This document shows, piece after piece, positions 1-64,000 of a stretch of 64,000 nucleotides of DNA. Made by a program: the position numbers and the translations under genes. Positions within the stretch are counted from its first letter, which is position 1; every line of letters starts with the position of its first letter. This stretch comes from a virus (Duplodnaviria; Caudoviricetes), in IMG/VR virus record IMGVR_UViG_3300027852_000032, positions 64,001-128,000 of that record. The stretch is one strand, 5' to 3'. Below the pieces are notes generated by a model. It was not told the DNA's origin, made no database searches, and worked only from the letters and a program-made list of their open reading frames with translations.

Positions 1-2
1 AG

Positions 3-2060
3 CCTGGTATAAATGTTATCCGGGGTGAGAACGAGAAGGGAAAGTCCAGCGTTTTGTTCGGCATCAGTTATAACTGGTTCGGAGCTGGCTTCCTACCACA
101 GATACTCGAAGAAACCGTAACATGGGGTTTCGGCAAAACTTCGCTGTTTACCGAGACGGTATTTCTTGTAAAAGGCGAGACTTACACTTGCCAAAGATCC
201 TTGAAAGGCGCCGAGCTATACAGGGGTCAGTTCAAGAAAGGCCATACAAATCCGCTTGTAACAGGGCAAAAGGAAGTGTCTGTGGCCATAGCAAATCTTT
301 TCGATCTGCCAAATGTGCAGTCGGCATCCAAGCTTATTATCGCTCCACAGGATAATATCAGAGGGATTATCTCTCTGGGCTCGGTTGCTGCAGCCTCGTT
401 CATTGAGGAGTTGATAGACATGAAGGATGTCGACAACCTGATTAAAGACCTTTCTACTCGGCTGACCCACAGTCACGACGCCAAGAATCAGGCTATTGCT
501 CAACTCGAGGATACAGAGGCGAGAATCCTTGAGCTTCCAAAACTGGAAAGCACGGATGAAGTTGACAATAAATTAAAAGAGATCGCACCCGAACAGGATA
601 AACTGCTTAAGCAGAATGTCGAGGCGCAAGATGCAGATATTGAGGCGGGTTACAGACTTCGTGAATGCCGGTCTGGGCAGGAGCGCAACGAAAAAGCTGT
701 GAATACTGCGGAAAAGGATATCGAAAAGATTGATGGCCGTATTGCCAAACAAAAAGGTGTTCATCTTGTAACCCTGGACGAAATATCGAAAGCGGAGGAT
801 ATGCTCAAAGCTTTAGATATATACACATTTTACGATCAGGAATTATTACCACTGTTAAACAAAATAAGACCCAATGCTGTATGGGAGGGCGATGCTGAAT
901 CCTTTTCTTTGTACAGACAAGAATTAGTTTCCGAGATAGCAAAGCAGCAAAAGCAGATCACAGAAAAGAACGTCGCTGTGACAGCGAAGATACAACAGAT
1001 TATCAAGGATCGTATTTGTCCTGCATGTGAAACCGAACTTCATGATGAGGAAACCGCAGAAAGGATAAACGCTGGAATTAACCAGGAAATAAAAATTCTG
1101 CGGGATGAAGCAACCACGCTGGAAAGCGAGATGGGACTTAACCAGGAAGACCTCCATGTTGCTAACGAAGCTCAGGATTATCAACTGGAGCAAAACCAAT
1201 GGCTTGCAGAGCACAAAGTTGAACTAAACAATATTGATTTAATTGTGGAAAGAAGCACGATTCCTTTCGCGCTTTCTGTAACTAAACCCCCGGAAGAACC
1301 AAAGGGTAACGTAACAGCCGATGATATTGCCTTGCTAATTGAAAAAAACAAGGAACAGCAAAGTGCGATTGCCAGTCTGGAAACTGATAGGAAAATGTTA
1401 GATGATCTAAAGGAAAAGTTGAACAAGCTCAATGCTGATCTCATTCAACTCCAGCAGGGAGAAACTACCCTCATCCTTTCCAAGGAATCTACTGATAGTG
1501 ATTTGCGAAAGCTGAAACAAGAACTTGCCGACATGGGCAGCAAAAAAGAAACCTTGGATAAAACAAGGGAAGCTATTGTTAAGGAGAATGAACTCATTGC
1601 GAAATCACGGGAAACCTTGGATAAAAAACTCGAAGCGCAGAAAACTGTGATAAAAGATATCCAACGCAATTCGGGTCTTATATCCGCTGTCAGGGAAGCA
1701 CGGATAAATATATCAAATCTTCTTTGGCAAAAATTACTCGGCGTAACCGAAACCTATTTCAGTTTATTCAGGGGTAAGCCGTCAAAACTCAGTATCTCAA
1801 AGAAAGGGATCTTGGTCGATAACCACCTTTCCGCTCCTTCGGGCAGCACATTGGATATACTCGGCATAGCATTGAGACTCGCAATAGGTAAATTGTTTGC
1901 TGACAGCAGTTTCTGCGCACTTGATGAACCCAGTGCTGGCTGTGACGTGACCAGAACCGCTGCCCTGGCCGCAGGGTTGATTTCTGCTAACCTTGAGCAG
2001 ACGATTATGGTTACACACAAGGACATGGATGAACAAATCGGGAATCTAATTATTTTATAA
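3..2060 (+). CDS. SbcC/Rad50-like recombination ATPase (full-length type, 5'-truncated by window edge)
   Basis: Frame is open upstream of the ORF-track start: PGINVIRGENEKGKSS (Walker A). Long coiled coil, CPAC zinc hook, PSGS signature, ALDEPS Walker B, MVTH H-loop. Confidence 0.9.
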   Translation, partial: PGINVIRGENEKGKSSVLFGISYNWFGAGFLPQILEETVTWGFGKTSLFTETVFLVKGETYTCQRSLKGAELYRGQFKKGHTNPLVTGQKEVSVAIANLFDLPNVQSASKLIIAPQDNIRGIISLGSVAAASFIEELIDMKDVDNLIKDLSTRLTHSHDAKNQAIAQLEDTEARILELPKLESTDEVDNKLKEIAPEQDKLLKQNVEAQDADIEAGYRLRECRSGQERNEKAVNTAEKDIEKIDGRIAKQKGVHLVTLDEISKAEDMLKALDIYTFYDQELLPLLNKIRPNAVWEGDAESFSLYRQELVSEIAKQQKQITEKNVAVTAKIQQIIKDRICPACETELHDEETAERINAGINQEIKILRDEATTLESEMGLNQEDLHVANEAQDYQLEQNQWLAEHKVELNNIDLIVERSTIPFALSVTKPPEEPKGNVTADDIALLIEKNKEQQSAIASLETDRKMLDDLKEKLNKLNADLIQLQQGETTLILSKESTDSDLRKLKQELADMGSKKETLDKTREAIVKENELIAKSRETLDKKLEAQKTVIKDIQRNSGLISAVREARINISNLLWQKLLGVTETYFSLFRGKPSKLSISKKGILVDNHLSAPSGSTLDILGIALRLAIGKLFADSSFCALDEPSAGCDVTRTAALAAGLISANLEQTIMVTHKDMDEQIGNLIIL

Positions 2061-2082
2061 GAGAAAAAAAGGAGGACATCAA

Positions 2083-2574
2083 TTGGACGAAGAATCTATT
2101 GGGAAAAGGTGTTTGGATTTACTGGGAGAAGATGAGCAAATCTACCAAATGATCGAGGAAGGTGCTGAGTTAACCGCTGCACTCTGTCATCGGAGAAGAG
2201 GCCGATACAATGCGGATCATGTTTATGAAGAAATCGCCGATTGTTTAATTGTGCTTGGTAGCATGGATCAGATCTTCGGTAAAATAAAGGCAAGTTCTAT
2301 TTCTCCTGATCCACCAAATAATATTGATATGATCTCTTTAAATCTGATCATTGTAATTGGGGAACTACAACCTGCTTTGATCCGGTACCTTTCAATGAGA
2401 GATGGGGCTGAAAAAATTAAAAGCTTATTCCATCTCTACAGGCAGTACCTGAATCGTTTTGCAATAGCTACCGATGCTGATGCCGTTGAAAGATGGAAGG
2501 TTATCAAACTTAAAAGAACTCTCAGGAGAACTGAAGCGGGAGAGGCAAGAAAAAAGGAAAAAGAACAGGAATAA
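2083..2574 (+). CDS. MazG-like NTP pyrophosphohydrolase
   Basis: EEGAEL...EEIAD acidic motif of all-alpha NTP-PPases; AGGAGG RBS. Confidence 0.65.
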   Translation: MDEESIGKRCLDLLGEDEQIYQMIEEGAELTAALCHRRRGRYNADHVYEEIADCLIVLGSMDQIFGKIKASSISPDPPNNIDMISLNLIIVIGELQPALIRYLSMRDGAEKIKSLFHLYRQYLNRFAIATDADAVERWKVIKLKRTLRRTEAGEARKKEKEQE

Positions 2575-2623
2575 TTAAAGAATAATTAAAGAATAATTAA
2601 AGAATAATTAAAGAATAATTAAA
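2569..2623. repeat. 11-bp tandem repeat GAATAATTAAA x5
   Basis: Directly visible, overlapping the stop codon of the MazG-like gene. Confidence 0.95.
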
Positions 2624-2627
2624 GAAT

Positions 2628-2667
2628 AAAAAAGCAGTGCCTCGGAAGATCGGGGCACTGCTTTTTT
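2628..2667. terminator. Bidirectional rho-independent terminator
   Basis: AAAAAAGCAGTGCC...GGCACTGCTTTTTT inverted repeat with A/T tracts on both sides, between convergent genes. Confidence 0.85.
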
Positions 2668-2783
2668 AGTTAGTGAATTCGGTGGGTTACAGACCGAAAG
2701 CTCTCAGAGCCCCGTAGCGGGCGTTTAAACAAAAACGAATAGCGGAGTGTGCGTTAATATGCACGAAAAAATAGCTTAAGAAT

Positions 2784-3101
2784 TTAAGTTGTACTTCTCA
2801 ATATTTCGAAATCAATATCGTCTGATTTATCCACATTGTTAGCATCAAACACACACTTTATTTCCATCACGTACAACATGGGTACAATATCCGACATCGT
2901 GGCTGTTATTACGCAACTTGCTTTTCCGGCTGCTCCCTCCGTCTTGTCAAACCCCGCATCCGCAATCTCAAAAATTTTCTCTGTTCTCTTTCGGATAGCC
3001 AAAGTGAAAGTACAAGCGCTGACGTCAATAATGTTGCCAGCAGAATCGGTGTAAGTAAATGTGAGAGTTTTTGCAGCACCCTGTTTCATTGAAACTTTCA
3101 T
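2784..3101 (-). CDS. BppU N-terminal-like Ig-fold virion protein
   Basis: MKQG...FTYTDSAG.IIDVS..TFTL pattern typical of BppU_N-like small phage proteins. Confidence 0.5.
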   Translation of the reverse strand: MKVSMKQGAAKTLTFTYTDSAGNIIDVSACTFTLAIRKRTEKIFEIADAGFDKTEGAAGKASCVITATMSDIVPMLYVMEIKCVFDANNVDKSDDIDFEILRSTT

Positions 3102-3340
3102 ATGATCGTAATCCCCTCTTTTATATCTACTGCGTTAACATCAATATCATGGGCGTCTACAGTTATGTTAATTCCCTGGGCAACCACAGATAAATCGAGT
3201 TGGGAACTGCCAACAACAACAAGATCAAGCCCTATGTTAGAAACAGAGATTTCTATGCCGTGAATCACCTGGGATATCCCCCCCTCATTCACAACCCTTA
3301 CAGGTACTATCCTCCCTTTTGTGACTAAAGCTACACTCAT
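3098..3340 (-). CDS. Hypothetical beta-rich protein
   Basis: 80 aa, Val/Ile-rich, ATGA-coupled to both neighbours. Confidence 0.6.
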   Translation of the reverse strand: MSVALVTKGRIVPVRVVNEGGISQVIHGIEISVSNIGLDLVVVGSSQLDLSVVAQGINITVDAHDIDVNAVDIKEGITII

Positions 3341-4860
3341 GATAATTCAACCTTATATGTTGCCAGCTCTGTGCCAGAATATGTCGATGTCATAGTGTAT
3401 GTGGCTATTACGCCAGTATCGGTTCCTACATTGGCTGCGGAATCATATAAACGAATTCTCGCTGAAATAAGCTGGCTGTTAGCATCGTAAATCATTTGGT
3501 CCATAGATTGATTTTCTTGGACGAGACCTAACGTCTGACCGAATGTCCCGGGCACAGTGCTATTCTCGGTAGCTTCTGACCAAACCAAATGAGCGGTTGT
3601 ATCATTTATCAAGGTCACACCGTCAGGGACACCACCAACCAGCTTCGCCTCCCCGCCTATGTGGACTGTTCCTGCTGTGTTCGATGGACCCACCGTAACA
3701 TTCCCCGCACCATGTTTAATAAAGATTGCTCCGGAATCAGTCATGTTCGCGACCTCCACCGATAGGTTGGAATCAGCCATGCCCACTTTTGCACAGCACT
3801 GCATATCGAAAATTACGTTATCGCTTGTTAACCCGTAACAGGCAAAGAATCTTGCCCATTCCGTTTGGTCACATGAGATGTTCCCCTGCAGTCCGCACTC
3901 TGAAAATACCCCGGCCAGATTTTCCATACCGTTAATAATACACCTGTCAGCGCGGATAGGCTCGGCACAATCCCCTATCAATATCATATTCGAAAAGTCC
4001 GAGTTAACAACATGTTGCCCATTCAAGTCCAAGGTTAAAAGCAAAATGTTATCAGAAACAGCAGTTCCCTCGGAAAAAGATTCCTCGACTATAAAAGTCC
4101 CTCTGCCGTTGAATTTCGTGATCCCTTCTCTCCTCGCGATAGCGAGGGCATCTGTCAGGTTATTCACTGGTGTTCCAGCTGTTCCAATCGGATAATCAGT
4201 TCCAGCCACACCCGTATGGTCACTCACAAAGATGACATCCCAGAGGATAGACGAAATATCGGATATAGTAGCACTGGAAGAACTTGACCTTACGATCTGC
4301 ACATTGGGGGATTGCATGACTGGAGATAGCTCAGAACCAGTGTCATCTACGGCAACCAAGTTTCCCCCTAAAATATTACACTGCACATTGGGGTAGGTCA
4401 TGTAACGATCGCCGTCTGCCCAGTCGTCACGAGTACCGCCGGACAAGGGAAACATCTTCAACTCAGTTTCGGACACCACTTCTGATACACCTGCCATGGA
4501 AACAGAATCCAGATTAAAAACAGTACACCCCTTGTAAATTCCGTCGGTAATAAAGCTTCCGGCAGAGGCAACAAGGGTATCACCTTTTACGTTATCAGCA
4601 GTACAGAGGCCGACGTCCCCTATTGGTACAGTCCTGCCAGAGAACATCAACCTGGCGTTCTGCAGGGTAGCTGTAATTCCTACAGTTACACCGCCACCCA
4701 AATTCTCCTTCCCTGCTGCTGAGATCAGTCTTTCATATGATAAATTATCATCTTCCCAATCGCGGAGGGTATCAACAATTTCTTGTACAGTTGTATTCGT
4801 TGTTGGAGGTAATACCTCAACTACTCTTGGCGATAGGTGCGTGTGGACTTCTATTTTCAT
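3337..4860 (-). CDS. Putative virion structural protein (beta-helix-like central part)
   Basis: 507 aa, acidic, Gly/Thr/Ser-rich, GTAGTPVNNLTDA motif; distal in the structural operon. Confidence 0.55.
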   Translation of the reverse strand: MKIEVHTHLSPRVVEVLPPTTNTTVQEIVDTLRDWEDDNLSYERLISAAGKENLGGGVTVGITATLQNARLMFSGRTVPIGDVGLCTADNVKGDTLVASAGSFITDGIYKGCTVFNLDSVSMAGVSEVVSETELKMFPLSGGTRDDWADGDRYMTYPNVQCNILGGNLVAVDDTGSELSPVMQSPNVQIVRSSSSSATISDISSILWDVIFVSDHTGVAGTDYPIGTAGTPVNNLTDALAIARREGITKFNGRGTFIVEESFSEGTAVSDNILLLTLDLNGQHVVNSDFSNMILIGDCAEPIRADRCIINGMENLAGVFSECGLQGNISCDQTEWARFFACYGLTSDNVIFDMQCCAKVGMADSNLSVEVANMTDSGAIFIKHGAGNVTVGPSNTAGTVHIGGEAKLVGGVPDGVTLINDTTAHLVWSEATENSTVPGTFGQTLGLVQENQSMDQMIYDANSQLISARIRLYDSAANVGTDTGVIATYTMTSTYSGTELATYKVELS

Positions 4861-5002
4861 TTCTGAGTTTATCCTCCAGATCTCTTACAATTTTTTGATA
4901 TTCTCTTTTAGTTTCAAGTTCACCATCAATAGCTTTTTCAAACACTTTGATATTGTCATCACACTTTTTAACCACATTACGCATCGCTTCAAGATCATAC
5001 AT
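4817..5002 (-). CDS. Small coiled-coil hypothetical protein
   Basis: 61 aa with heptad pattern; AAGGA RBS. Confidence 0.55.
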   Translation of the reverse strand: MYDLEAMRNVVKKCDDNIKVFEKAIDGELETKREYQKIVRDLEDKLRNENRSPHAPIAKSS

Positions 5003-5054
5003 ACTTTTTATCCTTTATGATGCGAGGAAATATTTCAATCCTCGCATCGTTGGT

Positions 5055-7559
5055 TTATGATTTAATTGTATCTTCTGTTCTAATTGTCGCAATCGACCTG
5101 TCAGATCCGCTGGTAGCATCATCAGTTGAGAATGGGATAATCGGAGTACTGTTTGCAGAATTTCTGACAACAACCCTGAAATAAATAGGATCAGCGTAAA
5201 CAATAGACGTACTCGCCTCGGTTGCGACTGCGTGCTGGTCAAGAAGGGGAACGAACACATCATCTAATGTGTTAATCGCAATCGGGCAACAATTCAACTC
5301 AATAGAATCTGTCGAAGTCTGTCCTGCAATGGCCGGAGATATCTGAATAGTGTCGTCATCGTCAACACTGGTAACATATGATACCTCTGACAGAGTGTGG
5401 TTGTAAACCAAATCACCTCGTTTAGCACTTGCAAATGCGCCTGATTCTACGATGGTATCCGTGTCTGTTCCCACATCTGCACTGGGCACAACAATGTTCG
5501 CCAAGGTAAATGTAGATGTTGACCATGAGTCATACCGAATCCTATATTCTTTATTGTTATCGGATTCATCCCTGATCCTTAACACACCTCCAGCAGTCTT
5601 TCCAGGAACGTCCTGAGCAATAACTGAATCAACCACCAATGTTGCGTCACCAATAGCCTCGCCACCTGCAGCTGAATACTCAGTCTTGTCAATGCTGCCA
5701 CCTAACCCAGTGAGCCTGAATATCGTAACTCTGTCGTCTGTAGTGGAAGCCTGACCCGCACCTATCAGGTTTGAAACTTCGATTGTGATAGCAGTCGGTC
5801 TGGTCTTTGTCCCACCTTCGATGGGAGTTAACTGGAAGGCATTTTCATCTGCTGCTGACCAATCGGCTAAAAGAACCCCTCTTGCGCCAAAGAATGTCCC
5901 GCCCGCGAAAGTACCAAAAGGAGACTGCTTTTTCGGGGAGAATGTCACAGCAGCGGTATCGGGTGTAACTGTACCGCTGTTGGTATTCTCGGTTATAACG
6001 CCGGTTGTGTTAAATGTTCCTCTAACATTCCTGAGCAACATAACTTTATCAGTGGCGTCGTATGACTGGATAACTCCTGTTGCGCCCGACCCAGCCTGCG
6101 TAACATCCTCGCCCTCTGCAATCGTACCAGTTACCGTTCCTGACCATTCCAAATAAACTTCTCCACCAATGTACTGCTCAGCTTCCAGGCCGTCGGTGTC
6201 AGTGGTTACGGTATTCCCCCTTCGAGTTACATATTTTAACCACTCGTAAACCTCAGTCAAAGGATTCTGGTTACAGTCAATGGTTATGGCGTAATTCTCA
6301 TCTAAACCATCGTCATCGATGTCATAATTGACATGGGTATGGCCACCAGCACCTACGGTCGGGGGCGTATTCGCAGTGAACCATGTGCTCAAAGCTGGAC
6401 CCTGATCAGCAGGAGCGCTTCCGTTCTTTGTCCCTGTTCCGGTATCATCTTCATTTGTCAATGTTTCAGACGCGGTCTGGAAATCAGTCTGGGGGTCATC
6501 GAGCAAATAGTAATGAACGGTCTGTGTTGCCCCAGGGGTATCTATTTTGGTAATGATTGCGCGGGCGCCAGAAGTATCCCCAGATATCTCATTACCAACA
6601 GCCCAATTGCCGGCAGCAGCAGTGAAAGTAATACTCTTATATCCAGTGGTATTATCAAGATCAGGAGCAGTCGCCAGCGGAATTGGATTCCTACCACCAG
6701 ATGTGATAGAATTCGCGGCCTCGTAACTGTCGTATAGAGTACTGCCCTTTCTTGCAAAAATGGATACATACCCACCATCAATTATAGGATTATCGGCTTG
6801 TGTAAAATCCCTAATGTAAAGGCATCTATCAATGTGTCCATCTCCCCACCAATCCTGCGTGTCATTGGCAATCGATACGAGTCTTTCTCTTTCACCATCG
6901 GCTACTGCGCCCCGGTAAATATAGATATGGGTATCTGCTTCGATTGTACCAATGGAATACAGGTTTGCCCATATTTGCTCACCAGAGGTCGCTGCTGCTG
7001 GCTGAGTGGCATTATGAGCATTACAGGTGAGATTCCCAGATGTGCTATTGAAATCATTCGCAAGCTCGTTTGTGTCTGGGCGGATCACCAGGTAATCGAC
7101 TGTACCTCCGTTATCGATTACATCAAGCAATGTCCCTGCGTCACCGTCAGCGTGGGTGATATCGAGTCCAATATCGCCGGTAACTATATTGTTTGTCGCA
7201 TTGATAACAGGGGCAACGACAAGCCCTACAGCACCGGTTCCATCACCGGGAAGGCTTCTCGTCCATCCAGCGGTCTTTAAAGCACCACCTGTCATATGCT
7301 CCATGCTCTCATATGAGATATACCAAGGATTTAGATCCCCTGAGTCAATTGCTCCTACTGTATACTCAACAGGAGTCTGCGCGGACATAGGCACACCGTC
7401 ATCCATCTGTAAAGAATTGTCAAAATGATCCTGCAGTGCCGAGTATAACTCATTCATTGTATTCGTACCAGTAGCTGCCCCTGTCCAAAAAAGCCGCTTC
7501 TGCCTGTTTTCGTCAAGGTAATAAATTGTAAAATTACCGCCCAAAATAGTATCGCTCAT
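5055..7559 (-). CDS. Large acidic putative virion protein
   Basis: 834 aa, Thr/Gly/Asp-rich, strong GAGGAGG RBS; no recognised family. Confidence 0.65.
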   Translation of the reverse strand: MSDTILGGNFTIYYLDENRQKRLFWTGAATGTNTMNELYSALQDHFDNSLQMDDGVPMSAQTPVEYTVGAIDSGDLNPWYISYESMEHMTGGALKTAGWTRSLPGDGTGAVGLVVAPVINATNNIVTGDIGLDITHADGDAGTLLDVIDNGGTVDYLVIRPDTNELANDFNSTSGNLTCNAHNATQPAAATSGEQIWANLYSIGTIEADTHIYIYRGAVADGERERLVSIANDTQDWWGDGHIDRCLYIRDFTQADNPIIDGGYVSIFARKGSTLYDSYEAANSITSGGRNPIPLATAPDLDNTTGYKSITFTAAAGNWAVGNEISGDTSGARAIITKIDTPGATQTVHYYLLDDPQTDFQTASETLTNEDDTGTGTKNGSAPADQGPALSTWFTANTPPTVGAGGHTHVNYDIDDDGLDENYAITIDCNQNPLTEVYEWLKYVTRRGNTVTTDTDGLEAEQYIGGEVYLEWSGTVTGTIAEGEDVTQAGSGATGVIQSYDATDKVMLLRNVRGTFNTTGVITENTNSGTVTPDTAAVTFSPKKQSPFGTFAGGTFFGARGVLLADWSAADENAFQLTPIEGGTKTRPTAITIEVSNLIGAGQASTTDDRVTIFRLTGLGGSIDKTEYSAAGGEAIGDATLVVDSVIAQDVPGKTAGGVLRIRDESDNNKEYRIRYDSWSTSTFTLANIVVPSADVGTDTDTIVESGAFASAKRGDLVYNHTLSEVSYVTSVDDDDTIQISPAIAGQTSTDSIELNCCPIAINTLDDVFVPLLDQHAVATEASTSIVYADPIYFRVVVRNSANSTPIIPFSTDDATSGSDRSIATIRTEDTIKS

Positions 7560-7574
7560 ACCGATCCCCTCCTC

Positions 7575-8489
7575 TTAAAGATTCAAATCTTCTGTTAAAT
7601 TAACAATAATACTCAACCCTTGCGCTGTAATCTCTCCGTTTACAGTAACAGGGATATACCTCAGACCCCCTCCTATAACGCTGGATTTTCTTACTCTTAT
7701 CTCTACATCCAGGTCAGATGTGTGGAGAAAGACCTCTGTTGCCTTGCCAGACGCCACTTGCTCATTCATATACACTACATGGGTAACGGCGTCTCTTATC
7801 TGTACACCCGCAAGGTTAACATTGCAATTGACAGTTAAGTGGCAATATGTACCATCCACATCTTTCACCCTTCCGGTGCAATTACCGCTGCTCACAACTG
7901 TAAAATCATTGCTCCCGCAATCGATATATTGTCCATCCGCCGAGAGCAAGCAATTGTCGAGCTCAAGGTCATATTCGCAAACGAAGTTTATTCCGTCAGT
8001 TGTCGAGAGGATTTCAAGCACATCTGCCTGGGGATCGTCAACAGCTTCGACCTGCAGATAATCGTACAATTCATTAAGCGTATGATTCGAAGTCATTGTT
8101 ATTTTGTCTGTTGTATGGTTTACGCTTATTCCAGTATACGCTGCGACTGTAGCCTTGGTTGCCTCTGTGATATGAGTATTCTCGTCCAGATAGAAAATAC
8201 TTACCAATGCTTCTGTAATATCCTGGCTTATAGAAAAAGCCTGTAACCCGTACTTCAAGCACCGGATGTCATGAGGATTCCTGGCTGTCGTGGTTGTTGT
8301 TGATGTCGCAACTGAATGGGAATTGGCCTCAACCTTTTGTTGGGCTATAGCTCCTTGAGCGTCTGTAGTTTGATTTACTACTGCGGTATCACTCACATTC
8401 AAAGCGTATATCTTTACCCCCACCTCAACACTACCGCCTTCATAGGTAGTCGCGTCCCATGTATATTTTTCTAAAACGATTGCAGCCAT
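7575..8489 (-). CDS. Putative virion protein with Ig/transthyretin-like segments
   Basis: Beta-rich ORF; likely start MAAIVLEK just after the upstream stop. Confidence 0.55.
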   Translation of the reverse strand: MAAIVLEKYTWDATTYEGGSVEVGVKIYALNVSDTAVVNQTTDAQGAIAQQKVEANSHSVATSTTTTTARNPHDIRCLKYGLQAFSISQDITEALVSIFYLDENTHITEATKATVAAYTGISVNHTTDKITMTSNHTLNELYDYLQVEAVDDPQADVLEILSTTDGINFVCEYDLELDNCLLSADGQYIDCGSNDFTVVSSGNCTGRVKDVDGTYCHLTVNCNVNLAGVQIRDAVTHVVYMNEQVASGKATEVFLHTSDLDVEIRVRKSSVIGGGLRYIPVTVNGEITAQGLSIIVNLTEDLNL

Positions 8490-8490
8490 C

Positions 8491-9189
8491 TTAAACCTCA
8501 ATCAAATTGAGTTCACATTCTTTGCATAATTCCCGGTCAAACTTCATTACCTTGGATGGAGCGAAATTTGGGATATCCCATTGCTTCTGCATACCCGTTA
8601 CTGTTGTTTCTTTCCCTAAATGGCGGATGTCTCTTGCTGAATAAGTTTCAGATACACACGAAAACGACCACCTGATCGCCCCGATTAATCCCTCAAGCAA
8701 AGCGAAGGCTTCCGCGCCTTCTGTAGTCAGATGCCATTTATTTGCAGTAATTTGACCGATGCAATACCGTGTGTAGACCATCGCTTTCTTCTGATCCTCT
8801 ACAAAAGCATCAATCAGAGTCCCAAACCCTTCCCTATAACCCATTGTTTTCCACCAATTATAGGTGGTAACTGGCGCCAATTCACACTTATCGCACAAGG
8901 GCTCTTTCAAGATAATGATCCTGCTTTGAACAGGAATGATCTCAGCTTTCTTTGCAGCATCCCCCCACCCATTTCTGCTCGCTAATTCTCCTAAATCACG
9001 GGTAAAATTTCTCCCCACCTTCAGGGTATACCGCAAGTTAGACCCCAGATTATTCCAGTCTTGTCTCCAACCTAAGTCACTATATTTATCAAGAAAAGCT
9101 CTATTTGCAACACCTTTCCCTTTAACAGAACTCATGAAGGGGACAATATTTTTATAATACGCCATCACTACTTCTTCTAATTTTTCCAT
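8491..9189 (-). CDS. Hypothetical protein with two CxxC motifs
   Basis: 232 aa, CDKC and CKEC; more basic than its neighbours. Confidence 0.6.
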   Translation of the reverse strand: MEKLEEVVMAYYKNIVPFMSSVKGKGVANRAFLDKYSDLGWRQDWNNLGSNLRYTLKVGRNFTRDLGELASRNGWGDAAKKAEIIPVQSRIIILKEPLCDKCELAPVTTYNWWKTMGYREGFGTLIDAFVEDQKKAMVYTRYCIGQITANKWHLTTEGAEAFALLEGLIGAIRWSFSCVSETYSARDIRHLGKETTVTGMQKQWDIPNFAPSKVMKFDRELCKECELNLIEV

Positions 9190-9191
9190 AT

Positions 9192-10559
9192 TTATACCTG
9201 CAATATTTTATCTTTATCGAAAGTGGAATTAACTAAGGTCACGGTTAAACCATCATCGACCACTAAATCGTATGTGTTGTCCGTAGCAACATAGTTAGTC
9301 ATTTCCATCGTAGCTTTAAAATAGAAACCTCTTGTGCAGTTAAAGACCTGAATACCGTCTATAGACTGAGGGGCAACGTAGACGGTACCTATGTAACCAT
9401 CTCCAGTGGGATCATGGAATTTGCAATCTTTAATCTTCAGGGTAGAGCTTCTGAATTCGATATTTTCACACGTGTCGAAGTCACAATCGATAAGATCAAT
9501 CTCACCTGCACTACCCGCGGCCAGACCGAAAAACACGTCTTTCCATCTATAGAATTTTGAAGCGTACGCCAAGAGCTTATTGGTAAAACTGCTTCCGCCT
9601 TCGACAATAAAATCAGCCATTGGGTAATCGGTATCGCCATCAATGGCTACATCCGGTGTGACAAGAGAACAGCCATTCACGGCATAACTGCCCTGGGTCT
9701 GGACATCTTTTTTCCCAACTCTCAGAGTAGCATTATTTTTAACCCGCCAATCATGTTGAGCAGCTACACTGAACTGATTGTTAAAAACAAAGGTATTCTC
9801 CACTGCAAAATAAGTTGCTGTTGTTCCGTCGCCAAACTGCATTCCGTTCCAAAGCTCAATAAAAACATCTCTCAAACCAATTAAACCGTAACCAGGATCG
9901 GTTGATGGATCAGAACCTACAGCATCCCATGTCGATAAACTCTCAATATCAGCAGGGCTGGCGGATGTACCTGCCGTTACCTGTACCGTATTGCCTGATT
10001 TCCACCAGTCAATTGCCAAGTCCGGATCGCCATTCTGAGTGTTTGGGTTTGTGAAATAAAATCTGACTTCAACTACCCGAACCGCTGTTAATGTTGCCCC
10101 GGTTCCCCCCACGGTCGTAGGGTTATCCCCAGAACAAATAAACCGGTTCCAAGAGGCAACTAAGGCAGGGAATAATCCATCTGTCGTATGACCTGTCAAT
10201 TCCCACTCAACGTAATCAGTCCCTGCCGTAGCAGTAGAATAAACCCGAACTACAATCGAATCTGATGGACCTAAGACCTGTTCTGATTTTGCAGTATAAT
10301 AAAACCACCAAGTGAAATCGTTTGCCGTCCAGTCAATCGCGCTATCAACAGTCAAAACACGGCGGATATAACGCCAGGCATTTGAGCTGCTATAATCAAA
10401 CTCAATTAAGTTTGAGCCCTGCTTCCTATTATCCGTAAAGTCATTCCCTGCGGAAAAACTAGACATATCATCCGCAAAGCCGGTTGTGATATCGCAGGTA
10501 TGCAAGGTTTGTAAATCGGTTGTTCCATCCGCCCTTTTATATGAGAATGTTCCAGGCAT
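9192..10559 (-). CDS. Putative virion/receptor-binding protein (beta-sandwich plus beta-helix-like)
   Basis: 455 aa, Trp/Asp/Thr-rich N-half, pectin-lyase-like repeats at the C-terminus. Confidence 0.5.
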   Translation of the reverse strand: MPGTFSYKRADGTTDLQTLHTCDITTGFADDMSSFSAGNDFTDNRKQGSNLIEFDYSSSNAWRYIRRVLTVDSAIDWTANDFTWWFYYTAKSEQVLGPSDSIVVRVYSTATAGTDYVEWELTGHTTDGLFPALVASWNRFICSGDNPTTVGGTGATLTAVRVVEVRFYFTNPNTQNGDPDLAIDWWKSGNTVQVTAGTSASPADIESLSTWDAVGSDPSTDPGYGLIGLRDVFIELWNGMQFGDGTTATYFAVENTFVFNNQFSVAAQHDWRVKNNATLRVGKKDVQTQGSYAVNGCSLVTPDVAIDGDTDYPMADFIVEGGSSFTNKLLAYASKFYRWKDVFFGLAAGSAGEIDLIDCDFDTCENIEFRSSTLKIKDCKFHDPTGDGYIGTVYVAPQSIDGIQVFNCTRGFYFKATMEMTNYVATDNTYDLVVDDGLTVTLVNSTFDKDKILQV

Positions 10560-10562
10560 ATC

Positions 10563-10982
10563 TTATTCCCATGTTTCTATCGTTACCCTTGTGTGGGGTG
10601 TTGTTTGCACCGTAACATGCGAAGGTTCAGATGGACTTGTTCCATCATAAACCAAAACAGTATCGTTTGAGAAAAAACTTTCATTACCTGACGTATCATA
10701 AGCCGTCAGGTTGAAAATATTCTCCCCTTCAATCAAATTTTCAGCAACGATCTCAACACTGGTTGCCGTTGGGTCAGGGACTTCAATAAGAAGTTCTTTT
10801 GCGAGATATACTCTATATCCAGCAAGATCATCCTCCGTATTGGCTGTCCAAGAAACCCGTATACTTTTACTGATCGTATCTCCGGGAGCCGGAAAACTCG
10901 TTTTTTGGAAGAAAAGAAATAAAGATATCACCAACACCAACACTGTCATTATTCTTGTTTTTGTTTTTGTTTTTGTTTTCAT
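10563..10982 (-). CDS. Fibronectin type III domain protein with N-terminal signal/TM segment
   Basis: VSWTANTEDDLAGYRVY...LTAYDTSGNES FN3 signature; hydrophobic N-terminus. Confidence 0.8.
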   Translation of the reverse strand: MKTKTKTKTRIMTVLVLVISLFLFFQKTSFPAPGDTISKSIRVSWTANTEDDLAGYRVYLAKELLIEVPDPTATSVEIVAENLIEGENIFNLTAYDTSGNESFFSNDTVLVYDGTSPSEPSHVTVQTTPHTRVTIETWE

Positions 10983-11014
10983 TATTCTAAATTCCTTTTT
11001 GATTTTTTAGCTTA

Positions 11015-12124
11015 TTATAAATTTGTTCTTACGTCTATTTCTTTAACAGGTGTCCCGTCACTCCAAGCACCCATAAACCTCTGTTTGTCAGTATTACCTA
11101 ATCCGTATTCACGATTTTTATTGTAAAAAGCGGCATCAGTTAGACCGTCAAAAAGCTTCCATAAACCATAATAATCTAATGCATCAATTACTCTTCTTTC
11201 TTGAAAACTTGTTTTTGTTTTGACTATTTTTTCGTTTTCTTTTGGAGATTCTCCATTATATTTTATTGTTTTAATTTCACCATTTTTTTTCGATAAACTA
11301 TTATAATGTGAAACCGGCGATGACGCTGTGAAATGGTTAGCTATTAATGGTGGGAACCCATGTTCATCGGATCTAAGCAATATATAATTTTTATTTTTAA
11401 GAAGGATTTTTGTACTTTCTTTAAAAATCCTTTTGGCATCAATATTTTTAACGACCCTGTCCTTGTCTCCCGCGATAGTCAAAAGTAAAGTATTTTTATT
11501 GATTTTTGCCAAATTTTCTAAAGGGATATTCATCCCCTCTGCTTTTTTCCATGTTACCCCAGGCAAAACGCACATTATAGAACGAGGAGTCGGAAGACCT
11601 TCTTTATTTGCAATAGCCCCCATGTTAGCGGAAATAATACCGCCGACGGAGTGACCTACTACAGCAAATCTAGATAAGTCAGGCTTTACATGCCCTTTCT
11701 CTGTTTGCAGAATCAAAATTGCATTTTTTACCGCTTTGATCGCATTATATGTGAGGTTTTTTGGAGGGGTCATGAGCCCTTTTTGATAGCGAGGAAAGAT
11801 TACAATATTTCTCCGTTTTACGATATGATCTATCCATGCTCCGTAATTACTTGGGGTCATCGCCATCCATCCATGGTTAAATACAATAACAGGGGCTTTT
11901 TTAGGCTCAGGGTTATTTGGTTCAAAAATCCAAAATTCGTCGTTTCCTTTATTGTAATGAAACATAGTTACCGAATTATGCTTATATCTGAATTTATAAG
12001 TATCAACAATTGGTATTTGTGGTTTAAGAGGTTGCTGCGGAGATAGGGTTTTAGTCTCTGCATATGATAAAGACTGAAAAAACAAAATTCCTGTAATGAC
12101 GACGATTAAAGATTTTAAGCTCAA
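11015..12124 (-). CDS. Secreted alpha/beta hydrolase (chlorophyllase/cutinase-like esterase)
   Basis: Signal peptide ending SYA; VIVFNHG oxyanion motif; GHSVGG nucleophile elbow; AGDKD acid; ANH His. Confidence 0.85.
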   Translation of the reverse strand: MSLKSLIVVITGILFFQSLSYAETKTLSPQQPLKPQIPIVDTYKFRYKHNSVTMFHYNKGNDEFWIFEPNNPEPKKAPVIVFNHGWMAMTPSNYGAWIDHIVKRRNIVIFPRYQKGLMTPPKNLTYNAIKAVKNAILILQTEKGHVKPDLSRFAVVGHSVGGIISANMGAIANKEGLPTPRSIMCVLPGVTWKKAEGMNIPLENLAKINKNTLLLTIAGDKDRVVKNIDAKRIFKESTKILLKNKNYILLRSDEHGFPPLIANHFTASSPVSHYNSLSKKNGEIKTIKYNGESPKENEKIVKTKTSFQERRVIDALDYYGLWKLFDGLTDAAFYNKNREYGLGNTDKQRFMGAWSDGTPVKEIDVRTNL

Positions 12125-12159
12125 AGTTCCTCCTTTATTAGATATTCGTTTGGTTGTTT

Positions 12160-12564
12160 TTATGAACTTGTTAAAATTCCAAATAAAGCCGCAATAAATG
12201 TAGCCGCGCCGGTAGACCCTGTATTGATTTTAATCCCAAACGATAGCCCCGAGGCGTAGCTTATTTTTTGAACGGGAACTATCGGGGGTCCGACAGATTG
12301 ATCCGGCTGAGAAATGGCTGTCTGATGGGTAGTTCCTGTTAACCCTGCTAAGGTCACTTGCTGTATCCAGTCCCCCCCAGAAGCATCCCCTCCAAAATCA
12401 GCATCAACCAAACCCGCAAGGGTAGCAGAAACCGTATAAATTTTGACCATATGCGGTACCATAACTTTTCCAGAAGGAACCGTAAAAATAGTCTGTTTTG
12501 TTGTTGTTTGCCCATTGATTGAAACCGCCCCTAATAAGGTCATTGCGTGTTCTCTTAAATCCAT
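12160..12564 (-). CDS. Small tail-associated protein
   Basis: 134 aa, IFTVPSGK motif common in phage tail beta-sandwich proteins. Confidence 0.55.
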   Translation of the reverse strand: MDLREHAMTLLGAVSINGQTTTKQTIFTVPSGKVMVPHMVKIYTVSATLAGLVDADFGGDASGGDWIQQVTLAGLTGTTHQTAISQPDQSVGPPIVPVQKISYASGLSFGIKINTGSTGAATFIAALFGILTSS

Positions 12565-12568
12565 AAAA

Positions 12569-12754
12569 TTACCCTTCCCTTTTTATAATAACATTGTTGT
12601 CCATGCAAACTACTTCATTGTTATGACAAATAATCCTATCTTGGCTATTATTATACATTTCGCGATCAATAATCTCCATGTCTGTTGTCATTATAACGTC
12701 CCATCCAGTGACACCATAATCAATTGTATGTAACCCATAATTTGTTGTCGCCAT
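12569..12754 (-). CDS. Small tail fibre N-terminal-like protein
   Basis: MATTNYGL...W...N/DMEIID pattern typical of phage fibre N-termini. Confidence 0.55.
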   Translation of the reverse strand: MATTNYGLHTIDYGVTGWDVIMTTDMEIIDREMYNNSQDRIICHNNEVVCMDNNVIIKREG

Positions 12755-12760
12755 AATACT

Positions 12761-15700
12761 TTACTCCTTTATGCAGGTTATCTGGACTTGTGATGATTCG
12801 TAAGTCGTTTCATTTACTGTTCTATAGTTTAAAACCTTACATACAACAACATCGGCAAGTGATCCGTTGTCTGTAATATTCATAGCCGATGTATAAGTCC
12901 ATGTATCAGAATCAACATCTGTTGTCGTTCTCATTAAAACGTCGGATACCCATATTTCAACTTCAAAATAACCTTCGTGTTCCCCTGTAGGAAGAATAAC
13001 GCCTGGAATACCTGTACCAGCCCCAAGACCCCGCATTCTTGGGGACCATTCAAGTACAATATCAGATGTATATCCCGGAGTTAATATCTCTCCATTTGCT
13101 GTTAAATTTACAGGGGGGTATGGGGTTTCAGCCTTCCCTTCAAAATTAATATTGATATTGGTTGCGTCGTTAATATCTCCGTAAAGCAACTCATTATAAG
13201 GAACCATTTTAAAGTCTTGTCCCACCCCAGAGATAAAAGTGCTATGCGTGATAGTCTCTGGAGAGTCTCCTAGAAAATAAAAAACAGAATTTTCTTCGTG
13301 AGATTGTTTTTCTGTTCCCATTCTCCCTCTTATCACATTATTAATTTTAAATCGGGAACCTGATATGAGGGTCATTGTTTCAAAAAAGATGATTTCGTCG
13401 CCTAAAAGAGCCACATTAATACTTCCATTAAGCGTTTGGGAGAAAGAAGCATCTTCAATTTGGTTTTCCCCATGTAAGAAATCGACAATTATTCCGTATT
13501 CGTTATCTATTGTAAGTGTATCCTCGGAATACGCCTGAACTAAAACACCATAAGGAGTTATATTTTCTATAGCATCAAACATCAAATAAGATGCTCCGCC
13601 ATCAGATGATATATTGAATTCAAACCCTACATCTAAATCAGATTCAGCCCCTGCGATAGGAAGAACATGAATAATAGAAGCGTCTGTCACCATATCGTAA
13701 GGAAGCTCAATGACTTCTTGGTTTGTAAACTGAATAATAGTGTAGTCAACTTCTTCCTCTGAAGGAGGCGAAGGATCCGAATATTCTGTTATTGTGCTTG
13801 AGGTTGAAAAAAAGTCTTCCGCTGCCTGAATGATAATTTTTTCAGAATTAAGTCCCTCTTCTGTAATAGATAACACACGACAAACCATATTCGATACACC
13901 ATTGTCGACAGAAGAAAATTTAAAGCAATCGCCAGGAGTTAACTGAAAAGAAGGTCTGTTCACAGTTAATTCAAGAATAGCGAATGGGTACGAAACCTTT
14001 TGCAGCGCATTCTTACTTGCCCATACTGCGTACTTGTTTTTGGTAAACAGAGAAAAATCTAATGTTTTTGTTACTATTCTTCTCTGAACCCCATAATTCC
14101 CTGTATCAAAGGCTACAGGATCGCTTGAGGAAGCTCTCAAATTAATGATACTTGCATCTCGATCAAGAAGTGAATAGTTTGACTTAATTTCGTTCAACGT
14201 ATCCGTCCAACTTTTTCTTCTGAAAGATGGTTTTTCAACCAACACATTTTCATCAATTAAAGGAAGGTTATCGACTGAATAATCATCTCTAATTAATTTT
14301 GGATGAAATTTACCATCAACTTGATATGTCATAATACAGTCTATATGTCTGAGCACATTAGAAATATAATTGTTTGCTGTTTTATAATCTCTTACTACTA
14401 AGCTAATCCCCATCCCTTCGGAATAGTTAAATTTTTTCAGCTCCCCTGTATTGGCTATCCCAAAAATAGTTGAATCGTATAAAATTAATGAAGTGACGTT
14501 TGTATCTCCAATAGAAGGAGCTACTTTTATCCAGGCGTCAACACCATTCCATTCTAATAAATACCCTGTGATTTCACCTCTATATAGCTTGTCTCTAAAA
14601 ATAACTTTTTGAACACAACCTGTTTCTCTATATTCATATGCGGGGGCAACCAAAACCCAAGCATCGACACCATTCCATTCTAATAATTGCCCCGATCGAC
14701 ATGATCCGTACAGCTTATCATTATAAACAATCAAAGAATAAATATAGGAATAGTTAGATAATTGAGGAGCGACTTTAATCAAAGAACCTCCTGAAAGCAT
14801 CCATAATTGCGCAGGTATTCCAGAACCTATGTATAAATTGCCATTGTAATTACACATAGAATATATCTCGTTTAAATCTGATGTTGCTTGAGCTACTTTT
14901 ATCCAGGCGTCAACGCCATTCCATTTAAGAAGGCATCTTGATCGTGTACCGTTATATAACTCCCCGTCAAAAACACATAAACAATTTGCAAATGAATTAG
15001 CATAAGGATCACCTGTAAAATCTGGAGCAACTACAACCCAAGTATCAACACCATTCCATTCTAATAATCTTCCTCCATTTCCTGAATACTCTTGCGTTCC
15101 CCCATATAATTTTCCATTAAAAACACATAATGTCCAGATTCCTCCGTCGACAGATATTGAATCCGCGACCGCAACCCATGTCTCATCCCCATCCCATTCA
15201 TATAATTTTCCATCTGTGTATGATCCAAAATATAATTTTTCATTAAATTCGCATAAATTACTAGCCGTATGATGAGGGCTTACATCTGCAACTATTACCC
15301 ATGAATCTCCTATGTTTCCACCGATTGTATCTGCCGTACTGGAAAAAGAAACAGAATCTAGCCATGTAGATGGCAAACAAACCAATTTTTCCAATATATA
15401 CCATAATGCGTGAATTGGATTGTAATCATATTTATCGATAATATGATTATTATTAAAAGGTAATTCTGGGGTTTTCCTTACTACTACCCGCATAGAAGGC
15501 ATTCGTTTTTGATCTATTCCTAAAATGCAATCTTTAAACAGTATCCAAAACAGACCTCTGTAAGGAGTATCAAGTGTCCCGTCAGGAATAACCCCATTAA
15601 CAGCCAAATATGATTCCGTTCCTGCTAATTCAATTGCTTGATCTTGAGTGCCAAAGAAAACGACTACTTCTCCCTGAAGTCTGTTCATATTGCAAGTGAA

Positions 15701-16099
15701 CCCCAAGATTGGGGTAATAGTTTCTTTTCCTCCAGATGCCGGTAAATTTAACTCCCCATTCCATATTACTTTTTCATCTAAAAAAATTGTATACAGGGTA
15801 TCAATTGGACCCGCACAATAGCCTACTCCCCATGTCATATAATACCATTTTCGAGGAACCTTACCCCCTGATTTCCCTCTTTTTTTATACCATTCATTTC
15901 CAAAAAAAAGTAGAGTGCCGTTTAACTGCGATGTTCCTAATACCTCAGGGATCACGGTACCTATTTCATTTTGAGTTAACTGCAAGTCAGGGGTAGGAGC
16001 CCCAGGAGGAGTCGAAGGAGGAAAAAGATAATTATTTGTTACCCAAGAAACAACATAACTTGCAGCAAAATAAAAAAGAGCTCCTAAAAGGGTTGTCAT
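12761..16099 (-). CDS. Tail tip / host-specificity protein (GTA megatron/gpJ-like) with inserted beta-propeller
   Basis: IPEVLGT, GPIDTLYTI, PYRGL, NPIH motifs, VIRGRMGT near the C-terminus; follows the DUF2163 gene. Confidence 0.8.
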   Translation of the reverse strand: MTTLLGALFYFAASYVVSWVTNNYLFPPSTPPGAPTPDLQLTQNEIGTVIPEVLGTSQLNGTLLFFGNEWYKKRGKSGGKVPRKWYYMTWGVGYCAGPIDTLYTIFLDEKVIWNGELNLPASGGKETITPILGFTCNMNRLQGEVVVFFGTQDQAIELAGTESYLAVNGVIPDGTLDTPYRGLFWILFKDCILGIDQKRMPSMRVVVRKTPELPFNNNHIIDKYDYNPIHALWYILEKLVCLPSTWLDSVSFSSTADTIGGNIGDSWVIVADVSPHHTASNLCEFNEKLYFGSYTDGKLYEWDGDETWVAVADSISVDGGIWTLCVFNGKLYGGTQEYSGNGGRLLEWNGVDTWVVVAPDFTGDPYANSFANCLCVFDGELYNGTRSRCLLKWNGVDAWIKVAQATSDLNEIYSMCNYNGNLYIGSGIPAQLWMLSGGSLIKVAPQLSNYSYIYSLIVYNDKLYGSCRSGQLLEWNGVDAWVLVAPAYEYRETGCVQKVIFRDKLYRGEITGYLLEWNGVDAWIKVAPSIGDTNVTSLILYDSTIFGIANTGELKKFNYSEGMGISLVVRDYKTANNYISNVLRHIDCIMTYQVDGKFHPKLIRDDYSVDNLPLIDENVLVEKPSFRRKSWTDTLNEIKSNYSLLDRDASIINLRASSSDPVAFDTGNYGVQRRIVTKTLDFSLFTKNKYAVWASKNALQKVSYPFAILELTVNRPSFQLTPGDCFKFSSVDNGVSNMVCRVLSITEEGLNSEKIIIQAAEDFFSTSSTITEYSDPSPPSEEEVDYTIIQFTNQEVIELPYDMVTDASIIHVLPIAGAESDLDVGFEFNISSDGGASYLMFDAIENITPYGVLVQAYSEDTLTIDNEYGIIVDFLHGENQIEDASFSQTLNGSINVALLGDEIIFFETMTLISGSRFKINNVIRGRMGTEKQSHEENSVFYFLGDSPETITHSTFISGVGQDFKMVPYNELLYGDINDATNININFEGKAETPYPPVNLTANGEILTPGYTSDIVLEWSPRMRGLGAGTGIPGVILPTGEHEGYFEVEIWVSDVLMRTTTDVDSDTWTYTSAMNITDNGSLADVVVCKVLNYRTVNETTYESSQVQITCIKE

Positions 16100-16908
16100 A
16101 TTGTCGTCCTCTGAGCTGGATTTTCAATAGGGATATGTTTAAAAAATAACCCATTAATAACGTTATCAAATTTGTCTCTGCATGTTTCCGCCCTTCCATC
16201 GCACCCCGGATAAGCGTCCACTGTACTTTCATTTATGAGATTTTTCATTTTATACCCAAGAGTCACCGTGTTTCCTTCATGAGCAATGATACCTCTATGC
16301 TCGGCCTCAAAACGAATTTCACCACCTGTAAAATAACCATTATCTTGTAATCCAAAATCCGAGCTCGTTAATTGTGTTTTTGAAGAGTCAAGATCAATCA
16401 CCGTTGTTGTTTTATAATTTTCAATTACAATAGTGCAATTAGCGTCAAAAAGTTTATGGTTGCATGTAACTTGAAACCGCCATTGAGGAATGGGCATCTC
16501 AAGAAACCCCTCAAAACCTACACATTCGATTTCAGCCGCGACTCCTGAAAAAGCGACATTTTTTATTTGACCTAAAAAAAGAACATTCGCTTCAAAAGGA
16601 TCTTGGTCCCTGTGAAGTTTTGAGATAGAAATCCAATAAATCTCAACTGGATTAATCTCAATAAAGTCAGAAAAAGGTGAAGTAATATTAATTGCTTGTA
16701 TAGTCACTTCTGAAACATTCGATTCGCTATTTTTCTCAATTTCACCTTTTTCTATTGTTACGGGGGTATAAGTATTTGACTCAAAAATGATGCTATTATC
16801 TCCACTGGTGTAATAAAAATGCTCTTCCCCTTCCCTCCAAATATGGTAAATTTCAGCGGGCTTTCTTTGAGAGCTCTCTTCTTTTTCGATATAAGCTTCT
16901 GTTACCAT
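16096..16908 (-). CDS. Tail hub protein, DUF2163/BR0599 family
   Basis: QVTCNHKLFDANC, GYFTGG, YPGCDG...C.DKFDN Cys motifs. Confidence 0.85.
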   Translation of the reverse strand: MVTEAYIEKEESSQRKPAEIYHIWREGEEHFYYTSGDNSIIFESNTYTPVTIEKGEIEKNSESNVSEVTIQAINITSPFSDFIEINPVEIYWISISKLHRDQDPFEANVLFLGQIKNVAFSGVAAEIECVGFEGFLEMPIPQWRFQVTCNHKLFDANCTIVIENYKTTTVIDLDSSKTQLTSSDFGLQDNGYFTGGEIRFEAEHRGIIAHEGNTVTLGYKMKNLINESTVDAYPGCDGRAETCRDKFDNVINGLFFKHIPIENPAQRTTI

Positions 16909-18123
16909 TTAATCTACCTCCGTTTCTTCAAGCAATAATCGAAAATTAAAATCAATTTGAGAAGAATAAAGCCCTTCAACATAATTAACTTTTACTTCAT
17001 CTATTGAAAAGCAAACTAACATTAAAAAACTCACACTCATATCAGCAAGTTCTTCCGTTGATACTGAGGTTCCTATAGCCTCAGATAAAGTTATTTCCTC
17101 TCCCCCAGAACTCACGTCTATAATTTTTTTTTGAGTGACTGATCCATCAGGAAACCGAAAAAAAAGATGTCTTCCTATTACATCTTCATCCATATAAAAA
17201 GAAGAATACTCTATATCATCAATACTAACAATATCATCGGCAGCATCAAATGGTGCGTTTATCACGACGTCTTTTGACCAAGTAGAGAGCCAGAACTTCT
17301 GAAACATCCCTTGTTTTGAATCAAAAAAATTAAGTAAATCATGAATATCTTTTTTGCTTGATTTATAAAAAGATAAACCGATATCTAAGTTCGAAATATC
17401 GTAATCTGTTTGAGCATACTCCATTCCGTAAAATTTCATACGCAAAAAAGGATACTCATATGAATATTTTAAAGGAAAAGAAGGAGAAAAACTAAAAATA
17501 TCTAACCCTTCATATGTCTGTTCTCCTGAAACGGGTAAAGTGTACTCAAATGCCCTCTCTTCTTCGTAAGCTTCTTCGGCTTTAATAGTAAAACTTTCAA
17601 CATTTGAAAACACTTGGGAAAAAGAGACAGGGTCAATATGATAATCGTATAAAGGAAGAACGTATGAACCAATTGCCCAACTGGAAACAAGGTTATCTTT
17701 TAATATGATTTCATCTTCTGAAATACTTCCGGAATCTCCAGAAATTGTACAAACCTCGTACAACCGCCAATCAGTTGGATTGATAATAATAACATCTCTT
17801 TCTTCGTGAAATTGCCTATAAGATGTCTCTTTTACCTGAAGGCTTGTTTGACCAGAAGAAGCCTCAACCTCTAATGTTGTCAAGTCCCACCAACTTGGAA
17901 TAGCCCAAATTGATGCCCCGTATTTAAGAACATTTCTTTTTAAATAATTTATTTGGCTCGGGGTCTGATTGAAAAACTTACCTTGAAAACTAAAGTAAGG
18001 CCATGTCCTGAGGGCTGATCTGACCACTTTCCCTTTTATCGTTTTGAGGGTCGCCGTTTTCCATATATGAGAAAATGATACGAATTTAGGCTTAATCGTT
18101 AATACAACATCAGAAATTGTCAT
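16909..18123 (-). CDS. Distal tail protein-like
   Basis: W.T..L....G...R.ALR..P N-terminus and FF....G....FW motif; immediately after the tape measure gene. Confidence 0.65.
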   Translation of the reverse strand: MTISDVVLTIKPKFVSFSHIWKTATLKTIKGKVVRSALRTWPYFSFQGKFFNQTPSQINYLKRNVLKYGASIWAIPSWWDLTTLEVEASSGQTSLQVKETSYRQFHEERDVIIINPTDWRLYEVCTISGDSGSISEDEIILKDNLVSSWAIGSYVLPLYDYHIDPVSFSQVFSNVESFTIKAEEAYEEERAFEYTLPVSGEQTYEGLDIFSFSPSFPLKYSYEYPFLRMKFYGMEYAQTDYDISNLDIGLSFYKSSKKDIHDLLNFFDSKQGMFQKFWLSTWSKDVVINAPFDAADDIVSIDDIEYSSFYMDEDVIGRHLFFRFPDGSVTQKKIIDVSSGGEEITLSEAIGTSVSTEELADMSVSFLMLVCFSIDEVKVNYVEGLYSSQIDFNFRLLLEETEVD

Positions 18124-18217
18124 TTGCCCCCCCCCTTTTTAAATACCCCTGAGAAACGCTCTCTATGGCCTTGCGGGCTGTTTAAAGTTTTCCGAAGGTA
18201 TTCGTTCGTCTTTTTGT

Positions 18218-20788
18218 TTATACGCTGACTAACGACTGAATAAACCCTTTATTGAAAGAAAGAGCATTTTTAATCGCTTTTTTCCCATTAGAAGAGGCGA
18301 GATAAGCTCCGATCAATTGCGGGTCAACTATATTTGCGATATGAACTTCGTTTATAGGCACCTCTTCCTTCTGATCTTTTTGTTCCCCCATAATTAATGT
18401 GTTTTTAGGAATAACAGTTTCCCCTTTTTCTAATATTGCAGGAAACTCATTATTAGATAAACCTTTATGAAGCCGAGGGGCTTCTGCAAAAATAGACGGA
18501 GAGACCATCTTTTTAACTCTCCCGAAACCAGAACCAACGACCCCTCCCGCATGACCAACTGCTGTTGATGTACCTGCCGCCGCTGCTCCTCCTCCGCCAC
18601 CACCAAAACTACTCATTAACGTAGATATCCCTTTTTGAATCGCCATCTTTGTTACCATTTTGGCAAACTCTCTTCCGATTTCGGAAAAACTGACTTTTGA
18701 TTCCCAAAGCATATCGTTTAAAGTATCAACAAAAGTGTTTCCCCATCCGCTAAACATTTCGCCCATTTCATCTGACCAAGTTGATGTCTCTTTTAATTGA
18801 TCTTTCATATACTTCTTATAGCTTTCATCAATTTTAGCCATTTCAGCAATATAGACTTCAGTAAATCTTTTGATCACTTCTTCATCGCCTTCGTACTTGT
18901 CCTCGAACATTTTTTTCTCTTGTTGCAATGTATATCTTCTTGCATCAAATGGACCTTTAATCGCTGCAATCTCTCTTAATTTTAATGAGTCCATTATTCG
19001 GATTCTTTCTTTATGTTCCCCGTCAACAATTTGCGCCAAGCTTTTTTGGAGATTAATTCTTTCTTTTAGTCTGATTTCTCCTGTTGTTTTGTATATTCCT
19101 GATTCTTTCCCATAAGAAGCGGCTAATTTCCCTAATCTTTGATTAGTCTCCCAGTCAAAAAAATCGAGTCTTTCCATTGTTAATTCTTTTAATTTGGCGT
19201 TTAACTCGATTTCCATTTCTTTTCTTTTTCTAATAGCCGTGTCGCTATCAGGCGCAGAATCAAAAGAACTTAAAACATCATCAACCACTGAAGAAGATTC
19301 CTTCATTCTTTTTTCTATGTTCGGGTCGCCTGTAATGGTAACTTTTTTATGGTAGTTTTCATCTGATGCTGCGGATATCAGTTCATCAACAAGGCTGTTA
19401 TGAACCGACATCGTTTCTTTCAGTTCTTCTTTTAATCTAATTTGAGCTTCCCGGAAAGTCTCTTCTCCTTCTTTAATAGAGCTCCGCAATTCATCAGCAT
19501 CAAATCTTACTTTTTCTGATACTTTGTCCATTAAAGGGACATGGGATAAGGAAGTCGATACCATATCAAGAAAATCAGATAACTCCTCTTTCATTTTCCT
19601 GATAGTTCCTTTCCAACTGGTTTCAATCGCCGCCCAAACAACCTTGACCCCGTGTTCCAAATAATAGAATCCTTTAAGGGTACCATCTACCAAAGCAACA
19701 CCCGCAAGTCTTGCTGTTTCAAATTGATCGGATAATTGCTTTCCTATCTGCCACCCTGCAAAAAGAGCAAAAAGACTTGCCGCTGCTTTAGCCGTCATTG
19801 AGAGGTTCCCATTGAAAATAACGAGTTGGGCGTTTGCCGCCATGATCGCTGTTTTTGTTAATTGAAATAGCTTAGGAAGAGCATAGAGCCCTCCCCCGAC
19901 CGCTACAATTTTAATTAACGCCCCTGTCCATTTGACCAAACTTACTATTTCTTCTTTATTTTTTCGGAAATAGGCGACAAGGTCTCGAGCAGTAACAAGC
20001 GTATCTCTTGCAACAGGAAGAAATTCGTTCCCTATTTCATTTCTAAGATCTTCCCATTTTGCCTTTGTATCTTTCAAAACATTCGCGAAAGACATACTTG
20101 TTCTCGCCAAATCCCCTATAGCGTCCCCAGACCCATCAACCATTATTGTATATGCCGCCAAAGCTTTGTGAGCATAAGACAAATCTCTTTTATGATCGAC
20201 CAATCCCATGTTCAATGCCTTTTGCTCTACCGTAGTAGCCGTAAGCATAACACCATATTTTTTCATCGTCTCATAATTACCTACAAGACCTGACTGGATA
20301 TCTTCCATCACTTTTTGAGTAGAAAAATTATTAAAAGAGCCTAAATCTGCGGCTAACTTAACAATTTCTTTTGATAGACCTGCGGCAGCTTTTCGATTTA
20401 ACCCCATAGGGACAAGAAGATCCTGGATGTTGCCTAAATATTTCTTTGCTTCTGTTTCTGACATAGCAAAATCAGCTTGAAGATCTTTGACCCAATTAGT
20501 CGTATTCGCTACATCCCGAAAAACAGTCTCAAACTTTCCTGTAGCCTCTTCTAAATCAGAGGCACTTTGAACTAAATCCCACGACGCTCTTGTAATTTGA
20601 GTGAAAACAGCAGCGCTGACCAAAGCTGTAAAAGCACGACCTAAAGTATTGGTCGCTTTAGTCACTTTCTTCATATCTTTTTCAGCATTGTCAGTAAAAC
20701 CATCAACGGCTTTGTTTGCCCTTTTTAACCCTGAAGTGTCCACCCCTATATGCGCAAGCAGGGTTCCGACATCTAATGTTTCACTCAT
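18218..20788 (-). CDS. Tail tape measure protein
   Basis: 856 aa, Ala-rich helical; LAADLGSFNN, HAGG and PAILEKGETVIP motifs; position after chaperones. Confidence 0.92.
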   Translation of the reverse strand: MSETLDVGTLLAHIGVDTSGLKRANKAVDGFTDNAEKDMKKVTKATNTLGRAFTALVSAAVFTQITRASWDLVQSASDLEEATGKFETVFRDVANTTNWVKDLQADFAMSETEAKKYLGNIQDLLVPMGLNRKAAAGLSKEIVKLAADLGSFNNFSTQKVMEDIQSGLVGNYETMKKYGVMLTATTVEQKALNMGLVDHKRDLSYAHKALAAYTIMVDGSGDAIGDLARTSMSFANVLKDTKAKWEDLRNEIGNEFLPVARDTLVTARDLVAYFRKNKEEIVSLVKWTGALIKIVAVGGGLYALPKLFQLTKTAIMAANAQLVIFNGNLSMTAKAAASLFALFAGWQIGKQLSDQFETARLAGVALVDGTLKGFYYLEHGVKVVWAAIETSWKGTIRKMKEELSDFLDMVSTSLSHVPLMDKVSEKVRFDADELRSSIKEGEETFREAQIRLKEELKETMSVHNSLVDELISAASDENYHKKVTITGDPNIEKRMKESSSVVDDVLSSFDSAPDSDTAIRKRKEMEIELNAKLKELTMERLDFFDWETNQRLGKLAASYGKESGIYKTTGEIRLKERINLQKSLAQIVDGEHKERIRIMDSLKLREIAAIKGPFDARRYTLQQEKKMFEDKYEGDEEVIKRFTEVYIAEMAKIDESYKKYMKDQLKETSTWSDEMGEMFSGWGNTFVDTLNDMLWESKVSFSEIGREFAKMVTKMAIQKGISTLMSSFGGGGGGAAAAGTSTAVGHAGGVVGSGFGRVKKMVSPSIFAEAPRLHKGLSNNEFPAILEKGETVIPKNTLIMGEQKDQKEEVPINEVHIANIVDPQLIGAYLASSNGKKAIKNALSFNKGFIQSLVSV

Positions 20789-20794
20789 TTGGGA

Positions 20795-21160
20795 TTATCC
20801 TTTTTTTAATTTCTTCTTTTTTCTGGGCTTGACAATTAATCTGCCTTTAAACGCTTTCTCTAAACTTTTTTTAATTTGGTCTGTTGTTTGTTTTTCTTTT
20901 TTCACCTGATCAAACCCGATTGTGAAGTCAGGGGCTGAATATTGCCGTGTCCCTTTTTTCGAGAATACATTAGCCAAAAAAGAGATCACTCTACCGATTT
21001 GAAGATTTTGAATTATCATCCCGAAGGGTTCGACCTCAGAATAAGCTACCCAATCAGTCAATTGTCGGCTGGTTAAGTTTAGATAATCGGGATGCCTTAT
21101 GCCCAACGCAAGAGAAAGTCTAAACTTAAATCTGGTTATGCGTTGGGCTCTGATTTTTTT
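20795..21160 (-). CDS. Tail assembly chaperone, frameshift extension (gpT-like)
   Basis: Frame is open from the slippery site: KKIRAQRITRFKFRLSLALGIRHP...LTDWVAYSEVEPFG. Confidence 0.75.
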   Translation of the reverse strand, partial: KKIRAQRITRFKFRLSLALGIRHPDYLNLTSRQLTDWVAYSEVEPFGMIIQNLQIGRVISFLANVFSKKGTRQYSAPDFTIGFDQVKKEKQTTDQIKKSLEKAFKGRLIVKPRKKKKLKKG

Positions 21161-21498
21161 ACTAACGCTTTGACTTCATCCTCCCCTAAGCCACTCAATC
21201 TTTTTGCAACCCTGTACATTTCAACCATCATTCGCCCTGATATTTTTCCAATAGCCTGAGCATCCTCTAAAGAGAATATTTTGTTTCCTTCTCCATCAAC
21301 GCAACTCAACGCCAGTGTTTTAGCCCTCAGATTCTTAAGATTAATTTTATCCCCCTGGACAACACTTAATTCAAGAGTATCTCGGTCATCAACCGTAAGT
21401 TCCTGAATAATAACTTCTCCCTCTAACCCATAAGGGGTACAATCAAAATTTTCCTGCACTAATTCTTTGGTTAAAATTTGCTCTTTGGTTAAAAGCAT
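21136..21498 (-). CDS. Tail assembly chaperone (gpG-like)
   Basis: MLLTKEQIL start after AGGAGG; CVDGEGNKIF motif; lies between tail tube and tape measure. Confidence 0.85.
   Translation of the reverse strand: MLLTKEQILTKELVQENFDCTPYGLEGEVIIQELTVDDRDTLELSVVQGDKINLKNLRAKTLALSCVDGEGNKIFSLEDAQAIGKISGRMMVEMYRVAKRLSGLGEDEVKALVKKSEPNA
21154..21160 (-). promoter_or_regulatory. -1 programmed ribosomal frameshift site A AAA AAA
   Basis: GTA AAA AAA TCA in the chaperone frame; a -1 slip enters the downstream ORF with no stop. Confidence 0.8.
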
Positions 21499-21567
21499 CG
21501 TTACCCTCCTGTACATGAACTTTTTAAAATTATTCTAAAAAAATAAGATCTTTATCATCTTGTTTTA

Positions 21568-21996
21568 TTACGACGTCATTACGACCTGTCCTGTAATCTT
21601 GATTGATACAGATGCTGTAACTTTATCATCCATAGGAATAGCCATACTCAGCCCTGTTACATACCCTGTAAAATCAAACTGAGTAGCCCCTGTATCGGGA
21701 AGAACGATTCTGTATTCAACAGAAGAATCAGATTCAAAATCATCGTTCAAATCATCATAACCATCACGGGTAAAATTCATTTCCAAAGAAACCTCCCCCG
21801 CATCACGAAAACTGGCGATAAACTCTTTGTACCCACCTACACTATCTAAGCTTGTGACGTCGATTGTTCCTCGAGTTTTATTTGGGCCGCTTATTGAGTT
21901 CACCTCGGCGATAGTCTCAAAAACACTTCCTGCTGAGGATGACGCCCCTGTCGCCCTTCTGAATGTTGTTCCTACCCCACTAAAAGCGTTACTCAT
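21568..21996 (-). CDS. Major tail tube protein
   Basis: IAEVNSISGP...IDVTSLDS.GGYKEFI..FRDAGEVS siphovirus tail tube signature. Confidence 0.9.
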   Translation of the reverse strand: MSNAFSGVGTTFRRATGASSSAGSVFETIAEVNSISGPNKTRGTIDVTSLDSVGGYKEFIASFRDAGEVSLEMNFTRDGYDDLNDDFESDSSVEYRIVLPDTGATQFDFTGYVTGLSMAIPMDDKVTASVSIKITGQVVMTS

Positions 21997-22026
21997 GGTA
22001 TCCCCTCCTTTCCTTTTTATTTCTTT

Positions 22027-22422
22027 TTATTGGGTTCTATGTATCCGGACATTAACTGTAAACTCAGGTCTATCTTTTTTATCATATCCTGCAAAAAAGA
22101 TATCTGACATCAGCCAAATTCCAATATATCTTGCACCGTTTATTGTTTTATTATGAATCCCCCTTAAATATTCTTTAGCGTTTTCAATTAATGAATAAGC
22201 CTCCCTATACCCATTTTGGTTTCCTCTAACACGCATTTGAATAGTAGGCCTATCGTACTTATAATTTGCTTGTGGGGCATATCCCCCAGTGTCGTAAAGA
22301 GTTAAACATAAATCGGGGGTATCTGGTTGCTTAAAGCAAAAAAGATTAACTTTAAACTCTAACTCCGTGACACTGGGGGACTCAATCAAAATATCCTTTA
22401 TGTCTTGTGAAGGGGCATTCAT
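22027..22422 (-). CDS. Tail terminator / minor capsid-family protein
   Basis: PDTPD..LTLYDTGG, PTIQMRVRG, GYD..DRPEF motifs. Confidence 0.75.
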   Translation of the reverse strand: MNAPSQDIKDILIESPSVTELEFKVNLFCFKQPDTPDLCLTLYDTGGYAPQANYKYDRPTIQMRVRGNQNGYREAYSLIENAKEYLRGIHNKTINGARYIGIWLMSDIFFAGYDKKDRPEFTVNVRIHRTQ

Positions 22423-22454
22423 TGTTACTCCTTATTTCACCTTATCTACCCTTG

Positions 22455-22817
22455 TTAAATTTTAACTTTTTTCTGAAACTCACCACCAAGTATTGATGCG
22501 GCTTCCTTTAAAGGGGTCTCTAAAAATTTTGCTTGAGCTCCTGGTTTTCTAAAGTTCGCCTCTACCATCTCATGTACATAAGGAGCATAATTAGCGGTGA
22601 GCCCAATTTCCGCAAATATTTTATCTTTTTTCTGTTGCAAAATTGGTCCGTACCAACTATTGATAAGATTGCCCGTATCACCTACAGGGGTCAGTCTCGT
22701 TCCTTTTTCTCTTACGGCTACCCCTACTTCCGTCAACATTTTTTTTGATTTTATAATGAAATTATCAACAGCTTTATCAACCCTTTTTTTGACTTCTTCT
22801 TTACCTTTTAATTTCAT
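22455..22817 (-). CDS. HK97 gp10-like neck protein
   Basis: TPVGDTGNLINS, YAPYVHE, AKFLE motifs. Confidence 0.8.
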   Translation of the reverse strand: MKLKGKEEVKKRVDKAVDNFIIKSKKMLTEVGVAVREKGTRLTPVGDTGNLINSWYGPILQQKKDKIFAEIGLTANYAPYVHEMVEANFRKPGAQAKFLETPLKEAASILGGEFQKKVKI

Positions 22818-22845
22818 TATAATTTACCCTTTTTAGCTGCGTGTT

Positions 22846-23211
22846 TTAGCTGCGTGCACTTGAAAGAAACGCGCTCGAAAAAAACTGATTCCCCTTTATG
22901 TTTGGTATTTTTTCAACTTTTTTAATCTCGTAAGCGTTATGCTCAAGAGAGGGATCGTCTCCACATTCAGAGGAAGAAAGATCATCTAATGTTCCTAAAA
23001 ATAAATAACCCCCCGCGTTTAATTCTTGATCTGAAAAAATTGAAGAATCTGAAAGAACTTCGTTACCGTCGGCATTAGTAAACCAATCAATTTTATCTTC
23101 CCATCTAACGTCAATTTCTATGCCTGGGGTAAAAGCTTTTCCCCCGTACCCATCATCTTCAGCGGAAGCCCAATATACTGCTTTTTGATTTAAGAGTCTT
23201 TTTATTTTCAT
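22846..23211 (-). CDS. Head closure (head-tail joining) protein
   Basis: Q.AVYW...DGYG....PG.EI.VRWED pattern and gene position. Confidence 0.7.
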   Translation of the reverse strand: MKIKRLLNQKAVYWASAEDDGYGGKAFTPGIEIDVRWEDKIDWFTNADGNEVLSDSSIFSDQELNAGGYLFLGTLDDLSSSECGDDPSLEHNAYEIKKVEKIPNIKGNQFFSSAFLSSARS

Positions 23212-23214
23212 AAT

Positions 23215-23586
23215 TTAAGTATCCCTAAAATCATCTACTTTAATAACCACTCTTTTTTTCCCCAATTGGGACAATGTTCCAGAAGTATCAAGCAATAATA
23301 CTTGCTGCCCAAACGAAGTGCCTTCAAGCCCTTTCCCCATTACAGAGGATTCATAATGGGTGCTCGCCGCGCCAATTGATTCTGATTTAATTTTTGGGTC
23401 CCTTATGGCTACCAAATGAGCAGCCATCCACCTTTCAATTTCCTTTAAAAGGGGCTCTCCTAAGTTTTTATCACTCAATTTTTGGTCAACAATCAAATGA
23501 GCAGCAGATATAAAAGGGAACAAATTTGTTAAATCAGTATCGATAATTGCCTGGACATCATCAGCCCTTACTCTTTCATTTGCCAT
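23215..23586 (-). CDS. Head-tail adaptor protein
   Basis: IERWMAAHL, SESIG, GL.GTSFGQQ..LLD.SG motifs. Confidence 0.75.
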   Translation of the reverse strand: MANERVRADDVQAIIDTDLTNLFPFISAAHLIVDQKLSDKNLGEPLLKEIERWMAAHLVAIRDPKIKSESIGAASTHYESSVMGKGLEGTSFGQQVLLLDTSGTLSQLGKKRVVIKVDDFRDT

Positions 23587-24277
23587 GCCTTTTCCTCTTA
23601 CTCAGCCATTTTCTCCATAATCCGGGGTCAACAAAATCATTGGCTTTTTCTAAATCCCATTCAAGCCCAAGGTTATTGATCACTATTTGCATTTCGCTAA
23701 AATCACCCTGAACCATTCTTTGTGGCCAGACTTCTTGAATGTTTAACTTTTCATCAACCATGTCCTCGAACCGTTTTTCATGCTCCGCCACCCAACTTAT
23801 CCAGCCTGACCTTTTTTTATGAGCCCTCATGAATGATGTTCGAAGACAGCTATTAACAATATCTTCCGTTTCTCTTCGAACAATAACCCACTTAGCCCCG
23901 GGGAAAGCTTTATGCCAAATTTGCCATATAAGACACATCTTCGCACCTTTATAGAACCAAACACCTCCTTTATAACCTTCTTTGCTCATTATTTCCTGGA
24001 CTTGACCCCTCCATTTATTACAAAAGGTACTTGTAAACTTTTCAATATCTTTTGTATCGGGAAGAGGAAATTGCCCCAATGGGTCGCAATTAATACTTTT
24101 TAGGAAAGGTTTGACTAATTGATTTCTAATACTTAAATTCTCAAACATTCCTTTTGAGTTATATTTATTGGGACCAGATAAACCTCCTCCAAAAACCCCT
24201 CCAACCGAATGGATTAACCCTGCCGTCATCGACGTTCCTGAACGGGCACATCCGGTGATCAAAATAGGTTGTTCCAT
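23576..24277 (-). CDS. Sulfotransferase family protein
   Basis: PILITGCARSGTS 5'-PAPS-binding loop; N.KGMFE; FPGAKWVIVRR....IVNS 3'-phosphate-binding motif. Confidence 0.85.
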   Translation of the reverse strand: MEQPILITGCARSGTSMTAGLIHSVGGVFGGGLSGPNKYNSKGMFENLSIRNQLVKPFLKSINCDPLGQFPLPDTKDIEKFTSTFCNKWRGQVQEIMSKEGYKGGVWFYKGAKMCLIWQIWHKAFPGAKWVIVRRETEDIVNSCLRTSFMRAHKKRSGWISWVAEHEKRFEDMVDEKLNIQEVWPQRMVQGDFSEMQIVINNLGLEWDLEKANDFVDPGLWRKWLSKRKRHGK

Positions 24278-24278
24278 T

Positions 24279-24932
24279 TTACCCCTCACCCTCACCCCAC
24301 CATGTTTTTATCCAAGGCGCGGTTGCTTCGCTCGGCCTTGGTCTGCCATGAAACATGATTATTTTTGCATCATCCGGCAAACTATTTCTGCAATGGTACT
24401 TATAAGAATAAATACCGGGAACAACATCCTGAATAACCCTTATATCTACTTCTTTTCTGATTAACCAGTCAGATGAGTAAGCCTGCTCCCCTCCTTTTTT
24501 AAATTTTATCATGTTCTTATCTGGAGCTCTACGAAAATCATGATAAATGCCGGTCCAGTCTCCACTCCAAACCATAACCCCTGAACTCCATTTTACTCCT
24601 CTCGCCAGAGCCCTCTTTTGAGGGCGGCACATATAAAAAGAGTCAAGGGGGCAATCAGAGGCTAATTTCTCTAAAGGGGCCAAAGATGAAGTAATAATAG
24701 TATCTAGCCCTGTCGCAATGACCGGACCTGTGATACGAAACATTTCTATTATTGACCACCACCCCTTCCAATTATGCCTCAAAGGATAATATCCAGGAAC
24801 TTGAGGATCGTCCGACAAACAGACGAAATCTACATCTCGAGAAGAATGGCGTTCGACCATCTCTTTCATTCTCTCAACATAATTCGCATCATAATCTCCT
24901 CCTGTTTTAAGGACAACAAGGAAAGTTATCAT
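24279..24932 (-). CDS. Glycosyltransferase (GT-A fold, GT8-like phage family)
   Basis: KTGGDY...YV, FVCLSD, GWW..IEMF, GLDT (DxD-like), SSGVMVW, GEQ, FHGRPRP. Confidence 0.8.
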   Translation of the reverse strand: MITFLVVLKTGGDYDANYVERMKEMVERHSSRDVDFVCLSDDPQVPGYYPLRHNWKGWWSIIEMFRITGPVIATGLDTIITSSLAPLEKLASDCPLDSFYMCRPQKRALARGVKWSSGVMVWSGDWTGIYHDFRRAPDKNMIKFKKGGEQAYSSDWLIRKEVDIRVIQDVVPGIYSYKYHCRNSLPDDAKIIMFHGRPRPSEATAPWIKTWWGEGEG

Positions 24933-25417
24933 AACCTCTCCTCTTCAGGAACAAAGCCCATAAACCTTGCAGGAGCCCCAATATACTTCCCATAAGGAAC
25001 TGTATTTCTGGTTACAACCGACCCCGCACCAATAAAAGATTCTCTTCTTATTTCGACCCCAGGCAAAACCAAGACCCCTATCGCTAATCTTGCCCCGTAC
25101 CTAATGATAGGGGCTTTTTTATTAAAAGAGACTTTATCTCGACGTAAATGAACCATCCTTCTATCGTTCGCCCCAATATAACCGGGGGCGATGAAAACTT
25201 TATCTTCTATTATCGTTCCCGCGGTTATATGACATTGAGCATGGATTAAACAGTCATCCCCTATTTTACAATCGCCCTCAAATACGGTTAAATGGCCGAC
25301 AACTGTATTTTTTCCAATGATTGTTCTTTTTTTCAATACGCAATAATTACCAAGATAAGTCTTATCTCCTATCTTACACCCTTTTTCTATTACGACTCCA
25401 ACACCGCACCTATACAT
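24929..25417 (-). CDS. Hexapeptide-repeat acyl/acetyltransferase (LpxA/WbpD-like)
   Basis: Repeated [IV]G hexapeptides; IGAGSVVTRN; GAPAR C-terminal motif. Confidence 0.9.
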   Translation of the reverse strand: MYRCGVGVVIEKGCKIGDKTYLGNYCVLKKRTIIGKNTVVGHLTVFEGDCKIGDDCLIHAQCHITAGTIIEDKVFIAPGYIGANDRRMVHLRRDKVSFNKKAPIIRYGARLAIGVLVLPGVEIRRESFIGAGSVVTRNTVPYGKYIGAPARFMGFVPEEERL

Positions 25418-26132
25418 AGTTTAAAGCCTCCTCTGGTGTCATTATTGGAAAAACTTTAAGCGCCGAATTTGGCGTTGCGTTGATAATTTCCAAGCCCATA
25501 ACCTTTGCATCCCGGGCAATTGCTGGAAAAGGGACAAGGAATCTTTCATAAGGATTTTTCAATGGGCTGGGATGATCATTATGCCAATTAGGCTCATTGT
25601 TTACTCTTCTCATATCAAACCCCAAAAGAATAATTTTTTTCGCCCCTAAATGATAAGCCATGTTGATGGCAGATGCCCCAGAGCTTCTGTTCCAGGCGAC
25701 AAACCGAGGGCGATTATCAATTCCTTGTGGTTTTCCTTTACATACCCCGTAGATGCCATCTTTCTTATGAAGTTTCTCTCTGCAACACGCGATCATTCCG
25801 GGGAAATCCCTAAGCCATTTTCTATGCCACCCAAACCATCGCTCATCTCCAAACCAACACAAATCAACCCATATGCGGGGGATATAATGGGTAGTCTCTT
25901 CCCCGGACCGGTCCTTCACCGGAGAACCGTAAGCGTTGTTAACTCCGATGACTCTAAATTTATGAAAAGGAGTTAAATCAACATCATTTAAAGAGGGACC
26001 ACCCCCAAGAATTATACAGGTTTGCCCTCTCCAAATATCAATTACTTTCCACGCTTTATTCGACTGCGTCTTGGTCCTCATCTTCTGTTTCATCTTCTGT
26101 TTCATCTTTTTTTGTTTGATTTTCCAAAACAA
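25410..26132 (-). CDS. MptE-like / DUF115 (Maf-type glycosyltransferase-related) protein
   Basis: IILGGGPSL, IGVNNAY, SSG..AINMAYHLGAKKIILLGFDM, IINAT motifs; exact start uncertain. Confidence 0.75.
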   Translation of the reverse strand: MFWKIKQKKMKQKMKQKMRTKTQSNKAWKVIDIWRGQTCIILGGGPSLNDVDLTPFHKFRVIGVNNAYGSPVKDRSGEETTHYIPRIWVDLCWFGDERWFGWHRKWLRDFPGMIACCREKLHKKDGIYGVCKGKPQGIDNRPRFVAWNRSSGASAINMAYHLGAKKIILLGFDMRRVNNEPNWHNDHPSPLKNPYERFLVPFPAIARDAKVMGLEIINATPNSALKVFPIMTPEEALNYV

Positions 26133-26421
26133 GGTCGTCCGCTTCCTTAGAGGTCAATAATCGATCATTAATTGGAGATTCTGTTTCCATGTTAATGACA
26201 TTATACTTGCCCCCGCCTTTATGCTCTTTTTTTAAGCGAGTAACGACCCAACGCAAAGGTTCTGGAGGCGGGGTATTGAGGACTTCGACCCGATGGGACA
26301 TCCATTTTATTTTGGAAAGGAGCTCCTCGAATATCTCCCCTTTCTTAATTACTTTTTCCCCGCATCGATGCCTTCCTGACAATAACTTAAACCGAATTTT
26401 TCTTTCTTTAGGGTTGAACAT
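26056..26421 (-). CDS. Hypothetical protein following the major capsid gene
   Basis: 121 aa, H.GGGKYNV motif, acidic tail; GAGGA RBS. Confidence 0.65.
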   Translation of the reverse strand: MFNPKERKIRFKLLSGRHRCGEKVIKKGEIFEELLSKIKWMSHRVEVLNTPPPEPLRWVVTRLKKEHKGGGKYNVINMETESPINDRLLTSKEADDLVLENQTKKDETEDETEDEDQDAVE

Positions 26422-26478
26422 ATTTTTCCTTTCCTCTTTGGTTAAAAGGTTAAAAGGCTAAGAGGTTAAAAAATAGAA

Positions 26479-27498
26479 TTACTCAGAATAGATGGCGATT
26501 CCACAATCATCTTCCTGAGACTTTCTTGGCTGCGGAAGGATAATACACATAACCTTAAAGTTTTTCTTCAGACCACCTTCGCTGTCCCATTCAACAACTG
26601 TTACCTGAAGGCCGATTATCATTCGGATTACATCAGCAGTCAACTGAACCATTGCCACTTTATCAGAGCTCATTTTATCAGCTACCTGAATGAAGTCAAT
26701 ATTGGAAATCTGATCTAATCTTTCCCGTATAGTCTTGGGATAATTAGAGACGTAATCTTCATCAAGCTTTGTTTCATAAGCAGTAGGGAGCCAAAGACCA
26801 TAAGGACCGAAATGATGAGAATCAATCAACGCTTGTTTCATATTAACAATATCATCAACAATATTTGCGCCGGTTGTACCTGAAGCGTCCCAATGCCCAT
26901 TTAAAGAGCCTGAGTTCACATTCGGAAAGTCTTCAATTCCTCTTATTGTACCACCTCCAAAACTGTACCCGTTATATCCCCGAAAGAATATCTGCTCTAC
27001 CATTTCAGATACTTTTCGGGCGGACATTTCTGCCATAGTAGTATCAAGGGGCATGTTCCCATTACGAGAGGCTGCGATTTCACGTATACTGAAGGAAAAA
27101 TCTTTATGAATAACAGGTAAAGGCATATACCCGATATCGTACTCAGGGCGGTCTCTGCGGCCTTTAGCAAGGGCATCCATATTGACCTCAGCGTCCTCGA
27201 CGTCAGACATATTCTGCCATGACAGCACAGTTTTACCCAATCCGTCAGGAATGTTATATGTTAACCCTCTACCAATCAGCTGCTGAACGGCGACTAATCT
27301 ATCTTGCGCCGCCTTCAGAACCACTCGATCAACCTCTTTCCATTCATCGTAAAGTAAGGTGTCATTTGTCCGGAGGGAATTTACGTTGAAATTGGATTTC
27401 AATAATTTTTCCGCCACATCCCCTGTACTCTTGATGTTACCTCCATCAAAAGATAAAACGTCAATGTTAGCTGGAGTTCCCTGTTTAGTTCTGTCCAT
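26479..27498 (-). CDS. Major capsid protein (HK97 fold, Linocin M18/encapsulin-like)
   Basis: 339 aa; LRTN.TL..DEW..VD, PLPVIHKDF, GPYGL motifs; downstream of protease and decoration genes. Confidence 0.85.
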   Translation of the reverse strand: MDRTKQGTPANIDVLSFDGGNIKSTGDVAEKLLKSNFNVNSLRTNDTLLYDEWKEVDRVVLKAAQDRLVAVQQLIGRGLTYNIPDGLGKTVLSWQNMSDVEDAEVNMDALAKGRRDRPEYDIGYMPLPVIHKDFSFSIREIAASRNGNMPLDTTMAEMSARKVSEMVEQIFFRGYNGYSFGGGTIRGIEDFPNVNSGSLNGHWDASGTTGANIVDDIVNMKQALIDSHHFGPYGLWLPTAYETKLDEDYVSNYPKTIRERLDQISNIDFIQVADKMSSDKVAMVQLTADVIRMIIGLQVTVVEWDSEGGLKKNFKVMCIILPQPRKSQEDDCGIAIYSE

Positions 27499-27575
27499 TT
27501 TTTTGCAATCCTTCTTTTTTTAATAACATTAAATAACCGAAAACTTAGTCAAAAACTTAATATCCAGTTTCAATA

Positions 27576-28043
27576 TTAAATGACTTCAACTTTAATCGCT
27601 GTTGCAGAATCTGAAGACGTAGACAAGTCGAGGGCTTCAAGCGCCTGAGCAACAATAGATCCAACGACGACATCCGCAACGGAAACTTCCGCATCAACCT
27701 TGCGTAAAGTACCATCTCCCTGACTTTCCAGATAATCCCCTACTGCAACACTTTCTCCCTGTGCCAATATTGCAGCAACCTCATCTCCTGGCCCGCAAAC
27801 AACGAACTGGACCCTGCTGTTGATAGCGTAATTGTCCACAACACTATTCCCCTGCATTGAATCCTCTATGGCAAAAATAGCAGCCGCAGGGCCACCAGCA
27901 GTAGCGTGAATCTTAACATTTCCAGCAGTGCTGCTCCGCTGAACCAAATGGCCGGGATAAATAGTCGCCGCCTCAGCTTTTCCTTCTTTTGGGATTGGCT
28001 CTCCTTCTCTCCCTGATTTTAAGAAAATAGTTCTAATCGCCAT
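27576..28043 (-). CDS. Capsid decoration/cement protein
   Basis: 155 aa; IYPGHLV and VGDYLESQGDGTL motifs; between scaffold and MCP. Confidence 0.7.
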   Translation of the reverse strand: MAIRTIFLKSGREGEPIPKEGKAEAATIYPGHLVQRSSTAGNVKIHATAGGPAAAIFAIEDSMQGNSVVDNYAINSRVQFVVCGPGDEVAAILAQGESVAVGDYLESQGDGTLRKVDAEVSVADVVVGSIVAQALEALDLSTSSDSATAIKVEVI

Positions 28044-28070
28044 CTTTTACCTCCATCAAAATTATTTAAT

Positions 28071-28120
28071 TTTAAACTACTTTAAACTACTTTAAACCAC
28101 TTTAAACTACTTTGGATTAC
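28071..28120. repeat. 10-bp tandem repeat TTTAAACTAC (4-5 copies)
   Basis: Directly visible in the intergenic gap. Confidence 0.85.
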
Positions 28121-28126
28121 TTTAAT

Positions 28127-29821
28127 TTACTCTTTAACTGACCCTTCCATTGCCGTGATCATACTCGGCATGTCTGGGACACCTTTTCCCTCTTCAGTTC
28201 TTTCATTTCTTTTAAAAGACTGATTTGAAAGGTTGCCTCCTCTTCCTAAATAATCAAGTACAGGAGCGACAGGGGAATTCATTCCCGCCAGATTGACCAA
28301 CTGTTCCAATTCAGTAATTTCTTTGGCTGCTAACTGATCTTTAGTAAAAGGGCAGGCCTCGTTTTTTGTTAGTACCCCTATCAAATCCTCTTTCTTTCTG
28401 TTTCTCATTATCAGCCCTTCCCGGAGCATCTCTCCAATCTCCACGGGAGCATTTGCAATAAAATTTTCGGCAGAATTTTCGGCAGAATTTCCGGCATTAC
28501 CATTGGTATTATCATCAGCGTTTGTAGTATCAAGGTTTTTGTCGCCTTTTGTCCCGGTTTTCTGATTGGCCTCAAGATCGGCAATTGTTTTCTGAAAACT
28601 GGCAGTAGTTCTTTCATTAATTTTTGAAACGGTATCAAAAGTTGAATCATCAAGGCCGATCAGAAATTCACGGTCGGTTTCCTGGAAAGTTGATCCCTCA
28701 TTGGAAATCAAAGCATCAATTTTTTCTTTTTTCTTATTCATCGTTGGTGTACCCCCTTCATTTGTTTTTTGTTTACTTGATTGTTTACTTGATTGTTTAT
28801 TTGCTTCTTTATTTGCAGCGGCTACAAATTGCCTTTGTTCCCGGACTTCAGAAGGTGACCCCTTTGGAACTGCAACCTCATCTTTTATCTCAAAGTTCTG
28901 TTTGAATAATTTGGTACCTTGCCCTTCTCCCCTCGCCTCATAAACGAAGTAATTCTCCTCCGTATAAACCGCAACTATATAGTGATAAGTTCCTGACTGA
29001 GGTTGTCCCTGAGTATCAAGCTGATCAACTTTAAGCTGCAATTGATCCCTTATCTCTCTATCGGAAACCCCATTATCAGTCAGCCGATTGCCAAAGAAAC
29101 TTGCCAAACTGGCAAGGCGTCGTGTTACCCAACTTTTCTTGGCTGGATCACCAAGACAGGTAATGAGGTCCTCCCCTGTTTTTTTCGCATCCTCTATTGT
29201 CAAAATTTTCGGCATCGCTCCCTCTCCCCCTTTATTTTCTTTTTGTTGTTCTTTTTTATTGAGTCTAACTCCGCAACCATCTTCCCAACTGCAAGCACCT
29301 TGTTGCCCCGGCAATAACGCTAAATGATCAGGAACAATATGTCTTACAACCCCTTCATAATTCTCTTCTTGCCATACACCTGAAGAATCATCATCATCTG
29401 AATAGAGACCTGTTGAAACGTCCATATTAATATTACCCGATTGCAAATCACTAATTATTCCCTCATGGATTTTCTCTGCTTTCTGGATATCTATCCATGC
29501 TTCCGCCCTCAACCTCCCTTGGTCATCAACTGTAGTATTATATATTCTTCCGGCGTTATACCTTTCAATTATTTCAGGAGAATTACAAGAAACAGGGTCA
29601 CCATTATCATCTGTAGGGTGAATGATAGGGACAGGCATCCCATTCCATGCTTGATAATTAGCGGAGAACTCTTCTTTGAGGTAAAGTTTCGGTCCGTCTG
29701 ATCCACTATGGACACCTTCCACCATCATAATAACAGGGACGACCAAATGATTGCGACCTTCGTGAATTTCCGTTCTTGAAACAGCGCTACTCACTTTAAA
29801 TTTGATTCCATGTATTTTCAT
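28127..29821 (-). CDS. DUF2213 prohead protease-scaffold fusion
   Basis: HLVVPVIMMVEGV, W.G.PV..IHP, DVSTG, PDHLALLP..GACS..DGCG; acidic/coiled C-terminal scaffold. Confidence 0.85.
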   Translation of the reverse strand: MKIHGIKFKVSSAVSRTEIHEGRNHLVVPVIMMVEGVHSGSDGPKLYLKEEFSANYQAWNGMPVPIIHPTDDNGDPVSCNSPEIIERYNAGRIYNTTVDDQGRLRAEAWIDIQKAEKIHEGIISDLQSGNINMDVSTGLYSDDDDSSGVWQEENYEGVVRHIVPDHLALLPGQQGACSWEDGCGVRLNKKEQQKENKGGEGAMPKILTIEDAKKTGEDLITCLGDPAKKSWVTRRLASLASFFGNRLTDNGVSDREIRDQLQLKVDQLDTQGQPQSGTYHYIVAVYTEENYFVYEARGEGQGTKLFKQNFEIKDEVAVPKGSPSEVREQRQFVAAANKEANKQSSKQSSKQKTNEGGTPTMNKKKEKIDALISNEGSTFQETDREFLIGLDDSTFDTVSKINERTTASFQKTIADLEANQKTGTKGDKNLDTTNADDNTNGNAGNSAENSAENFIANAPVEIGEMLREGLIMRNRKKEDLIGVLTKNEACPFTKDQLAAKEITELEQLVNLAGMNSPVAPVLDYLGRGGNLSNQSFKRNERTEEGKGVPDMPSMITAMEGSVKE

Positions 29822-29835
29822 CTTCACCCTCTTTA

Positions 29836-30816
29836 TTACACTTGCACAGGAATTGCTACGCACCTACAATTTGGATGGCGAGGAATCATTCCCTCTATCT
29901 CTTCAAGCGTAAAAGTTTGCCCTGCAAGACCTGCACAAATTGGACAAACGTTAAATCCCGCGGTTCCCCATTCAACTTTGACCTTGACTCCTTGTACACC
30001 CCATTGCCTAAATTCGTTTATATTTGCTACATGATGGGCACGAATAACTTCTGTTCTTGCCATTGTTTTCGCCCTATTTATTGCTCTCATCCCGCTTGCC
30101 GCTTCTGTTCCATTCTCCTCAAAAACATCGCTTAAAGTTCGGGCGATAACTAAAGGGCTTTTTCCTTCCATCAATCCTTGCGATAGAATTCTACTGATTT
30201 GTTGATCCATTATTTGATCAATGCCCTTTAGCTCGCTAAAAGTCCGAGTATATAATACCCCTATTCTATCAGCATGCATTGGTTGATTCATCACAGCTGA
30301 GATGGCAAGGTTATCATCTGGTTCCAGCGCAGGAATAGAGGAGTCATTTTTCCTTAATTCTTGCCTACCCCTAAGTATTCCTTTTTGATAAGCTGCATGA
30401 ACCCATATATCTGTCCATGCTTCTTCAAAACCCCGTAATGCTCCCGGCCTTCTGGTTATTTCTAAAACCCCTCTTTCTTCTTGTTCATTCAACCAATCCA
30501 TAAACTTTTCGATTTTGGTTGAGGTACGGGGGAAAGCGAATTGATCTGGCTCTGCTAAAACAGGGTCAGATAATGTTAAGATTCGGCTCCTAAAAGGGGT
30601 TTCTTCTGTTAACCCAAAACAATCATTATCAACTATACTCACCTTTATGGCGGTTCTTAGTTTTTTGAATCGTGAAGAACAAGCTCGAGCAAAACCGTTT
30701 CTTATTTGGGTCGTTTTAGTAGGGTCTCTTCTAAACGCAAGATTCAAAAAAGGATGTTTTCTTTCTACCCCTTCATTTAAGTTTACGACTTGTCGGGAAC
30801 AATTACAAGAACTCAT
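29836..30816 (-). CDS. Mu gpF/SPP1 gp7-like head morphogenesis protein
   Basis: ARTEVIRAH, VCPIC, IPRHPNCRC. Confidence 0.9.
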   Translation of the reverse strand: MSSCNCSRQVVNLNEGVERKHPFLNLAFRRDPTKTTQIRNGFARACSSRFKKLRTAIKVSIVDNDCFGLTEETPFRSRILTLSDPVLAEPDQFAFPRTSTKIEKFMDWLNEQEERGVLEITRRPGALRGFEEAWTDIWVHAAYQKGILRGRQELRKNDSSIPALEPDDNLAISAVMNQPMHADRIGVLYTRTFSELKGIDQIMDQQISRILSQGLMEGKSPLVIARTLSDVFEENGTEAASGMRAINRAKTMARTEVIRAHHVANINEFRQWGVQGVKVKVEWGTAGFNVCPICAGLAGQTFTLEEIEGMIPRHPNCRCVAIPVQV

Positions 30817-30818
30817 TA

Positions 30819-32285
30819 TTACCCCTCTCCCCCAGGAATAGGGGCCATAGGGATTTGTGTTTGCCTCAATCTTTGCTCCCTTATCAACTCCTCTTCCTCT
30901 TTAATTGATAGCTCATCGATATAGCCTTCCAGTATTGTTTCAATTTCCTGAATTCTATCATCATCATACTCAAGGAAATCACGTAAAAAGATTTCAGGAG
31001 GAATAATCTCATCAGCTCCTTGAGCATTCACATATTTCGATAGCGCATCCGTTTTTTTAACCGCCGTTTCTGCTCTATCTTTTTCCCCAGGGGTAAATAG
31101 ACTCGGCCAAGTAATACTATATCCTTCCTCGCTCGGGGGAGTCAGTACCCCTACATCTATCAACTTATCAACAAACCTTCGTAAAATCATAGGCTCGGCA
31201 TAATTTTCCCTTCTTTCATCAACTCTTGAGTTCCAATTAGTCTCATCTTGACTACTGGCTAACTCCCCTCTTTCTGACCCCTCTAAAATTCTTTTTGGGA
31301 TACCTGTTGTTGCAGAGATCAAAGTTAATTGGACATCCACATGATCTTTTGGGGAAGAGACTTGAGGGGAAAGGGTCTGGACATCTAAACCCTGAGTCCT
31401 TATGAACCTCTGTAGCCCATGCACATAACTATCAATTTGATTTTTTAAATCATCTGTATCGACTGTTTCAACATCCGCCTCAGAATCGATCTTGAAGTTA
31501 AAACCGGGCAACGCTCCCCTCCAAAACATTTCCCCTGAACCACCGGCCACTGTTTCAAGATCCTGAAGCCGATTAAGGATAGCCTCTAATCTTGGGGTAC
31601 CATATACATCGTTTTCATCTGTATCTTCGGCAAGATGAAGAATTCTCGAATGATGGACATTAATCGTTTGGGTACCTGTCCTTTTAAAGTTACGCATCGT
31701 GACCTGGTATATGTCAGGAAGCCCGTATCTTTCTGACTGGGGGTTAACGTCCCATGCCTGGATTCTAACGTACTTCTCGGAGTAAGGCATTAAGAATAAT
31801 AATTTCCGTTCCGCTCCTTGTGTCGGGGCAATAACTTCCTCTGATAAGTTCTCCGCTCCATCATTCAGCCCTAATAGCAAAATACCGAACCTTCCTATCC
31901 CAGATATTCTGTCCGCTCTCGAAAGATAATGATAAATATGCTTATCTTTTACCAATAAAGCCCATTCTTTTTCGAACGGAGTATCTATTTTTTTCACGTC
32001 TCCTTTTAATTCTGAGAGGGTAGGTTGTAGCCTCCATGTTGCGTCAACAGGCGCCTTTATGATTCTTTTTCCAATATCCCCCCTTTTATACCTTACCCAA
32101 TAATCATCAAAAACAGGATTTTTAATGTAGCCCAAAGCATTGTAGATGTCTCGTTTGGCTGTTCCTGTTCTTTCACTATACCATGATCTTCCTAAACGAT
32201 CAGAAAAAGCTCTGCCAAGAAGTTCATTAACAGCGTTGTTGATCATTCTCGAATTTTTAAAATCTATCTTTTTTGTATCAGCCAT
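30819..32285 (-). CDS. Portal protein (DUF1073 family)
   Basis: RII.APVDATWR, VHHSRILH, TGIPKRIL.GSE.G.LAS..D motifs; directly after terL. Confidence 0.85.
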   Translation of the reverse strand: MADTKKIDFKNSRMINNAVNELLGRAFSDRLGRSWYSERTGTAKRDIYNALGYIKNPVFDDYWVRYKRGDIGKRIIKAPVDATWRLQPTLSELKGDVKKIDTPFEKEWALLVKDKHIYHYLSRADRISGIGRFGILLLGLNDGAENLSEEVIAPTQGAERKLLFLMPYSEKYVRIQAWDVNPQSERYGLPDIYQVTMRNFKRTGTQTINVHHSRILHLAEDTDENDVYGTPRLEAILNRLQDLETVAGGSGEMFWRGALPGFNFKIDSEADVETVDTDDLKNQIDSYVHGLQRFIRTQGLDVQTLSPQVSSPKDHVDVQLTLISATTGIPKRILEGSERGELASSQDETNWNSRVDERRENYAEPMILRRFVDKLIDVGVLTPPSEEGYSITWPSLFTPGEKDRAETAVKKTDALSKYVNAQGADEIIPPEIFLRDFLEYDDDRIQEIETILEGYIDELSIKEEEELIREQRLRQTQIPMAPIPGGEG

Positions 32286-32291
32286 AATCTT

Positions 32292-33737
32292 TTACCAAGT
32301 CCCCGCTCTCTTTTTCTTCCCTTTTACATTTAGATAATTAAAAGCGCCAGAAGCACTATCCCATTGATCCTGAAAAGCTCCCGCTGGTGCGATTTCATGT
32401 TCATCAATAAATGCTTGTGTCCACTCTCCTATAACGACTTCTACTAATTTGTTCTCAATAAAAGATTGATAAGGCTCCGATCTGCTGATTTTATTTGTTG
32501 TTGCGGGATCTCTTTTAGCTACATGCCCAATCAAGCCTCTAACTGTATTTTCCGCACTCTCTTTTCCTCCTGACCCACCTTCTTGCTCCACTACTACATG
32601 AACCCTCAAGTCCTTCCACCTTTGATCATCAAGTTCAGCTGTTTGTTTGATAATGTTTTCCCTCTTTCCTGCTGACCATTGACCCTTTCGACAGTCACAA
32701 ATTCTAACACAACCTGATTTCATCTTCACCATCAATGTTCCCGCGGTTCTTTTACCCCCTCCTTCCGTTCCCGCTTTATCCCAATATCTGACGGCTTTCG
32801 TTATCAAGTTACGGTGGGGGATCTCATTAACTAATTGAAAATGATCAATCTTAAATATGTTTCCCCCTCTGGAGGCCGGTCTTTGTTGTAATTGCCCGGC
32901 CTGGGCATGTTTTGTCATTTCTGACTCTAAAGTGCTAAGTGCTTTATCATGATATAGCCCCGGCCACAGGGGGTCGTTATCTTCTTTTCTCCAATCTTTT
33001 TTTAATAGAGGTGTACTAACGGGTGTTGGATGGGACTTCTCAAACCTTGCGGGCAAACATAGATGAACATAATCTATATCTTTCGCCAGTACATGCCCTG
33101 ATAAATCCCTTTCGTGTATTCTTTGCATCACAATAACCTTCGCAGATTTTTCAGGATGATTAACTCGGGTACTCATGGACTCATCCCACCAACGCAAAGT
33201 CATCAACCTATCTAACTCGCTTTCCCCTTTAATAACATTATGGGGATCATCAACGGTAATTCTATCTCCTCCTTCTCCTGTGCCTACACCTCTAATTGAA
33301 GTAGATAAACGATAACCATGATTATCATTCTCAAACCTTGTCTTTTGATTTTGATCCCCTGCTATCTTAAAACGATGCCCCCATCTACTTTGGTACCAAG
33401 TTGACTGGATCAACCTTCTACACTTGAGGGAATCTCGTGTAGAAAGAGTTTCTGCGTAAGATGAACAAAGCCACCGAGTATGGGGCATATTCATTGGTCC
33501 CCATTCCCAAGTCGGCCACATTACACTCACTAAAAGGGACTTCATATGTCGAGGGGGAAGGTTAATAAGTAAACGGGTAATTTGCCCTTTTGTGACAGCC
33601 TCTAAATGTTCACAAAGACAATCAATATGATACCCATCAATAAAAGGCGTATTGGGCTCGAGTATTTCCCAAGCTTGTTTAGTGTAATGTTTTAACCGTT
33701 TTTCCGCCAGGAGCATATCCGCTCCCATCCCCTGCAT
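32292..33737 (-). CDS. terL: Terminase large subunit
   Basis: LLINLPPRHMKS Walker A, ITVDDPH Walker B, VMQR, RYWDKA nuclease, DQWD; start chosen after AAGGAG RBS. Confidence 0.95.
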   Translation of the reverse strand: MQGMGADMLLAEKRLKHYTKQAWEILEPNTPFIDGYHIDCLCEHLEAVTKGQITRLLINLPPRHMKSLLVSVMWPTWEWGPMNMPHTRWLCSSYAETLSTRDSLKCRRLIQSTWYQSRWGHRFKIAGDQNQKTRFENDNHGYRLSTSIRGVGTGEGGDRITVDDPHNVIKGESELDRLMTLRWWDESMSTRVNHPEKSAKVIVMQRIHERDLSGHVLAKDIDYVHLCLPARFEKSHPTPVSTPLLKKDWRKEDNDPLWPGLYHDKALSTLESEMTKHAQAGQLQQRPASRGGNIFKIDHFQLVNEIPHRNLITKAVRYWDKAGTEGGGKRTAGTLMVKMKSGCVRICDCRKGQWSAGKRENIIKQTAELDDQRWKDLRVHVVVEQEGGSGGKESAENTVRGLIGHVAKRDPATTNKISRSEPYQSFIENKLVEVVIGEWTQAFIDEHEIAPAGAFQDQWDSASGAFNYLNVKGKKKRAGTW

Positions 33738-34500
33738 TATCAACTCCTTTATCAACTCCGTCTCTGTCACTTGTGGGATCAACTGCCTTTCGCATGATTC
33801 TTGATAACGCAATTAAATCCTCCTCTGAAAGATTCTGCAGTTTAGCTTTTCTTTCTCGTAACTCATAAATAAGGGGATCAGTAAAACCTGATCTCTCTTG
33901 GAACATACCTAAATGTTTTCCAAGACTCATCAATGCTGATTGTTTTCCGTCATGATGTACTTTTTTCAACCGCCCTTTATTTGCTTTCCCATCATGAAAA
34001 TCAACACCTGTTATAGCTGCCGCTTCCCGCCTTGTTAATGATGATATATTTTTTAAAACTCCATTTGGAAGATATAAATCTTTAATATTGAAAAAAGCAA
34101 TTGATGCAATTTCTTGTAATACTCTTTCTTGGGATATTTCTAATCTTCTTGCTCGCTTGTATTGAAGATAAGATATTCTTTCAAGGACCTCTGGTTTTGC
34201 CATCAACCCATAAATATAAGATGAAGCTGTTCCTTTTTTATACCCTGCTCTTTCCCCCGCATCTTTTATACACAAATCTATCAAATACTCTTGGCAAAAC
34301 CTTTCTGTCTTCCCTGTTGTCAATGGTTTACTTCCCGGGATTTCCTTAGAGTTTTTCTTGCTATTATTATTATTATCTCTATAGTACCATTCACTTCTCA
34401 AACGGGTAAATTTTTTTATCTTTTTATCATCAACTTTTTTTATCTTTTTTTTGTCTCCTTTATTTCTCTTATGTGTATATTTATTTGTTCGTTTCATCAT
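33679..34500 (-). CDS. terS: Terminase small subunit
   Basis: RFCQEYLID....A..RAGY HTH; VLQEIASIAF; K..AL..LGKHLGMF. Confidence 0.9.
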   Translation of the reverse strand: MMKRTNKYTHKRNKGDKKKIKKVDDKKIKKFTRLRSEWYYRDNNNNSKKNSKEIPGSKPLTTGKTERFCQEYLIDLCIKDAGERAGYKKGTASSYIYGLMAKPEVLERISYLQYKRARRLEISQERVLQEIASIAFFNIKDLYLPNGVLKNISSLTRREAAAITGVDFHDGKANKGRLKKVHHDGKQSALMSLGKHLGMFQERSGFTDPLIYELRERKAKLQNLSEEDLIALSRIMRKAVDPTSDRDGVDKGVDNAGDGSGYAPGGKTVKTLH

Positions 34501-34719
34501 AACATCTACTATCGCCCTTTTATCTATTTTGTTCTGTCTATTTTTTGTTTATCCTCGTTAAATAATTTTTCGTACTATAATAGATAAATATAATAAGAAT
34601 TATTTAACGGGGATAGTTTTTTACCTCTTTTGACAGAGTTTTTTTTATCGGGTAACATTCAAGTAATATTTCTCAGTATACCCCGGGACTTTAAATAATA
34701 AAAGGGTTTTTTTATTTTG

Positions 34720-35382
34720 TTATTTTATTGGTTTATCTATTGGTTTATCTATTGGTTTATCTATTGGTTTATCTATTGGTTTATCTATTCTCGAGACTCC
34801 TTTATCTATTTTAACCTGAAAAATCTTATCTCCTCCTTTGATAAGTGATGCTGAATGGGTAACAAGAATAATTTGGAGGTTTAATTTTTCAGATATTTCT
34901 TTCAGCATTATACTTGCTTTTTCCTGATACTCTTGGCTAACGAATCTAAAAGGCTCATCAAGTATCAAGGTGTTTCTTGCCTTTGGTTGCGATAACGACC
35001 AAATGGTTATTCTTAATGCCATTGCCGCAATATCAATCGCGCCTCCCCCTGAGCTTAAAAGGGGGTCAAATGTTTCTCCTCTTCTTTCGAATAATAATTT
35101 GCATTCTGTTTTCCCTCTTTTTGTTATAAAATTAGATTTAAATTTATAGGGGTCATCAAACACTGCTGTCAAAGCTAAACTAACAATTTCAGATACCCTG
35201 TACTCTAACTCCTTTTGTGTTTTTTGAGCAACGAGCTGGACAATTAATTGCGCTTGCTCTGTATCAATAATTTCGTTCTCAATCATTTCATGTTTTTCTT
35301 GAGCAATCTTCAAATCGTTTTGAATTTGGATTCTCATCCCTTTTTTTTGTTCGATTTTTTGACGGTATTGGCTCAAGTCCAT
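34720..35382 (-). CDS. SbcC/Rad50 C-terminal half (split ATPase)
   Basis: SSGGG signature, LILDEP Walker B, LVTH; no Walker A. Confidence 0.85.
   Translation of the reverse strand: MDLSQYRQKIEQKKGMRIQIQNDLKIAQEKHEMIENEIIDTEQAQLIVQLVAQKTQKELEYRVSEIVSLALTAVFDDPYKFKSNFITKRGKTECKLLFERRGETFDPLLSSGGGAIDIAAMALRITIWSLSQPKARNTLILDEPFRFVSQEYQEKASIMLKEISEKLNLQIILVTHSASLIKGGDKIFQVKIDKGVSRIDKPIDKPIDKPIDKPIDKPIK
34726..34785. repeat. 12-bp tandem repeat x5 encoding (IDKP)n
   Basis: TATTGGTTTATC repeated at the 3' end of the gene. Confidence 0.95.
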
Positions 35383-35615
35383 TCAAATTTCTCCTCTAAA
35401 GATTTTACCCCTTTCTCAAGCTCAGATTCTTTTTTATCTAAATCTTTGCTCATCTTTTTTAATTTCTCTTCAGCTTCCTTAAGAGTGTTACATTTAAACT
35501 CTTTTTTCAAAGCCTCATATAACTGATCTTTTCTTCCTTTGAGTCTATCAATATCAGTTTTGGCGGTATCAATTCTTTCTTTCATACTCAAAAGTTTTTT
35601 AGATATATCACTCAT
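35373..35615 (-). CDS. Small coiled-coil protein (possible third SbcC piece)
   Basis: 80 aa of heptads, overlapping the SbcC C-half start. Confidence 0.65.
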   Translation of the reverse strand: MSDISKKLLSMKERIDTAKTDIDRLKGRKDQLYEALKKEFKCNTLKEAEEKLKKMSKDLDKKESELEKGVKSLEEKFEWT

Positions 35616-35640
35616 TTATCCCTCTCTTTTATTTTCTACG

Positions 35641-36027
35641 TTACGCTAAACTTTTAAAAATTTCTTGGAAGGTTTTCTTTCTTTTTTCTTTGTCCTCAAT
35701 TACAGGGTGGGTGAGCATTTCATCTGTTGCGTCTTTCCATTGTCTTAACCCTCTTTCATCATCTACACAAATAATATTGATCGTTACTACCCCTATATCG
35801 AAATAAAACCCTGTATAATTCCCTTCTCTCATCTTTTCGTTTTGATATATTGGAATATCATGGGACTCCAATATATCTGATATGGTCTTTGCATCTGTAA
35901 ATAACATAACTATATCTACATCACTGCTTGCCGTGACCGGTCCATATACCTGAGTTCCTGTAAGAGCAAACTTTATTTGCTCGGACTGTTTTTTTATCTT
36001 TTTTTTCATTCTTTTCATAACCTCCAT
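35641..36027 (-). CDS. Minimal nucleotidyltransferase-like (Pol beta superfamily)
   Basis: LTGTQVYG.....SDVDIV matches hG[S/T]x8-10DhD. Confidence 0.6.
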   Translation of the reverse strand: MEVMKRMKKKIKKQSEQIKFALTGTQVYGPVTASSDVDIVMLFTDAKTISDILESHDIPIYQNEKMREGNYTGFYFDIGVVTINIICVDDERGLRQWKDATDEMLTHPVIEDKEKRKKTFQEIFKSLA

Positions 36028-36212
36028 TTATATTTACAATAACAAGCGACAATTACAAGGATGATTCTTTTTATACCTCTGTTATTCGTTTTCCTCAATC
36101 TCCTTTTTTCTAAACTGACACGAATTACATTCCCATATCCCGTCATATAGCTCAATGCTTCCCCCACATTCACAGGGGTAACTCTCTCGTTCATTTTCAG
36201 GAATTTCATCAA
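36015..36212 (-). CDS. Hypothetical protein
   Basis: 65 aa with AGGAG RBS. Confidence 0.45.
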   Translation of the reverse strand: MMKFLKMNERVTPVNVGEALSYMTGYGNVIRVSLEKRRLRKTNNRGIKRIILVIVACYCKYKWRL

Positions 36213-36221
36213 AAGACATAA

Positions 36222-36476
36222 TTATCTCCTTTTGCCCGATCTTTCAGTGGCTGTATTACCCCCCATAACAATTAATTCAACAGAGACGTTTTTTATCTGT
36301 CCATCGGGCATTTCAACAATCGCTGTTGAGAAGTTTCCAACTCCTTCCGGTAACTCTTCGTAAGCACAGCCGAACGCTCGAAAAATTCCCTCTCCAATTG
36401 CCACTTTACTAAGTGACCCGCCACCCGCACCCCTTATATATTTATATTCGTGAACAACAACTTTTCTTCCTTTCAT
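36222..36476 (-). CDS. Hypothetical phage protein
   Basis: G.F..FG..YEE....GNFSTAIVE.PDG motif seen in small phage proteins; AGGAG RBS before MKGRK. Confidence 0.65.
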   Translation of the reverse strand: MKGRKVVVHEYKYIRGAGGGSLSKVAIGEGIFRAFGCAYEELPEGVGNFSTAIVEMPDGQIKNVSVELIVMGGNTATERSGKRR

Positions 36477-36492
36477 TTTAGTTTTCTCCTGT

Positions 36493-36804
36493 TTACCAAT
36501 CGCTGTCACAATCCGTCTTGTCACAATCTTGTATATAAACCCGTATACCACAATATGCTTTAACGACCCTGTGACAGTGTAGACATCTGAAATTCTTTAC
36601 CCCTGCGCCATAGGCTGTTGTATGTCCGTACACTACTTCTGGTACAAAGTGTTCTTTCCCACAATATGGGCATCTCATTTTCTTTCCTTTAACTTTGTTA
36701 TAGTTTGGATAAGTCTCTTGTTTTTTGTATTGTGGATTGAAGTTGCTCTGCTTTTTTCTATTGGCAGCCCTTTTAACTAACCTTAACATTCTACCGCTTC
36801 CCAT
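36493..36804 (-). CDS. Zinc-ribbon hypothetical protein
   Basis: CPYC...CLHC; start may be 36678. Confidence 0.55.
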   Translation of the reverse strand: MGSGRMLRLVKRAANRKKQSNFNPQYKKQETYPNYNKVKGKKMRCPYCGKEHFVPEVVYGHTTAYGAGVKNFRCLHCHRVVKAYCGIRVYIQDCDKTDCDSDW

Positions 36805-37703
36805 ATTTTATTCTGAACTGCTTTTTTTGTTCGGTTTACTTTAAAGTATTCCTCAAGGTTTTTCTCAAAAGATAACTCGATTTCAAAATCATCTTTTATT
36901 CGGGTTACAAACTTATCCATCCTAATATCCCTTTGCTTTTTATCCTCAAGATGGGTTCGAGTTATAACCTTCTTTTTAACCGGTAAATGAACAAATTCAA
37001 TCTTATTGGTATTAGAAAACCATTTATATACTCGAGGGAGATAATCAATTTGAGCCGCCGTCATTCTCATCATGGAGCCAGCATTAACCAGTAATCTCCC
37101 TTCGTACTCGGCCACAAAAGGGTTATGGTTGTCTCCTGTTACTATGAGTTCATATTGTGGAAATTTTTTTAATAACTGGTTTCCTTTTGGAGCTTGTTGC
37201 CCCGGCCATAAGGGTTTTTTTTCAATCACCATTTGATGAACCATTGCAATCTTGGGATACGAGCAATTATCATCTTCTGGTTTTTGTACCTGTACCCCAT
37301 ACGGGAAAGGGTACAGGTCGAATTCCCCGTTAACCGTTCTTTTTTCATTAGCTATCGATATCAAACCACCGGCATTAAGAACCCCGCATCCACTTTTTTC
37401 CACATATTTCAATCTATGTTCAGGCAAGTCATGTTGCCCGGGAATTACTATTATTTCTACATTATTTTTGCTTATCACATTTATTGTTTTTTCCAGCAAC
37501 CAGTTAGGCCACTGACTTTTGTCCCCTACGTCTCCGGCGACCAATAAAGGGCAATTGTTTTCCTCGCATAAACCAAGGATGAAATCAAGTTTTCGAAATT
37601 GCGCTGATAAATAATCGTCCGTTCTGCATAAAGGGGTATCAGCCCGAAGATGCAAATCTGCAGCAAGAATGGCCGATGCTTTTTCTTTCTTTTTCCTTTT
37701 CAT
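36783..37703 (-). CDS. SbcD/Mre11-like metallophosphoesterase nuclease
   Basis: ADLH, AGDV, PGQHD, MVH, GDNH, NAGS motifs. Confidence 0.92.
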   Translation of the reverse strand: MKRKKKEKASAILAADLHLRADTPLCRTDDYLSAQFRKLDFILGLCEENNCPLLVAGDVGDKSQWPNWLLEKTINVISKNNVEIIVIPGQHDLPEHRLKYVEKSGCGVLNAGGLISIANEKRTVNGEFDLYPFPYGVQVQKPEDDNCSYPKIAMVHQMVIEKKPLWPGQQAPKGNQLLKKFPQYELIVTGDNHNPFVAEYEGRLLVNAGSMMRMTAAQIDYLPRVYKWFSNTNKIEFVHLPVKKKVITRTHLEDKKQRDIRMDKFVTRIKDDFEIELSFEKNLEEYFKVNRTKKAVQNKIWEAVEC

Positions 37704-38779
37704 TATTTCGCCCCCTTTAAAGCCTTTTTTACTGTTTGTTCACATAAAGGACATACTTCAGGCATTTGCAATTTAAACTCTTTCCTTTCTTTATCAGTCT
37801 CTTTCTTTCTTTTTTTAATTCTGTTTTCCAACAAAATTATTTTATGTATAATACCGGAAAAATCAAATTTCTCCTGCTCTTTTCTTTTGTAATCTTCCAA
37901 AATTACAATCAATTTATCATTTTGTTTTTTCGCAAGGGTCATTGCAAATAAACTACTTATTTTATCCTCGACAACAGAGATATTATCTACTGTTTTGAAA
38001 ATTGCATTAATAAGATCGTTTTTTTCATCAATAGAATCATCAAGATCAATTAGCTTCATTATTTTCTTTTCAAACAATAATGGTTTTTTCCTTTGCTCTA
38101 AATCTTCGTTTATTTCTTCTATTCTTTCGATATATCTTCTTAAAGTAAAAATTGAGCCAGTTATTTGATGAACATCTTTTTGCAGAGTTTCCAGTTTCAG
38201 TAAGATCTTATCCGCGGAAGACAACCATTGGTACTCTTTAAGCCCCTTTTTTTTATCAGCTATTGTATCTTCTATTCCTACTTTCAAGAGCCTTTCACTA
38301 TTCAACATAGCCGTCATCTCTGTTTGCGTCTTGTTGATCACATCTAACCGAACAGCTTTGTTAATTACTTTCCCAACGTCTCCCGCGGATTTACTCAATA
38401 AGAATGGAGCGTCCATCTGCCTTTGGATACTGACATCATTCATATTGATTATTTCTCCAACTTCTTCCGGTACCCCTGTTCCAAAAGCCTTAAACTCAAT
38501 ATCATCTTTAGAGTCACAAAAAACAGTATATAAACTCTCTTTTCCTTTTTTTCTTGAAACAATCTTATCCTCAACCTCTATGCAAACCTCCGTTTCTTCT
38601 CCCCAATAAGATATAAATGAATCTCCCCCAGGACGATTGAAAACAACCAAAGACAAAGCTCTCAAGAGAGCGCTTTTACCGCTATCACTTGCCCCAACGA
38701 TCACATTGACTTTAGGTGAAAATTTAAGCTCCGCTGACTTCCAGCTTTGAAAATCAGAAACCGTTAGCGTTTTAATCAT
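37703..38779 (-). CDS. SbcC/Rad50 N-terminal half (split ATPase)
   Basis: DFQSW, GASDSGKS Walker A, Q-loop QRQ, coiled coil ending in CPLC hook. Confidence 0.88.
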   Translation of the reverse strand: MIKTLTVSDFQSWKSAELKFSPKVNVIVGASDSGKSALLRALSLVVFNRPGGDSFISYWGEETEVCIEVEDKIVSRKKGKESLYTVFCDSKDDIEFKAFGTGVPEEVGEIINMNDVSIQRQMDAPFLLSKSAGDVGKVINKAVRLDVINKTQTEMTAMLNSERLLKVGIEDTIADKKKGLKEYQWLSSADKILLKLETLQKDVHQITGSIFTLRRYIERIEEINEDLEQRKKPLLFEKKIMKLIDLDDSIDEKNDLINAIFKTVDNISVVEDKISSLFAMTLAKKQNDKLIVILEDYKRKEQEKFDFSGIIHKIILLENRIKKRKKETDKERKEFKLQMPEVCPLCEQTVKKALKGAK

Positions 38780-39293
38780 TTTTCTTAGCCTTTATCTTTT
38801 CATCAATTATTTTCAAACATTCCTTAAATTCTTTGCTGATTTTCCCGCTCTTGGGGAACTCAGGTAACTTTTTTCTTTTCGGGAATATTTCAAAATAATA
38901 TTTCAAAATACGATTAAATTCTCTTTTCCCCAATTTTTTTGGCCTGGGGTTTTCATCAGGGTGGATAAACCTTCCTTTTATTGGTGGGTTCTCAATATAG
39001 TTCGCAAGGTTTCTCAACGCTTCTGGCAAGGAAATATTAAACTTATGCATCCCGTACCGAACAAAAGCGTTTGTAACCTTTCCTTCCCAGCTATTAGCTT
39101 GGGCATGTAAGACCCCCCGCAATAGACCTTTCCCTTCATCTCCTATCCTTTCTTTTTTTGTTTTATGTTTATGATCCATCACGGCTTTATCAAACGGTAT
39201 TTTTTGCCCTAAAATGGGGCATCTTTCTTTTTGCTTGCCCCATTGCGCCCGACGTAAAGCTTTCATTTCATCATAAGTAATTTTTCTATTCAC
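38772..39293 (-). CDS. Endonuclease VII-like Holliday junction resolvase
   Basis: Q...CPIL, MDHKH, GLLRGVLH..AN..EGK (T4 gp49-like). Confidence 0.85.
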   Translation of the reverse strand: MNRKITYDEMKALRRAQWGKQKERCPILGQKIPFDKAVMDHKHKTKKERIGDEGKGLLRGVLHAQANSWEGKVTNAFVRYGMHKFNISLPEALRNLANYIENPPIKGRFIHPDENPRPKKLGKREFNRILKYYFEIFPKRKKLPEFPKSGKISKEFKECLKIIDEKIKAKKND

Positions 39294-40405
39294 GAATATT
39301 TCCTTTTTCTTTTGAGTTTAATTTGGTCTTCAATTAGCAACCATGCCTCAGCCGTTATTCTCTGCAAATCTTTTTGCAAATCTTTTTCCTCAATCTCCCG
39401 AATTAGCTTTGTTTTTGTCTGAAGTAAATCAAGCCCTTTCGCTTGAATCATTGTTCCTTTTTTCTTCCAATATCCAGAAGAGACTAAAAAGTCAACGCAA
39501 CTGGAAAGATCATCTACCCCATAATCATAATAAATATCAAAGTTTACATCTCTTATCTTCCCTGTGATTTTATTTTTTTTCACGCTGGCTACTATTTTGT
39601 TCCCTGTTTTTCTTTTTAGTTTTTTCACCTCCTTTACAATCGAAGACAGCATATTCAGCCAAACTTGGTGAGAACTGTAAAAGTACGGAGCCATCCCTCC
39701 GCTGGTAGATTTTTTAGGACCAAACGAAACCCCTATTTTAGCCCTCTCTTGCTGAACGATAAATAACGCACTTTTACTATGCTTAATTTTACCATTTACC
39801 ATTCTTAGTGTTTCGCCAATAGCCTTCGCTTTTTCGGTCTTATAACTACCTTTTAACTCCTGGACAGCTTCAGGGGTTTTCGCCTTGACTAAAGCTTGGT
39901 TATATTCTCTCCTAAGCTCTTCATCACTTGTAAGGCTGTCCAAGCTATCTAAAATATAGATGCAAGGTCTTTCTTTTTCCATTCTTGTTAAAATACTTGC
40001 TTTGAAGTCTTGTATAGTTCCACTATGCAGGGGTTTTCCATTTTCATCTACTCCAGGAGGAGAAATTCTTTTTGATAAAGCTTCTCCAAAAAGATACTCG
40101 ATATTAAACCCATCAAAAGTCTCTTCTCCGTCATCATAAATGAAGTCGTAATCATCAAACCTCTTGTTTCTGGCGCATTCAGCTAGCATAGTTAGCATCA
40201 ACATTGTTTTTCCACTGGCCGATCCTCCAGGAAGGGTCACGATCCTGCCCAACACGAACGCTCCTGAAGGGTCATCTGAACATGCTAAATTCAACATCGT
40301 GCTACCAGAAGGAATAAGCTCGTCTTTCTCTGCCTTTTTTTTTACTTTCTTTTTTGCTAATGCCTCTATTTGCTGAGACAAAAGACTACTTTTCCTTCTC
40401 ATCAA
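39290..40405 (-). CDS. RecA/UvsX-like recombinase
   Basis: IPSGS..LN, GGSASGKT, ILDSLDSL, SGG.AP.FYSS, KNKI, YGVD. Confidence 0.92.
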   Translation of the reverse strand: MMRRKSSLLSQQIEALAKKKVKKKAEKDELIPSGSTMLNLACSDDPSGAFVLGRIVTLPGGSASGKTMLMLTMLAECARNKRFDDYDFIYDDGEETFDGFNIEYLFGEALSKRISPPGVDENGKPLHSGTIQDFKASILTRMEKERPCIYILDSLDSLTSDEELRREYNQALVKAKTPEAVQELKGSYKTEKAKAIGETLRMVNGKIKHSKSALFIVQQERAKIGVSFGPKKSTSGGMAPYFYSSHQVWLNMLSSIVKEVKKLKRKTGNKIVASVKKNKITGKIRDVNFDIYYDYGVDDLSSCVDFLVSSGYWKKKGTMIQAKGLDLLQTKTKLIREIEEKDLQKDLQRITAEAWLLIEDQIKLKRKRKYS

Positions 40406-40583
40406 CGTTTCCTTCTTCTAACATTCTAAGTAACAATTTTTCATCAATTCTCCACCTACCTCCAATCTTAATTCCAATTTTATAAATTTTCGCCCATTTG
40501 ATGATTGATGGCAATGACACGGGGATCGTTTTTTTACTTTCACAAACCTTCAAAGCCTCTGTGGTAGAAATCATTTTTTTCAT
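40386..40583 (-). CDS. Excisionase/MerR-like HTH protein
   Basis: ST.EA...SII.W......KIGGRWRI. Confidence 0.65.
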   Translation of the reverse strand: MKKMISTTEALKVCESKKTIPVSLPSIIKWAKIYKIGIKIGGRWRIDEKLLLRMLEEGNVDEKEK

Positions 40584-40628
40584 TAGTTTCTCTTTTTTTT
40601 GAATAACGTTCTAAGTCGTTTTTCTTTT

Positions 40629-41960
40629 TTAATTTTCTTTAGACCCTTTCCTCGCCCTTGATCTTGTTTTTGGTTTTTCTTTTTCTTTTTCTTCGGTTTT
40701 TGCCTTTGATCTTGATCTTGTTTTTGGTTTTTCTTCGGTTTTTGCCTTTGACCTTGATCTTGTTTTTGGTTTTTCTTTTTCTTCGGTTTTTGCCTTTGAT
40801 CTTGTTTTTGCCTTTGATCTTGATCTTGTTTTTGGTTTTTCTTCGGTTTTTGCCTTTGATCTTGATCTTGTTTTTGGTTTTTCTTCGGTTTTTGCTTTTT
40901 TCATTTCATCCTGCTTCTCAACACAGCGTTGAAAAATTTCTTCCTCGCAATTTTCGCAATCCCGAGAATCAAGATCACAGCCTGCACCAAATTCATTACC
41001 TACAGGGCAAATATCGTCTGATTCACTTTCCCAAGGACCATCACCCTCCTGCTCCTGATCACAGCCTGCACCAAATTCATCACCTTCCTGCCCATCATCT
41101 GATCCACTTTCCCAAGGGTCACCACCCTCCTGCTCCTGATCATCGCCGGGACCATCACCTTCCTGCCCACCGTCTGGGTCCATGCCAAGATGGGCTCTTG
41201 CAATTTCCTCATAAGTCGAAATAACCATCATTTTATCTAAAGGATAGACTTTGTCCAGTATGCTCTCTTCGTACTGATCTCTTTCTTTAAACGAAATTGA
41301 ATGATATTCAATAAAGGTATTTTTACCCAATCTTTTCTCACGCCCCTTGAACTCGACACTGGAGCCCATTTCCAAGTCGCTAAAGGTAATAATACCTTCG
41401 TCATCTGTTTCCATCGCTTCTTGCAGGATTTCTTCAAAAAGGTAATAAGAAACATCTTCCCATAATTGGACGGGATCTCCTTCCCCTTCGTAGTCGTAAA
41501 CATTATAAAAACATCTCCAGCTCGCTTTTAAGGAGTCAACCTTCTCTTTATCTTGCTCGCTTTTTTCTTTGTCCCATTCAGCATATAACTCTTCGCAAAT
41601 AGGACATTTTTTCCCGAAAGCCATTCTGGGGCATACGAAAATATCGTTGTTTTCTCCTATGTTACGATGAATAGGAATCTCAAGCTTATAATCCGTAAAC
41701 CCGACATCAAGCCCAATTACACTGCCTGAAACACTCTTCAAATCCTTATACCATTCTTGGGTAATCTCAAAAGGAAGAATATCAATATAATTCACCTCTC
41801 TTCCTGAGCCCGGCTCGTACCTAATTATTTTCCTATCACCCGCTTTTGAAAAATCTAAGGCTGATTTCCTCCCTAATCCTTTTTGACCTCTTTCTGTTAC
41901 CCCTTTTTTAGTCCTGTTCTTAAGAGCCTCTCTTCTTTGGGCTGCTGATACTCTTGGCAT
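40629..41960 (-). CDS. T4 gp32-like single-stranded DNA-binding protein with repetitive C-terminal extension
   Basis: IDILPF, H...G......CP......CPICE zinc motif, YNV; located among recombination genes. Confidence 0.7.
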   Translation of the reverse strand: MPRVSAAQRREALKNRTKKGVTERGQKGLGRKSALDFSKAGDRKIIRYEPGSGREVNYIDILPFEITQEWYKDLKSVSGSVIGLDVGFTDYKLEIPIHRNIGENNDIFVCPRMAFGKKCPICEELYAEWDKEKSEQDKEKVDSLKASWRCFYNVYDYEGEGDPVQLWEDVSYYLFEEILQEAMETDDEGIITFSDLEMGSSVEFKGREKRLGKNTFIEYHSISFKERDQYEESILDKVYPLDKMMVISTYEEIARAHLGMDPDGGQEGDGPGDDQEQEGGDPWESGSDDGQEGDEFGAGCDQEQEGDGPWESESDDICPVGNEFGAGCDLDSRDCENCEEEIFQRCVEKQDEMKKAKTEEKPKTRSRSKAKTEEKPKTRSRSKAKTRSKAKTEEKEKPKTRSRSKAKTEEKPKTRSRSKAKTEEKEKEKPKTRSRARKGSKEN

Positions 41961-42090
41961 GTTCTCTCCTCTTTATCTCAAAAAACGTCTTAATAAAAAT
42001 AACCGAAAAAATTCTTGCGACAATAGAAAATAATAAAAAAAATAAGGCTACTATCAAAAAACATTGCGATATCTGTATGAGTAATCCCAT
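41920..42090 (-). CDS. Small membrane protein (56 aa, below ORF-track cut-off)
   Basis: MGLLIQISQCFLIVALFFLLFSIVARIFSVIFIK..., read manually; fills the gap between genes. Confidence 0.45.
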   Translation of the reverse strand: MGLLIQISQCFLIVALFFLLFSIVARIFSVIFIKTFFEIKRREHAKSISSPKKRGS

Positions 42091-42100
42091 ATATATCTCT

Positions 42101-42637
42101 TTATTTTTTCTTTTTCTTTTTGTTCATAGCTGCTCTCACTGCTTTTGTATTTTCATCTTTGTTTTTGGCCCCGATACTCTTTTTCGGATCAATCTGTTTT
42201 TTCTCTACAGGAACAGAAAAATAATCCGCCAGCCACAATTTAACTTCATTTTCAAGTGCAGTTTTTCTATCATCGAAAGCTTGTACGGCATTTTTTGCCA
42301 TACTCAAATCGTACTCATCACTAATCAATTCATTTTGCAAAAAAGATAATTCTTTTTTTGCAGAAGAATCTTCTGACAAACCAGCCACCACCGCTTCTAT
42401 CTGCTGCATCGTGTACTTTGGGAACCTCTCTTTGGCTTGTAAAATGAACCTTGAAAGTTCATCCGTCACTGCGGATTTCTTTAAACCAATTGATAATTTT
42501 TTCTGTTTGCAAACTTTATCAAGATGAGAAACCTCGGCAGCGTATTTATACCTGAAAGACGCATGGTTTTTCCACTCTTCTTGTAAATCATCAAGGTCTA
42601 TTTTCATTTCTTCTTCAAAATTAAATTTTTTTTCCAT
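42101..42637 (-). CDS. UvsY-like recombination mediator
   Basis: ID..DL.EEW, helical coiled coil, RK.ALEN.V.L...YFS; next to SSB and RecA. Confidence 0.55.
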   Translation of the reverse strand: MEKKFNFEEEMKIDLDDLQEEWKNHASFRYKYAAEVSHLDKVCKQKKLSIGLKKSAVTDELSRFILQAKERFPKYTMQQIEAVVAGLSEDSSAKKELSFLQNELISDEYDLSMAKNAVQAFDDRKTALENEVKLWLADYFSVPVEKKQIDPKKSIGAKNKDENTKAVRAAMNKKKKKK

Positions 42638-42683
42638 TTTTCTTTCCTTTTCTTTTTAAATCTCAAATAGAGGGTTTCATAAA

Positions 42684-42784
42684 TAAATTAAATACTCGCC
42701 TCATTAAAGATCCTCTATCAAGACGGGAGGATCTTTAACGAATCAATGTCATCGTACCTCTTTTCAAATTGAATGGGCTTTAAC
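42684..42784 (+). repeat. Dispersed ~100-nt repeat, copy A
   Basis: Shares TAAAGATC...GATCT.TAA...TCAATGTCATCGTAC...AAATT.AA.GGGCTT with copies at 55.9 and 58.6 kb. Confidence 0.9.
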
Positions 42785-42797
42785 AGTATATTAAGCT

Positions 42798-43733
42798 CTA
42801 TTCTAAAGATTGATATGTTGCCAGAACAATCCCGGGCATACCTGAGTAAAATGAAGGCTCTTTAAAAAGATCGATAATTAATGCGGCTTGAGGATCCCCT
42901 CCGTTCAACAAGACGGCGGACATATACCCTAAAATGGCTCTCCTGAACTTTTCAGGATCAGTTCCCTTCAGCTTTTTCAAAATTGAAGACGCTTTTTTCC
43001 AACTGGAACCTTTGAGCATTGCTTGACAAAGTTCTCTCACATCTTTTTCTTCTACCTTTGCATTTTTAACCGCACCGAGCATCTCTTCTTCAGGAAGATC
43101 AATGACCTGATCTAACGTCACTAATGCTTGCCGAGGGCAGCCATCAGAAACCTCAACAATTTCATCTTTTACATCATCAGGTATACCAACGTCCTCTTCT
43201 GTCGAAACCCAATTTAATAGCTGATAAAGCCCTTTATCGTTTACATTCTCAACCTCAAAAGTAGAGCACCTGTTAAGGATCGTCTTGAGCAATTTCTCTG
43301 GCTCAGTCGTGCAAAGAAGGAAGTATGTGTGTTCGGGGGAATCCTCTAACGCTTTAAGCAACGAATTTTGAAAATCTTTTGTTGCTTGATGAACTTCATC
43401 AAGGAGCCAAACTCTACACTCAGAAATCGCAGGATGATAATGCATTGTTTGCATTATTGATCTGGCGGTATCTATCCCTCTGTTGTTACTTGCGTTAATC
43501 TCGATAAAGTCCCCGTTTGGCTCATCATTAATCTTTTCGGGGCAGCCTAATTTTTCGGCAACTATCCTTGCTAACGTTGTTTTCCCGCACCCGCTCTGGC
43601 CTGAAAATAACATAGCGTGAGGAATATTTTCTTTTTCCCGAGACAGAATAGATTTCAAACTTGAGATAACGCCTTTATTTCCAATGACCTCTTCAAAACT
43701 TTGGGGTCTGTAATCTATATGTAAACTTCCCAT
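42798..43733 (-). CDS. Clamp loader, DnaX (gamma/tau)-like AAA+ ATPase
   Basis: YRPQSFEEVIG, GQSGCGKTT, LDEVH, NSLLKALE, TILNRC, GCPR. Confidence 0.92.
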   Translation of the reverse strand: MGSLHIDYRPQSFEEVIGNKGVISSLKSILSREKENIPHAMLFSGQSGCGKTTLARIVAEKLGCPEKINDEPNGDFIEINASNNRGIDTARSIMQTMHYHPAISECRVWLLDEVHQATKDFQNSLLKALEDSPEHTYFLLCTTEPEKLLKTILNRCSTFEVENVNDKGLYQLLNWVSTEEDVGIPDDVKDEIVEVSDGCPRQALVTLDQVIDLPEEEMLGAVKNAKVEEKDVRELCQAMLKGSSWKKASSILKKLKGTDPEKFRRAILGYMSAVLLNGGDPQAALIIDLFKEPSFYSGMPGIVLATYQSLE

Positions 43734-43737
43734 ATTT

Positions 43738-46700
43738 TTATTTCCTTTTTTCCAATAAACTCACTTTATTTACGAAGTTTTCAATCCCTTTTTGAAAAGG
43801 AATTGAATTGTCTTTTTTACTTTTCAAAACAAAAGAGGGATCGACGCACCAACAACACCAAGCCCCGATGCTTTCCACCCATTCTGTTTCCCCACTCATC
43901 TCTAAAATTCCCTCTTTTCGCCCTGTTAAAGAGTAAAGAGCCGTATCTCCGCAAGCAAGAATAATTCTGGATTGTATTTTTCTCGATTCTTCGTGCAACC
44001 AACGATGACACGAATCAATTTCAAAATGAGTTGGTTTTTTTGTTTGGCTCGGCCAGCAACGGCAACAATGGGTAATATGAAAAAACCTTCGAGAATAACC
44101 ATACTTTTTTAATTCTTTCCATAACAAATCTCCCGCCCGACCAACACCCCCTTTTTTCTCTTCGTCCTCAATTCTTCCCGGGAACCCTAACAGTATTATT
44201 GCATTATATACTCCCAAAGAAGATAAGATCGCTCTATTTTTTACATATTTTCTTAAATCACAATTATTGCAACGGAAAACCTTATCTTCAACCCTAAATC
44301 TTTTTCTTTTAATGAGGTTATCGGGAATTTCAGATGACTCAAGATTTAAACTTGCAAAATCAGGTAAATCCTTTAAAGAAATATTCTCCTCAAACAATTC
44401 TACTAACTGTGAATATTTTTCAATTTTACTTCCTTGCAAATCAATATGAGGGAAATATTTACTCAGAACAGATACAGGTAAAATCGCATCTATTTCATCA
44501 ACACATAAATCTAATAATATTTCATCAAATCGTGTGTTTGAAGTTTCTTTTACGACCTGACTTTTAAAAAAACCTTGGAGCCTATTTTTTCTAACAGGCT
44601 CTAAACACTTAGAGGCATTATTTTCCCCGATCCCATTAATTTCAATAAATGGGATATATAGGGTACCCCCTATAAACCTCCATTCTTTTGCATTTGAAAA
44701 ATTCCTTTTAGGGGTAATAATCATATACCCCTGTTGTCTGACCTCAGATAACAAAGAATTTTTATGTTTGTTTGGATCAGTTGCCTTTTCATTCCATTCT
44801 CCATATGTAAGGCTTGCAGCAAAAAATTCTTTTTCGTAATGTGTTTTAAGATATGCCGTTTGATACGCAATTAAAGCGTATGCAGTCGCATGACTTTTAT
44901 TAAACCCATAACTTGACCATTTTAAAAGACCCTCCCAAAACTCCTCCGCCTCCTTTTGGGAGAAAGTTTTCATCTTCCTGCACCCCTGCGAAAATTGCTC
45001 CCAAAACGGTTTAAACTCTTTTGGGTCTCTTTTTTTGCCGATGACCTTTCGAATTTTATCGGCTATTGATTCGCTCAGCCCTGCTACTCTAGAAATAACT
45101 TGCATAACTTGTTCTTGGTACACCAGCAATCCATATGTTTCTTTTGTTACCTCCTCATAAATAGGATGTAAAGGTTTCCATTTTTGCCCATGCTTTCTTT
45201 TTACATATTCTTCTGTCATTCCACTATCGGTCGGTCCTGGCCGAGCTAAAGCAATTCCTGCGACAATATCCATAAATGAATGTATTTCCATTTTTTTGCA
45301 AAGTTCGGTGCAGGAACGCCCCGACAATTGGAACATGCCTGAAGTTTTTCCAGATGTAATTTTATCAAAGGTTTCTTTATCTTCTATCGGAATTTTATCA
45401 AAAGAGAACTCAATTTGTTTGTAATCTTTATATTTTTCTTCGAACTCAACTTCCATAATTTTCAAAATCAAATAACGCCCTGTTACAGGATCTTGAAAAA
45501 GGCCAGTTGAACTACAATCATCGTTAATGAGTCGGCGGCATTCCGACAAAACGGAAAGGGTTGAAAGTCCAAGTATGTCTAATTTCATCAACCCCATGTA
45601 CTCGCTATCTTCCATATCCCAATTACAAACAATTCTATCATTTCTTTTGACCAAAACACATTTTCCTGCGGTCGTTAAATCCTCTTTTGAAACAACAACG
45701 GCGGCAGCATGGGCACCTGCACCTCTTATTTGCCCCTCCATTTTCAATATCAAGCGAACTACTTTCGGGTATTTTGCAGCGAAATATCTACCTTCCTCTG
45801 TATTATCGATGGAAGATTGGATAGCGCTACCCTCAATATGTTCTCCCTTTCTTATTGAGTTCGCGAAAAAATTGGTATCTTTTTGGGAAACCTCCATCAC
45901 CCTGCAAACATCTCTAATTGCCGCTCTGGACTGCATCCTCATAACTGTTGAAATACCACAGGTATTATTTTTTCCGTAAACCTCTTTTATTCGAAGAATG
46001 ACCTCTTTTCTATACCTCTTCTCAAAGTCAATATCAATATCAGGCCAGTCCCCTCGATCTTCAGAAATAAACCGGCTAAAAGACAGGCCGAACACAATTG
46101 GGTCAACTTGAGTGATTCCGAGAAGATAAGCGATAAGTGACCCCCCTACACTGCCTCTGCCCGGTCCGACCATTATCCCTTTTTTTCTCGACCAGTCAAT
46201 TAAATCGTGGACAATAAGGAAATATCTTTCAAACTTTTTCTCCGTAATTAATTTGAGCTCTTGGGAATATCTTTTTTGGTACTCAGCAGAAAAGACCTCT
46301 GTTCCAAATATTTTTAGATATCCTTGCGTACACAAATCACCTAACACTTTTTTTTCACTCTGCTTTTGAATTCCTGGAGGTTTTGGCAAAGATATTTCTT
46401 TTTCCGAAAGTTTAAATTTAGAACATTGTTCAGCAATCTTTATCGTGTTTTTCATTGCTTGAATCGCGGTATCTTTTGACCAATCTTTTTGATCTTCAAA
46501 AGCCTGTAACATCTCACCCGCTGTCCTCAAATGAAGACCTTTAAACCCAAAAGACCATCTTGCGGGATCTTTCCATTTCGCCCTTCTATTGATCGCGAGT
46601 AACATATCTTGTGATTCCCATTCATCTTCTTTTGTATAATGACAATCATTCGTCGCGATGAAAGGAATATTTTTGTATTTTTTAGCCAATTTCTTTATTT

Positions 46701-47232
46701 TACTATGAATGTCTTTTTGCGATGGAATATTATGTGGCATTATTTCAAAATAAACATCCGTTTTTTTATCCAATTCTTTTAACAGGTCTTCTGCCCCAGG
46801 CAAATTCAAGAATGATCCTGAACAAGCAGTAGAAATAATCAACCCCGACAAATCAGAATTCAAAAGCAGATTATAATCAATTCTGGGGGAATAATAAAAA
46901 CCGGATAAATTCGCTTCCGTCAAGAGAGAGCAAAGGGTTTTCCATCCGTCTTCGTTTGCAACAAACAAGCTGATGTGTCCTTTTTTTTCTTTTTGCTTAA
47001 TATGTCTGTCAGGAACGATATAGGCTTCACACCCTAAAACATGATTAATATTTTGTTTTTCGCATTCTTTTTGCCATTGCAAAAGGCCATCAATATTCCC
47101 ATGATTTGTTAACCCTATATATTGAAAACCAAGATCCTTTGCTTCCTTTATATATTTTTGCGAAGATCCGTACCCGTCAAGATGCGAATGCTCTGAGTGT
47201 AAATGCAAATGTGCAAAATCTTTGTTATTCAC
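43738..47232 (-). CDS. dnaE: DNA polymerase III alpha subunit fused to a C-terminal family-4 UDG-like domain
   Basis: PHP motif HLHLHSEHS.LDG; GPGRGS.GGS; PDIDID; KLDILG; YQEQVM; YGFNKSHA. C-terminal CNNC...CCRC.P...C domain. Confidence 0.93.
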   Translation of the reverse strand: MNNKDFAHLHLHSEHSHLDGYGSSQKYIKEAKDLGFQYIGLTNHGNIDGLLQWQKECEKQNINHVLGCEAYIVPDRHIKQKEKKGHISLFVANEDGWKTLCSLLTEANLSGFYYSPRIDYNLLLNSDLSGLIISTACSGSFLNLPGAEDLLKELDKKTDVYFEIMPHNIPSQKDIHSKIKKLAKKYKNIPFIATNDCHYTKEDEWESQDMLLAINRRAKWKDPARWSFGFKGLHLRTAGEMLQAFEDQKDWSKDTAIQAMKNTIKIAEQCSKFKLSEKEISLPKPPGIQKQSEKKVLGDLCTQGYLKIFGTEVFSAEYQKRYSQELKLITEKKFERYFLIVHDLIDWSRKKGIMVGPGRGSVGGSLIAYLLGITQVDPIVFGLSFSRFISEDRGDWPDIDIDFEKRYRKEVILRIKEVYGKNNTCGISTVMRMQSRAAIRDVCRVMEVSQKDTNFFANSIRKGEHIEGSAIQSSIDNTEEGRYFAAKYPKVVRLILKMEGQIRGAGAHAAAVVVSKEDLTTAGKCVLVKRNDRIVCNWDMEDSEYMGLMKLDILGLSTLSVLSECRRLINDDCSSTGLFQDPVTGRYLILKIMEVEFEEKYKDYKQIEFSFDKIPIEDKETFDKITSGKTSGMFQLSGRSCTELCKKMEIHSFMDIVAGIALARPGPTDSGMTEEYVKRKHGQKWKPLHPIYEEVTKETYGLLVYQEQVMQVISRVAGLSESIADKIRKVIGKKRDPKEFKPFWEQFSQGCRKMKTFSQKEAEEFWEGLLKWSSYGFNKSHATAYALIAYQTAYLKTHYEKEFFAASLTYGEWNEKATDPNKHKNSLLSEVRQQGYMIITPKRNFSNAKEWRFIGGTLYIPFIEINGIGENNASKCLEPVRKNRLQGFFKSQVVKETSNTRFDEILLDLCVDEIDAILPVSVLSKYFPHIDLQGSKIEKYSQLVELFEENISLKDLPDFASLNLESSEIPDNLIKRKRFRVEDKVFRCNNCDLRKYVKNRAILSSLGVYNAIILLGFPGRIEDEEKKGGVGRAGDLLWKELKKYGYSRRFFHITHCCRCWPSQTKKPTHFEIDSCHRWLHEESRKIQSRIILACGDTALYSLTGRKEGILEMSGETEWVESIGAWCCWCVDPSFVLKSKKDNSIPFQKGIENFVNKVSLLEKRK

Positions 47233-47259
47233 GAATTACCCCTCATAGTTCAAAAATTA

Positions 47260-48279
47260 TTAAGAAGACAAACAAAGGGCATGTTCAAAACCTTTCCCTG
47301 TAAAAAGCAAGCGATCCCCTATAACCATAGATGTAGATTTACCCAATACCTCAACCAAAAATCCAGGGTGGGCTCTCACATCGATACCTTTACCTTTGTA
47401 ATTGACTTTGATCTCATCGGAAACAGAACCATGTTTCCCTTTCCCTGTACATACAATTTTCCCTTCCCCAATTTTTAAATCAACCACCCGATCCAAATCA
47501 AAATCAGCTATTACCAAAGAAGAAACTCTGTCGACCATCTCTCCAAAAGAAGAGGGAAGCTTTATTTTTTTTCCTTTCACAACAAAAAAATCATCTATAG
47601 CGGAGGGGTAAGGTTTCCCAGAGTAAGTTCTGCAAGAAAAAAAGGTTTTATCTTTATTAGAAAAATGTAACCATCCATCTGCACTTATAGCGACTTTACA
47701 AATATCATACCCTTTTAACTCTTTGGCGGAAATAGCAGGGAGTAAAAAAGAACCATCAAAAGAAGCTTTCATTTTCTGCTTTGTGGCTCTATAAGAATCG
47801 GAGGAAAAAACATATTTCCCGGAAATATTTAAGCAAGATAATTCGGGTATATTCATATTTTTAGAAACGGAAAAAAGCCCTAATTCAATAGCGGTATTAA
47901 AATCAGAGGGAAGGTCTTTCCAGTCAGAAGACTTATCTGCCGGCCTTTTAATTTTTACAATTTTAATCTCTTTATCAATTTTTATGGAGGCTTTTAATGT
48001 CTCTCCCGTAATAACAAAAGCATCGTCCGTCTGGTTAATTCCAATTTCTTTATCAACCATTTTCTTTATCAAGTTATAAAACTCTGAAGCTTTCACAGCG
48101 CCCATGAGACCTGTTTTGATTTCCTGAAAAATTGCGATGTCGTCGTTATAAGTTCTTATTGAGTTCTTTTCAAAAATAAAATGAGTAGACTGTTCAATAA
48201 TTTCATCATTACTTAATCCCGGTTTCACTTTATCTAAAACAGAAAGTAATTCGTCTCTCAATATGATCTTTTTTGGCAT
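47260..48279 (-). CDS. Sliding clamp (DnaN/beta-like)
   Basis: 339 aa; SSDSYR motif in the middle domain; next to DnaE and clamp loader. Confidence 0.75.
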   Translation of the reverse strand: MPKKIILRDELLSVLDKVKPGLSNDEIIEQSTHFIFEKNSIRTYNDDIAIFQEIKTGLMGAVKASEFYNLIKKMVDKEIGINQTDDAFVITGETLKASIKIDKEIKIVKIKRPADKSSDWKDLPSDFNTAIELGLFSVSKNMNIPELSCLNISGKYVFSSDSYRATKQKMKASFDGSFLLPAISAKELKGYDICKVAISADGWLHFSNKDKTFFSCRTYSGKPYPSAIDDFFVVKGKKIKLPSSFGEMVDRVSSLVIADFDLDRVVDLKIGEGKIVCTGKGKHGSVSDEIKVNYKGKGIDVRAHPGFLVEVLGKSTSMVIGDRLLFTGKGFEHALCLSS

Positions 48280-48280
48280 T

Positions 48281-49303
48281 TTACTTTTCCTTTTTCAATA
48301 ATTGTAAATAATGATCCCATGCGTCTTTTTGTGTTCCTTTTTTCAAAACATAATAATACGAAAACAGAAAAAGAACTTTTTTTGGATTTGCTCTTAATAT
48401 AGCTTTTTCAACAAAAGGAAGCGTGTGTCTACATACAGTCGCGAAAGCTATGTTATTTTTAACTTCCTTTTGAAGTTGAAGAAAATAAAAAATATTCCAC
48501 GCCGCCCTTTCTTTATAGCTTTTTCTCATCTCCTCAAAATCAAATCCGTAATCAGTGATGATTTGTTCTATCATTTTTTTCCATTCAAAAGGGCGCGCAT
48601 CGAACAACCTTTTGTTTTTGCCTTCCTCTTGAGGTATGTCGAAAAAAGATAAGGTTTTTCGAGAATCTTCGATCTTCTTTCGAGAAGAAATATTAATGAC
48701 TAAAGGGGTCGATTTCCAAACAAACTTTTTACTTTTGATAGCTCCAGGAACATAAATACCCCCGTACGCCGTTGATTGCCTCCATGACCCGCTATCAACA
48801 CTCTCCCAAGGGAAATTATTCATCAGCCTAAAAGACGTCGCTGCGTACCCATGGAACTTAACAAGGGGTTTTCCTTTAGAGTCACAAAGGATCTTCATAC
48901 ACCTCTTTAGCCATTCCGCTCTGACTGGGGTGATTTTATCATTTGCAGGAGAAATTCCTATAAACTTGGGTCCAAAATCCTTCAATTTTTGCAACCATTT
49001 GAAATCCTCTCCTTGATGGAAAATGTGCATCAGTTTATCTTTTGAAACTTTTTTTTTCAACATGTATTGATAGTTATCCCACCCTTTTTCAGCTGACCCC
49101 TCAATATCATCTTTCGTCAAAACTTTCTGCCCAAATACTCCGGGGATAACGTCTAAATTAGCAATATGAGATAACTGCCCTTGGTGTTCTTTTGCAAAAT
49201 CAATATAAGAGTCTATGTCAATTTCCACCCGCTTTGTCCAGGCTGTAAAAGCCCCCGAATCCAACATTAGTTCAACCTTACTTTTTGAAGGTGCTCGTGA
49301 CAT
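48281..49303 (-). CDS. dpdA: DpdA/TGT-like DNA-guanine transglycosylase
   Basis: LDSGAF, LDVIPG, FHQGE, FHGYA, SVDSGSW TGT-fold motifs; adjacent to que genes. Confidence 0.75.
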   Translation of the reverse strand: MSRAPSKSKVELMLDSGAFTAWTKRVEIDIDSYIDFAKEHQGQLSHIANLDVIPGVFGQKVLTKDDIEGSAEKGWDNYQYMLKKKVSKDKLMHIFHQGEDFKWLQKLKDFGPKFIGISPANDKITPVRAEWLKRCMKILCDSKGKPLVKFHGYAATSFRLMNNFPWESVDSGSWRQSTAYGGIYVPGAIKSKKFVWKSTPLVINISSRKKIEDSRKTLSFFDIPQEEGKNKRLFDARPFEWKKMIEQIITDYGFDFEEMRKSYKERAAWNIFYFLQLQKEVKNNIAFATVCRHTLPFVEKAILRANPKKVLFLFSYYYVLKKGTQKDAWDHYLQLLKKEK

Positions 49304-49682
49304 TTATTTTCACCCCTCCTCTCGCATTAAATTCACCCGTGACAGTTAATTCGATAGGGGAGCAAAGACGGACAAGATCATCCCTTATCAAGTTAACGAT
49401 AGTCTCCATAAAACCTTGATAATTTCTATAAGCGAAAAAGTACAATTTGAGGCTCTTTGACTCTATACAAAGTTTATCAGGTACATAATCAATTTTTATT
49501 GTCGCGAAATCAGGTTGCCCGGTTTTAGGACAACAACTGGTAAACTCCGGGAAAATAAGATTGACTTCATACCCATAACCTGTATACCTGTTTTCAAACG
49601 CCTCAAGAATCCCTTCCGGCTTTTCATATTCGTATTCAGTTCTTTCTGATCCTAAATGTTTTAGCTCTTGGCCTTCTTTCAT
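49278..49682 (-). CDS. queF: PreQ0 reductase QueF (unimodular)
   Basis: PEFTSCCPKTGQPDF, QueF motif ESKSLKLY, FNARGG. Confidence 0.92.
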   Translation of the reverse strand: MKEGQELKHLGSERTEYEYEKPEGILEAFENRYTGYGYEVNLIFPEFTSCCPKTGQPDFATIKIDYVPDKLCIESKSLKLYFFAYRNYQGFMETIVNLIRDDLVRLCSPIELTVTGEFNARGGVKINVTSTFKK

Positions 49683-50590
49683 TTTTTCATCCTCGCTATG
49701 AATTCATCTTTACACCCATCTTTATTCTCTGAGAAATACCCTGTAGCCGATATGACTTCAAAAGGACTATTGAACTTTTTTACTCCCCTCATTTCTTTGC
49801 ACAAATGCCTTGCACTCATGACTAATATCATTCCTTTTGAGTTGATCTTTTCGTCCAGGTGATTGACAATATCAAAAACAAGTCTTTCTGCTATTTGCAA
49901 TCTTGCTGAAAAGTAATCAACTACCCTTGCAATTTTACTGGCTCCAATTAACAAGTCAGAGGGAATATACCCGAAGCTATACTCACCAAAAAAGGGTAAC
50001 ATATGGTGCTCACAATATGAAAAGAAATACCCCTCATCCCTCAACATCGTGTCGTACTTGACTCCATCTGAACCATCGTTCGCGAAAACAGTCACTTTTG
50101 GAAGACAAGCAGGGTTATATCCCTTAAAGGTTTCTTTCCACATTTTAGTGACCCTTTTCGGGGTATCTTTTAATCCCGGGCGATTAGGGTTTTCCCCAAT
50201 TACCTGGATCATTCTGGTCACAGCATCCTCGGCCGGATTTTCTTTTGATTCTTTTTCCCAAAAAAACTCAACCCATCCATGCGCCATCTGGGCAAAAATA
50301 AACGGGTGCAAAACCAACTCGTTTTTTTTATACAAACAAGCAAAATCATTATTGGGGTATCTTTCTCTTGTTTCTCCCGAATCAACTATATCGTCAACAA
50401 CCAATGTATTTTTTGTAACATCTTTAGCACTGACTAAAGGTTTTTTTAACAAAGCCGATAATGCTAAAGCGACATAGACGCCCCCCCGAGGAACACCATA
50501 TATATTTGAGTATCTTAAATTTGCCGCTGAAATATTACTTGCCAAACAACCAACAAGATAATTGAATTTTTCCAGATTACAAACCTCCAT
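49679..50590 (-). CDS. folE: Phosphoribosyltransferase - GTP cyclohydrolase I fusion
   Basis: N-half: GVPRGG and VVDDIVDSGET (PRPP loop), F.WE. C-half: GL.DTPKRV, SYCEHHMLPF, SKIAR, RLQI.ERL, HLC..MRG. Confidence 0.92.
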   Translation of the reverse strand: MEVCNLEKFNYLVGCLASNISAANLRYSNIYGVPRGGVYVALALSALLKKPLVSAKDVTKNTLVVDDIVDSGETRERYPNNDFACLYKKNELVLHPFIFAQMAHGWVEFFWEKESKENPAEDAVTRMIQVIGENPNRPGLKDTPKRVTKMWKETFKGYNPACLPKVTVFANDGSDGVKYDTMLRDEGYFFSYCEHHMLPFFGEYSFGYIPSDLLIGASKIARVVDYFSARLQIAERLVFDIVNHLDEKINSKGMILVMSARHLCKEMRGVKKFNSPFEVISATGYFSENKDGCKDEFIARMKK

Positions 50591-51284
50591 TATTTTTTAC
50601 CCCCTCAAAATATAATCTTCGAACCAATGGGTCTTGTACCCCTGCTCTTGAAAAACCATCTTCCCTTAATTTGCAAGCAGGGCACTTGCCACATGGGGGA
50701 ACTTGCCCTTCGTAACAAGTATGACTATAAGCCAAAGCATCCATGCACCCAGGCAAAGATTTTGCCATTTCAACCGCTTCTTTTTTATCTTTATTCATTA
50801 ATGGGGTATGAATACAAAAGCCATTTCTCGAAGAACCAAAACCTCTATTCAACGTCTGTTGCAAAGAGGTAATTGATTCTTGTCTGCAATCAGGGTACCC
50901 AGAAGAATCAGTCTGACAAACGCCCGTCACAATACTTGATATTTGATGCTTATAAGCAAGGGCTGCGGCAATTGTTAAGAAAATAATGTTTCTCCCGGGA
51001 ACAAAAGATGCAGGTAAATCTTTATCTATTACATGAGGATCCGAGACCTCCCCGCCATCAACCAAAGCCGAATTGCCAACTTTTCGGAATAGATCTGTCT
51101 CAAAAAACCGATAAGGGACATTCGCCAGTTTCGCAATTTTTCTGGCGGACTCTATTTCTATCGCATGCCTTTGGCTGTAATAAATATTAAGAGCAAGAAC
51201 TTTCCCGAATATTCTTTTCGCCCAGAACAAACACGTCGTTGAATCTTGTCCACCAGATAAAAGAACAATTGCTTTTATACTCAT
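50577..51284 (-). CDS. queC: 7-cyano-7-deazaguanine synthase QueC
   Basis: LLSGGQDS, VPGRN, YPDCR, TCY.G...CGKCPAC..R. Confidence 0.95.
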   Translation of the reverse strand: MSIKAIVLLSGGQDSTTCLFWAKRIFGKVLALNIYYSQRHAIEIESARKIAKLANVPYRFFETDLFRKVGNSALVDGGEVSDPHVIDKDLPASFVPGRNIIFLTIAAALAYKHQISSIVTGVCQTDSSGYPDCRQESITSLQQTLNRGFGSSRNGFCIHTPLMNKDKKEAVEMAKSLPGCMDALAYSHTCYEGQVPPCGKCPACKLREDGFSRAGVQDPLVRRLYFEGVKNNGGL

Positions 51285-51292
51285 TTTAACTC

Positions 51293-51850
51293 CTATTTAC
51301 TTTCGCGAGGTTTTACTAATCTTCCAACTTCCTCCAAACACCGAACCACCTTTTTTACATCAGACAATAATGTCAAGATAGTGCTATCGGTACAGGTCAA
51401 GCCGTCTTCATCCAAATGCTTACGAATTTGATCTTTTGTAATTTTGTCGTTCGCGCAAATCAACTTACAAATTTTCGCTGTTACAGACACCTTTTTTTTG
51501 GGTTTGGATTTAGCGGCTGGGGTATTATTAGGATCAGGATCAGGGTCGGTATCAGGATCAGGATCAGGGTCAGTATCAGGATCAGAATCAGGATCAGGGT
51601 CGGAATCAGGGTCGGGATCAGGGGCGGGATCGGTATCAGGGGCTGGGGGAATATCAGCTCCAAGGCCAATCAAAACAGACCTCGTCTCATCAGAAAGATA
51701 ATCTCCTTCTTGAAGGGATTTGGCGGCTTCCAAAATATCTTTTCGAAGAGAAGCAACAGAAATTTTTCTCCCTGTTTTTATAGATTCTTCAAAAAAATCA
51801 CTTATTTCTTTTGCAGCTTCTTCTAATTGTTTTTTTGTAGCTCTTCTCAT
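51293..51850 (-). CDS. Two-domain hypothetical protein with (Asp-Pro)n linker
   Basis: Helical N-domain, ~40-aa DP repeat, possible winged-helix C-domain; GAGGG RBS. Confidence 0.65.
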   Translation of the reverse strand: MRRATKKQLEEAAKEISDFFEESIKTGRKISVASLRKDILEAAKSLQEGDYLSDETRSVLIGLGADIPPAPDTDPAPDPDPDSDPDPDSDPDTDPDPDPDTDPDPDPNNTPAAKSKPKKKVSVTAKICKLICANDKITKDQIRKHLDEDGLTCTDSTILTLLSDVKKVVRCLEEVGRLVKPRESK

Positions 51851-51855
51851 TGTTT

Positions 51856-52070
51856 CCCTCTTATATATTTATTTATTTTTAAGCCCCCAGTAAAGGGGGC
51901 GACAATAATTATATTCTATCTTATTCGTGTTTTATTATATTCTATCTTATTTGCGTTTTATTATATTTTGGCGATGTCTCAGTATCTCATTTTATCCCCC
52001 TCTTATATATTTATTTATTTTTAAGCCCCCAGTAAAGGGGGCGACAATAATTATACTCTGTCTTGTTCGT
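51856..52070. repeat. Direct repeat (~70 bp x2, offset 142 bp) containing a GCCCCC-AGTAAA-GGGGGC hairpin
   Basis: 51856-51928 is nearly identical to 51998-52070. Confidence 0.92.
51910..51990 (-). pseudogene. Internally deleted relic of the adjacent DUF262-like gene
   Basis: Starts ATGAGATACTGAGACAT versus ATGAGATACTCAGACAT; ends ACGAATAAGATAGAATATAA versus ACGAACAAGACAGAGTATAA. Confidence 0.7.
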
Positions 52071-52578
52071 CTTCCAAAAGGTTTCTTACCTGTTGAATCT
52101 CAAGAGCAGAATGAACTCTCCCACCTTCATTTAACTCAATGTACCATTTCAAAACATCAGCTTTTTCTGGAAGATTATCGATAAACCATTTGAACCGACA
52201 AGTCTTGGGCATTTTCCCTTTTATTTCACTGTAATAAGCAAGACAAAAAACAGGAAACTCATCTGCAAGAAAATCCCTAACCGCTGTTACTCTTTGAAGA
52301 CCATCAATAATTTGATACTGCACTTCTTGATCACCTATCCGCCCTGAACGATTACAAGAAACTCTATCAGCGTCAAGACCACCTTGAAGTTTATACTCTA
52401 CATATGCGATACTTTCTGCCTTTGTCCAAGTATTCTCTTTCAAAAAATCACGGCTGAGGTCACCTTCAATGGAAGAGTCTTCTATTATAGTAGAAATATG
52501 TTTTTCAAGATCTTCCCATTTAACATCACAAGAATGACGGCTGCTATTTTCAAATTTGTTTATGTCTGAGTATCTCAT
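52051..52578 (-). CDS. DUF262 / ParB-Srx-like domain protein
   Basis: WT......Y, IIDGLQRVTA, LNEGG motifs. Confidence 0.75.
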   Translation of the reverse strand: MRYSDINKFENSSRHSCDVKWEDLEKHISTIIEDSSIEGDLSRDFLKENTWTKAESIAYVEYKLQGGLDADRVSCNRSGRIGDQEVQYQIIDGLQRVTAVRDFLADEFPVFCLAYYSEIKGKMPKTCRFKWFIDNLPEKADVLKWYIELNEGGRVHSALEIQQVRNLLEDEQDRV

Positions 52579-52633
52579 TTTATTTTCCCCTTTTGTTTAA
52601 TTAATTAATAATACCAACGTTTATCTTATAAAC

Positions 52634-52693
52634 AATATAAACAATATAAAGAATATAGTCAACCTCAGTTATAGCCGGTTATAGCCGGTTATG
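52634..52693 (-). promoter_or_regulatory. Sigma70-type promoter with upstream decamer repeats
   Basis: TTGACT-17-TATATT; TTATAGCCGG repeats (+ strand) upstream of the -35. Confidence 0.8.
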
Positions 52694-52839
52694 GATAACT
52701 ATATACGATTAGAAAGATAGAACCGTTTATTTCTTTAATTAACTAAAAAGTTCATTTAATTTAGTTTTTCTTTCTTTTTAGTTAACATTTTTACTATATT
52801 TACTATACAAAATCCCTTCTCTTCTTTTAGATATTCATT

Positions 52840-53496
52840 TTATAAAAGCAAATTATTTTTAATTTCATCTACCTTGATCAACTTATGAATTTGAATATTT
52901 AAAACAATATCCTTACACCCATATTTAATCATCTCTTCGGCCAGCCACAAAGCGTTATTCTTTCCGCCATTCATCATGGGGCTTAAAGCGTAATTCGCTC
53001 TACAGGCATCTTTCTTCAAAATATCAATAAAATTAATAGAGCTAATAAAATCACAACGATCAATTATTACAAATTTAATCCAGTCTTTTTCTGTTAACCG
53101 CCTATGATTTTCTAAACACATATAATCAGGATTCGCTAATTTATAATCAAGAACCCACCCCAAATCGCTTGATTCAATTTCTGGAAAGGGAAGGCTCCCA
53201 TTTGTTTCTACCGAAACAACATTTTTTTTATAAAGCAAAGCCTCAATTAACTCGGCCGTCTCTCTTTGCAATAAAGGCTCCCCTCCTGTAATCGTAACTT
53301 TTCCTTTAGGGATGAGGTCAACAATTTGGGAAACAGACATCTCTTTTTTATTGGTCAATTTTCTTGCCTGGGGCGTATCGCAATAAGTACAATTTAAATT
53401 ACACCCTTGAAAACGAATAAAAGTTGTAAGAGCCCCTTGCCCCTTAAAGTTCACCTCTCCGTCAATACCCGTGAATATTTCATTTATATATAACAT
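52840..53496 (-). CDS. queE: 7-carboxy-7-deazaguanine synthase QueE (radical SAM)
   Basis: INEIF.GIDGE, FIRFQGCNLNCTYCDT, TGGEP, ETNG, QIHK. Confidence 0.93.
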   Translation of the reverse strand: MLYINEIFTGIDGEVNFKGQGALTTFIRFQGCNLNCTYCDTPQARKLTNKKEMSVSQIVDLIPKGKVTITGGEPLLQRETAELIEALLYKKNVVSVETNGSLPFPEIESSDLGWVLDYKLANPDYMCLENHRRLTEKDWIKFVIIDRCDFISSINFIDILKKDACRANYALSPMMNGGKNNALWLAEEMIKYGCKDIVLNIQIHKLIKVDEIKNNLLL

Positions 53497-53873
53497 TATT
53501 TTGAAAGCCCCTTCACCCATGTTGCATAATTAAAAGATGTTTCCCAAACTCTTACTTTGACTACAAAAACATCATGAGGCAAAAGTTTTTGGATAGCTTC
53601 TGAAAAACAAAGGGATAATACTTCAGCCGTTGGATTATGAAAAAAAACATTTAGGCAGGAATGATCATATGTATCTATAATACTTCTCTTCACGATTTCT
53701 TTTAAATTGTTAAAATCTATTATCATTCCCGCTTCTGGCCCTGTAGTTTTTATTTCTCCAGTCACAGTCACCTCAAGTTTAAAATTATGGCCATGGTCAT
53801 TTTTACATTTTCCTTCATGAGATGGGAGATAATGAGACGCTGCGAATTCAAAAATCTTAGTAACATTTACCAT
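53496..53873 (-). CDS. queD: 6-carboxytetrahydropterin synthase QueD
   Basis: FAASH, KC...HGH, GMIIDF, DH..LN, PTAE, WET. Confidence 0.95.
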   Translation of the reverse strand: MVNVTKIFEFAASHYLPSHEGKCKNDHGHNFKLEVTVTGEIKTTGPEAGMIIDFNNLKEIVKRSIIDTYDHSCLNVFFHNPTAEVLSLCFSEAIQKLLPHDVFVVKVRVWETSFNYATWVKGLSK

Positions 53874-53981
53874 TTTTTTTACTTCCTTTTTAGTCTGAGT
53901 TTTCTTAAGTTTTTTCAAGTATTTTTACTTACATTATATTATACAAAATCAATTTTCTTTTTTTAAGTATTTATCATTTTT

Positions 53982-54401
53982 CTAATATTTTCTTGAAACT
54001 CTATGAGCTTCGGGATTTCCCTGTACTTTGTCTCCATAGCGATTACCAATCCCAAACCCCCTTAAAATATCTTTATTTTCCAGAGATAAAAGAAGATCGT
54101 AATATTTTTCCACGAAAACAGATCTACTTTCAATACATGCTATTTTTTCTCTTTGCCGATTTATTGAATTTATTTCCCGTGTCAAGACAGCCCTTTCTGT
54201 CCCCTCTGCCCTCTCTCTTTTATTTTCGCAAAATTCCTCAACTATATCAAAAAAAGTCGCCATATTTTCCTGAAGGGTCACTAAAGGTGAATACCGAACA
54301 TCCATCAAAAGAAGCAAGGTTTTTTTTAAATCCTTAGAAGAAAGAAAAAACAACTTTTGCTGATTGATAATTACCATTTCCCCTCTTTTTTCATTTTTCA
54401 T
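53982..54401 (-). CDS. Hypothetical protein
   Basis: 139 aa, directly after the helicase. Confidence 0.6.
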   Translation of the reverse strand: MKNEKRGEMVIINQQKLFFLSSKDLKKTLLLLMDVRYSPLVTLQENMATFFDIVEEFCENKRERAEGTERAVLTREINSINRQREKIACIESRSVFVEKYYDLLLSLENKDILRGFGIGNRYGDKVQGNPEAHRVSRKY

Positions 54402-54403
54402 TT

Positions 54404-55816
54404 TTATTGCTCCGCTATTCGGGAATCCAAATATGGTTTCCCTATTTTTAGTTGATGTAAGACCAACACTTGTTGAGTAAGATCAAAGTAATCGTCTCTT
54501 TGCTTTAATACCATCGCCCTCATTATTCCTTTTTTCTTATCCTCAGGGGACATATTAATCGCCATTCCTCCGTCACATAATTCAAGTTTAGCGATCGCCT
54601 CTGCCCAATCACCTTGCTGAATAACTTTTCCCGTCCTCGCCGTATTAGACTGACTTGCGGTAAGCACTAAACAATTTTTTTCCTGCGCAAGCGACTTATG
54701 GGACTCCCATATTTCCGACAATTGATGTCTTTTTTGCTGTCTGGGATCCTCCGCCTTAAATTTATCAGCGTAATCCGTCACGATGACATCAGGTATAAAA
54801 TTATCATAATGTTCCAAATTATACAAATAAGCTTTTACATCGCTCATTGTAGCTGATCGAGAAGGATAAGTAACGAGCCGAAAAGAGTTTCCCCGTACCA
54901 AGCCTGACCTCTTAATAGCCAGACTTTTCCGAATTGCTTCTCTGGGGGATAATGCTTTTCTGTCCTCTTTTTTATATTTTATTTCATCGTTTTTATCAAA
55001 ATAAGGAATCTCTAATTCTTCCCCCCATCTTTTTGTCGGCTTTCCATTAATCCAATGATGAATCCTTCTTGTCATTTGTTTTTCAGACATCTCCATTGAT
55101 ATAAAAACAACATTAAATCCAGAAAATAACGCTCTCAATGCGGAAATCATTAGCCACCAACTTTTTCCCGTTCCCGAAGAACCTACAAAAGAAAAGAGCC
55201 ATCCCCTTTCAAAAACACCAATAGTTTTTCCCAGCACCCCAGGCAAACTGAAAAGCCGATCACCTGCTTCATCGCTTAATGCAGATACAATTGTATCTTT
55301 GTCAAAAACAGGATCAACTCCTCTCGTTTGAACCCTCGTCACCCTAGTGTACCCTTTTATTAACGCTTCAGCTTCCTCTATTCTATTTCCAATTAATGCC
55401 TTTCTTATTTCATCCGTCAGATTTCTAAGAGATAGCTCCCTAAAATAATTTTCCGCTTTATCTAATATGTATTCCGCATTAAACGTATTATTTTTCTCCC
55501 TTTCAACATACTCAGAAGACACATCTTCCAAAAAAGACTCGATCATATTTACTTCATCAGGATCAAGCAAGTCGTTTTTTTTAATCCTAAAAATATCTTC
55601 TATGTAATTGTTAGGGGCAACTTTATATTGCTGAAAATATTCCAAACACCATCTGGCTATGATTTGGGCAAAAGGTACTTTTAAACATTTTTCCTGATAA
55701 ATTGGCTCGATTCCTTTTAAGAATTCGGTGCTAATAATCATCCCTGTGACAATTTGCCTTTCGAACCTTGTATTCGTTGCTTTCTTTCTTCTGACTATCT
55801 CATTTATAGCTGCCAT
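54404..55816 (-). CDS. DnaB/T4 gp41-like replicative helicase
   Basis: GSSGTGKS, SMEMS, VTDYAD, TASQSN, KQRD. Confidence 0.88.
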   Translation of the reverse strand: MAAINEIVRRKKATNTRFERQIVTGMIISTEFLKGIEPIYQEKCLKVPFAQIIARWCLEYFQQYKVAPNNYIEDIFRIKKNDLLDPDEVNMIESFLEDVSSEYVEREKNNTFNAEYILDKAENYFRELSLRNLTDEIRKALIGNRIEEAEALIKGYTRVTRVQTRGVDPVFDKDTIVSALSDEAGDRLFSLPGVLGKTIGVFERGWLFSFVGSSGTGKSWWLMISALRALFSGFNVVFISMEMSEKQMTRRIHHWINGKPTKRWGEELEIPYFDKNDEIKYKKEDRKALSPREAIRKSLAIKRSGLVRGNSFRLVTYPSRSATMSDVKAYLYNLEHYDNFIPDVIVTDYADKFKAEDPRQQKRHQLSEIWESHKSLAQEKNCLVLTASQSNTARTGKVIQQGDWAEAIAKLELCDGGMAINMSPEDKKKGIMRAMVLKQRDDYFDLTQQVLVLHQLKIGKPYLDSRIAEQ

Positions 55817-55849
55817 TTAGTCTCCATTGGAATCTCCCACCTAATAAGC

Positions 55850-55947
55850 AAATTAAATACTCACCTCGCTAAAGATCTACTATCAAAATGAAAGGATCTA
55901 TAATAAATCAATGTCATCGTACCGCTTACCAAATTGAAGGGCTTTAA
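55850..55947 (+). repeat. Dispersed ~100-nt repeat, copy B
   Basis: Aligns with copy A, including invariant TCAATGTCATCGTAC. Confidence 0.9.
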
Positions 55948-56030
55948 ACACCCCCTGAGCCCGTCAGCCTTGTTTTAACTATTTTTTGATTATATTGTAC
56001 AGTTTTTTTCTTTTTTTTTGAAAAAATACT

Positions 56031-57341
56031 TCAATCTCTTGGCTCCCAATCAGAAGTATTGACCCATCCTTCGCTACAGATATTTATCCGAAGGGCAAAA
56101 GAAGTCTCTATCTCCCTAATAAACATCTTGAACAATTTAGAATCAACATCGAAAGCATCTACCTTTATTCCATCAATCCATCCTCTCCACCAATTATCGA
56201 TACAAAGAAGATATTGAGAAAGAAGATTATCAAGAGGATTTATTTTTTCTTTTAATGCCCCTCCGCCATCAATACTGTAATCTACTTTTTCAAGCCATTC
56301 CTGTATCGATACAAATTTTTTAAATAACTTAATTTTGCAAGGGTTATAATTTGGAAGCCATATATCTTTCTTTATAATTTCAAAAACATATTCTTCAAAA
56401 ATATTCTGCCATTCTTCTAAAGTCACAATCTCGATAAACCCATATGGTTGTGTCCTAAATACTCTTGCTCTTGAATAAGGTTTACTTATCAAAGGGAAAC
56501 CTCTTGGGGATAACTTTTCCTCTTTTGATGGAAGTTTGTTTTTTGTTAATAGATCACTTTCTTTTCTGAAGACAATTAAAGGTTGTGCTTCATCAACAAA
56601 CTTATGTAAACCTCTTTGGAGGAAATCTTCTAATGTCCATTTATAGCTCCAAAAATATTCGGGGTTCTTTAAAACTTCTGAGTAATTATGGAACGCTTTA
56701 AATATTTCTTCTTGGTTATAATCTTTTAAAGCTTTCGTTATTGCTGCCTTTTTTTTGGATGTTATCTTTTTATGGGTTATTATCTTTTTTTCGTTCCATT
56801 CTTTAAGAAAATCTATATTTATATTTTTATTAAGAGTATTTAAAGCATTTAAGGTAATAGTACTTAAAGCATTTGTATCAGGGTTCCCCAGACCCTGGAG
56901 AATCCCATGCTCACGTTTTTCCGGAGGGTGGGATTGAGGGAAAAGATTTTCTTTTTTCCACCAGATAAACTTGACATAAACATAATGACCTATGATTTTT
57001 TTTGTTTTTTTATCTCTTATCGTAGAATCCTCAATTAATCCAGTTTTTTTGAGTTCTTTTTTTGCCCTTCTAACTCTTTCTTCTGACCAACGCAACCCTT
57101 TAGCAGTATAAGAAGTAGTCGCTTTCACGCTATTTGTTTCTTGCCATTTTGCAGTATAATAATAAAACCAATATAACGCCATTAAATCGCCTGGACGCTT
57201 GTAAACTTCCCCTTCATCTGGATCATTATTTAACAAGATATCTGATGTCGCTTTACTTATGACCATAGGCTCATTTTGATTATCATACATATCTTTCCGA
57301 ACAACCTCTTCTTTTTTGACAAAATGCTCCCTACGTCTCAT
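56031..57341 (-). CDS. Putative replication initiator / origin-binding protein
   Basis: N-terminal winged HTH (A.GLRWSEERV..AK.EL...GLI), low-complexity linker, C-terminal initiator-like W.LEDFL; lies between primase and helicase. Confidence 0.55.
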   Translation of the reverse strand: MRRREHFVKKEEVVRKDMYDNQNEPMVISKATSDILLNNDPDEGEVYKRPGDLMALYWFYYYTAKWQETNSVKATTSYTAKGLRWSEERVRRAKKELKKTGLIEDSTIRDKKTKKIIGHYVYVKFIWWKKENLFPQSHPPEKREHGILQGLGNPDTNALSTITLNALNTLNKNINIDFLKEWNEKKIITHKKITSKKKAAITKALKDYNQEEIFKAFHNYSEVLKNPEYFWSYKWTLEDFLQRGLHKFVDEAQPLIVFRKESDLLTKNKLPSKEEKLSPRGFPLISKPYSRARVFRTQPYGFIEIVTLEEWQNIFEEYVFEIIKKDIWLPNYNPCKIKLFKKFVSIQEWLEKVDYSIDGGGALKEKINPLDNLLSQYLLCIDNWWRGWIDGIKVDAFDVDSKLFKMFIREIETSFALRINICSEGWVNTSDWEPRD

Positions 57342-57365
57342 TTTATACCCTCCTTTAAGTGCTGA

Positions 57366-58274
57366 TTAGATATTTAACTCTTTCATAATTTCATCCGCAA
57401 TGTTTTGGGGCAAGTCTCCAGGGTCGGTCTCTTTTTTAATAAAAGATAATATTTCTACCTCCATCTTATTGCTGAACCCCCCTGTAAGAATATAACTTAA
57501 TTCCTCTGCTCTCTGTTGTGCTTGTATCTCGGAATCAAAAAAGATAAACGCCAAATCGAAATTTTTTGAAATTAAATTAGCTTGCTGTTTTGTGAATGAT
57601 ATCCCAAAAACCCCAATACATCCGATACCCATTCGCCATACATCCGTTATTCCTTCTGTTATCAAGCATTTTCGAGAATGAGAGGCAGCTTGATCAAGTC
57701 CGTAAACACAATTTTGATGAGGGATTACCTCGTCTTCTTGTTTACATGCAAGATATTTTTGAGGATGGTTCCCTGTAATATCTCTGGATTGATAAGATAC
57801 TAATCTGTTATTTTGATAAATGGGAGCAAGAATTCTATTCTTATAGAGTCCTACATGTTTAGTTGATGAAATCCCCCAAAGACGGGCAAGTTTATCTGCA
57901 TCAAACTTTCTTCCAGCAAGATACCTTCTTGCTTTCTGGGATAATGGTTCGTGATCAGGAAGACGAATTTTATTTTTGCGAACTATTTTTTTATCTTGGA
58001 ATGCTTTATCAACAGAAGAGTATTTTTTTAGAATTTCCTTTACAGTCTGATAATTTTGACCTGTTAACTTTTGGATTGTTTTTGAAAGAGAGGAAAAGCC
58101 GCACCTATGGCAATTATAATATCCTTTTTGAATGTTGAATCCTCCATGGTACCCCGAATGACCAGAACATCCCATTTGGCAAACGATATTAACCCATCCG
58201 GGGCGATAATGTTTCCCCCCTTTAGAATAATCAATATTATAATCTTGGCAAAATTTCAGAGCGTTAAATGACAT
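57366..58274 (-). CDS. DNA primase (zinc finger plus TOPRIM)
   Basis: C...C/CHRC zinc site, YLAGRK, YQSR, TEGITD, FDSE, DPGD. Confidence 0.88.
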   Translation of the reverse strand: MSFNALKFCQDYNIDYSKGGKHYRPGWVNIVCQMGCSGHSGYHGGFNIQKGYYNCHRCGFSSLSKTIQKLTGQNYQTVKEILKKYSSVDKAFQDKKIVRKNKIRLPDHEPLSQKARRYLAGRKFDADKLARLWGISSTKHVGLYKNRILAPIYQNNRLVSYQSRDITGNHPQKYLACKQEDEVIPHQNCVYGLDQAASHSRKCLITEGITDVWRMGIGCIGVFGISFTKQQANLISKNFDLAFIFFDSEIQAQQRAEELSYILTGGFSNKMEVEILSFIKKETDPGDLPQNIADEIMKELNI

Positions 58275-58497
58275 TTTTTTTCCTATTAAACCGGAGAGAG
58301 CTCTCTTCTTTTTTCTTTTTATATGAAGAAGAAATATAAACGTTCCCCTCTTCGTTTATTCTACTGCCATCTATATCGACAACATTTTCATTACTCATCC
58401 AGGGTCTATATTTAAAATCTTTTATCATTTTAATAGCGATACCAAACGAAGCGGCGTTATATTCTTTTTCTAAAATTCCGGGTTTTTTCTTGCTCAT
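58264..58497 (-). CDS. Hypothetical protein
   Basis: 77 aa with AAGGAG RBS. Confidence 0.55.
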   Translation of the reverse strand: MSKKKPGILEKEYNAASFGIAIKMIKDFKYRPWMSNENVVDIDGSRINEEGNVYISSSYKKKKEESSLRFNRKKNVI

Positions 58498-58529
58498 GAT
58501 TTTTCTCCTTCTGTATGTTTGATAATCGG

Positions 58530-58628
58530 TTTTAAGCCCCTTTAATTTAGAAAGGAGTACGATGACATTGACTCGTTATAGATCGTTTCGCCTTGGTAGT
58601 AGATCTTTAGCGAGGTAGGTGTTTATTT
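58530..58628 (-). repeat. Dispersed ~100-nt repeat, copy C (inverted)
   Basis: Reverse complement reads ACCTCGCTAAAGATCTACTA...GATCTATAACGAGTCAATGTCATCGTAC...AAATTAAAGGGGCTT. Confidence 0.9.
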
Positions 58629-58630
58629 TG

Positions 58631-58677
58631 TTTCTTCCTCCTTGGGAATAGCTGTTATTTACCCCAAGGAGGAGAAA
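58631..58677. terminator. Strong hairpin / probable terminator
   Basis: TCCTCCTTGGG...CCCAAGGAGGA stem right after the stop of 58679..59122. Confidence 0.55.
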
Positions 58678-58678
58678 A

Positions 58679-59122
58679 CTACTTTAATTTACATATCATC
58701 CGGAAATGAAGACATTGTATATTGTAACCCCCTGCATAAATAAATTCATAAGAAAAATGTTTTATTCCGTTTATTAACCATTCAGCGCTCATTTCATCAA
58801 AATGGAGTAATTCAATAGTATCGATTTTAACCCCTTTTAATTTTTTATACGCCGCTTTTTCAGCGCTTAGAAATTTGGCATCGGCGTCTTTTTTAATCTT
58901 TGCTTTTAGATCACTTTTTGATTTATGAAAATACTGAGACATTGATTTGGTATACCCTCTCTCTTTTTTCAAAGCATCCGCCTCATAAGCATTTTTAGTA
59001 ATATGATAAACCTCAGATGTACAATATTTCTCCATTTTTTTTATGAAATTAAATTTTGCTGCCGCATACTTTTCAAGAATTGGAGTGACTGTTTCTTTTA
59101 ATTTGTTTATTATTTCTTCCAT
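58679..59122 (-). CDS. Hypothetical early protein
   Basis: IYAGGYNIQCLHFR C-terminal motif common in phage early proteins; has its own promoter. Confidence 0.7.
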   Translation of the reverse strand: MEEIINKLKETVTPILEKYAAAKFNFIKKMEKYCTSEVYHITKNAYEADALKKERGYTKSMSQYFHKSKSDLKAKIKKDADAKFLSAEKAAYKKLKGVKIDTIELLHFDEMSAEWLINGIKHFSYEFIYAGGYNIQCLHFRMICKLK

Positions 59123-59155
59123 TTTCCCTCCTTAATTAAATTAAATGTTATAAAC

Positions 59156-59236
59156 AATATAAACAATATAAATAATATGGTCAACCTCAGTTATAGATGA
59201 TTATAGATGATTATAGATGATTATAGATGGCTATAA
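59156..59236 (-). promoter_or_regulatory. Sigma70-type promoter with upstream decamer repeats
   Basis: TTGACC-17-TATATT; TTATAGATGA x3-4 upstream. Confidence 0.8.
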
Positions 59237-59260
59237 AGACATTTATCTTTTTTACATAGT

Positions 59261-60946
59261 TTATCTAAAAAGTTCTTTATTTTTCATTTGATCAATTAAA
59301 TCAGAAAGAACCGTACCCTCGGAAACAGCCTTTCCTTCTAATATATTTGATAAGACCTTTTGTTTTTTACTGATGATGTCAGCTATATCTTCTTCAATTG
59401 TGTTACTTGCTACTAAATACCAGATATTAACACTATTTGATTTCTGGCCTATTCTATGCACTCTGTCTTCAGCTTGTTCTAATTCTCCCGGAGCCCATGG
59501 AAATTCTAAAAAACAGACGTTTGACGAAGCAGTCAAGGTAATCCCTACTCCAGCGGCTTTAATATTCCCTATAAACAATTTAACCCAAGGGTCGTTTTGA
59601 AAATCGTCAACTGCTTTTTGACGAATACGACTTGGAGTTGATCCGTCAATCTTAACCGCTATATGGCTGAAGTTATCCATTAAAGAATCAATTACTTTTT
59701 TATGAGAACAAAAAACAATTAATTTTTGATCTGATTCTACAAAATCATTAATCCATCTTATAGATTGTTTCATTTTTCCATCTACGGCAAGCTGCTTTAA
59801 TTTCTCAAAGGCAACTAATGATTTTGCTTTTTTTGCTTTTTTTGCTTCTTCCTCCCCTTCGTTTTCTTTAATCCATTTGATAATATCTTTTTCAGCTGAC
59901 TTATATTTCTTTGAATTATCAATTTCAAGAGAGATAACAGTCTTTGTTTTTGCAGGTAACTCCTTTAAAACGTCCTCTTTTTTTCGTCTAATCATAATTG
60001 TTTTGGTCAATATTTCGTGCAACTCTTGTGTATTTGTGGCTCCTGTAAAGTCCCACCCCCATCCATTATTCTTTGCTCCGCAATATCTATGAGCAAATTT
60101 CCATCGACTGGGGAAAAGCTTAGGGTCAATAATTTTAATTATATTGAAAAATTCAATCGGCCGGTTAACAATCGGCGTTCCTGATAAAGCTATTACCTTG
60201 TCTATCTTTTTGCAAATCTTGATAACGGATTTTGTACGTTTAGCTTTGGAGTTTTTGCAATAATGACATTCATCCAAAATAACCGCTTTGAAATTATGAC
60301 TCAGTATTCTTTTTTCTTGCTTCAACAAAATATCATAATTAATAATGACTATATCCCCATGTAAAGGGATATCTATTATTTTTGTTGAAGCACCCGAACA
60401 AATCTGGACGTTTGTATTTTCTAAAGAATCAGACATCCATTTATTTATTTCCTTTTTCCAATTGAGCTTCAAACTTGCGGGAACAATGATTAAGGCTGGC
60501 CTTAATTCAAGATGCTTCTGGAGATATGCTAAGGCTTGCGCGGTTTTCCCCAAGCCCATATCGTCTCCAATAAGAGCCCTCCCATCTTTATTTTCAATAA
60601 AAGAAACCCCTGTTTTTTGATAAGCGTATAATTCCTTTTTAAGCCCAAAAATTTTAAATTCGTTGGGTTTATTGGGTTTATTGGGTTTATTGGGAGCGAA
60701 CTTCTCTTTCATAAGTTGATTGATATATTTGGGCATTGATCTTTTTATATAGGCGATTTGTTTTTTCGACAAAGACTTTTTATTCAAGATCTGCTTTACT
60801 ATATCTGACATGAGCTTCTCGTCGATTAAAGTAAAGCCGTTGTTAATGGTTCTTCCTGAATTTTTCTTAGAGTGAATTTTTAGAAGAGATGCGATCGCCC
60901 ATTCATCATTTGTTTTAATTAATTTTATTAATTCTTCTTTTTTCAT
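59261..60946 (-). CDS. SNF2-family (HARP/SMARCAL1-like) helicase
   Basis: GDDMGLGKT, DECH, LSGTP, G.GITLT, QAEDRVHRIGQ. Confidence 0.93.
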   Translation of the reverse strand: MKKEELIKLIKTNDEWAIASLLKIHSKKNSGRTINNGFTLIDEKLMSDIVKQILNKKSLSKKQIAYIKRSMPKYINQLMKEKFAPNKPNKPNKPNEFKIFGLKKELYAYQKTGVSFIENKDGRALIGDDMGLGKTAQALAYLQKHLELRPALIIVPASLKLNWKKEINKWMSDSLENTNVQICSGASTKIIDIPLHGDIVIINYDILLKQEKRILSHNFKAVILDECHYCKNSKAKRTKSVIKICKKIDKVIALSGTPIVNRPIEFFNIIKIIDPKLFPSRWKFAHRYCGAKNNGWGWDFTGATNTQELHEILTKTIMIRRKKEDVLKELPAKTKTVISLEIDNSKKYKSAEKDIIKWIKENEGEEEAKKAKKAKSLVAFEKLKQLAVDGKMKQSIRWINDFVESDQKLIVFCSHKKVIDSLMDNFSHIAVKIDGSTPSRIRQKAVDDFQNDPWVKLFIGNIKAAGVGITLTASSNVCFLEFPWAPGELEQAEDRVHRIGQKSNSVNIWYLVASNTIEEDIADIISKKQKVLSNILEGKAVSEGTVLSDLIDQMKNKELFR

Positions 60947-60955
60947 TTTTACCCT

Positions 60956-61453
60956 TTATAAAATTTGGCTGATTTCTTTAAAAGCTTTTGTAATGGCGGG
61001 GATTTTCCATCCTTTAAGACGAAGGTACCCAGACAATTGATGTTTGTTTAAAGTAGATTTAGGGAGCATATCCACTAAATCTAAAGGAGCGTGAAGAACT
61101 GTTTCTATAATTTCTTTTGCCTCTTGGGATAAATTTTTAATCTTATCTGAAAAAATACATCTATCTTCCTGAGAAGGAGGGTGTATAGGTTCCCATTCTT
61201 CAATCCCGACAATCTCCGCCTTATATTTTGAACATCTTGATTTGATACACATATTTTGCAGATGGTTTTTAATAGCTGTATAGAGGTAGGTTGAAAACTT
61301 TCCTTTTTCTTCTTTAAAATTATGCTGGCATTCAACAAACTGTAGATTTGCTTCCGCTACTAACTCTTCTAATTCAATACCTGTAATTCTATTATATTTC
61401 CATGCTAATTTCAGTATTAATTTTTCGTAATCTGCATAATTTTTATATTCCAT
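60956..61453 (-). CDS. Phage RNA polymerase sigma factor (sigma70 region 2-like)
   Basis: LI.KLAWKY, EELVAEA, F.EEKGKFSTYLY..IKN. Confidence 0.75.
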   Translation of the reverse strand: MEYKNYADYEKLILKLAWKYNRITGIELEELVAEANLQFVECQHNFKEEKGKFSTYLYTAIKNHLQNMCIKSRCSKYKAEIVGIEEWEPIHPPSQEDRCIFSDKIKNLSQEAKEIIETVLHAPLDLVDMLPKSTLNKHQLSGYLRLKGWKIPAITKAFKEISQIL

Positions 61454-61510
61454 TTTATTTCCACTCCCTTTTAAATTAAATTAAATTAAATTAAATTAAA
61501 AACTATAAGT

Positions 61511-61580
61511 AATATAAAAGATATAAAGGGTATCGTCAACCCCGACCATAGATAGTTATAGATAGTTATAGATAGTTATG
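61511..61580 (-). promoter_or_regulatory. Sigma70-type promoter with upstream decamer repeats (drives the sigma gene)
   Basis: TTGACG-17-TATATT; ATAGATAGTT x3 upstream. Confidence 0.8.
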
Positions 61581-61734
61581 AGGATTAAGGAAAACAAATA
61601 GACTTTTTTCTTATATTATTTAAAAAGTTCGTTTATTTACCGTTGTTTTCAACAAAACTTAACAAAACTTAATGAAATTTATTAAAATTTGTTAAAAAAA
61701 GTAGATGTATCTTGTATAATAAAGCATTAAGCAA

Positions 61735-61775
61735 AAACATTAGTCAAACATTAGTCAAACATTAGTCAAACATTA
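61735..61775. repeat. 11-bp tandem repeat AAACATTAGTC x3+
   Basis: Directly visible in the leader of the first + strand gene. Confidence 0.9.
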
Positions 61776-61798
61776 ACCAAGTAAAAAAGGAAAATAAA

Positions 61799-62080
61799 AT
61801 GGACGCGAACACTTATAAGGAAAAATCAAAAGAGCTTAAAGAAAAATACAGAAAAGACAAAAGAGTTCTCGATAAACATTATGCTTTGTCAAATAGTGAA
61901 GTAAAGATCGGAGACTTTATCGATAACGGCCGATGGAGAATTAAGGTTGCCCAAATACTTCTTTGTTATTTTACAGATACCCCAGAATGCGCTTACAAAG
62001 GAAAGAGGTACACCAAGGAAATGAGAGAATTCAAAACAGGCGAAACAGCGGTAATTTACCAACACGAAAAGTTGGTATGA
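61799..62080 (+). CDS. Hypothetical protein
   Basis: 93 aa with AAGGA RBS; first gene of the divergent arm. Confidence 0.65.
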   Translation: MDANTYKEKSKELKEKYRKDKRVLDKHYALSNSEVKIGDFIDNGRWRIKVAQILLCYFTDTPECAYKGKRYTKEMREFKTGETAVIYQHEKLV

Positions 62081-62091
62081 TCCAATAGTCA

Positions 62092-62235
62092 GTCACGGCT
62101 ACTCCTTTACGCTTTTCCCCGCGGATATTTAAGCGTAGCAAACAAAACCCCTTTACGACTCTTCCGTTAGCCGTGACATTTCATTTATTGCGGAAGGATG
62201 CTGGCGCATCAGCAAAGGGGAGCGGGGTTCAACCC
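62092..62235. ncRNA. Candidate structured RNA with crossing helices (pseudoknots)
   Basis: Six perfect complementary segment pairs in a GC-rich intergenic stretch (see findings); strand and family unknown. Confidence 0.5.
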
Positions 62236-62266
62236 ATAATATCTATATGAACAAGGAGAGTGAATT

Positions 62267-62887
62267 GTGACAAACATAGTCAGTTTCAGCGGAGGAAAAG
62301 ATTCGACAGCCATGCTTTTAATGATGCTTGAGAAAAAAGAAAAAATTCACTCTGCTGTTCATTTTGAAACAGAAAGAGAGTTTCCTGAAATACTTTCTCA
62401 TATAGAAAAAATAACAAAGGAAGTAGACGTAAAAATCCAAAAGGTGAGATATTGGATAGATTTCGACTTTCTTGAAGACAGGTATGGAAGACCGCATCCG
62501 TCAGGTGGATGGTGCGCTGCGAGAAAGGCGAATGAGTGCAACAAGTATATGAGGTTAATGGTAAAAGATAATCCTAAGGCCGTCGAGTGCATAGGATTCG
62601 CATCAGATGAAAGAAATAGAGCTGAAAAATTATTGCTCTCGAAAAGTAAAAAATGGCCTCTTCGATTTCCATTAATCGAATGGGAAATAACCGAAAAAAT
62701 GGCTTTGGAATATTGCTACGACAAAGGTTATCTTTTCGATAACATTTATGATTGGATGCCGTCCAAACGGGTCAGCTGTTATGATTGCGTCAAACAGTCT
62801 GAAGCAGATTGGAACGCCATAAAGAAGTATCACCCTGAATTGTTAAAAGGTAAAAAATACATAGATTTCAAAAGGAAAAATAAATAA
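62267..62887 (+). CDS. PAPS-reductase-family (PP-loop) protein
   Basis: SFSGGKDS, GWC, GF..DE..R, RFPLIEW, RVSCYDC. Confidence 0.8.
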   Translation: MTNIVSFSGGKDSTAMLLMMLEKKEKIHSAVHFETEREFPEILSHIEKITKEVDVKIQKVRYWIDFDFLEDRYGRPHPSGGWCAARKANECNKYMRLMVKDNPKAVECIGFASDERNRAEKLLLSKSKKWPLRFPLIEWEITEKMALEYCYDKGYLFDNIYDWMPSKRVSCYDCVKQSEADWNAIKKYHPELLKGKKYIDFKRKNK

Positions 62888-63060
62888 AATAACAAAACCT
62901 TCTATTGTGCATGGCGAGACCTGCGTCAAGGCGCCCATATAAACGAAGGTTATTTACACATGGTTGTTTGTATTGTGAGAGGTGTCATCGGGCAATATAA
63001 TTAAAACAACCAATAGAGCGAAATTTTTATTAACGAAAACAATCAAAAAGAAGGAGCATT

Positions 63061-63396
63061 ATGTCTAAAAGAAAACCTACTGCAAAAAAAGAAAAAACAA
63101 AACCAGCCCCCAGTCTCGTATCCAAAAAAGAATTTATAGCAAAAATTCAGTTGAAATTGTCTCTGGATAATTTAGGGCAAGCGGAAGAGGTTCTCGACGC
63201 TATTAATGAAATAATGGTGAAAGCTATGATAGAGGGGAGATGTATCTCTCTTTCTAAAATCGGAAGATTTTCTACAAAAAACAGGCCCGCCAGGAAAGGA
63301 AGAAACCCCCGGTCAGGAGAAACAATTGACATCGCTGCAAAAAATACCCCTGTTTTTAAACCTTGTTTATTTTTAAAAGAAATTATAAATGAATGA
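63061..63396 (+). CDS. HU/IHF-family DNA-binding protein
   Basis: IGRF....RPARKGRNPRSGETI.I......VFKP. Confidence 0.92.
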   Translation: MSKRKPTAKKEKTKPAPSLVSKKEFIAKIQLKLSLDNLGQAEEVLDAINEIMVKAMIEGRCISLSKIGRFSTKNRPARKGRNPRSGETIDIAAKNTPVFKPCLFLKEIINE

Positions 63397-63508
63397 AGAA
63401 AATGAAGAAAATGAAGAGAATGAAGAAAATGAAGAGGTAGAGTTAATGCCCGATTTTTCCTTACCTATCGCAGGATTATCGGAAATCATAAAAAAATTAA
63501 AAAAATAA
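63389..63508 (+). CDS. Small ORF with (NEE)5 repeat
   Basis: Manual read MNEENEENEENEENEEVELMPDF...; fills the gap between HU and the next gene. Confidence 0.35.
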   Translation: MNEENEENEENEENEEVELMPDFSLPIAGLSEIIKKLKK

Positions 63509-63510
63509 AT

Positions 63511-63915
63511 ATGAGAAATTCTAGGCCAAGTTATTTAGTGAAATGTCCTGATTGCCTGCAAGAAAGATCAATTTCTTATGCAATATACAGAAGGGTAACT
63601 ATAGGGGAGCTTTCAGGTCGTTGCTTAAAATGCGGAATCAAATATAGAGACAAGAAAAAGTTACTCAATATAAAAGAAGAAATAAGTGAACCTTATATCC
63701 GTCTACACGGATGTAAAATTTTTAAACACCCCCCGATGTTTTCTTCAAAAAGATGCGACCATTTTTTTGAATGCGTACATCGCAAAGATTGTCTTAATAC
63801 GATAGCATTAAAAAAATGGGCAGGTTTTTTATCTGATAGCAAAGGTTTTGAAGAGGGAAGGAAATCTGAAATAAAAGGAGACTCATTTAATGGAAATAGA
63901 AGAATCTCAGATTAA
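63511..63915 (+). CDS. Zinc-finger hypothetical protein
   Basis: CPDC...C..C plus a second Cys cluster. Confidence 0.65.
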   Translation: MRNSRPSYLVKCPDCLQERSISYAIYRRVTIGELSGRCLKCGIKYRDKKKLLNIKEEISEPYIRLHGCKIFKHPPMFSSKRCDHFFECVHRKDCLNTIALKKWAGFLSDSKGFEEGRKSEIKGDSFNGNRRISD

Positions 63916-64000
63916 AACTATCAAGGAGATTCCAACACTAACAAGGTGTATTATTGATAAAAAAACAATACCTAATTGGGAAGATGTTGTCGAAGGTATT
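63890..64000 (+). CDS. Hypothetical protein, 3'-truncated
   Basis: ATG after AAGGAG; frame open to the window end. Confidence 0.5.
   Translation, partial: MEIEESQIKTIKEIPTLTRCIIDKKTIPNWEDVVEGI

Follow-up and report, generated by a model that had tools for sequence, protein, structure and literature searches.

A family-4 uracil-DNA glycosylase fold with a degenerate uracil pocket at the C-terminus of a phage DnaE polymerase

Introduction

[quoted passage not shown] In the 2014 literature, this DnaE::UDG fusion was given a single sentence (Timinskas et al., PMC3919608). Family-A polymerases of phages can also carry a UDG domain. In the SPO1-like and SP15-like phages (YerA41, phiLo), the polymerase is fused to an active UDG, and cryo-EM studies showed that the UDG domain meets the template ahead of the polymerase active site (PMC13697223). 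In N4-like phages, the polymerase is reported to carry an N-terminal UDG domain without catalytic residues (Czernecki et al., as cited in PMC13697223).

The family-4 UDGs are defined by a motif A of the GE(A/G)PG type (PMC10359453). The Asn and His residues of their uracil pocket hydrogen-bond uracil, and motif-A position 3 is within the pocket, where enlargement to Gln lowers excision (PMC10359453). UdgX is distinguished by a GEQPG motif A and by the KRRIH R-loop bearing a nucleophilic His (PMC10359453).

The present analysis concerns a dnaE gene from a virus of the Caudoviricetes (IMG/VR record IMGVR_UViG_3300027852_000032). The window, that is the whole 64,000-nucleotide stretch under study, covers positions 64,001 to 128,000 of this record. 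In an initial annotation, it had been proposed that this DnaE ends in a degenerate UDG domain, perhaps sensing modified guanine. Here, the domain is compared with its relatives and the possible reasons for its retention are weighed.

A DnaE-type polymerase ending in a family-4 UDG fold

Translation of the gene (Table 1) gives a stop-free DnaE of 1164 residues. The same protein was recovered identically from another sequencing run assembled independently, so the DnaE::UDG arrangement is not an assembly artefact. The protein has the attributes of a DnaE-type C-family polymerase: a PHP domain, a Pol3 core, a fingers domain, and the catalytic Asp motifs PDIDIDF (397-403) and KLDILGL (550-556), both within the core. 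Its score against TIGR00594 is 697 bits, above the NCBIfam cut-off of 434. The E. coli-type DnaE model NF004226 also gives 697 bits, short of the 1002 required by its equivalog cut-off, and its alignment ends at residue 879, corresponding to position 845 of the 1146 of the model. No OB fold or tau-binding CTD was detected in the window DnaE with Pfam and NCBIfam. The UDG domain stands where cellular DnaE has these parts, as the initial annotation had stated.

Table 1. Position of the dnaE::UDG gene, of its parts and of the neighbouring genes in the window
Feature	Coordinates	Strand	Basis or remark
dnaE::UDG gene	43738..47232	(-)	1164 codons + stop; GTG start
PHP domain, residues 8-166	46735..47211	(-)	Pfam PF02811, E 4.9e-29
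Pol III alpha catalytic core, residues 296-555	45568..46347	(-)	Pfam PF07733 (DNA_pol3_alpha), E 3e-77
Fingers domain, residues 600-753	44974..45435	(-)	Pfam PF17657, E 1.2e-43
Linker, residues ~880-961	44350..44595	(-)	Poorly conserved; begins after the end of the NF004226 match
Family-4 UDG-fold domain, residues 962-1164	43741..44349	(-)	Pfam, NCBIfam and PDB matches; AF2; Foldseek
Predicted Fe-S ligands Cys988 and Cys991 (CNNC 988-991)	44260..44271	(-)	Aligned to family-4 CxxC
Degenerate motif A, LGFPG 1015-1019	44176..44190	(-)	Family GEAPG; E replaced by G1016, A by bulky F1017
G1029 at the uracil-stacking Phe position	44146..44148	(-)	Family GFVG, here GGVG 1028-1031
H1055 at the uracil-binding Asn position, then predicted Fe-S ligand Cys1059	44056..44070	(-)	Family TN, here TH
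Predicted Fe-S ligand Cys1075	44008..44010	(-)	Alignment to family-4 UDGs
Motif B, DPS 1131-1133 (D1131)	43840..43848	(-)	Family HP(A/S)
Clamp-loader subunit (Pol III delta'/gamma-like AAA+)	42798..43733	(-)	Pfam PF13177, E 6e-25
Beta sliding-clamp homologue	47260..48279	(-)	phrog_947, E 3e-18; weak PF02768; immediately upstream of dnaE
7-deazaguanine cluster	48281..53918	(-)	Context of dnaE, not part of the UDG-domain function
DpdA-like	48281-49303	(-)	7-deazaguanine cluster
QueF	49278-49682	(-)	7-deazaguanine cluster
FolE fusion	49679-50590	(-)	7-deazaguanine cluster
QueC	50577-51284	(-)	7-deazaguanine cluster
QueE	52840-53520	(-)	7-deazaguanine cluster
QueD	53496-53918	(-)	7-deazaguanine cluster

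The linker that follows the polymerase part is matched by only four members of the family. It contains a clamp-binding-like candidate, LQGFF, at residues 885-889. A conserved clamp-binding motif in the linker was considered and rejected, a pattern of the Qxx(L/M/F)F type being found in only 9 of 73 members.

Several lines of comparison identify the domain that follows the linker. The Pfam UDG model PF03167 matches residues 1018-1141 (E 1.4e-11; 45.1 bits for a cut-off of 24.3), and the NCBIfam models for family-4 UDG, UdgX and archaeal type-4 UDG match residues ~980-1140 with 58-68 bits. With TIGR00758, the score is 64-68.5 bits for a cut-off of 125.3; relatives with intact motifs are likewise below it (76-101 bits), so this cut-off does not discriminate. 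Solved family-4 UDGs are matched by sequence (1L9G/1VK2, E 5e-12; 1UI0, E 3.5e-10). An AlphaFold2 model of residues 962-1164, a check suggested in the initial annotation, is confident (pLDDT 93.7) and superimposes with Foldseek on the T. maritima UDG 1L9G (TM 0.80-0.85, rmsd 2.1 Å). Further Foldseek matches are 1UI0, 4ZBX and UdgX, with a weak one to the phiLo polymerase 9QHS. Thus, the alpha/beta UDG fold of the family-4 enzymes (UDGa) is recovered. The interval first given for the domain, 43738-44290, corresponds to residues 981 to the stop.

The predicted [4Fe-4S] ligands, C988, C991, C1059 and C1075, align with those of 1L9G and 1UI0. All four are invariant across the fusion family, Cys988 and Cys991 being found in 130 of 130 members. 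Judged from its sequence, the stretch formed by the last ~200 residues of the window DnaE is a true family-4 Fe-S UDG fold, and the description first proposed is borne out by Pfam, NCBIfam and the alignment with PDB entries. Every string quoted in that description was located in the protein: CNNC, CCRCWP (1056-1061), GRAGDLL (1031-1037) and ILACGDTA (1091-1098), as well as the altered motifs LGFPG, GGVG, ITH (1053-1055) and DPS.

Loss of the uracil-pocket residues

The residues E, F, N and H of the solved family-4 UDGs are aligned with G, G, H and D in the window domain, in agreement with the degeneracy proposed at the outset. Motif A is LGFPG instead of GE(A/G)PG, the uracil-binding Asn and the stacking Phe are replaced by H1055 and G1029, and motif B reads DPS instead of HPS. 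G1029 is at what we take to be the uracil-stacking Phe site. Nor is the UdgX signature recovered: motif A differs, and the R-loop has no match above the cut-off of TIGR03914 (61-66 bits for a cut-off of 190). Outside the pocket, the domain is little altered. Of the 21 columns conserved at 90% or more in the family, 18 are kept, and the three misses are precisely E, N and H. Two changes, N to D at 1096 (GN in the family, here GD) and H to D at 1131, add negative charge; in UDGs, both positions are on loops facing DNA, and the added charge counts against a DNA-holding role.

Judged by sequence, uracil excision by the window domain is very unlikely, since the Asn, the His, the motif-A Glu and the putative stacking Phe are all replaced. 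Family-5 UDGs are active without a polar residue in motif A. Loss of the Glu by itself is thus no proof, and the case for inactivity rests on the four changes taken jointly.

A widespread fusion with repeated catalytic loss

A word-indexed protein search with residues 960-1164 returned the query itself only, and an IMG/VR scan with the single protein gave no matches. HMMER returned 399 clusters at E<1e-10 and 75 at E<1e-30; in nearly all of these 75, the match is at the DnaE C-terminus. Among the top 150 matches, the domain is at the extreme C-terminus, and recognisable DnaE sequence is present in 109. An IMG/VR scan was also seeded with an alignment of eight sequences. Since its pattern accepted H/D and N/H alone at two positions of the motifs, the 81 loci of this set, 76 of which have DnaE directly upstream of the domain, are biased toward intact motifs. 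The gene order beta clamp, DnaE::UDG, clamp loader, gp32, RecA is conserved.

In the family, the consensus motifs are GEAPG, GFVG, TN and HP(A/S). The unbiased estimate of their state comes from the HMMER set, where the catalytic motifs are intact in 108 of the 130 aligned members. The window copy is the only one of the 130 that lacks all four residues. The DnaE::UDG fusion is common in uncultured phages, mostly in an intact form, and as a fusion it is not new.

In a tree of the DnaE core, 12 degenerate rows require 11 changes, at least 7 of which are forced by well-supported branches. Catalytic loss has thus been repeated and independent, at least 7 times, and in none of these losses was the domain deleted or truncated. 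In the 15 degenerate members, the only positions at which conservation breaks down are motif A, E61, F68, N94, T105, H170 and V41; the columns of the Cys and of the scaffold are still conserved. The replacements of N and H vary from one degenerate lineage to another, a pattern more in keeping with relaxation than with a new active site. At the third position of motif A, a bulky F, Y or M is found in 9 of 15 degenerate members vs 0 of 115 intact ones (Fisher 2e-10). When counted as independent pairs, 5-6 of 8 go in the same direction and none in the opposite one (p about 0.03).

Retention of a probably inactive domain

Replacement of the catalytic residues, while the cluster cysteines and the scaffold are kept, points to a pseudo-glycosylase retained for a non-catalytic job. 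We consider it probable that the window domain has a structural or DNA-holding role and is not a reader of 7-deazaguanine. The following scenario may be proposed. The UDG fold of the window phage would have been inherited from the widespread phage DnaE::UDG fusion, with an intact-looking glycosylase. In the intact relatives, by analogy with what was shown for the UDG::family-A phage polymerases, the domain presumably removes uracil at the replisome. In the window phage, the glycosylase would have been switched off by the changes to G1016, G1029, H1055 and D1131, as read from the alignment. A bulky Phe, F1017, now stands at position 3 of motif A, which lines the pocket; the residues of the scaffold, like the four cysteines, are kept. 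The job retained would most likely be that of a structural or DNA-holding module at the place of the cellular OB fold and CTD. The N4-like family-A polymerases and the SSU5-type phage-plasmid DnaE offer precedents for such a dead UDG. A fixed OB-like position of the domain near the template would be hypothetical, given the length and poor conservation of the linker that joins it to the core.

It may also be imagined that the domain is a functionless remnant, persisting because its removal destabilises the polymerase or has not yet happened. All catalytic residues are gone, and the phage record shows neither an AP endonuclease (Xth or Nfo) nor an ATP-dependent ligase with which base excision repair could be completed. 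Degenerate members are also high in the ratio of UDG-to-core divergence, where they rank 1, 2, 5 and 6 of 41. However, the acceleration is small, the ratio for the window copy (rank 6) being 1.16 vs a family mean of 1.11 (sd 0.04), and the net charge of its UDG domain is +7 vs a family mean of +3.7. On the basis of this ratio and this charge, the window domain is not in free decay. The conservation of 18 of the 21 columns and of the four cysteines, as well as the persistence of the domain through at least seven losses, also speak against a remnant, and the convergent filling of the third motif-A position points to selection on the dead pocket. Moreover, the SSU5-type phage-plasmids keep a recognisable fold even without cluster cysteines. 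A remnant thus appears improbable.

Neighbouring replication genes

In an explanation that we regard as equally improbable, the UDG fold would be a protein-protein adaptor tethering the polymerase to the clamp loader, the clamp, SSB or the helicase, thereby replacing the tau-binding CTD, and catalysis would always have been secondary. The domain does occupy the place of this CTD in cellular DnaE, every degenerate lineage has kept the scaffold, and the clamp-loader gene is found 4 nt downstream of dnaE, an order that is syntenic in 56 of the 81 related loci. A precedent would be the poxvirus UDG (D4/E4), cited in PMC3201878 and PMC13697223 as a structural subunit of the polymerase holoenzyme. 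Nevertheless, several related DnaE::UDG loci have no detectable phage clamp or clamp loader nearby, and no patch on the surface was found to be characteristic of the fusion family. The clamp loader, a short gamma/delta'-like protein in which Pfam detects only the N-terminal AAA+ module, is also taken as too short, with its 311 residues, for the polymerase-binding domains of tau. The idea of a processivity module, put forward in the initial annotation, is weak here, since the genes flanking dnaE already provide the phage with a beta clamp and a clamp loader of its own.

The deazaguanine cluster

Returning to the probable pseudo-glycosylase, its proximity to a 7-deazaguanine cluster raises the question of a link with the modified base. 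Among the IMG/VR relatives, a set biased toward intact motifs, 17 have a DpdA-like gene upstream, and in all 17 the E/F/N/H set is intact. It is also intact in P0003, the closest full-length relative, whose gene adjoins FolE/QueE/QueC. No QueF above the cut-off was found in 16 DpdA-bearing relatives. Three IMG/VR relatives with QueF have a family-A polymerase with a UDG, which is degenerate in one of them and intact in the other two; a rule by which a dead UDG would go with preQ1 (QueF) was therefore dropped. In L088 and L089, which have both QueF and DpdA, the UDG motifs on the family-A polymerase are intact. Nothing ties the dead UDG to the modified guanine of the phage, there being no correlation with DpdA or QueF, and the suggestion that it senses modified guanine or is owed to the cluster is not upheld, given the 108 intact members of 130. 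The expected co-occurrence of the fusion with dpdA fails as well, since, of 11 records of relatives with a completeness of 90% or more, 5 have the fusion without DpdA or QueC. This agrees in part with an outcome named beforehand as counting against a base-sensing role, namely a fusion common in phages lacking the modification. The window is the only sampled member joining QueF with a fully degenerate DnaE-borne UDG, and this is one coincidence left over against independence from deazaguanine.

Two other associations were considered and dropped. Uracil-containing DNA or a modified T in this phage was set aside, ThyX being present and no ThyA-type enzyme being found. A link between UDG loss and dUTPase loss was also abandoned, the trimeric dUTPase being absent here and in 11 of 11 complete relatives.

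Less probable than the remnant or the adaptor is a re-specified glycosylase or base reader. Its remodelled pocket, in which two Gly open up space and a His and an Asp are new, would bind or excise not uracil but another base, such as G or preQ1-dG. Scaffold, Fe-S site and basic surface are all kept, and N and H are replaced by polar residues, H1055 and D1131, rather than by hydrophobic ones. Family-5 UDGs devoid of the catalytic residue of motif A excise hypoxanthine and xanthine, and the window phage is the only sampled DnaE::UDG member that also has QueF. Yet the motifs of relatives with a DpdA cluster are of the intact uracil type, including those of P0003 and of the family-A fusions L088 and L089, and the fusion exists in five complete genomes without DpdA or QueC. 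Furthermore, the replacing residues are unique to the window copy and different in every other degenerate lineage, and F1017 is a plug-like change seen in other dead copies. Very improbable, finally, is the view that the pocket was altered by adaptation and not by decay, either through binding of a purine on the template (G vs preQ1-dG) that would couple replication to DpdA modification or, on speculative chemistry, because abasic sites would be especially dangerous with the primary amine of preQ1, so that the glycosylase was selected against.

Significance

Taken on its own, the window copy is of modest interest, being one more inactivated copy of a polymerase-glycosylase fusion. The repeated loss of catalysis, the constant retention of the domain and the convergent filling of the pocket together suggest that the fold serves the replicase beyond uracil cutting. 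A non-catalytic role of polymerase-bound UDGs thereby becomes testable in a simple phage system, and the dead UDG need no longer be linked to deazaguanine DNA, tempting as this was. Where the replication modules are syntenic, one of two enzymes takes the place of the polymerase: a DnaE whose UDG is C-terminal or a family-A polymerase whose UDG is N-terminal. That either type of polymerase carries a UDG argues that a replicase-borne UDG is a required feature of this type of replisome.

Comparison with known systems

Close to the window protein are the intact DnaE::UDG proteins of uncultured phages (e.g. P0003, P0008, P0010, P0026, P0053; loci L003-L082), with the same fusion, the same position of the domain and the same gene order. 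Their UDG domains are 36-49% identical to that of the window, and the nearest full-length members are at a p-distance of ~0.49-0.54 in the DnaE core (about 46-51% identity). They differ from the window copy by having GEAPG, F, N and HP(A/S) where it has LGFPG, G, H and DPS.

DnaEX and the window protein share their architecture: a PHP domain, a Pol3 core and a PF03167-type UDG fold at the place of the OB fold and CTD. In a plasmid-borne dnaE (E. coli D4 plasmid A, NZ_CP010144.1), which presumably belongs to the SSU5/pHCM2 lineage, no UDG domain was found in the tail by Pfam or BLASTP, and only profile comparison links the C-terminus to the family (hhalign, 95% probability, E 2.6e-8). There, the catalytic residues are likewise gone, but the domain is far more eroded: its third and fourth cluster cysteines are unaligned, whereas the window copy keeps all four. 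The window copy, unlike the enterobacterial one, also belongs to a metagenomic phage family whose members are mostly intact.

The stand-alone family-4 UDGs (TM0511, 1L9G/1VK2; T. thermophilus, 1UI0; S. tokodaii, 4ZBX) and UdgX have the same fold and the same four-Cys cluster site. The pocket residues E, F, N and H of the stand-alone enzymes are all replaced in the window. The poxvirus UDG (vaccinia D4, mpox E4) resembles the window domain as a UDG fold that is a structural part of a replicase (cited in PMC3201878 and PMC13697223); it differs in being a separate subunit, of another UDG family, still active, and associated with a B-family polymerase.

As in the window, the N4-like phages have a dead UDG fused to a phage replicative polymerase, but this polymerase is of family A and not C, the domain is N-terminal and the fusion event was a separate one. 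The SPO1-like and SP15-like fusions have a catalytically active UDG and T-modified genomes, whereas the window domain, on a DnaE and next to genes for G modification, appears inactive. By analogy, these fusions would offer the best model for how the intact DnaE::UDG relatives act.

The UDG domain of the window's DnaE

The dnaE::UDG gene lies on an IMG/VR record of 136,909 bp (estimated 96% complete), of which the window covers bases 64001-128000. An identical protein was also assembled independently, from another sequencing run. The catalytic motifs of the polymerase are intact, and the alignment with the E. coli-type DnaE model of NCBIfam ends at residue 879, that is position 845 of the 1146 of the model. 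Further on, residues ~980-1140 are matched at 58-68 bits by the NCBIfam models of family-4 UDG, UdgX and archaeal type-4 UDG.

Features of the window and of related IMG/VR loci (L-numbers); residues are those of the window's DnaE
Feature	Location	Strand	Remarks
gp32-like SSB	window 40629-41960	minus	
178-aa ORF	window 42101-42637	minus	
dnaE::UDG ORF	window 43738-47232	minus	product of 1164 aa
PHP domain	residues 8-166		Pfam
Pol III alpha core	residues 296-555		Pfam
Fingers domain	residues 600-753		Pfam
UDG-superfamily domain	residues 1018-1141		Pfam, E 1.4e-11, 45 bits (cut-off 24.3)
Adenylosuccinate-synthetase homologue (PF00709)	L002:2176-3387		
Nitrilase-like CN_hydrolase	L085:5093-6136		
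Family-A polymerase, N-terminal UDG	L088:4789-7356		
Family-A polymerase, N-terminal UDG	L090:2868-5468		
Family-A polymerase, N-terminal UDG	L089:12459-15787		gene split

The best phmmer matches of the domain among PDB sequences are the UDGs of T. maritima (1L9G/1VK2, E 5e-12), T. thermophilus (1UI0) and S. tokodaii (4ZBX). In these alignments, C988, C991, C1059 and C1075 coincide with the four cluster ligands of the solved family-4 enzymes. AlphaFold2 modelling of residues 962-1164, a check proposed in the initial annotation, yields a very confident family-4 fold (pLDDT 93.7, pTM 0.91) that superimposes on 1L9G with a TM of 0.80-0.85 and an rmsd of 2.1 A; the next matches are UdgX and other family-4 structures. 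The C-terminal family-4 fold claimed in that annotation is thus borne out by Pfam, NCBIfam, PDB matches and superposition, and every motif string that it quoted was found in place.

The alignment to solved enzymes also confirms that the canonical catalytic motifs are altered while the Fe-S cysteines are kept: GEGPG, PFVG, N and HPS of the enzymes face G-FPG, GGVG, H and DPS. The Phe missing at position G1029 is presumably the one that stacks on uracil. The motif-A Glu and both residues hydrogen-bonding uracil are absent as well, and position 3 of motif A is a Phe. In active enzymes, the TNAV Asn and the motif-B His form invariant hydrogen bonds with uracil and drive formation of the uracilate anion (PMC10359453). 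The domain is a true family-4 fold whose pocket, at the sequence level, appears dead.

A large family of DnaE::UDG proteins

Used as query in an exhaustive HMMER search, the 203-aa domain retrieved 6023 proteins at E<=0.001, of which 399 pass E<=1e-10 and 75 pass E<=1e-30. The best 150 hits match at their extreme C-terminus; recognisable DnaE sequence precedes the match in 109, the remainder being short fragments. A relative is encoded in 123 IMG/VR stretches. In 76 of the 81 loci analysed (80 kept and one fetched earlier), DnaE is directly upstream of the UDG domain, and the conserved gene order is beta clamp, DnaE::UDG, clamp loader, gp32-like SSB, RecA. In the window's gp32-like SSB, a long acidic stretch rich in Gly, Asp and Glu precedes a highly basic C-terminal tail of tandem repeats with units of KAKTEEKPKTRSRS. 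The 178-aa ORF just downstream of the clamp loader keeps this position in 11 related loci and may encode a further subunit of the clamp loader or of the replisome.

Motif statistics were derived from 130 aligned full-coverage domains, whose consensus is GEAPG / GFVG / TN / HP[AS]. The four cluster cysteines are invariant or nearly so (the third is missing in one member), and all four pocket residues (E, F, N, H) are present in 108 domains. Only the window's copy has none of them. It keeps 18 of the 21 columns conserved at 90% or more, the three misses being exactly E, N and H. It is thus a member of a large family that is mostly intact.

Some members show other particularities. Motif A is GQDPG in four related domains (L069, L075, L077, L078); the Gln-Asp pair is typical of family-1 UNG, and these domains have the Fe-S family-4 scaffold. 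P0040, P0073, P0112 and P0132 contain inteins within the UDG domain, inserted directly behind motif A in three members (GEAPG/C...HN/S, junctions at the slashes) and at the third cluster Cys, which is the +1 residue, in one. Inteins usually insert at functionally critical sites.

Recurrent loss of the uracil pocket

On a tree built from DnaE core sequences (C-terminal half, 77 rows, UDG columns excluded), the 12 members with a degenerate pocket require 11 state changes, at least 7 of them forced by well-supported branches. The window's nearest relatives include the intact P0026, P0053 and P0047; also near are P0082, degenerate, and P0015, without the stacking Phe.

In the 15 degenerate members, the collapse of conservation is confined to three positions of motif A (1, 3 and 5), E61, the stacking F, N, H, a Thr of the KTP loop and a single Val, whereas the cluster cysteines and about thirty scaffold columns retain the degree of conservation seen in intact members. 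Motif-A position 3 holds a bulky residue (F, Y or M) in 9 of 15 degenerate and 0 of 115 intact domains (Fisher 2e-10); among eight phylogenetically independent pairs, 5-6 go in the same direction and none in the opposite one (p ~0.03).

Deazaguanine genes and the polymerase swap

The deazaguanine cluster reported beside dnaE is real and comprises a DpdA-like gene (phrog_887, E 1e-42), QueF, a FolE fusion, QueC, QueE and QueD. The domain had been proposed to sense modified G. However, E/F/N/H are intact in 17 of 17 IMG/VR loci having a DpdA-like gene upstream of DnaE::UDG, in a scan whose pattern was biased toward intact copies, and the closest full-length relative, P0003, has an intact UDG and adjoins FolE, QueE and QueC. 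Co-occurrence of the fusion with dpdA is only partial: whole-record searches covered 11 related records with a completeness of 90% or more, of which six have a DpdA homologue and five neither DpdA nor QueC.

QueF, hence preQ1, was considered as the special factor behind the dead UDG. No QueF scored above cut-off in 16 DpdA-bearing relatives. Three IMG/VR relatives of the window's QueF (L088, L089, L090) share with the window the order QueC, FolE, QueF, DpdA, beta clamp, polymerase, clamp loader, gp32, RecA, but a family-A polymerase with an N-terminal UDG fills the slot of DnaE. The motifs (AEAPG or GEAPG, N, HPS) are intact in two of these UDGs; the third is degenerate. Intact UDGs on the polymerase thus occur together with a complete preQ1 pathway, and QueF was rejected as the factor. 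The C-family and A-family polymerases have been swapped, each version with its own UDG. In L089, a TSCPD-domain ORF separates the parts of the polymerase gene.

Two other loci deserve mention. At L085, which encodes the partly degenerate P0082, the CN_hydrolase gene lies between QueE and FolE in a syntenic deazaguanine cluster where no QueF is recorded; this suggests an end product different from preQ0. At L002, the PF00709 homologue, ~7 kb upstream of the P0015 gene, is possibly PurZ-like and might mark a 2-aminoadenine genome copied by DnaE rather than by a DpoZ-type polymerase.

Uracil metabolism

The phage encodes ThyX and therefore makes dTMP. It has no second UDG-superfamily gene; AP endonucleases of the Xth and Nfo types and an ATP-dependent ligase are likewise absent. 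Trimeric dUTPase (PF00692) is absent from the phage and from all 11 relatives at least 90% complete, all of which carry a replicase-borne UDG. The polymerase-borne UDG may be the means by which this lineage handles uracil. Other explanations of the dead UDG from uracil or thymidine metabolism failed, ThyX being present and the lack of dUTPase being common to the 11 relatives.

Possible role of the domain

By analogy with the family-A enzymes, the ancestral domain would have been a working Fe-S glycosylase, attached to DnaE where the OB domain and CTD would otherwise be, that cleared uracil from DNA at the fork. In this phage, the sequence shows a disabled pocket, probably plugged by F1017, with the cluster site and scaffold maintained. 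The role retained is probably structural or DNA-holding, the domain serving the replicase as a non-catalytic module. Of the base-reading or processivity module initially proposed, the non-catalytic character stands and the reading of modified G does not; a pure processivity role has less appeal in this phage than in family-A enzymes that lack a clamp, since the phage's own clamp and clamp loader flank dnaE.

Pfam and NCBIfam report no OB or tau-binding domain in the window's DnaE. That the domain is a protein-protein adaptor in place of the tau contact is unlikely. With its pocket lost, the domain might also be a functionless remnant, which we find similarly improbable. The UDG-to-core divergence ratio is 1.16 in the window and 1.11 on average in the family (sd 0.04), ranking 6 of 41, with other degenerate members at ranks 1, 2 and 5; the window's UDG is therefore slightly accelerated, nothing like free decay. 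The domain also remains basic (net charge +7, family mean +3.7). A re-specified glycosylase or base reader is the least probable reading, and a very doubtful one: N is replaced by H, T, S, Y or A and H by D, N, S, T or P depending on the lineage, so that these replacements look like relaxation rather than a new shared active site.

A structural or DNA-holding module thus remains the favoured reading. The useful outcomes are the evidence of repeated, patterned inactivation with the fold retained and, secondly, the exchange of polymerase families.

Comparison with known systems

A literature search found no assay of any DnaE::UDG protein. For the UDG-like domains of the SPO1 and T5 family-A polymerases, a processivity role was proposed (Kazlauskas and Venclovas 2011, PMC3201878). 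In SP15-like polymerases, an active UDG encounters the template ahead of the active site, and N4-like polymerases carry a UDG without catalytic residues (2026 NAR, PMC13697223). A DnaE variant in which an archaeal-type UDG (PF03167) replaces the OB domain and CTD was already recorded by Timinskas et al. [quoted passage not shown] The DnaE tail encoded by a 114-kb E. coli plasmid matches the DnaE::UDG family profile with 95% probability. We take this plasmid to belong to the lineage of that variant. Its tail, like the window's domain, is devoid of the catalytic motifs, but its third and fourth cysteines are not aligned.

Follow-up and report, generated by a model that had tools for sequence, protein, structure and literature searches.

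A metagenomic phage (137 kb, genome 96% complete) encodes a single 303-aa open reading frame in which a small phosphoribosyltransferase (PRT) domain of the Gpt/XGPRT type precedes GTP cyclohydrolase I (FolE). The pairing of these two modules is real; it occurs almost only in viruses and is frequent among phages that modify the G of their DNA. Our leading reading, drawn from homology, conserved residues and the linkage of genes, is that the N-terminal domain, hereafter called mini-PRT, may salvage guanine or a related 6-oxopurine and thereby refill the GTP used by FolE. We put it forward tentatively, since the domain has lost a catalytic loop and rival functions have to be weighed against this one.

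The fusion gene lies in the window analysed here, a stretch of 64,000 nucleotides, among the following features:

53496..53918, minus strand: queD (PTPS, E 4.6e-31)
52840..53520, minus strand: queE (Radical_SAM/Fer4_12)
50577..51284, minus strand: queC, upstream neighbour of the fusion (PF06508, E 1e-67)
50599..50606, minus strand: Shine-Dalgarno-like sequence GAGGGGGT, read from the sequence, 8 nt 5' of the fusion ATG
49679..50590, minus strand: PRT-FolE fusion ORF, 303 aa (ORF list and translation; 15 full-length homologues of ~300 aa in the protein collection)
49278..49682, minus strand: queF, unimodular nitrile reductase (TIGR03139, 150.9 bits against a cut-off of 86.9; motifs CPKTGQPD and ESKSLKLY)
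48281..49303, minus strand: dpdA-like DNA guanine transglycosylase (phrog_887, E 1.4e-42; 27% identity, E 6e-21, to the VpKK5 homologue)
47260..48279, minus strand: sliding clamp, directly downstream of dpdA (Pfam)
43738..47232, minus strand: DnaE with a C-terminal UDG-like domain (Pfam)

With the order queD-queE-queC-(PRT-folE)-queF-dpdA-clamp-dnaE, the locus holds the complete set for DpdA-type 7-deazaguanine modification in phages (FolE, QueD, QueE, QueC, QueF and DpdA), and the presence of queF predicts preQ1 as the base produced (dPreQ1 in DNA). The first 14 nt of the fusion overlap the end of queC and its last 4 nt the start of queF; its frame runs without interruption over the whole span. 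A DNA-level search with the 12-kb block returned zero matches among GenBank phages, which points to a new phage lineage. The genome lacks genes for guanylate kinase, a thymidylate-kinase-type NMP kinase and ribonucleotide reductase (RNR), and nothing in it scores above threshold as MazG. The original prediction had also seen a fit between a polymerase-level incorporation route and the odd DnaE, but we found nothing that links the PRT domain to this enzyme.

Within the fusion, the domains and ligand-binding elements are placed as follows:

50243..50590, minus strand: loop-less Gpt/XGPRT-like type I PRT domain, aa 1 to ~116 (PDB profile matches, AF2, Foldseek)
50480..50500, minus strand: PPi loop YGVPRGG, aa 31-37 (aligned with S36-R37-G38-G39 of XGPRT, 5xtk)
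50369..50401, minus strand: PRPP/5'-phosphate loop VVDDIVDSGET, aa 64-74 (D66-D67 equivalent to XGPRT D88-D89, D70 to the catalytic D92)
50255..50326, minus strand: purine-binding 'hood', K89 through W106-V-E-F-F-W-E112 (K89 equivalent to XGPRT K115; W106-E112 to W134-I-E-Q-P-W-D140 by alignment)
49697..50230, minus strand: GTP cyclohydrolase I (FolE) domain, aa 121-298 (PF01227, E 1.2e-47, 162.1 bits against a cut-off of 27)

A profile of 62 homologues of the N-terminal domain matches Gpt/XGPRT-type enzymes in the PDB from end to end (1vdm, E 1.3e-16; E. coli 1a95, E 3.8e-14). Similarly, the AlphaFold (AF2) model of the domain (pLDDT 93.2, pTM 0.86) aligns in Foldseek with XGPRT and HGXPRT structures, including complexes with GMP and guanine, at TM 0.70-0.81 and a probability of 1.00. 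The N-terminal part also matches phrog_8995 (E 2e-8), and its top NCBIfam match is xanthine/guanine PRT, although the scores remain under the cut-offs for both PF00156 (18.7 bits against a gathering threshold of 26.3) and the Gpt equivalog NF006613 (34 bits against a curated 138). Counted over 142 divergent family domains with a mean identity of 27%, conservation in the PPi loop reaches 100% for G37, 97% for G36 and 87% for R35; in the PRPP loop 100% for D66, D67 and G72 and 99% for D70, S/T71 and T74; and in the hood 79% for K89 (plus 7% R), 97% for W106, 94% for W111 and 97% for E112. The equivalents of XGPRT R37-G38-G39, D88-D89, D92, T93-G-G-T96, K115 and W134 are thus 79-100% conserved, which argues for selection on PRPP binding, purine binding and chemistry. 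For this assignment we take XGPRT D92 to be the catalytic Asp, K115 to bind O6 and W134 to stack on the base.

What the domain lacks, as does the whole family, is the flexible catalytic loop II of ~20 residues. The alignment gap of ~20-25 residues relative to 1vdm and 5xtk falls exactly at this loop, and the spacing from RGG to DD measures 28 residues here and 27 in the family median, against 48 in XGPRT. In XGPRT, loop II holds a Ser-Tyr dyad and R69, and mutagenesis of HGPRT indicates that the loop matters for catalysis. The in-frame fusion, the type I fold, the PPi loop and the intact PRPP loop of the original prediction are therefore borne out, whereas its description of the N-terminal part as a complete PRTase is not. 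As part of the salvage reading, and with the same reserve, we regard the domain as a minimised 6-oxopurine (guanine-type) PRT from the Gpt/XGPRT lineage.

The FolE domain, judged by its residues, is intact. It scores 163 bits against NF006826 (cut-off 162) and 157.4 bits against the equivalog TIGR00063, under the cut-off of 181.6. C193-E-H-H196 (CEHH, 50003-50014), H262-L-C264, S218-K219...R222 and R268 are invariant in the alignment of homologues; by analogy with E. coli FolE, we assume that CEHH and HxC provide the zinc ligands and the catalytic His and that the S-K-x-x-R and R residues bind the triphosphate. Given the invariance of the latter (S218, K219, R222 and R268), we rejected the idea that FolE takes GMP directly, with the two domains catalysing consecutive steps. 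In the AF2 model of the full-length protein (pTM 0.48), the linker (residues ~100-130) is of low confidence, and there is no confident packing between the PRT and FolE domains.

The original prediction treated the fusion as singular, but its phyletic pattern shows that it is widespread in phages: of 80 IMG/VR relatives of FolE, 66 carry the PRT domain as a fusion, compared with only 1 of the 80 best cellular relatives. Cultured phages with the fusion include Pseudomonas PaMx25, NP1 and Quinobequin-P09 and Vibrio VpKK5. As tblastn with the N-terminal domain alone is insensitive, finding only immuto phages (E 1e-3), the family was traced by profile searches, which place mini-PRT in 3,915 representative clusters at E <= 1e-10 (phage contigs; fused or adjacent to folE). 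The stand-alone form directly adjoins folE in 41 loci, in either gene order, occurs beside folE in DpdA3 clusters and has que genes within 10 kb in 71 of 80 loci. No fusions to queC, queD, queE or queF were seen among the best matches. A MazG/PRA-PH-like gene is present in 36 of 75 stand-alone loci, and one protein (P0134) is a MazG-miniPRT fusion; a MazG-like gene of the immuto gp208 type was found in 0 of 60 loci of the fused class. The tree of the 142 domains is resolved too poorly for a firm tally of fusions: its best topology needs four changes between the fused and unfused states, of which well-supported branches force only one. One 2299-aa protein with 16 matched stretches (P0036) proved to be a false positive due to Big_12 Ig-like repeats. 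In another long frame (L077), the PRT domain is preceded by 233 aa that resemble no family and are unlikely to be coding.

Among characterised phages, the presence of mini-PRT parallels the degree of G replacement. CP220, phiST and immuto 2-6A, whose records each carry a gene annotated as 'phosphoribosyl transferase', possess the stand-alone form and replace 100% of their G (PMC10516641); its members in these phages are YP_009169316 in CP220, CGPG_00045 in phiST and gp211 in immuto. Mini-PRT is absent from seven other characterised deazaguanine phages (9g, CAjan, Rosebush, Dp-1, nt-1, iggy and HVTV-1), which replace <=32% (PMC10516641). This correlation is confounded with DpdA3, and the measured carriers all have the stand-alone form. 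Moreover, replacement amounts to 25-32% in 9g and CAjan, which have no domain of this kind, so that mini-PRT is an accessory rather than a requirement. In CP220 and phiST, the gene lies far from folE; in phiST it adjoins a dNMP-kinase-like gene and RNR, and in CP220 and immuto P-loop kinases flank DpdA3. The 7-substituents of the carriers differ widely, from preQ0/G+ types to ADG in CP220, DG in phiST and fdPreQ1 in immuto (PMC10516641), yet across these and the preQ1 predicted here the pocket, including D70, is unchanged.

One of the two functions offered in the original prediction was the salvage of guanine to GMP, and this is the reading that we tentatively favour. Mini-PRT would convert free guanine and PRPP to GMP, the guanine being the base that DpdA expels from DNA at each insertion of preQ1, and host guanylate kinase (Gmk) and NDP kinase (Ndk) would then turn this GMP into the GTP on which the FolE domain of the same protein acts. 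The resulting loop would lead from G in DNA via free guanine, GMP, GTP, H2NTP, CPH4, CDG, preQ0 and preQ1 back to DNA. It would replenish the GTP consumed by the pathway, while the removal of guanine would also end its competition with preQ1 for re-insertion, and fusion or adjacency to folE would provide one-to-one co-expression of the entry module. Activity without loop II, guanine as the substrate and DpdA as its source are the three points that we infer.

The homology and fold shared with Gpt/XGPRT and the conserved PRPP- and purine-binding residues argue for salvage, as does the linkage of the domain specifically to folE, to viruses and to deazaguanine clusters. A pocket that stays constant across phages with different 7-substituents agrees with a substrate that all of them share, such as guanine. 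GMP belongs to ordinary host metabolism, so its production would call for no further phage gene, consistent with the lack of guanylate kinase, NMP kinase and RNR in this genome. The module is also found in the three phages with complete replacement, in which guanine release would be maximal, matching supply to demand. These arguments are tempered by the family-wide lack of loop II, by the dependence on host Gmk and Ndk, which must act on GMP to make it usable for FolE, and by the seven phages that reach up to ~32% replacement without the domain. Since PRT and FolE do not catalyse consecutive steps, the fusion cannot channel substrate, which likewise counts against salvage, and hosts generally have an Hpt or Gpt of their own. 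Finally, the company kept by the stand-alone form (MazG/PRA-PH-like pyrophosphohydrolases, P-loop kinases, and the dNMP-kinase-like gene with RNR) points to nucleotide-level chemistry.

The last observation leads to the other function envisaged originally, the formation of deazapurine nucleotides. Here, a PRT resembling TubE or ToyH would join CDG, preQ0 or preQ1 to PRPP, yielding a 7-deaza-GMP analogue for a pre-replicative incorporation route or another nucleotide product. There is precedent for this chemistry in a FolE/QueD/QueE context, as TubE is a CDG:PRPP transferase (PMC6112128) and ToyH has been proposed to use preQ0 in the same manner (bioRxiv 10.64898/2026.04.15.718813), and a modified-dGTP route has been proposed for Campylobacter phages (PMC6884629). 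The occurrence of the stand-alone form in all three fully substituted phages and its MazG-like and kinase neighbours, including the MazG-miniPRT fusion, agree with such a role. Nevertheless, we consider it unlikely, and less so for the family than for this phage, because DpdA is present and the genome lacks the kinases and RNR named above, as well as an above-threshold MazG. DpdA would face competition from a PRT that consumes the free base, and CAjan, a relative without the PRT, needs DpdA for all of its modification (PMC6884629). The fused class has no MazG-like gene, and fusion and linkage involve folE, the first step, instead of the base-making queE, queC or queF. In 6-oxopurine PRTs such as HGPRT and XGPRT, the catalytic Asp contacts the purine N7; this Asp is nearly invariant in mini-PRT, and the pocket shows no co-variation with the differing 7-substituents. 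The more specific proposal that mini-PRT is a 7-deazaguanine:PRPP transferase, the viral counterpart of TubE, which would start a nucleotide-level pre-replicative route and, in fused DpdA1-type phages such as this one, operate in parallel to base exchange, strikes us as rather unlikely. If true, it would explain the complete replacement in phages of the CP220, phiST and immuto types, all of which combine mini-PRT with P-loop kinases and pyrophosphohydrolases resembling MazG.

We are similarly doubtful that the domain is a non-catalytic sensor or scaffold, a PRT fold that binds PRPP, GMP/GTP or (p)ppGpp and tunes FolE to the supply of guanine nucleotides or that aids assembly of the FolE decamer. 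PRT folds do serve as sensors in PurR and PyrR, and loss of loop II throughout a family that keeps its ligand-binding loops is the expected look of a binding module. Moreover, the best structural matches include 5vog, the structure of a PRT-like protein in complex with ppGpp, the fusion or adjacency specifically concerns FolE, the GTP-consuming committed step, and many deazaguanine phages dispense with the domain. However, D70, whose counterpart in XGPRT acts as the catalytic base, and the Arg and Gly residues of the PPi loop are nearly invariant, more so than nucleotide binding alone would need, a stand-alone gene far from folE is ill-suited to such a role, and the full-length model shows no confident packing of the two domains. 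An artefact, be it two separate genes joined by gene calling or assembly or a chance likeness of an N-terminal extension to PRTs, might be suspected from the low scores in general libraries and from PaMx25, in which the region is annotated as two genes. Its probability is negligible: the uninterrupted frame, its own Shine-Dalgarno sequence, the recurrence of the architecture in dozens of independent viral contigs and cultured phages and the significant profile and structure matches rule it out, and the FolE frame of PaMx25 itself continues through the PRT domain to a length of 300 aa.

Whichever function applies, mini-PRT adds a further conserved, virus-specific component to published schemes that stop at FolE-QueD-QueE-QueC(-QueF...) and DpdA, and all characterised phages with complete G replacement carry it. 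If salvage is correct, the pathway would be a closed cycle that effectively transmutes G already in DNA to deazaguanine, and the removal of guanine would also drive base exchange. By a rough estimate, a burst of ~100 phages with genomes of ~137 kb corresponds to millions of guanines, an amount comparable to the GTP pool of the cell. If deazaguanine nucleotides are made instead, the mechanism of complete replacement would need rethinking. In addition, the domain represents a natural experiment on the function of type I PRTs without the catalytic loop, and as a gene it marks such phages better than the annotation 'GTP cyclohydrolase' does.

Among known proteins, mini-PRT shares its type I PRT core with Gpt/XGPRT (E. 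coli 1A95/1NUL/4JLS, Yersinia 5XTK/6KP5) and with small purine PRTs of archaea (P. horikoshii 1VDM, S. solfataricus HGXPRT 4Z1O/5BQO). Common to this group are the SRGG-type PPi loop, the DD-x-x-D-[ST]-G-x-T PRPP loop with the catalytic Asp, the O6 Lys and the hood motif W-[IVL]-x-[FY]-P-W-E, which is identical in style to that of 1VDM. Unlike XGPRT, mini-PRT is ~20 residues shorter between the PPi-loop helix and the PRPP loop, where it lacks the hairpin S62-Y63...R69, has a shorter helix after the PRPP loop, is fused or adjacent to folE and is almost exclusively viral. TubE and ToyH of the tubercidin and toyocamycin clusters are likewise purine-type PRTs encoded with FolE, QueD and QueE homologues. 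TubE, likened to mini-PRT here by description, differs in being a normal-sized, stand-alone protein of 194 aa from Streptomyces secondary metabolism, in clusters without DpdA. PurR, PyrR, the HPRT/Gpt-ppGpp systems and 5VOG from N. gonorrhoeae also have a PRT fold, which in their case binds PRPP or guanine nucleotides; mini-PRT differs in having no DNA- or RNA-binding part, and a regulatory role is purely hypothetical.

We found no paper discussing a PRT-FolE fusion, and the words phosphoribosyl and PRPP are missing from the main texts of key papers on phage 7-deazaguanine. Published pathway schemes contain no PRT, unlike this locus, and we agree with the original prediction that a PRTase lies outside the canonical preQ0 pathway. 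Compared with the described phage clusters (FolE-QueD-QueE-QueC with or without QueF, Gat-QueC or ArcS, plus DpdA1-4; Hutinet 2019, Cui 2023), the locus has the full set with queF, and its gene order and the linkage of dpdA to clamp and polymerase genes resemble those of the Queuovirinae.

The fusion of a type I phosphoribosyltransferase (PRT) domain to GTP cyclohydrolase I (FolE) is a variant of a known enzyme kind and a conserved, virus-specific part of deazaguanine DNA modification. As originally noted, the two domains share one uninterrupted frame of 303 aa, which lies in a 136,909-bp IMG/VR virus record whose completeness was judged to be 96%; the window covers positions 64001-128000 of this record. 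A Shine-Dalgarno-like sequence, GAGGGGGT, is located 8 nt 5' of its ATG, and the frame shares 14 nt at its start with the end of queC and 4 nt at its stop with the start of queF. A gene-call artefact as the origin of the fusion was excluded. On the minus strand, the gene order is queD, queE, two small unknown ORFs, queC, PRT-folE, queF, dpdA-like, clamp, DnaE and clamp loader, including the following features:

53496-53918, minus strand: queD
52840-53520, minus strand: queE
50577-51284, minus strand: queC
49679-50590, minus strand: PRT-folE fusion, a single open frame; its N-domain (aa 1-~116) contains YGVPRGG (aa 31-37) and VVDDIVDSGET (aa 64-74)
49278-49682, minus strand: queF (TIGR03139, 150.9 bits vs 86.9), with CPKTGQPD and ESKSLKLY motifs
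48281-49303, minus strand: dpdA-like gene
47260-48279, minus strand: clamp
43738-47232, minus strand: DnaE with a C-terminal UDG-like domain

As QueF is a genuine nitrile reductase of the unimodular type, the DNA base made by this phage is predicted to be preQ1. The rest of the genome yielded no guanylate kinase, thymidylate-kinase-type NMP kinase or ribonucleotide reductase (RNR), and only a sub-threshold match to a MazG-like gene. Besides its PHP, NTPase and finger domains, the DnaE protein has a domain of the UDG superfamily (aa 1018-1141; PF03167, E 1.4e-11); its gene is placed directly downstream of dpdA and clamp, and a DnaE-type polymerase adjoins the deazaguanine cluster in many related IMG/VR loci. 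The gap between queE and queC is occupied by two ORFs (51293-51850 and 52051-52578, minus strand), neither of which was found in related loci; the product of one (185 aa) has a repeat rich in proline and acidic residues, and that of the other (175 aa) matches phrog_1583 and, weakly, GmrSD_N/ParB-like proteins. Near the window end, the opposite strand encodes a member of the PAPS-reductase/PP-loop ATPase family (62267-62887, plus strand; PF01507, E 2.4e-13; weak QueC match).

Residues 121-298 of the fusion constitute GTP cyclohydrolase I (PF01227, E 1.2e-47; NF006826, 163 bits vs a cut-off of 162). In the alignment, its CEHH and HxC motifs and its S-K-x-x-R motif and further R are invariant across homologues; by analogy with E. 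coli FolE, we take the former to be zinc-binding and catalytic and the latter to bind the triphosphate.

The N-domain stays below the thresholds of PF00156 (18.7 vs 26.3 bits) and of the NCBIfam Gpt equivalog (34 vs 138 bits), and matches phrog_8995 'phosphoribosyl transferase' (E 2e-8). A profile of 62 homologous N-domains (mean identity 27%) aligns over its whole length with the solved structures of Gpt/XGPRT-type purine PRTs, namely those of P. horikoshii (1vdm, E 1.3e-16), Yersinia (5xtk, E 4.4e-15) and E. coli (1a95/1nul, E 3.8e-14) and Sulfolobus GpT-2. An AlphaFold model based on this alignment (pLDDT 93.2, pTM 0.86) has HGXPRT and XGPRT structures as its top Foldseek matches in the PDB (TM 0.70-0.81). 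The profile alignment gives the following XGPRT equivalences (Yersinia/E. coli numbering), listed with the conservation among 142 distinct domain sequences (64 fused, 78 stand-alone):

R35-G36-G37: XGPRT R37-G38-G39; R35 87% (plus K 6%), G36 97%, G37 100%
D66-D67: XGPRT D88-D89; both 100%
D70: XGPRT D92, the catalytic Asp; 99%
S71-G-E-T74: XGPRT T93-G-G-T96; S/T71 99%, G72 100%, T74 99%
K89: XGPRT K115; 79% (plus R 7%)
W106...E112: XGPRT W134...D140; both 97%

This is how a site looks when selection maintains the binding of PRPP or a nucleotide, the binding of a purine, and the catalytic Asp. The PRPP loop is intact, as had been claimed, but the domain lacks about 20 residues exactly at the XGPRT loop II hairpin (...S62-Y63...R69...). 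Because of this deletion and an RGG-to-DD spacing of 28 residues (family median 27, range 18-46) compared with 48 in XGPRT, the N-domain is a loop-less Gpt-like PRT rather than a canonical Gpt.

The fusion is not unique to this phage. The N-domain is common to 15 further proteins of ~300 aa, and the fused form occurs in cultured phages, including Vibrio VpKK5, Stenotrophomonas ply2008005c and the Pseudomonas PaMx25/NP1/Quinobequin-P09 group, labelled just 'GTP cyclohydrolase'. The PaMx25 record (JQ067084.3; locus L003, 5890-6789) annotates a 191-aa FolE and an overlapping 124-aa 'hypothetical protein' in a different frame; since the FolE frame is open upstream for 300 aa in total and includes the PRT domain, the fusion is probably mis-annotated there. 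Among the 80 best FolE relatives in IMG/VR, 66 carry the fused domain, compared with 1 of the 80 best cellular relatives (one genome per species, 185,579 bacteria and archaea). The single cellular case, on a Thermoguttaceae MAG contig (JAGBDD010000049.1; locus L188, 7884-8804), may come from a prophage or from viral DNA that was binned in error.

When 1.84 billion representatives were searched exhaustively with the profile, 8,783 matched at E <= 1e-3, of which 3,915 reached E <= 1e-10. Most of the top 150 are 108-170 aa long; ~17 of them are fused to FolE and one is fused to MazG (P0134, a single representative protein). Many short matches are fusion fragments at contig ends, and a genuine stand-alone class exists, with a conserved tail after FPWE. 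Of 80 IMG/VR loci with a stand-alone PRT gene, 71 have que genes no more than 10 kb away (FolE in 62, QueE in 64, QueD in 58, QueC in 45); a DpdA3-type transglycosylase is present in 39 and a window-type DpdA in 6. In 41 loci, the PRT gene and folE are direct neighbours on one strand, with the PRT gene second in 26 and first in 15. In a tree of the 142 domains, fused and stand-alone groups are intermixed, with four state changes in the best tree and poor resolution. A PRA-PH/MazG-superfamily pyrophosphohydrolase (immuto gp208 family; locus L084, 10401-10925) is frequent in DpdA3-type clusters; such genes occur in 36 of 75 stand-alone IMG/VR loci (L088-L167), and the gp208 family was not found in 60 fused-type loci.

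By profile, the domain was detected in Flavobacterium phage immuto 2-6A (gp211, directly 5' of folE), Campylobacter phage CP220 (annotated 'phosphoribosyl transferase', close to a radical-SAM gene) and Cellulophaga phage phiST (CGPG_00045, adjoining a dNMP-kinase-like gene and RNR). All three have DpdA3 and are those for which replacement of 100% of G is reported (PMC10516641). With positive controls included, it was not found in 9g, CAjan, Rosebush, Dp-1, nt-1, iggy and HVTV-1, which replace ~0.1% to 32% of G (PMC6884629, PMC10516641, PMC10484667); DpdA subtype fully confounds this split, and the phages measured carry either the stand-alone form or no PRT domain. Because phages without the domain still replace up to 32% of G, the PRT module is accessory, and base exchange works without it. 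In the 100%-replacement phages, P-loop genes resembling nucleotide kinases border DpdA3 or lie near it (CP220, L169 8862-11355; immuto, L084 12600-13124; phiST, L185 7665-9046 and L187 2424-4147), and MazG-like or HD phosphohydrolase genes lie within or close to the cluster, a gene set that looks like nucleotide-level chemistry beyond pure base exchange.

The best reading of the N-domain, tentative and unproven, is that of a guanine (6-oxopurine) salvage PRT, in line with the original prediction that guanine released by DpdA is returned to GMP. It is favoured because the domain is of Gpt ancestry and retains the catalytic Asp, the Lys and the Trp, because the pocket is unchanged among phages with very different 7-substituents, because linkage or fusion is to folE rather than to base-forming genes, and because further phage enzymes are not needed. 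Guanine expelled by DpdA would be the obvious substrate, host kinases could convert GMP to GTP, and guanine removal would favour preQ1 insertion. The other original proposal, conversion of preQ0/preQ1 to nucleotides for polymerase-level incorporation, corresponds to a TubE-like deazapurine PRT, which we consider rather unlikely. For the family it stays in play as a minority reading, given the TubE precedent, the company of the stand-alone form in DpdA3 phages (MazG/PRA-PH-like genes, P-loop kinases, RNR in phiST, the MazG-PRT fusion) and an ADG nucleoside reported for CP220-infected cells (PMC10516641), but is weaker for this phage, which possesses DpdA, lacks kinase, RNR and MazG genes and has folE as the partner. 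A non-catalytic sensor or scaffold acting on FolE would fit the absence of loop II throughout the family, as well as the PRT-like structure with bound ppGpp among the best Foldseek matches; such a role is likewise considered rather unlikely, given that the catalytic Asp is near-invariant and the stand-alone genes of CP220 and phiST lie far from folE.

The PRT module of deazaguanine DNA modification is undiscussed in searchable papers: neither 'phosphoribosyl' nor 'PRPP' appears in the main text of Hutinet 2019, of Cui 2023 or of the iggy paper, and full-text literature searches for such a combination returned nothing relevant. Its closest precedent is found in nucleoside-antibiotic clusters, in which CDG is coupled to PRPP by TubE (194 aa), as preQ0 is assumed to be by ToyH (PMC6112128).
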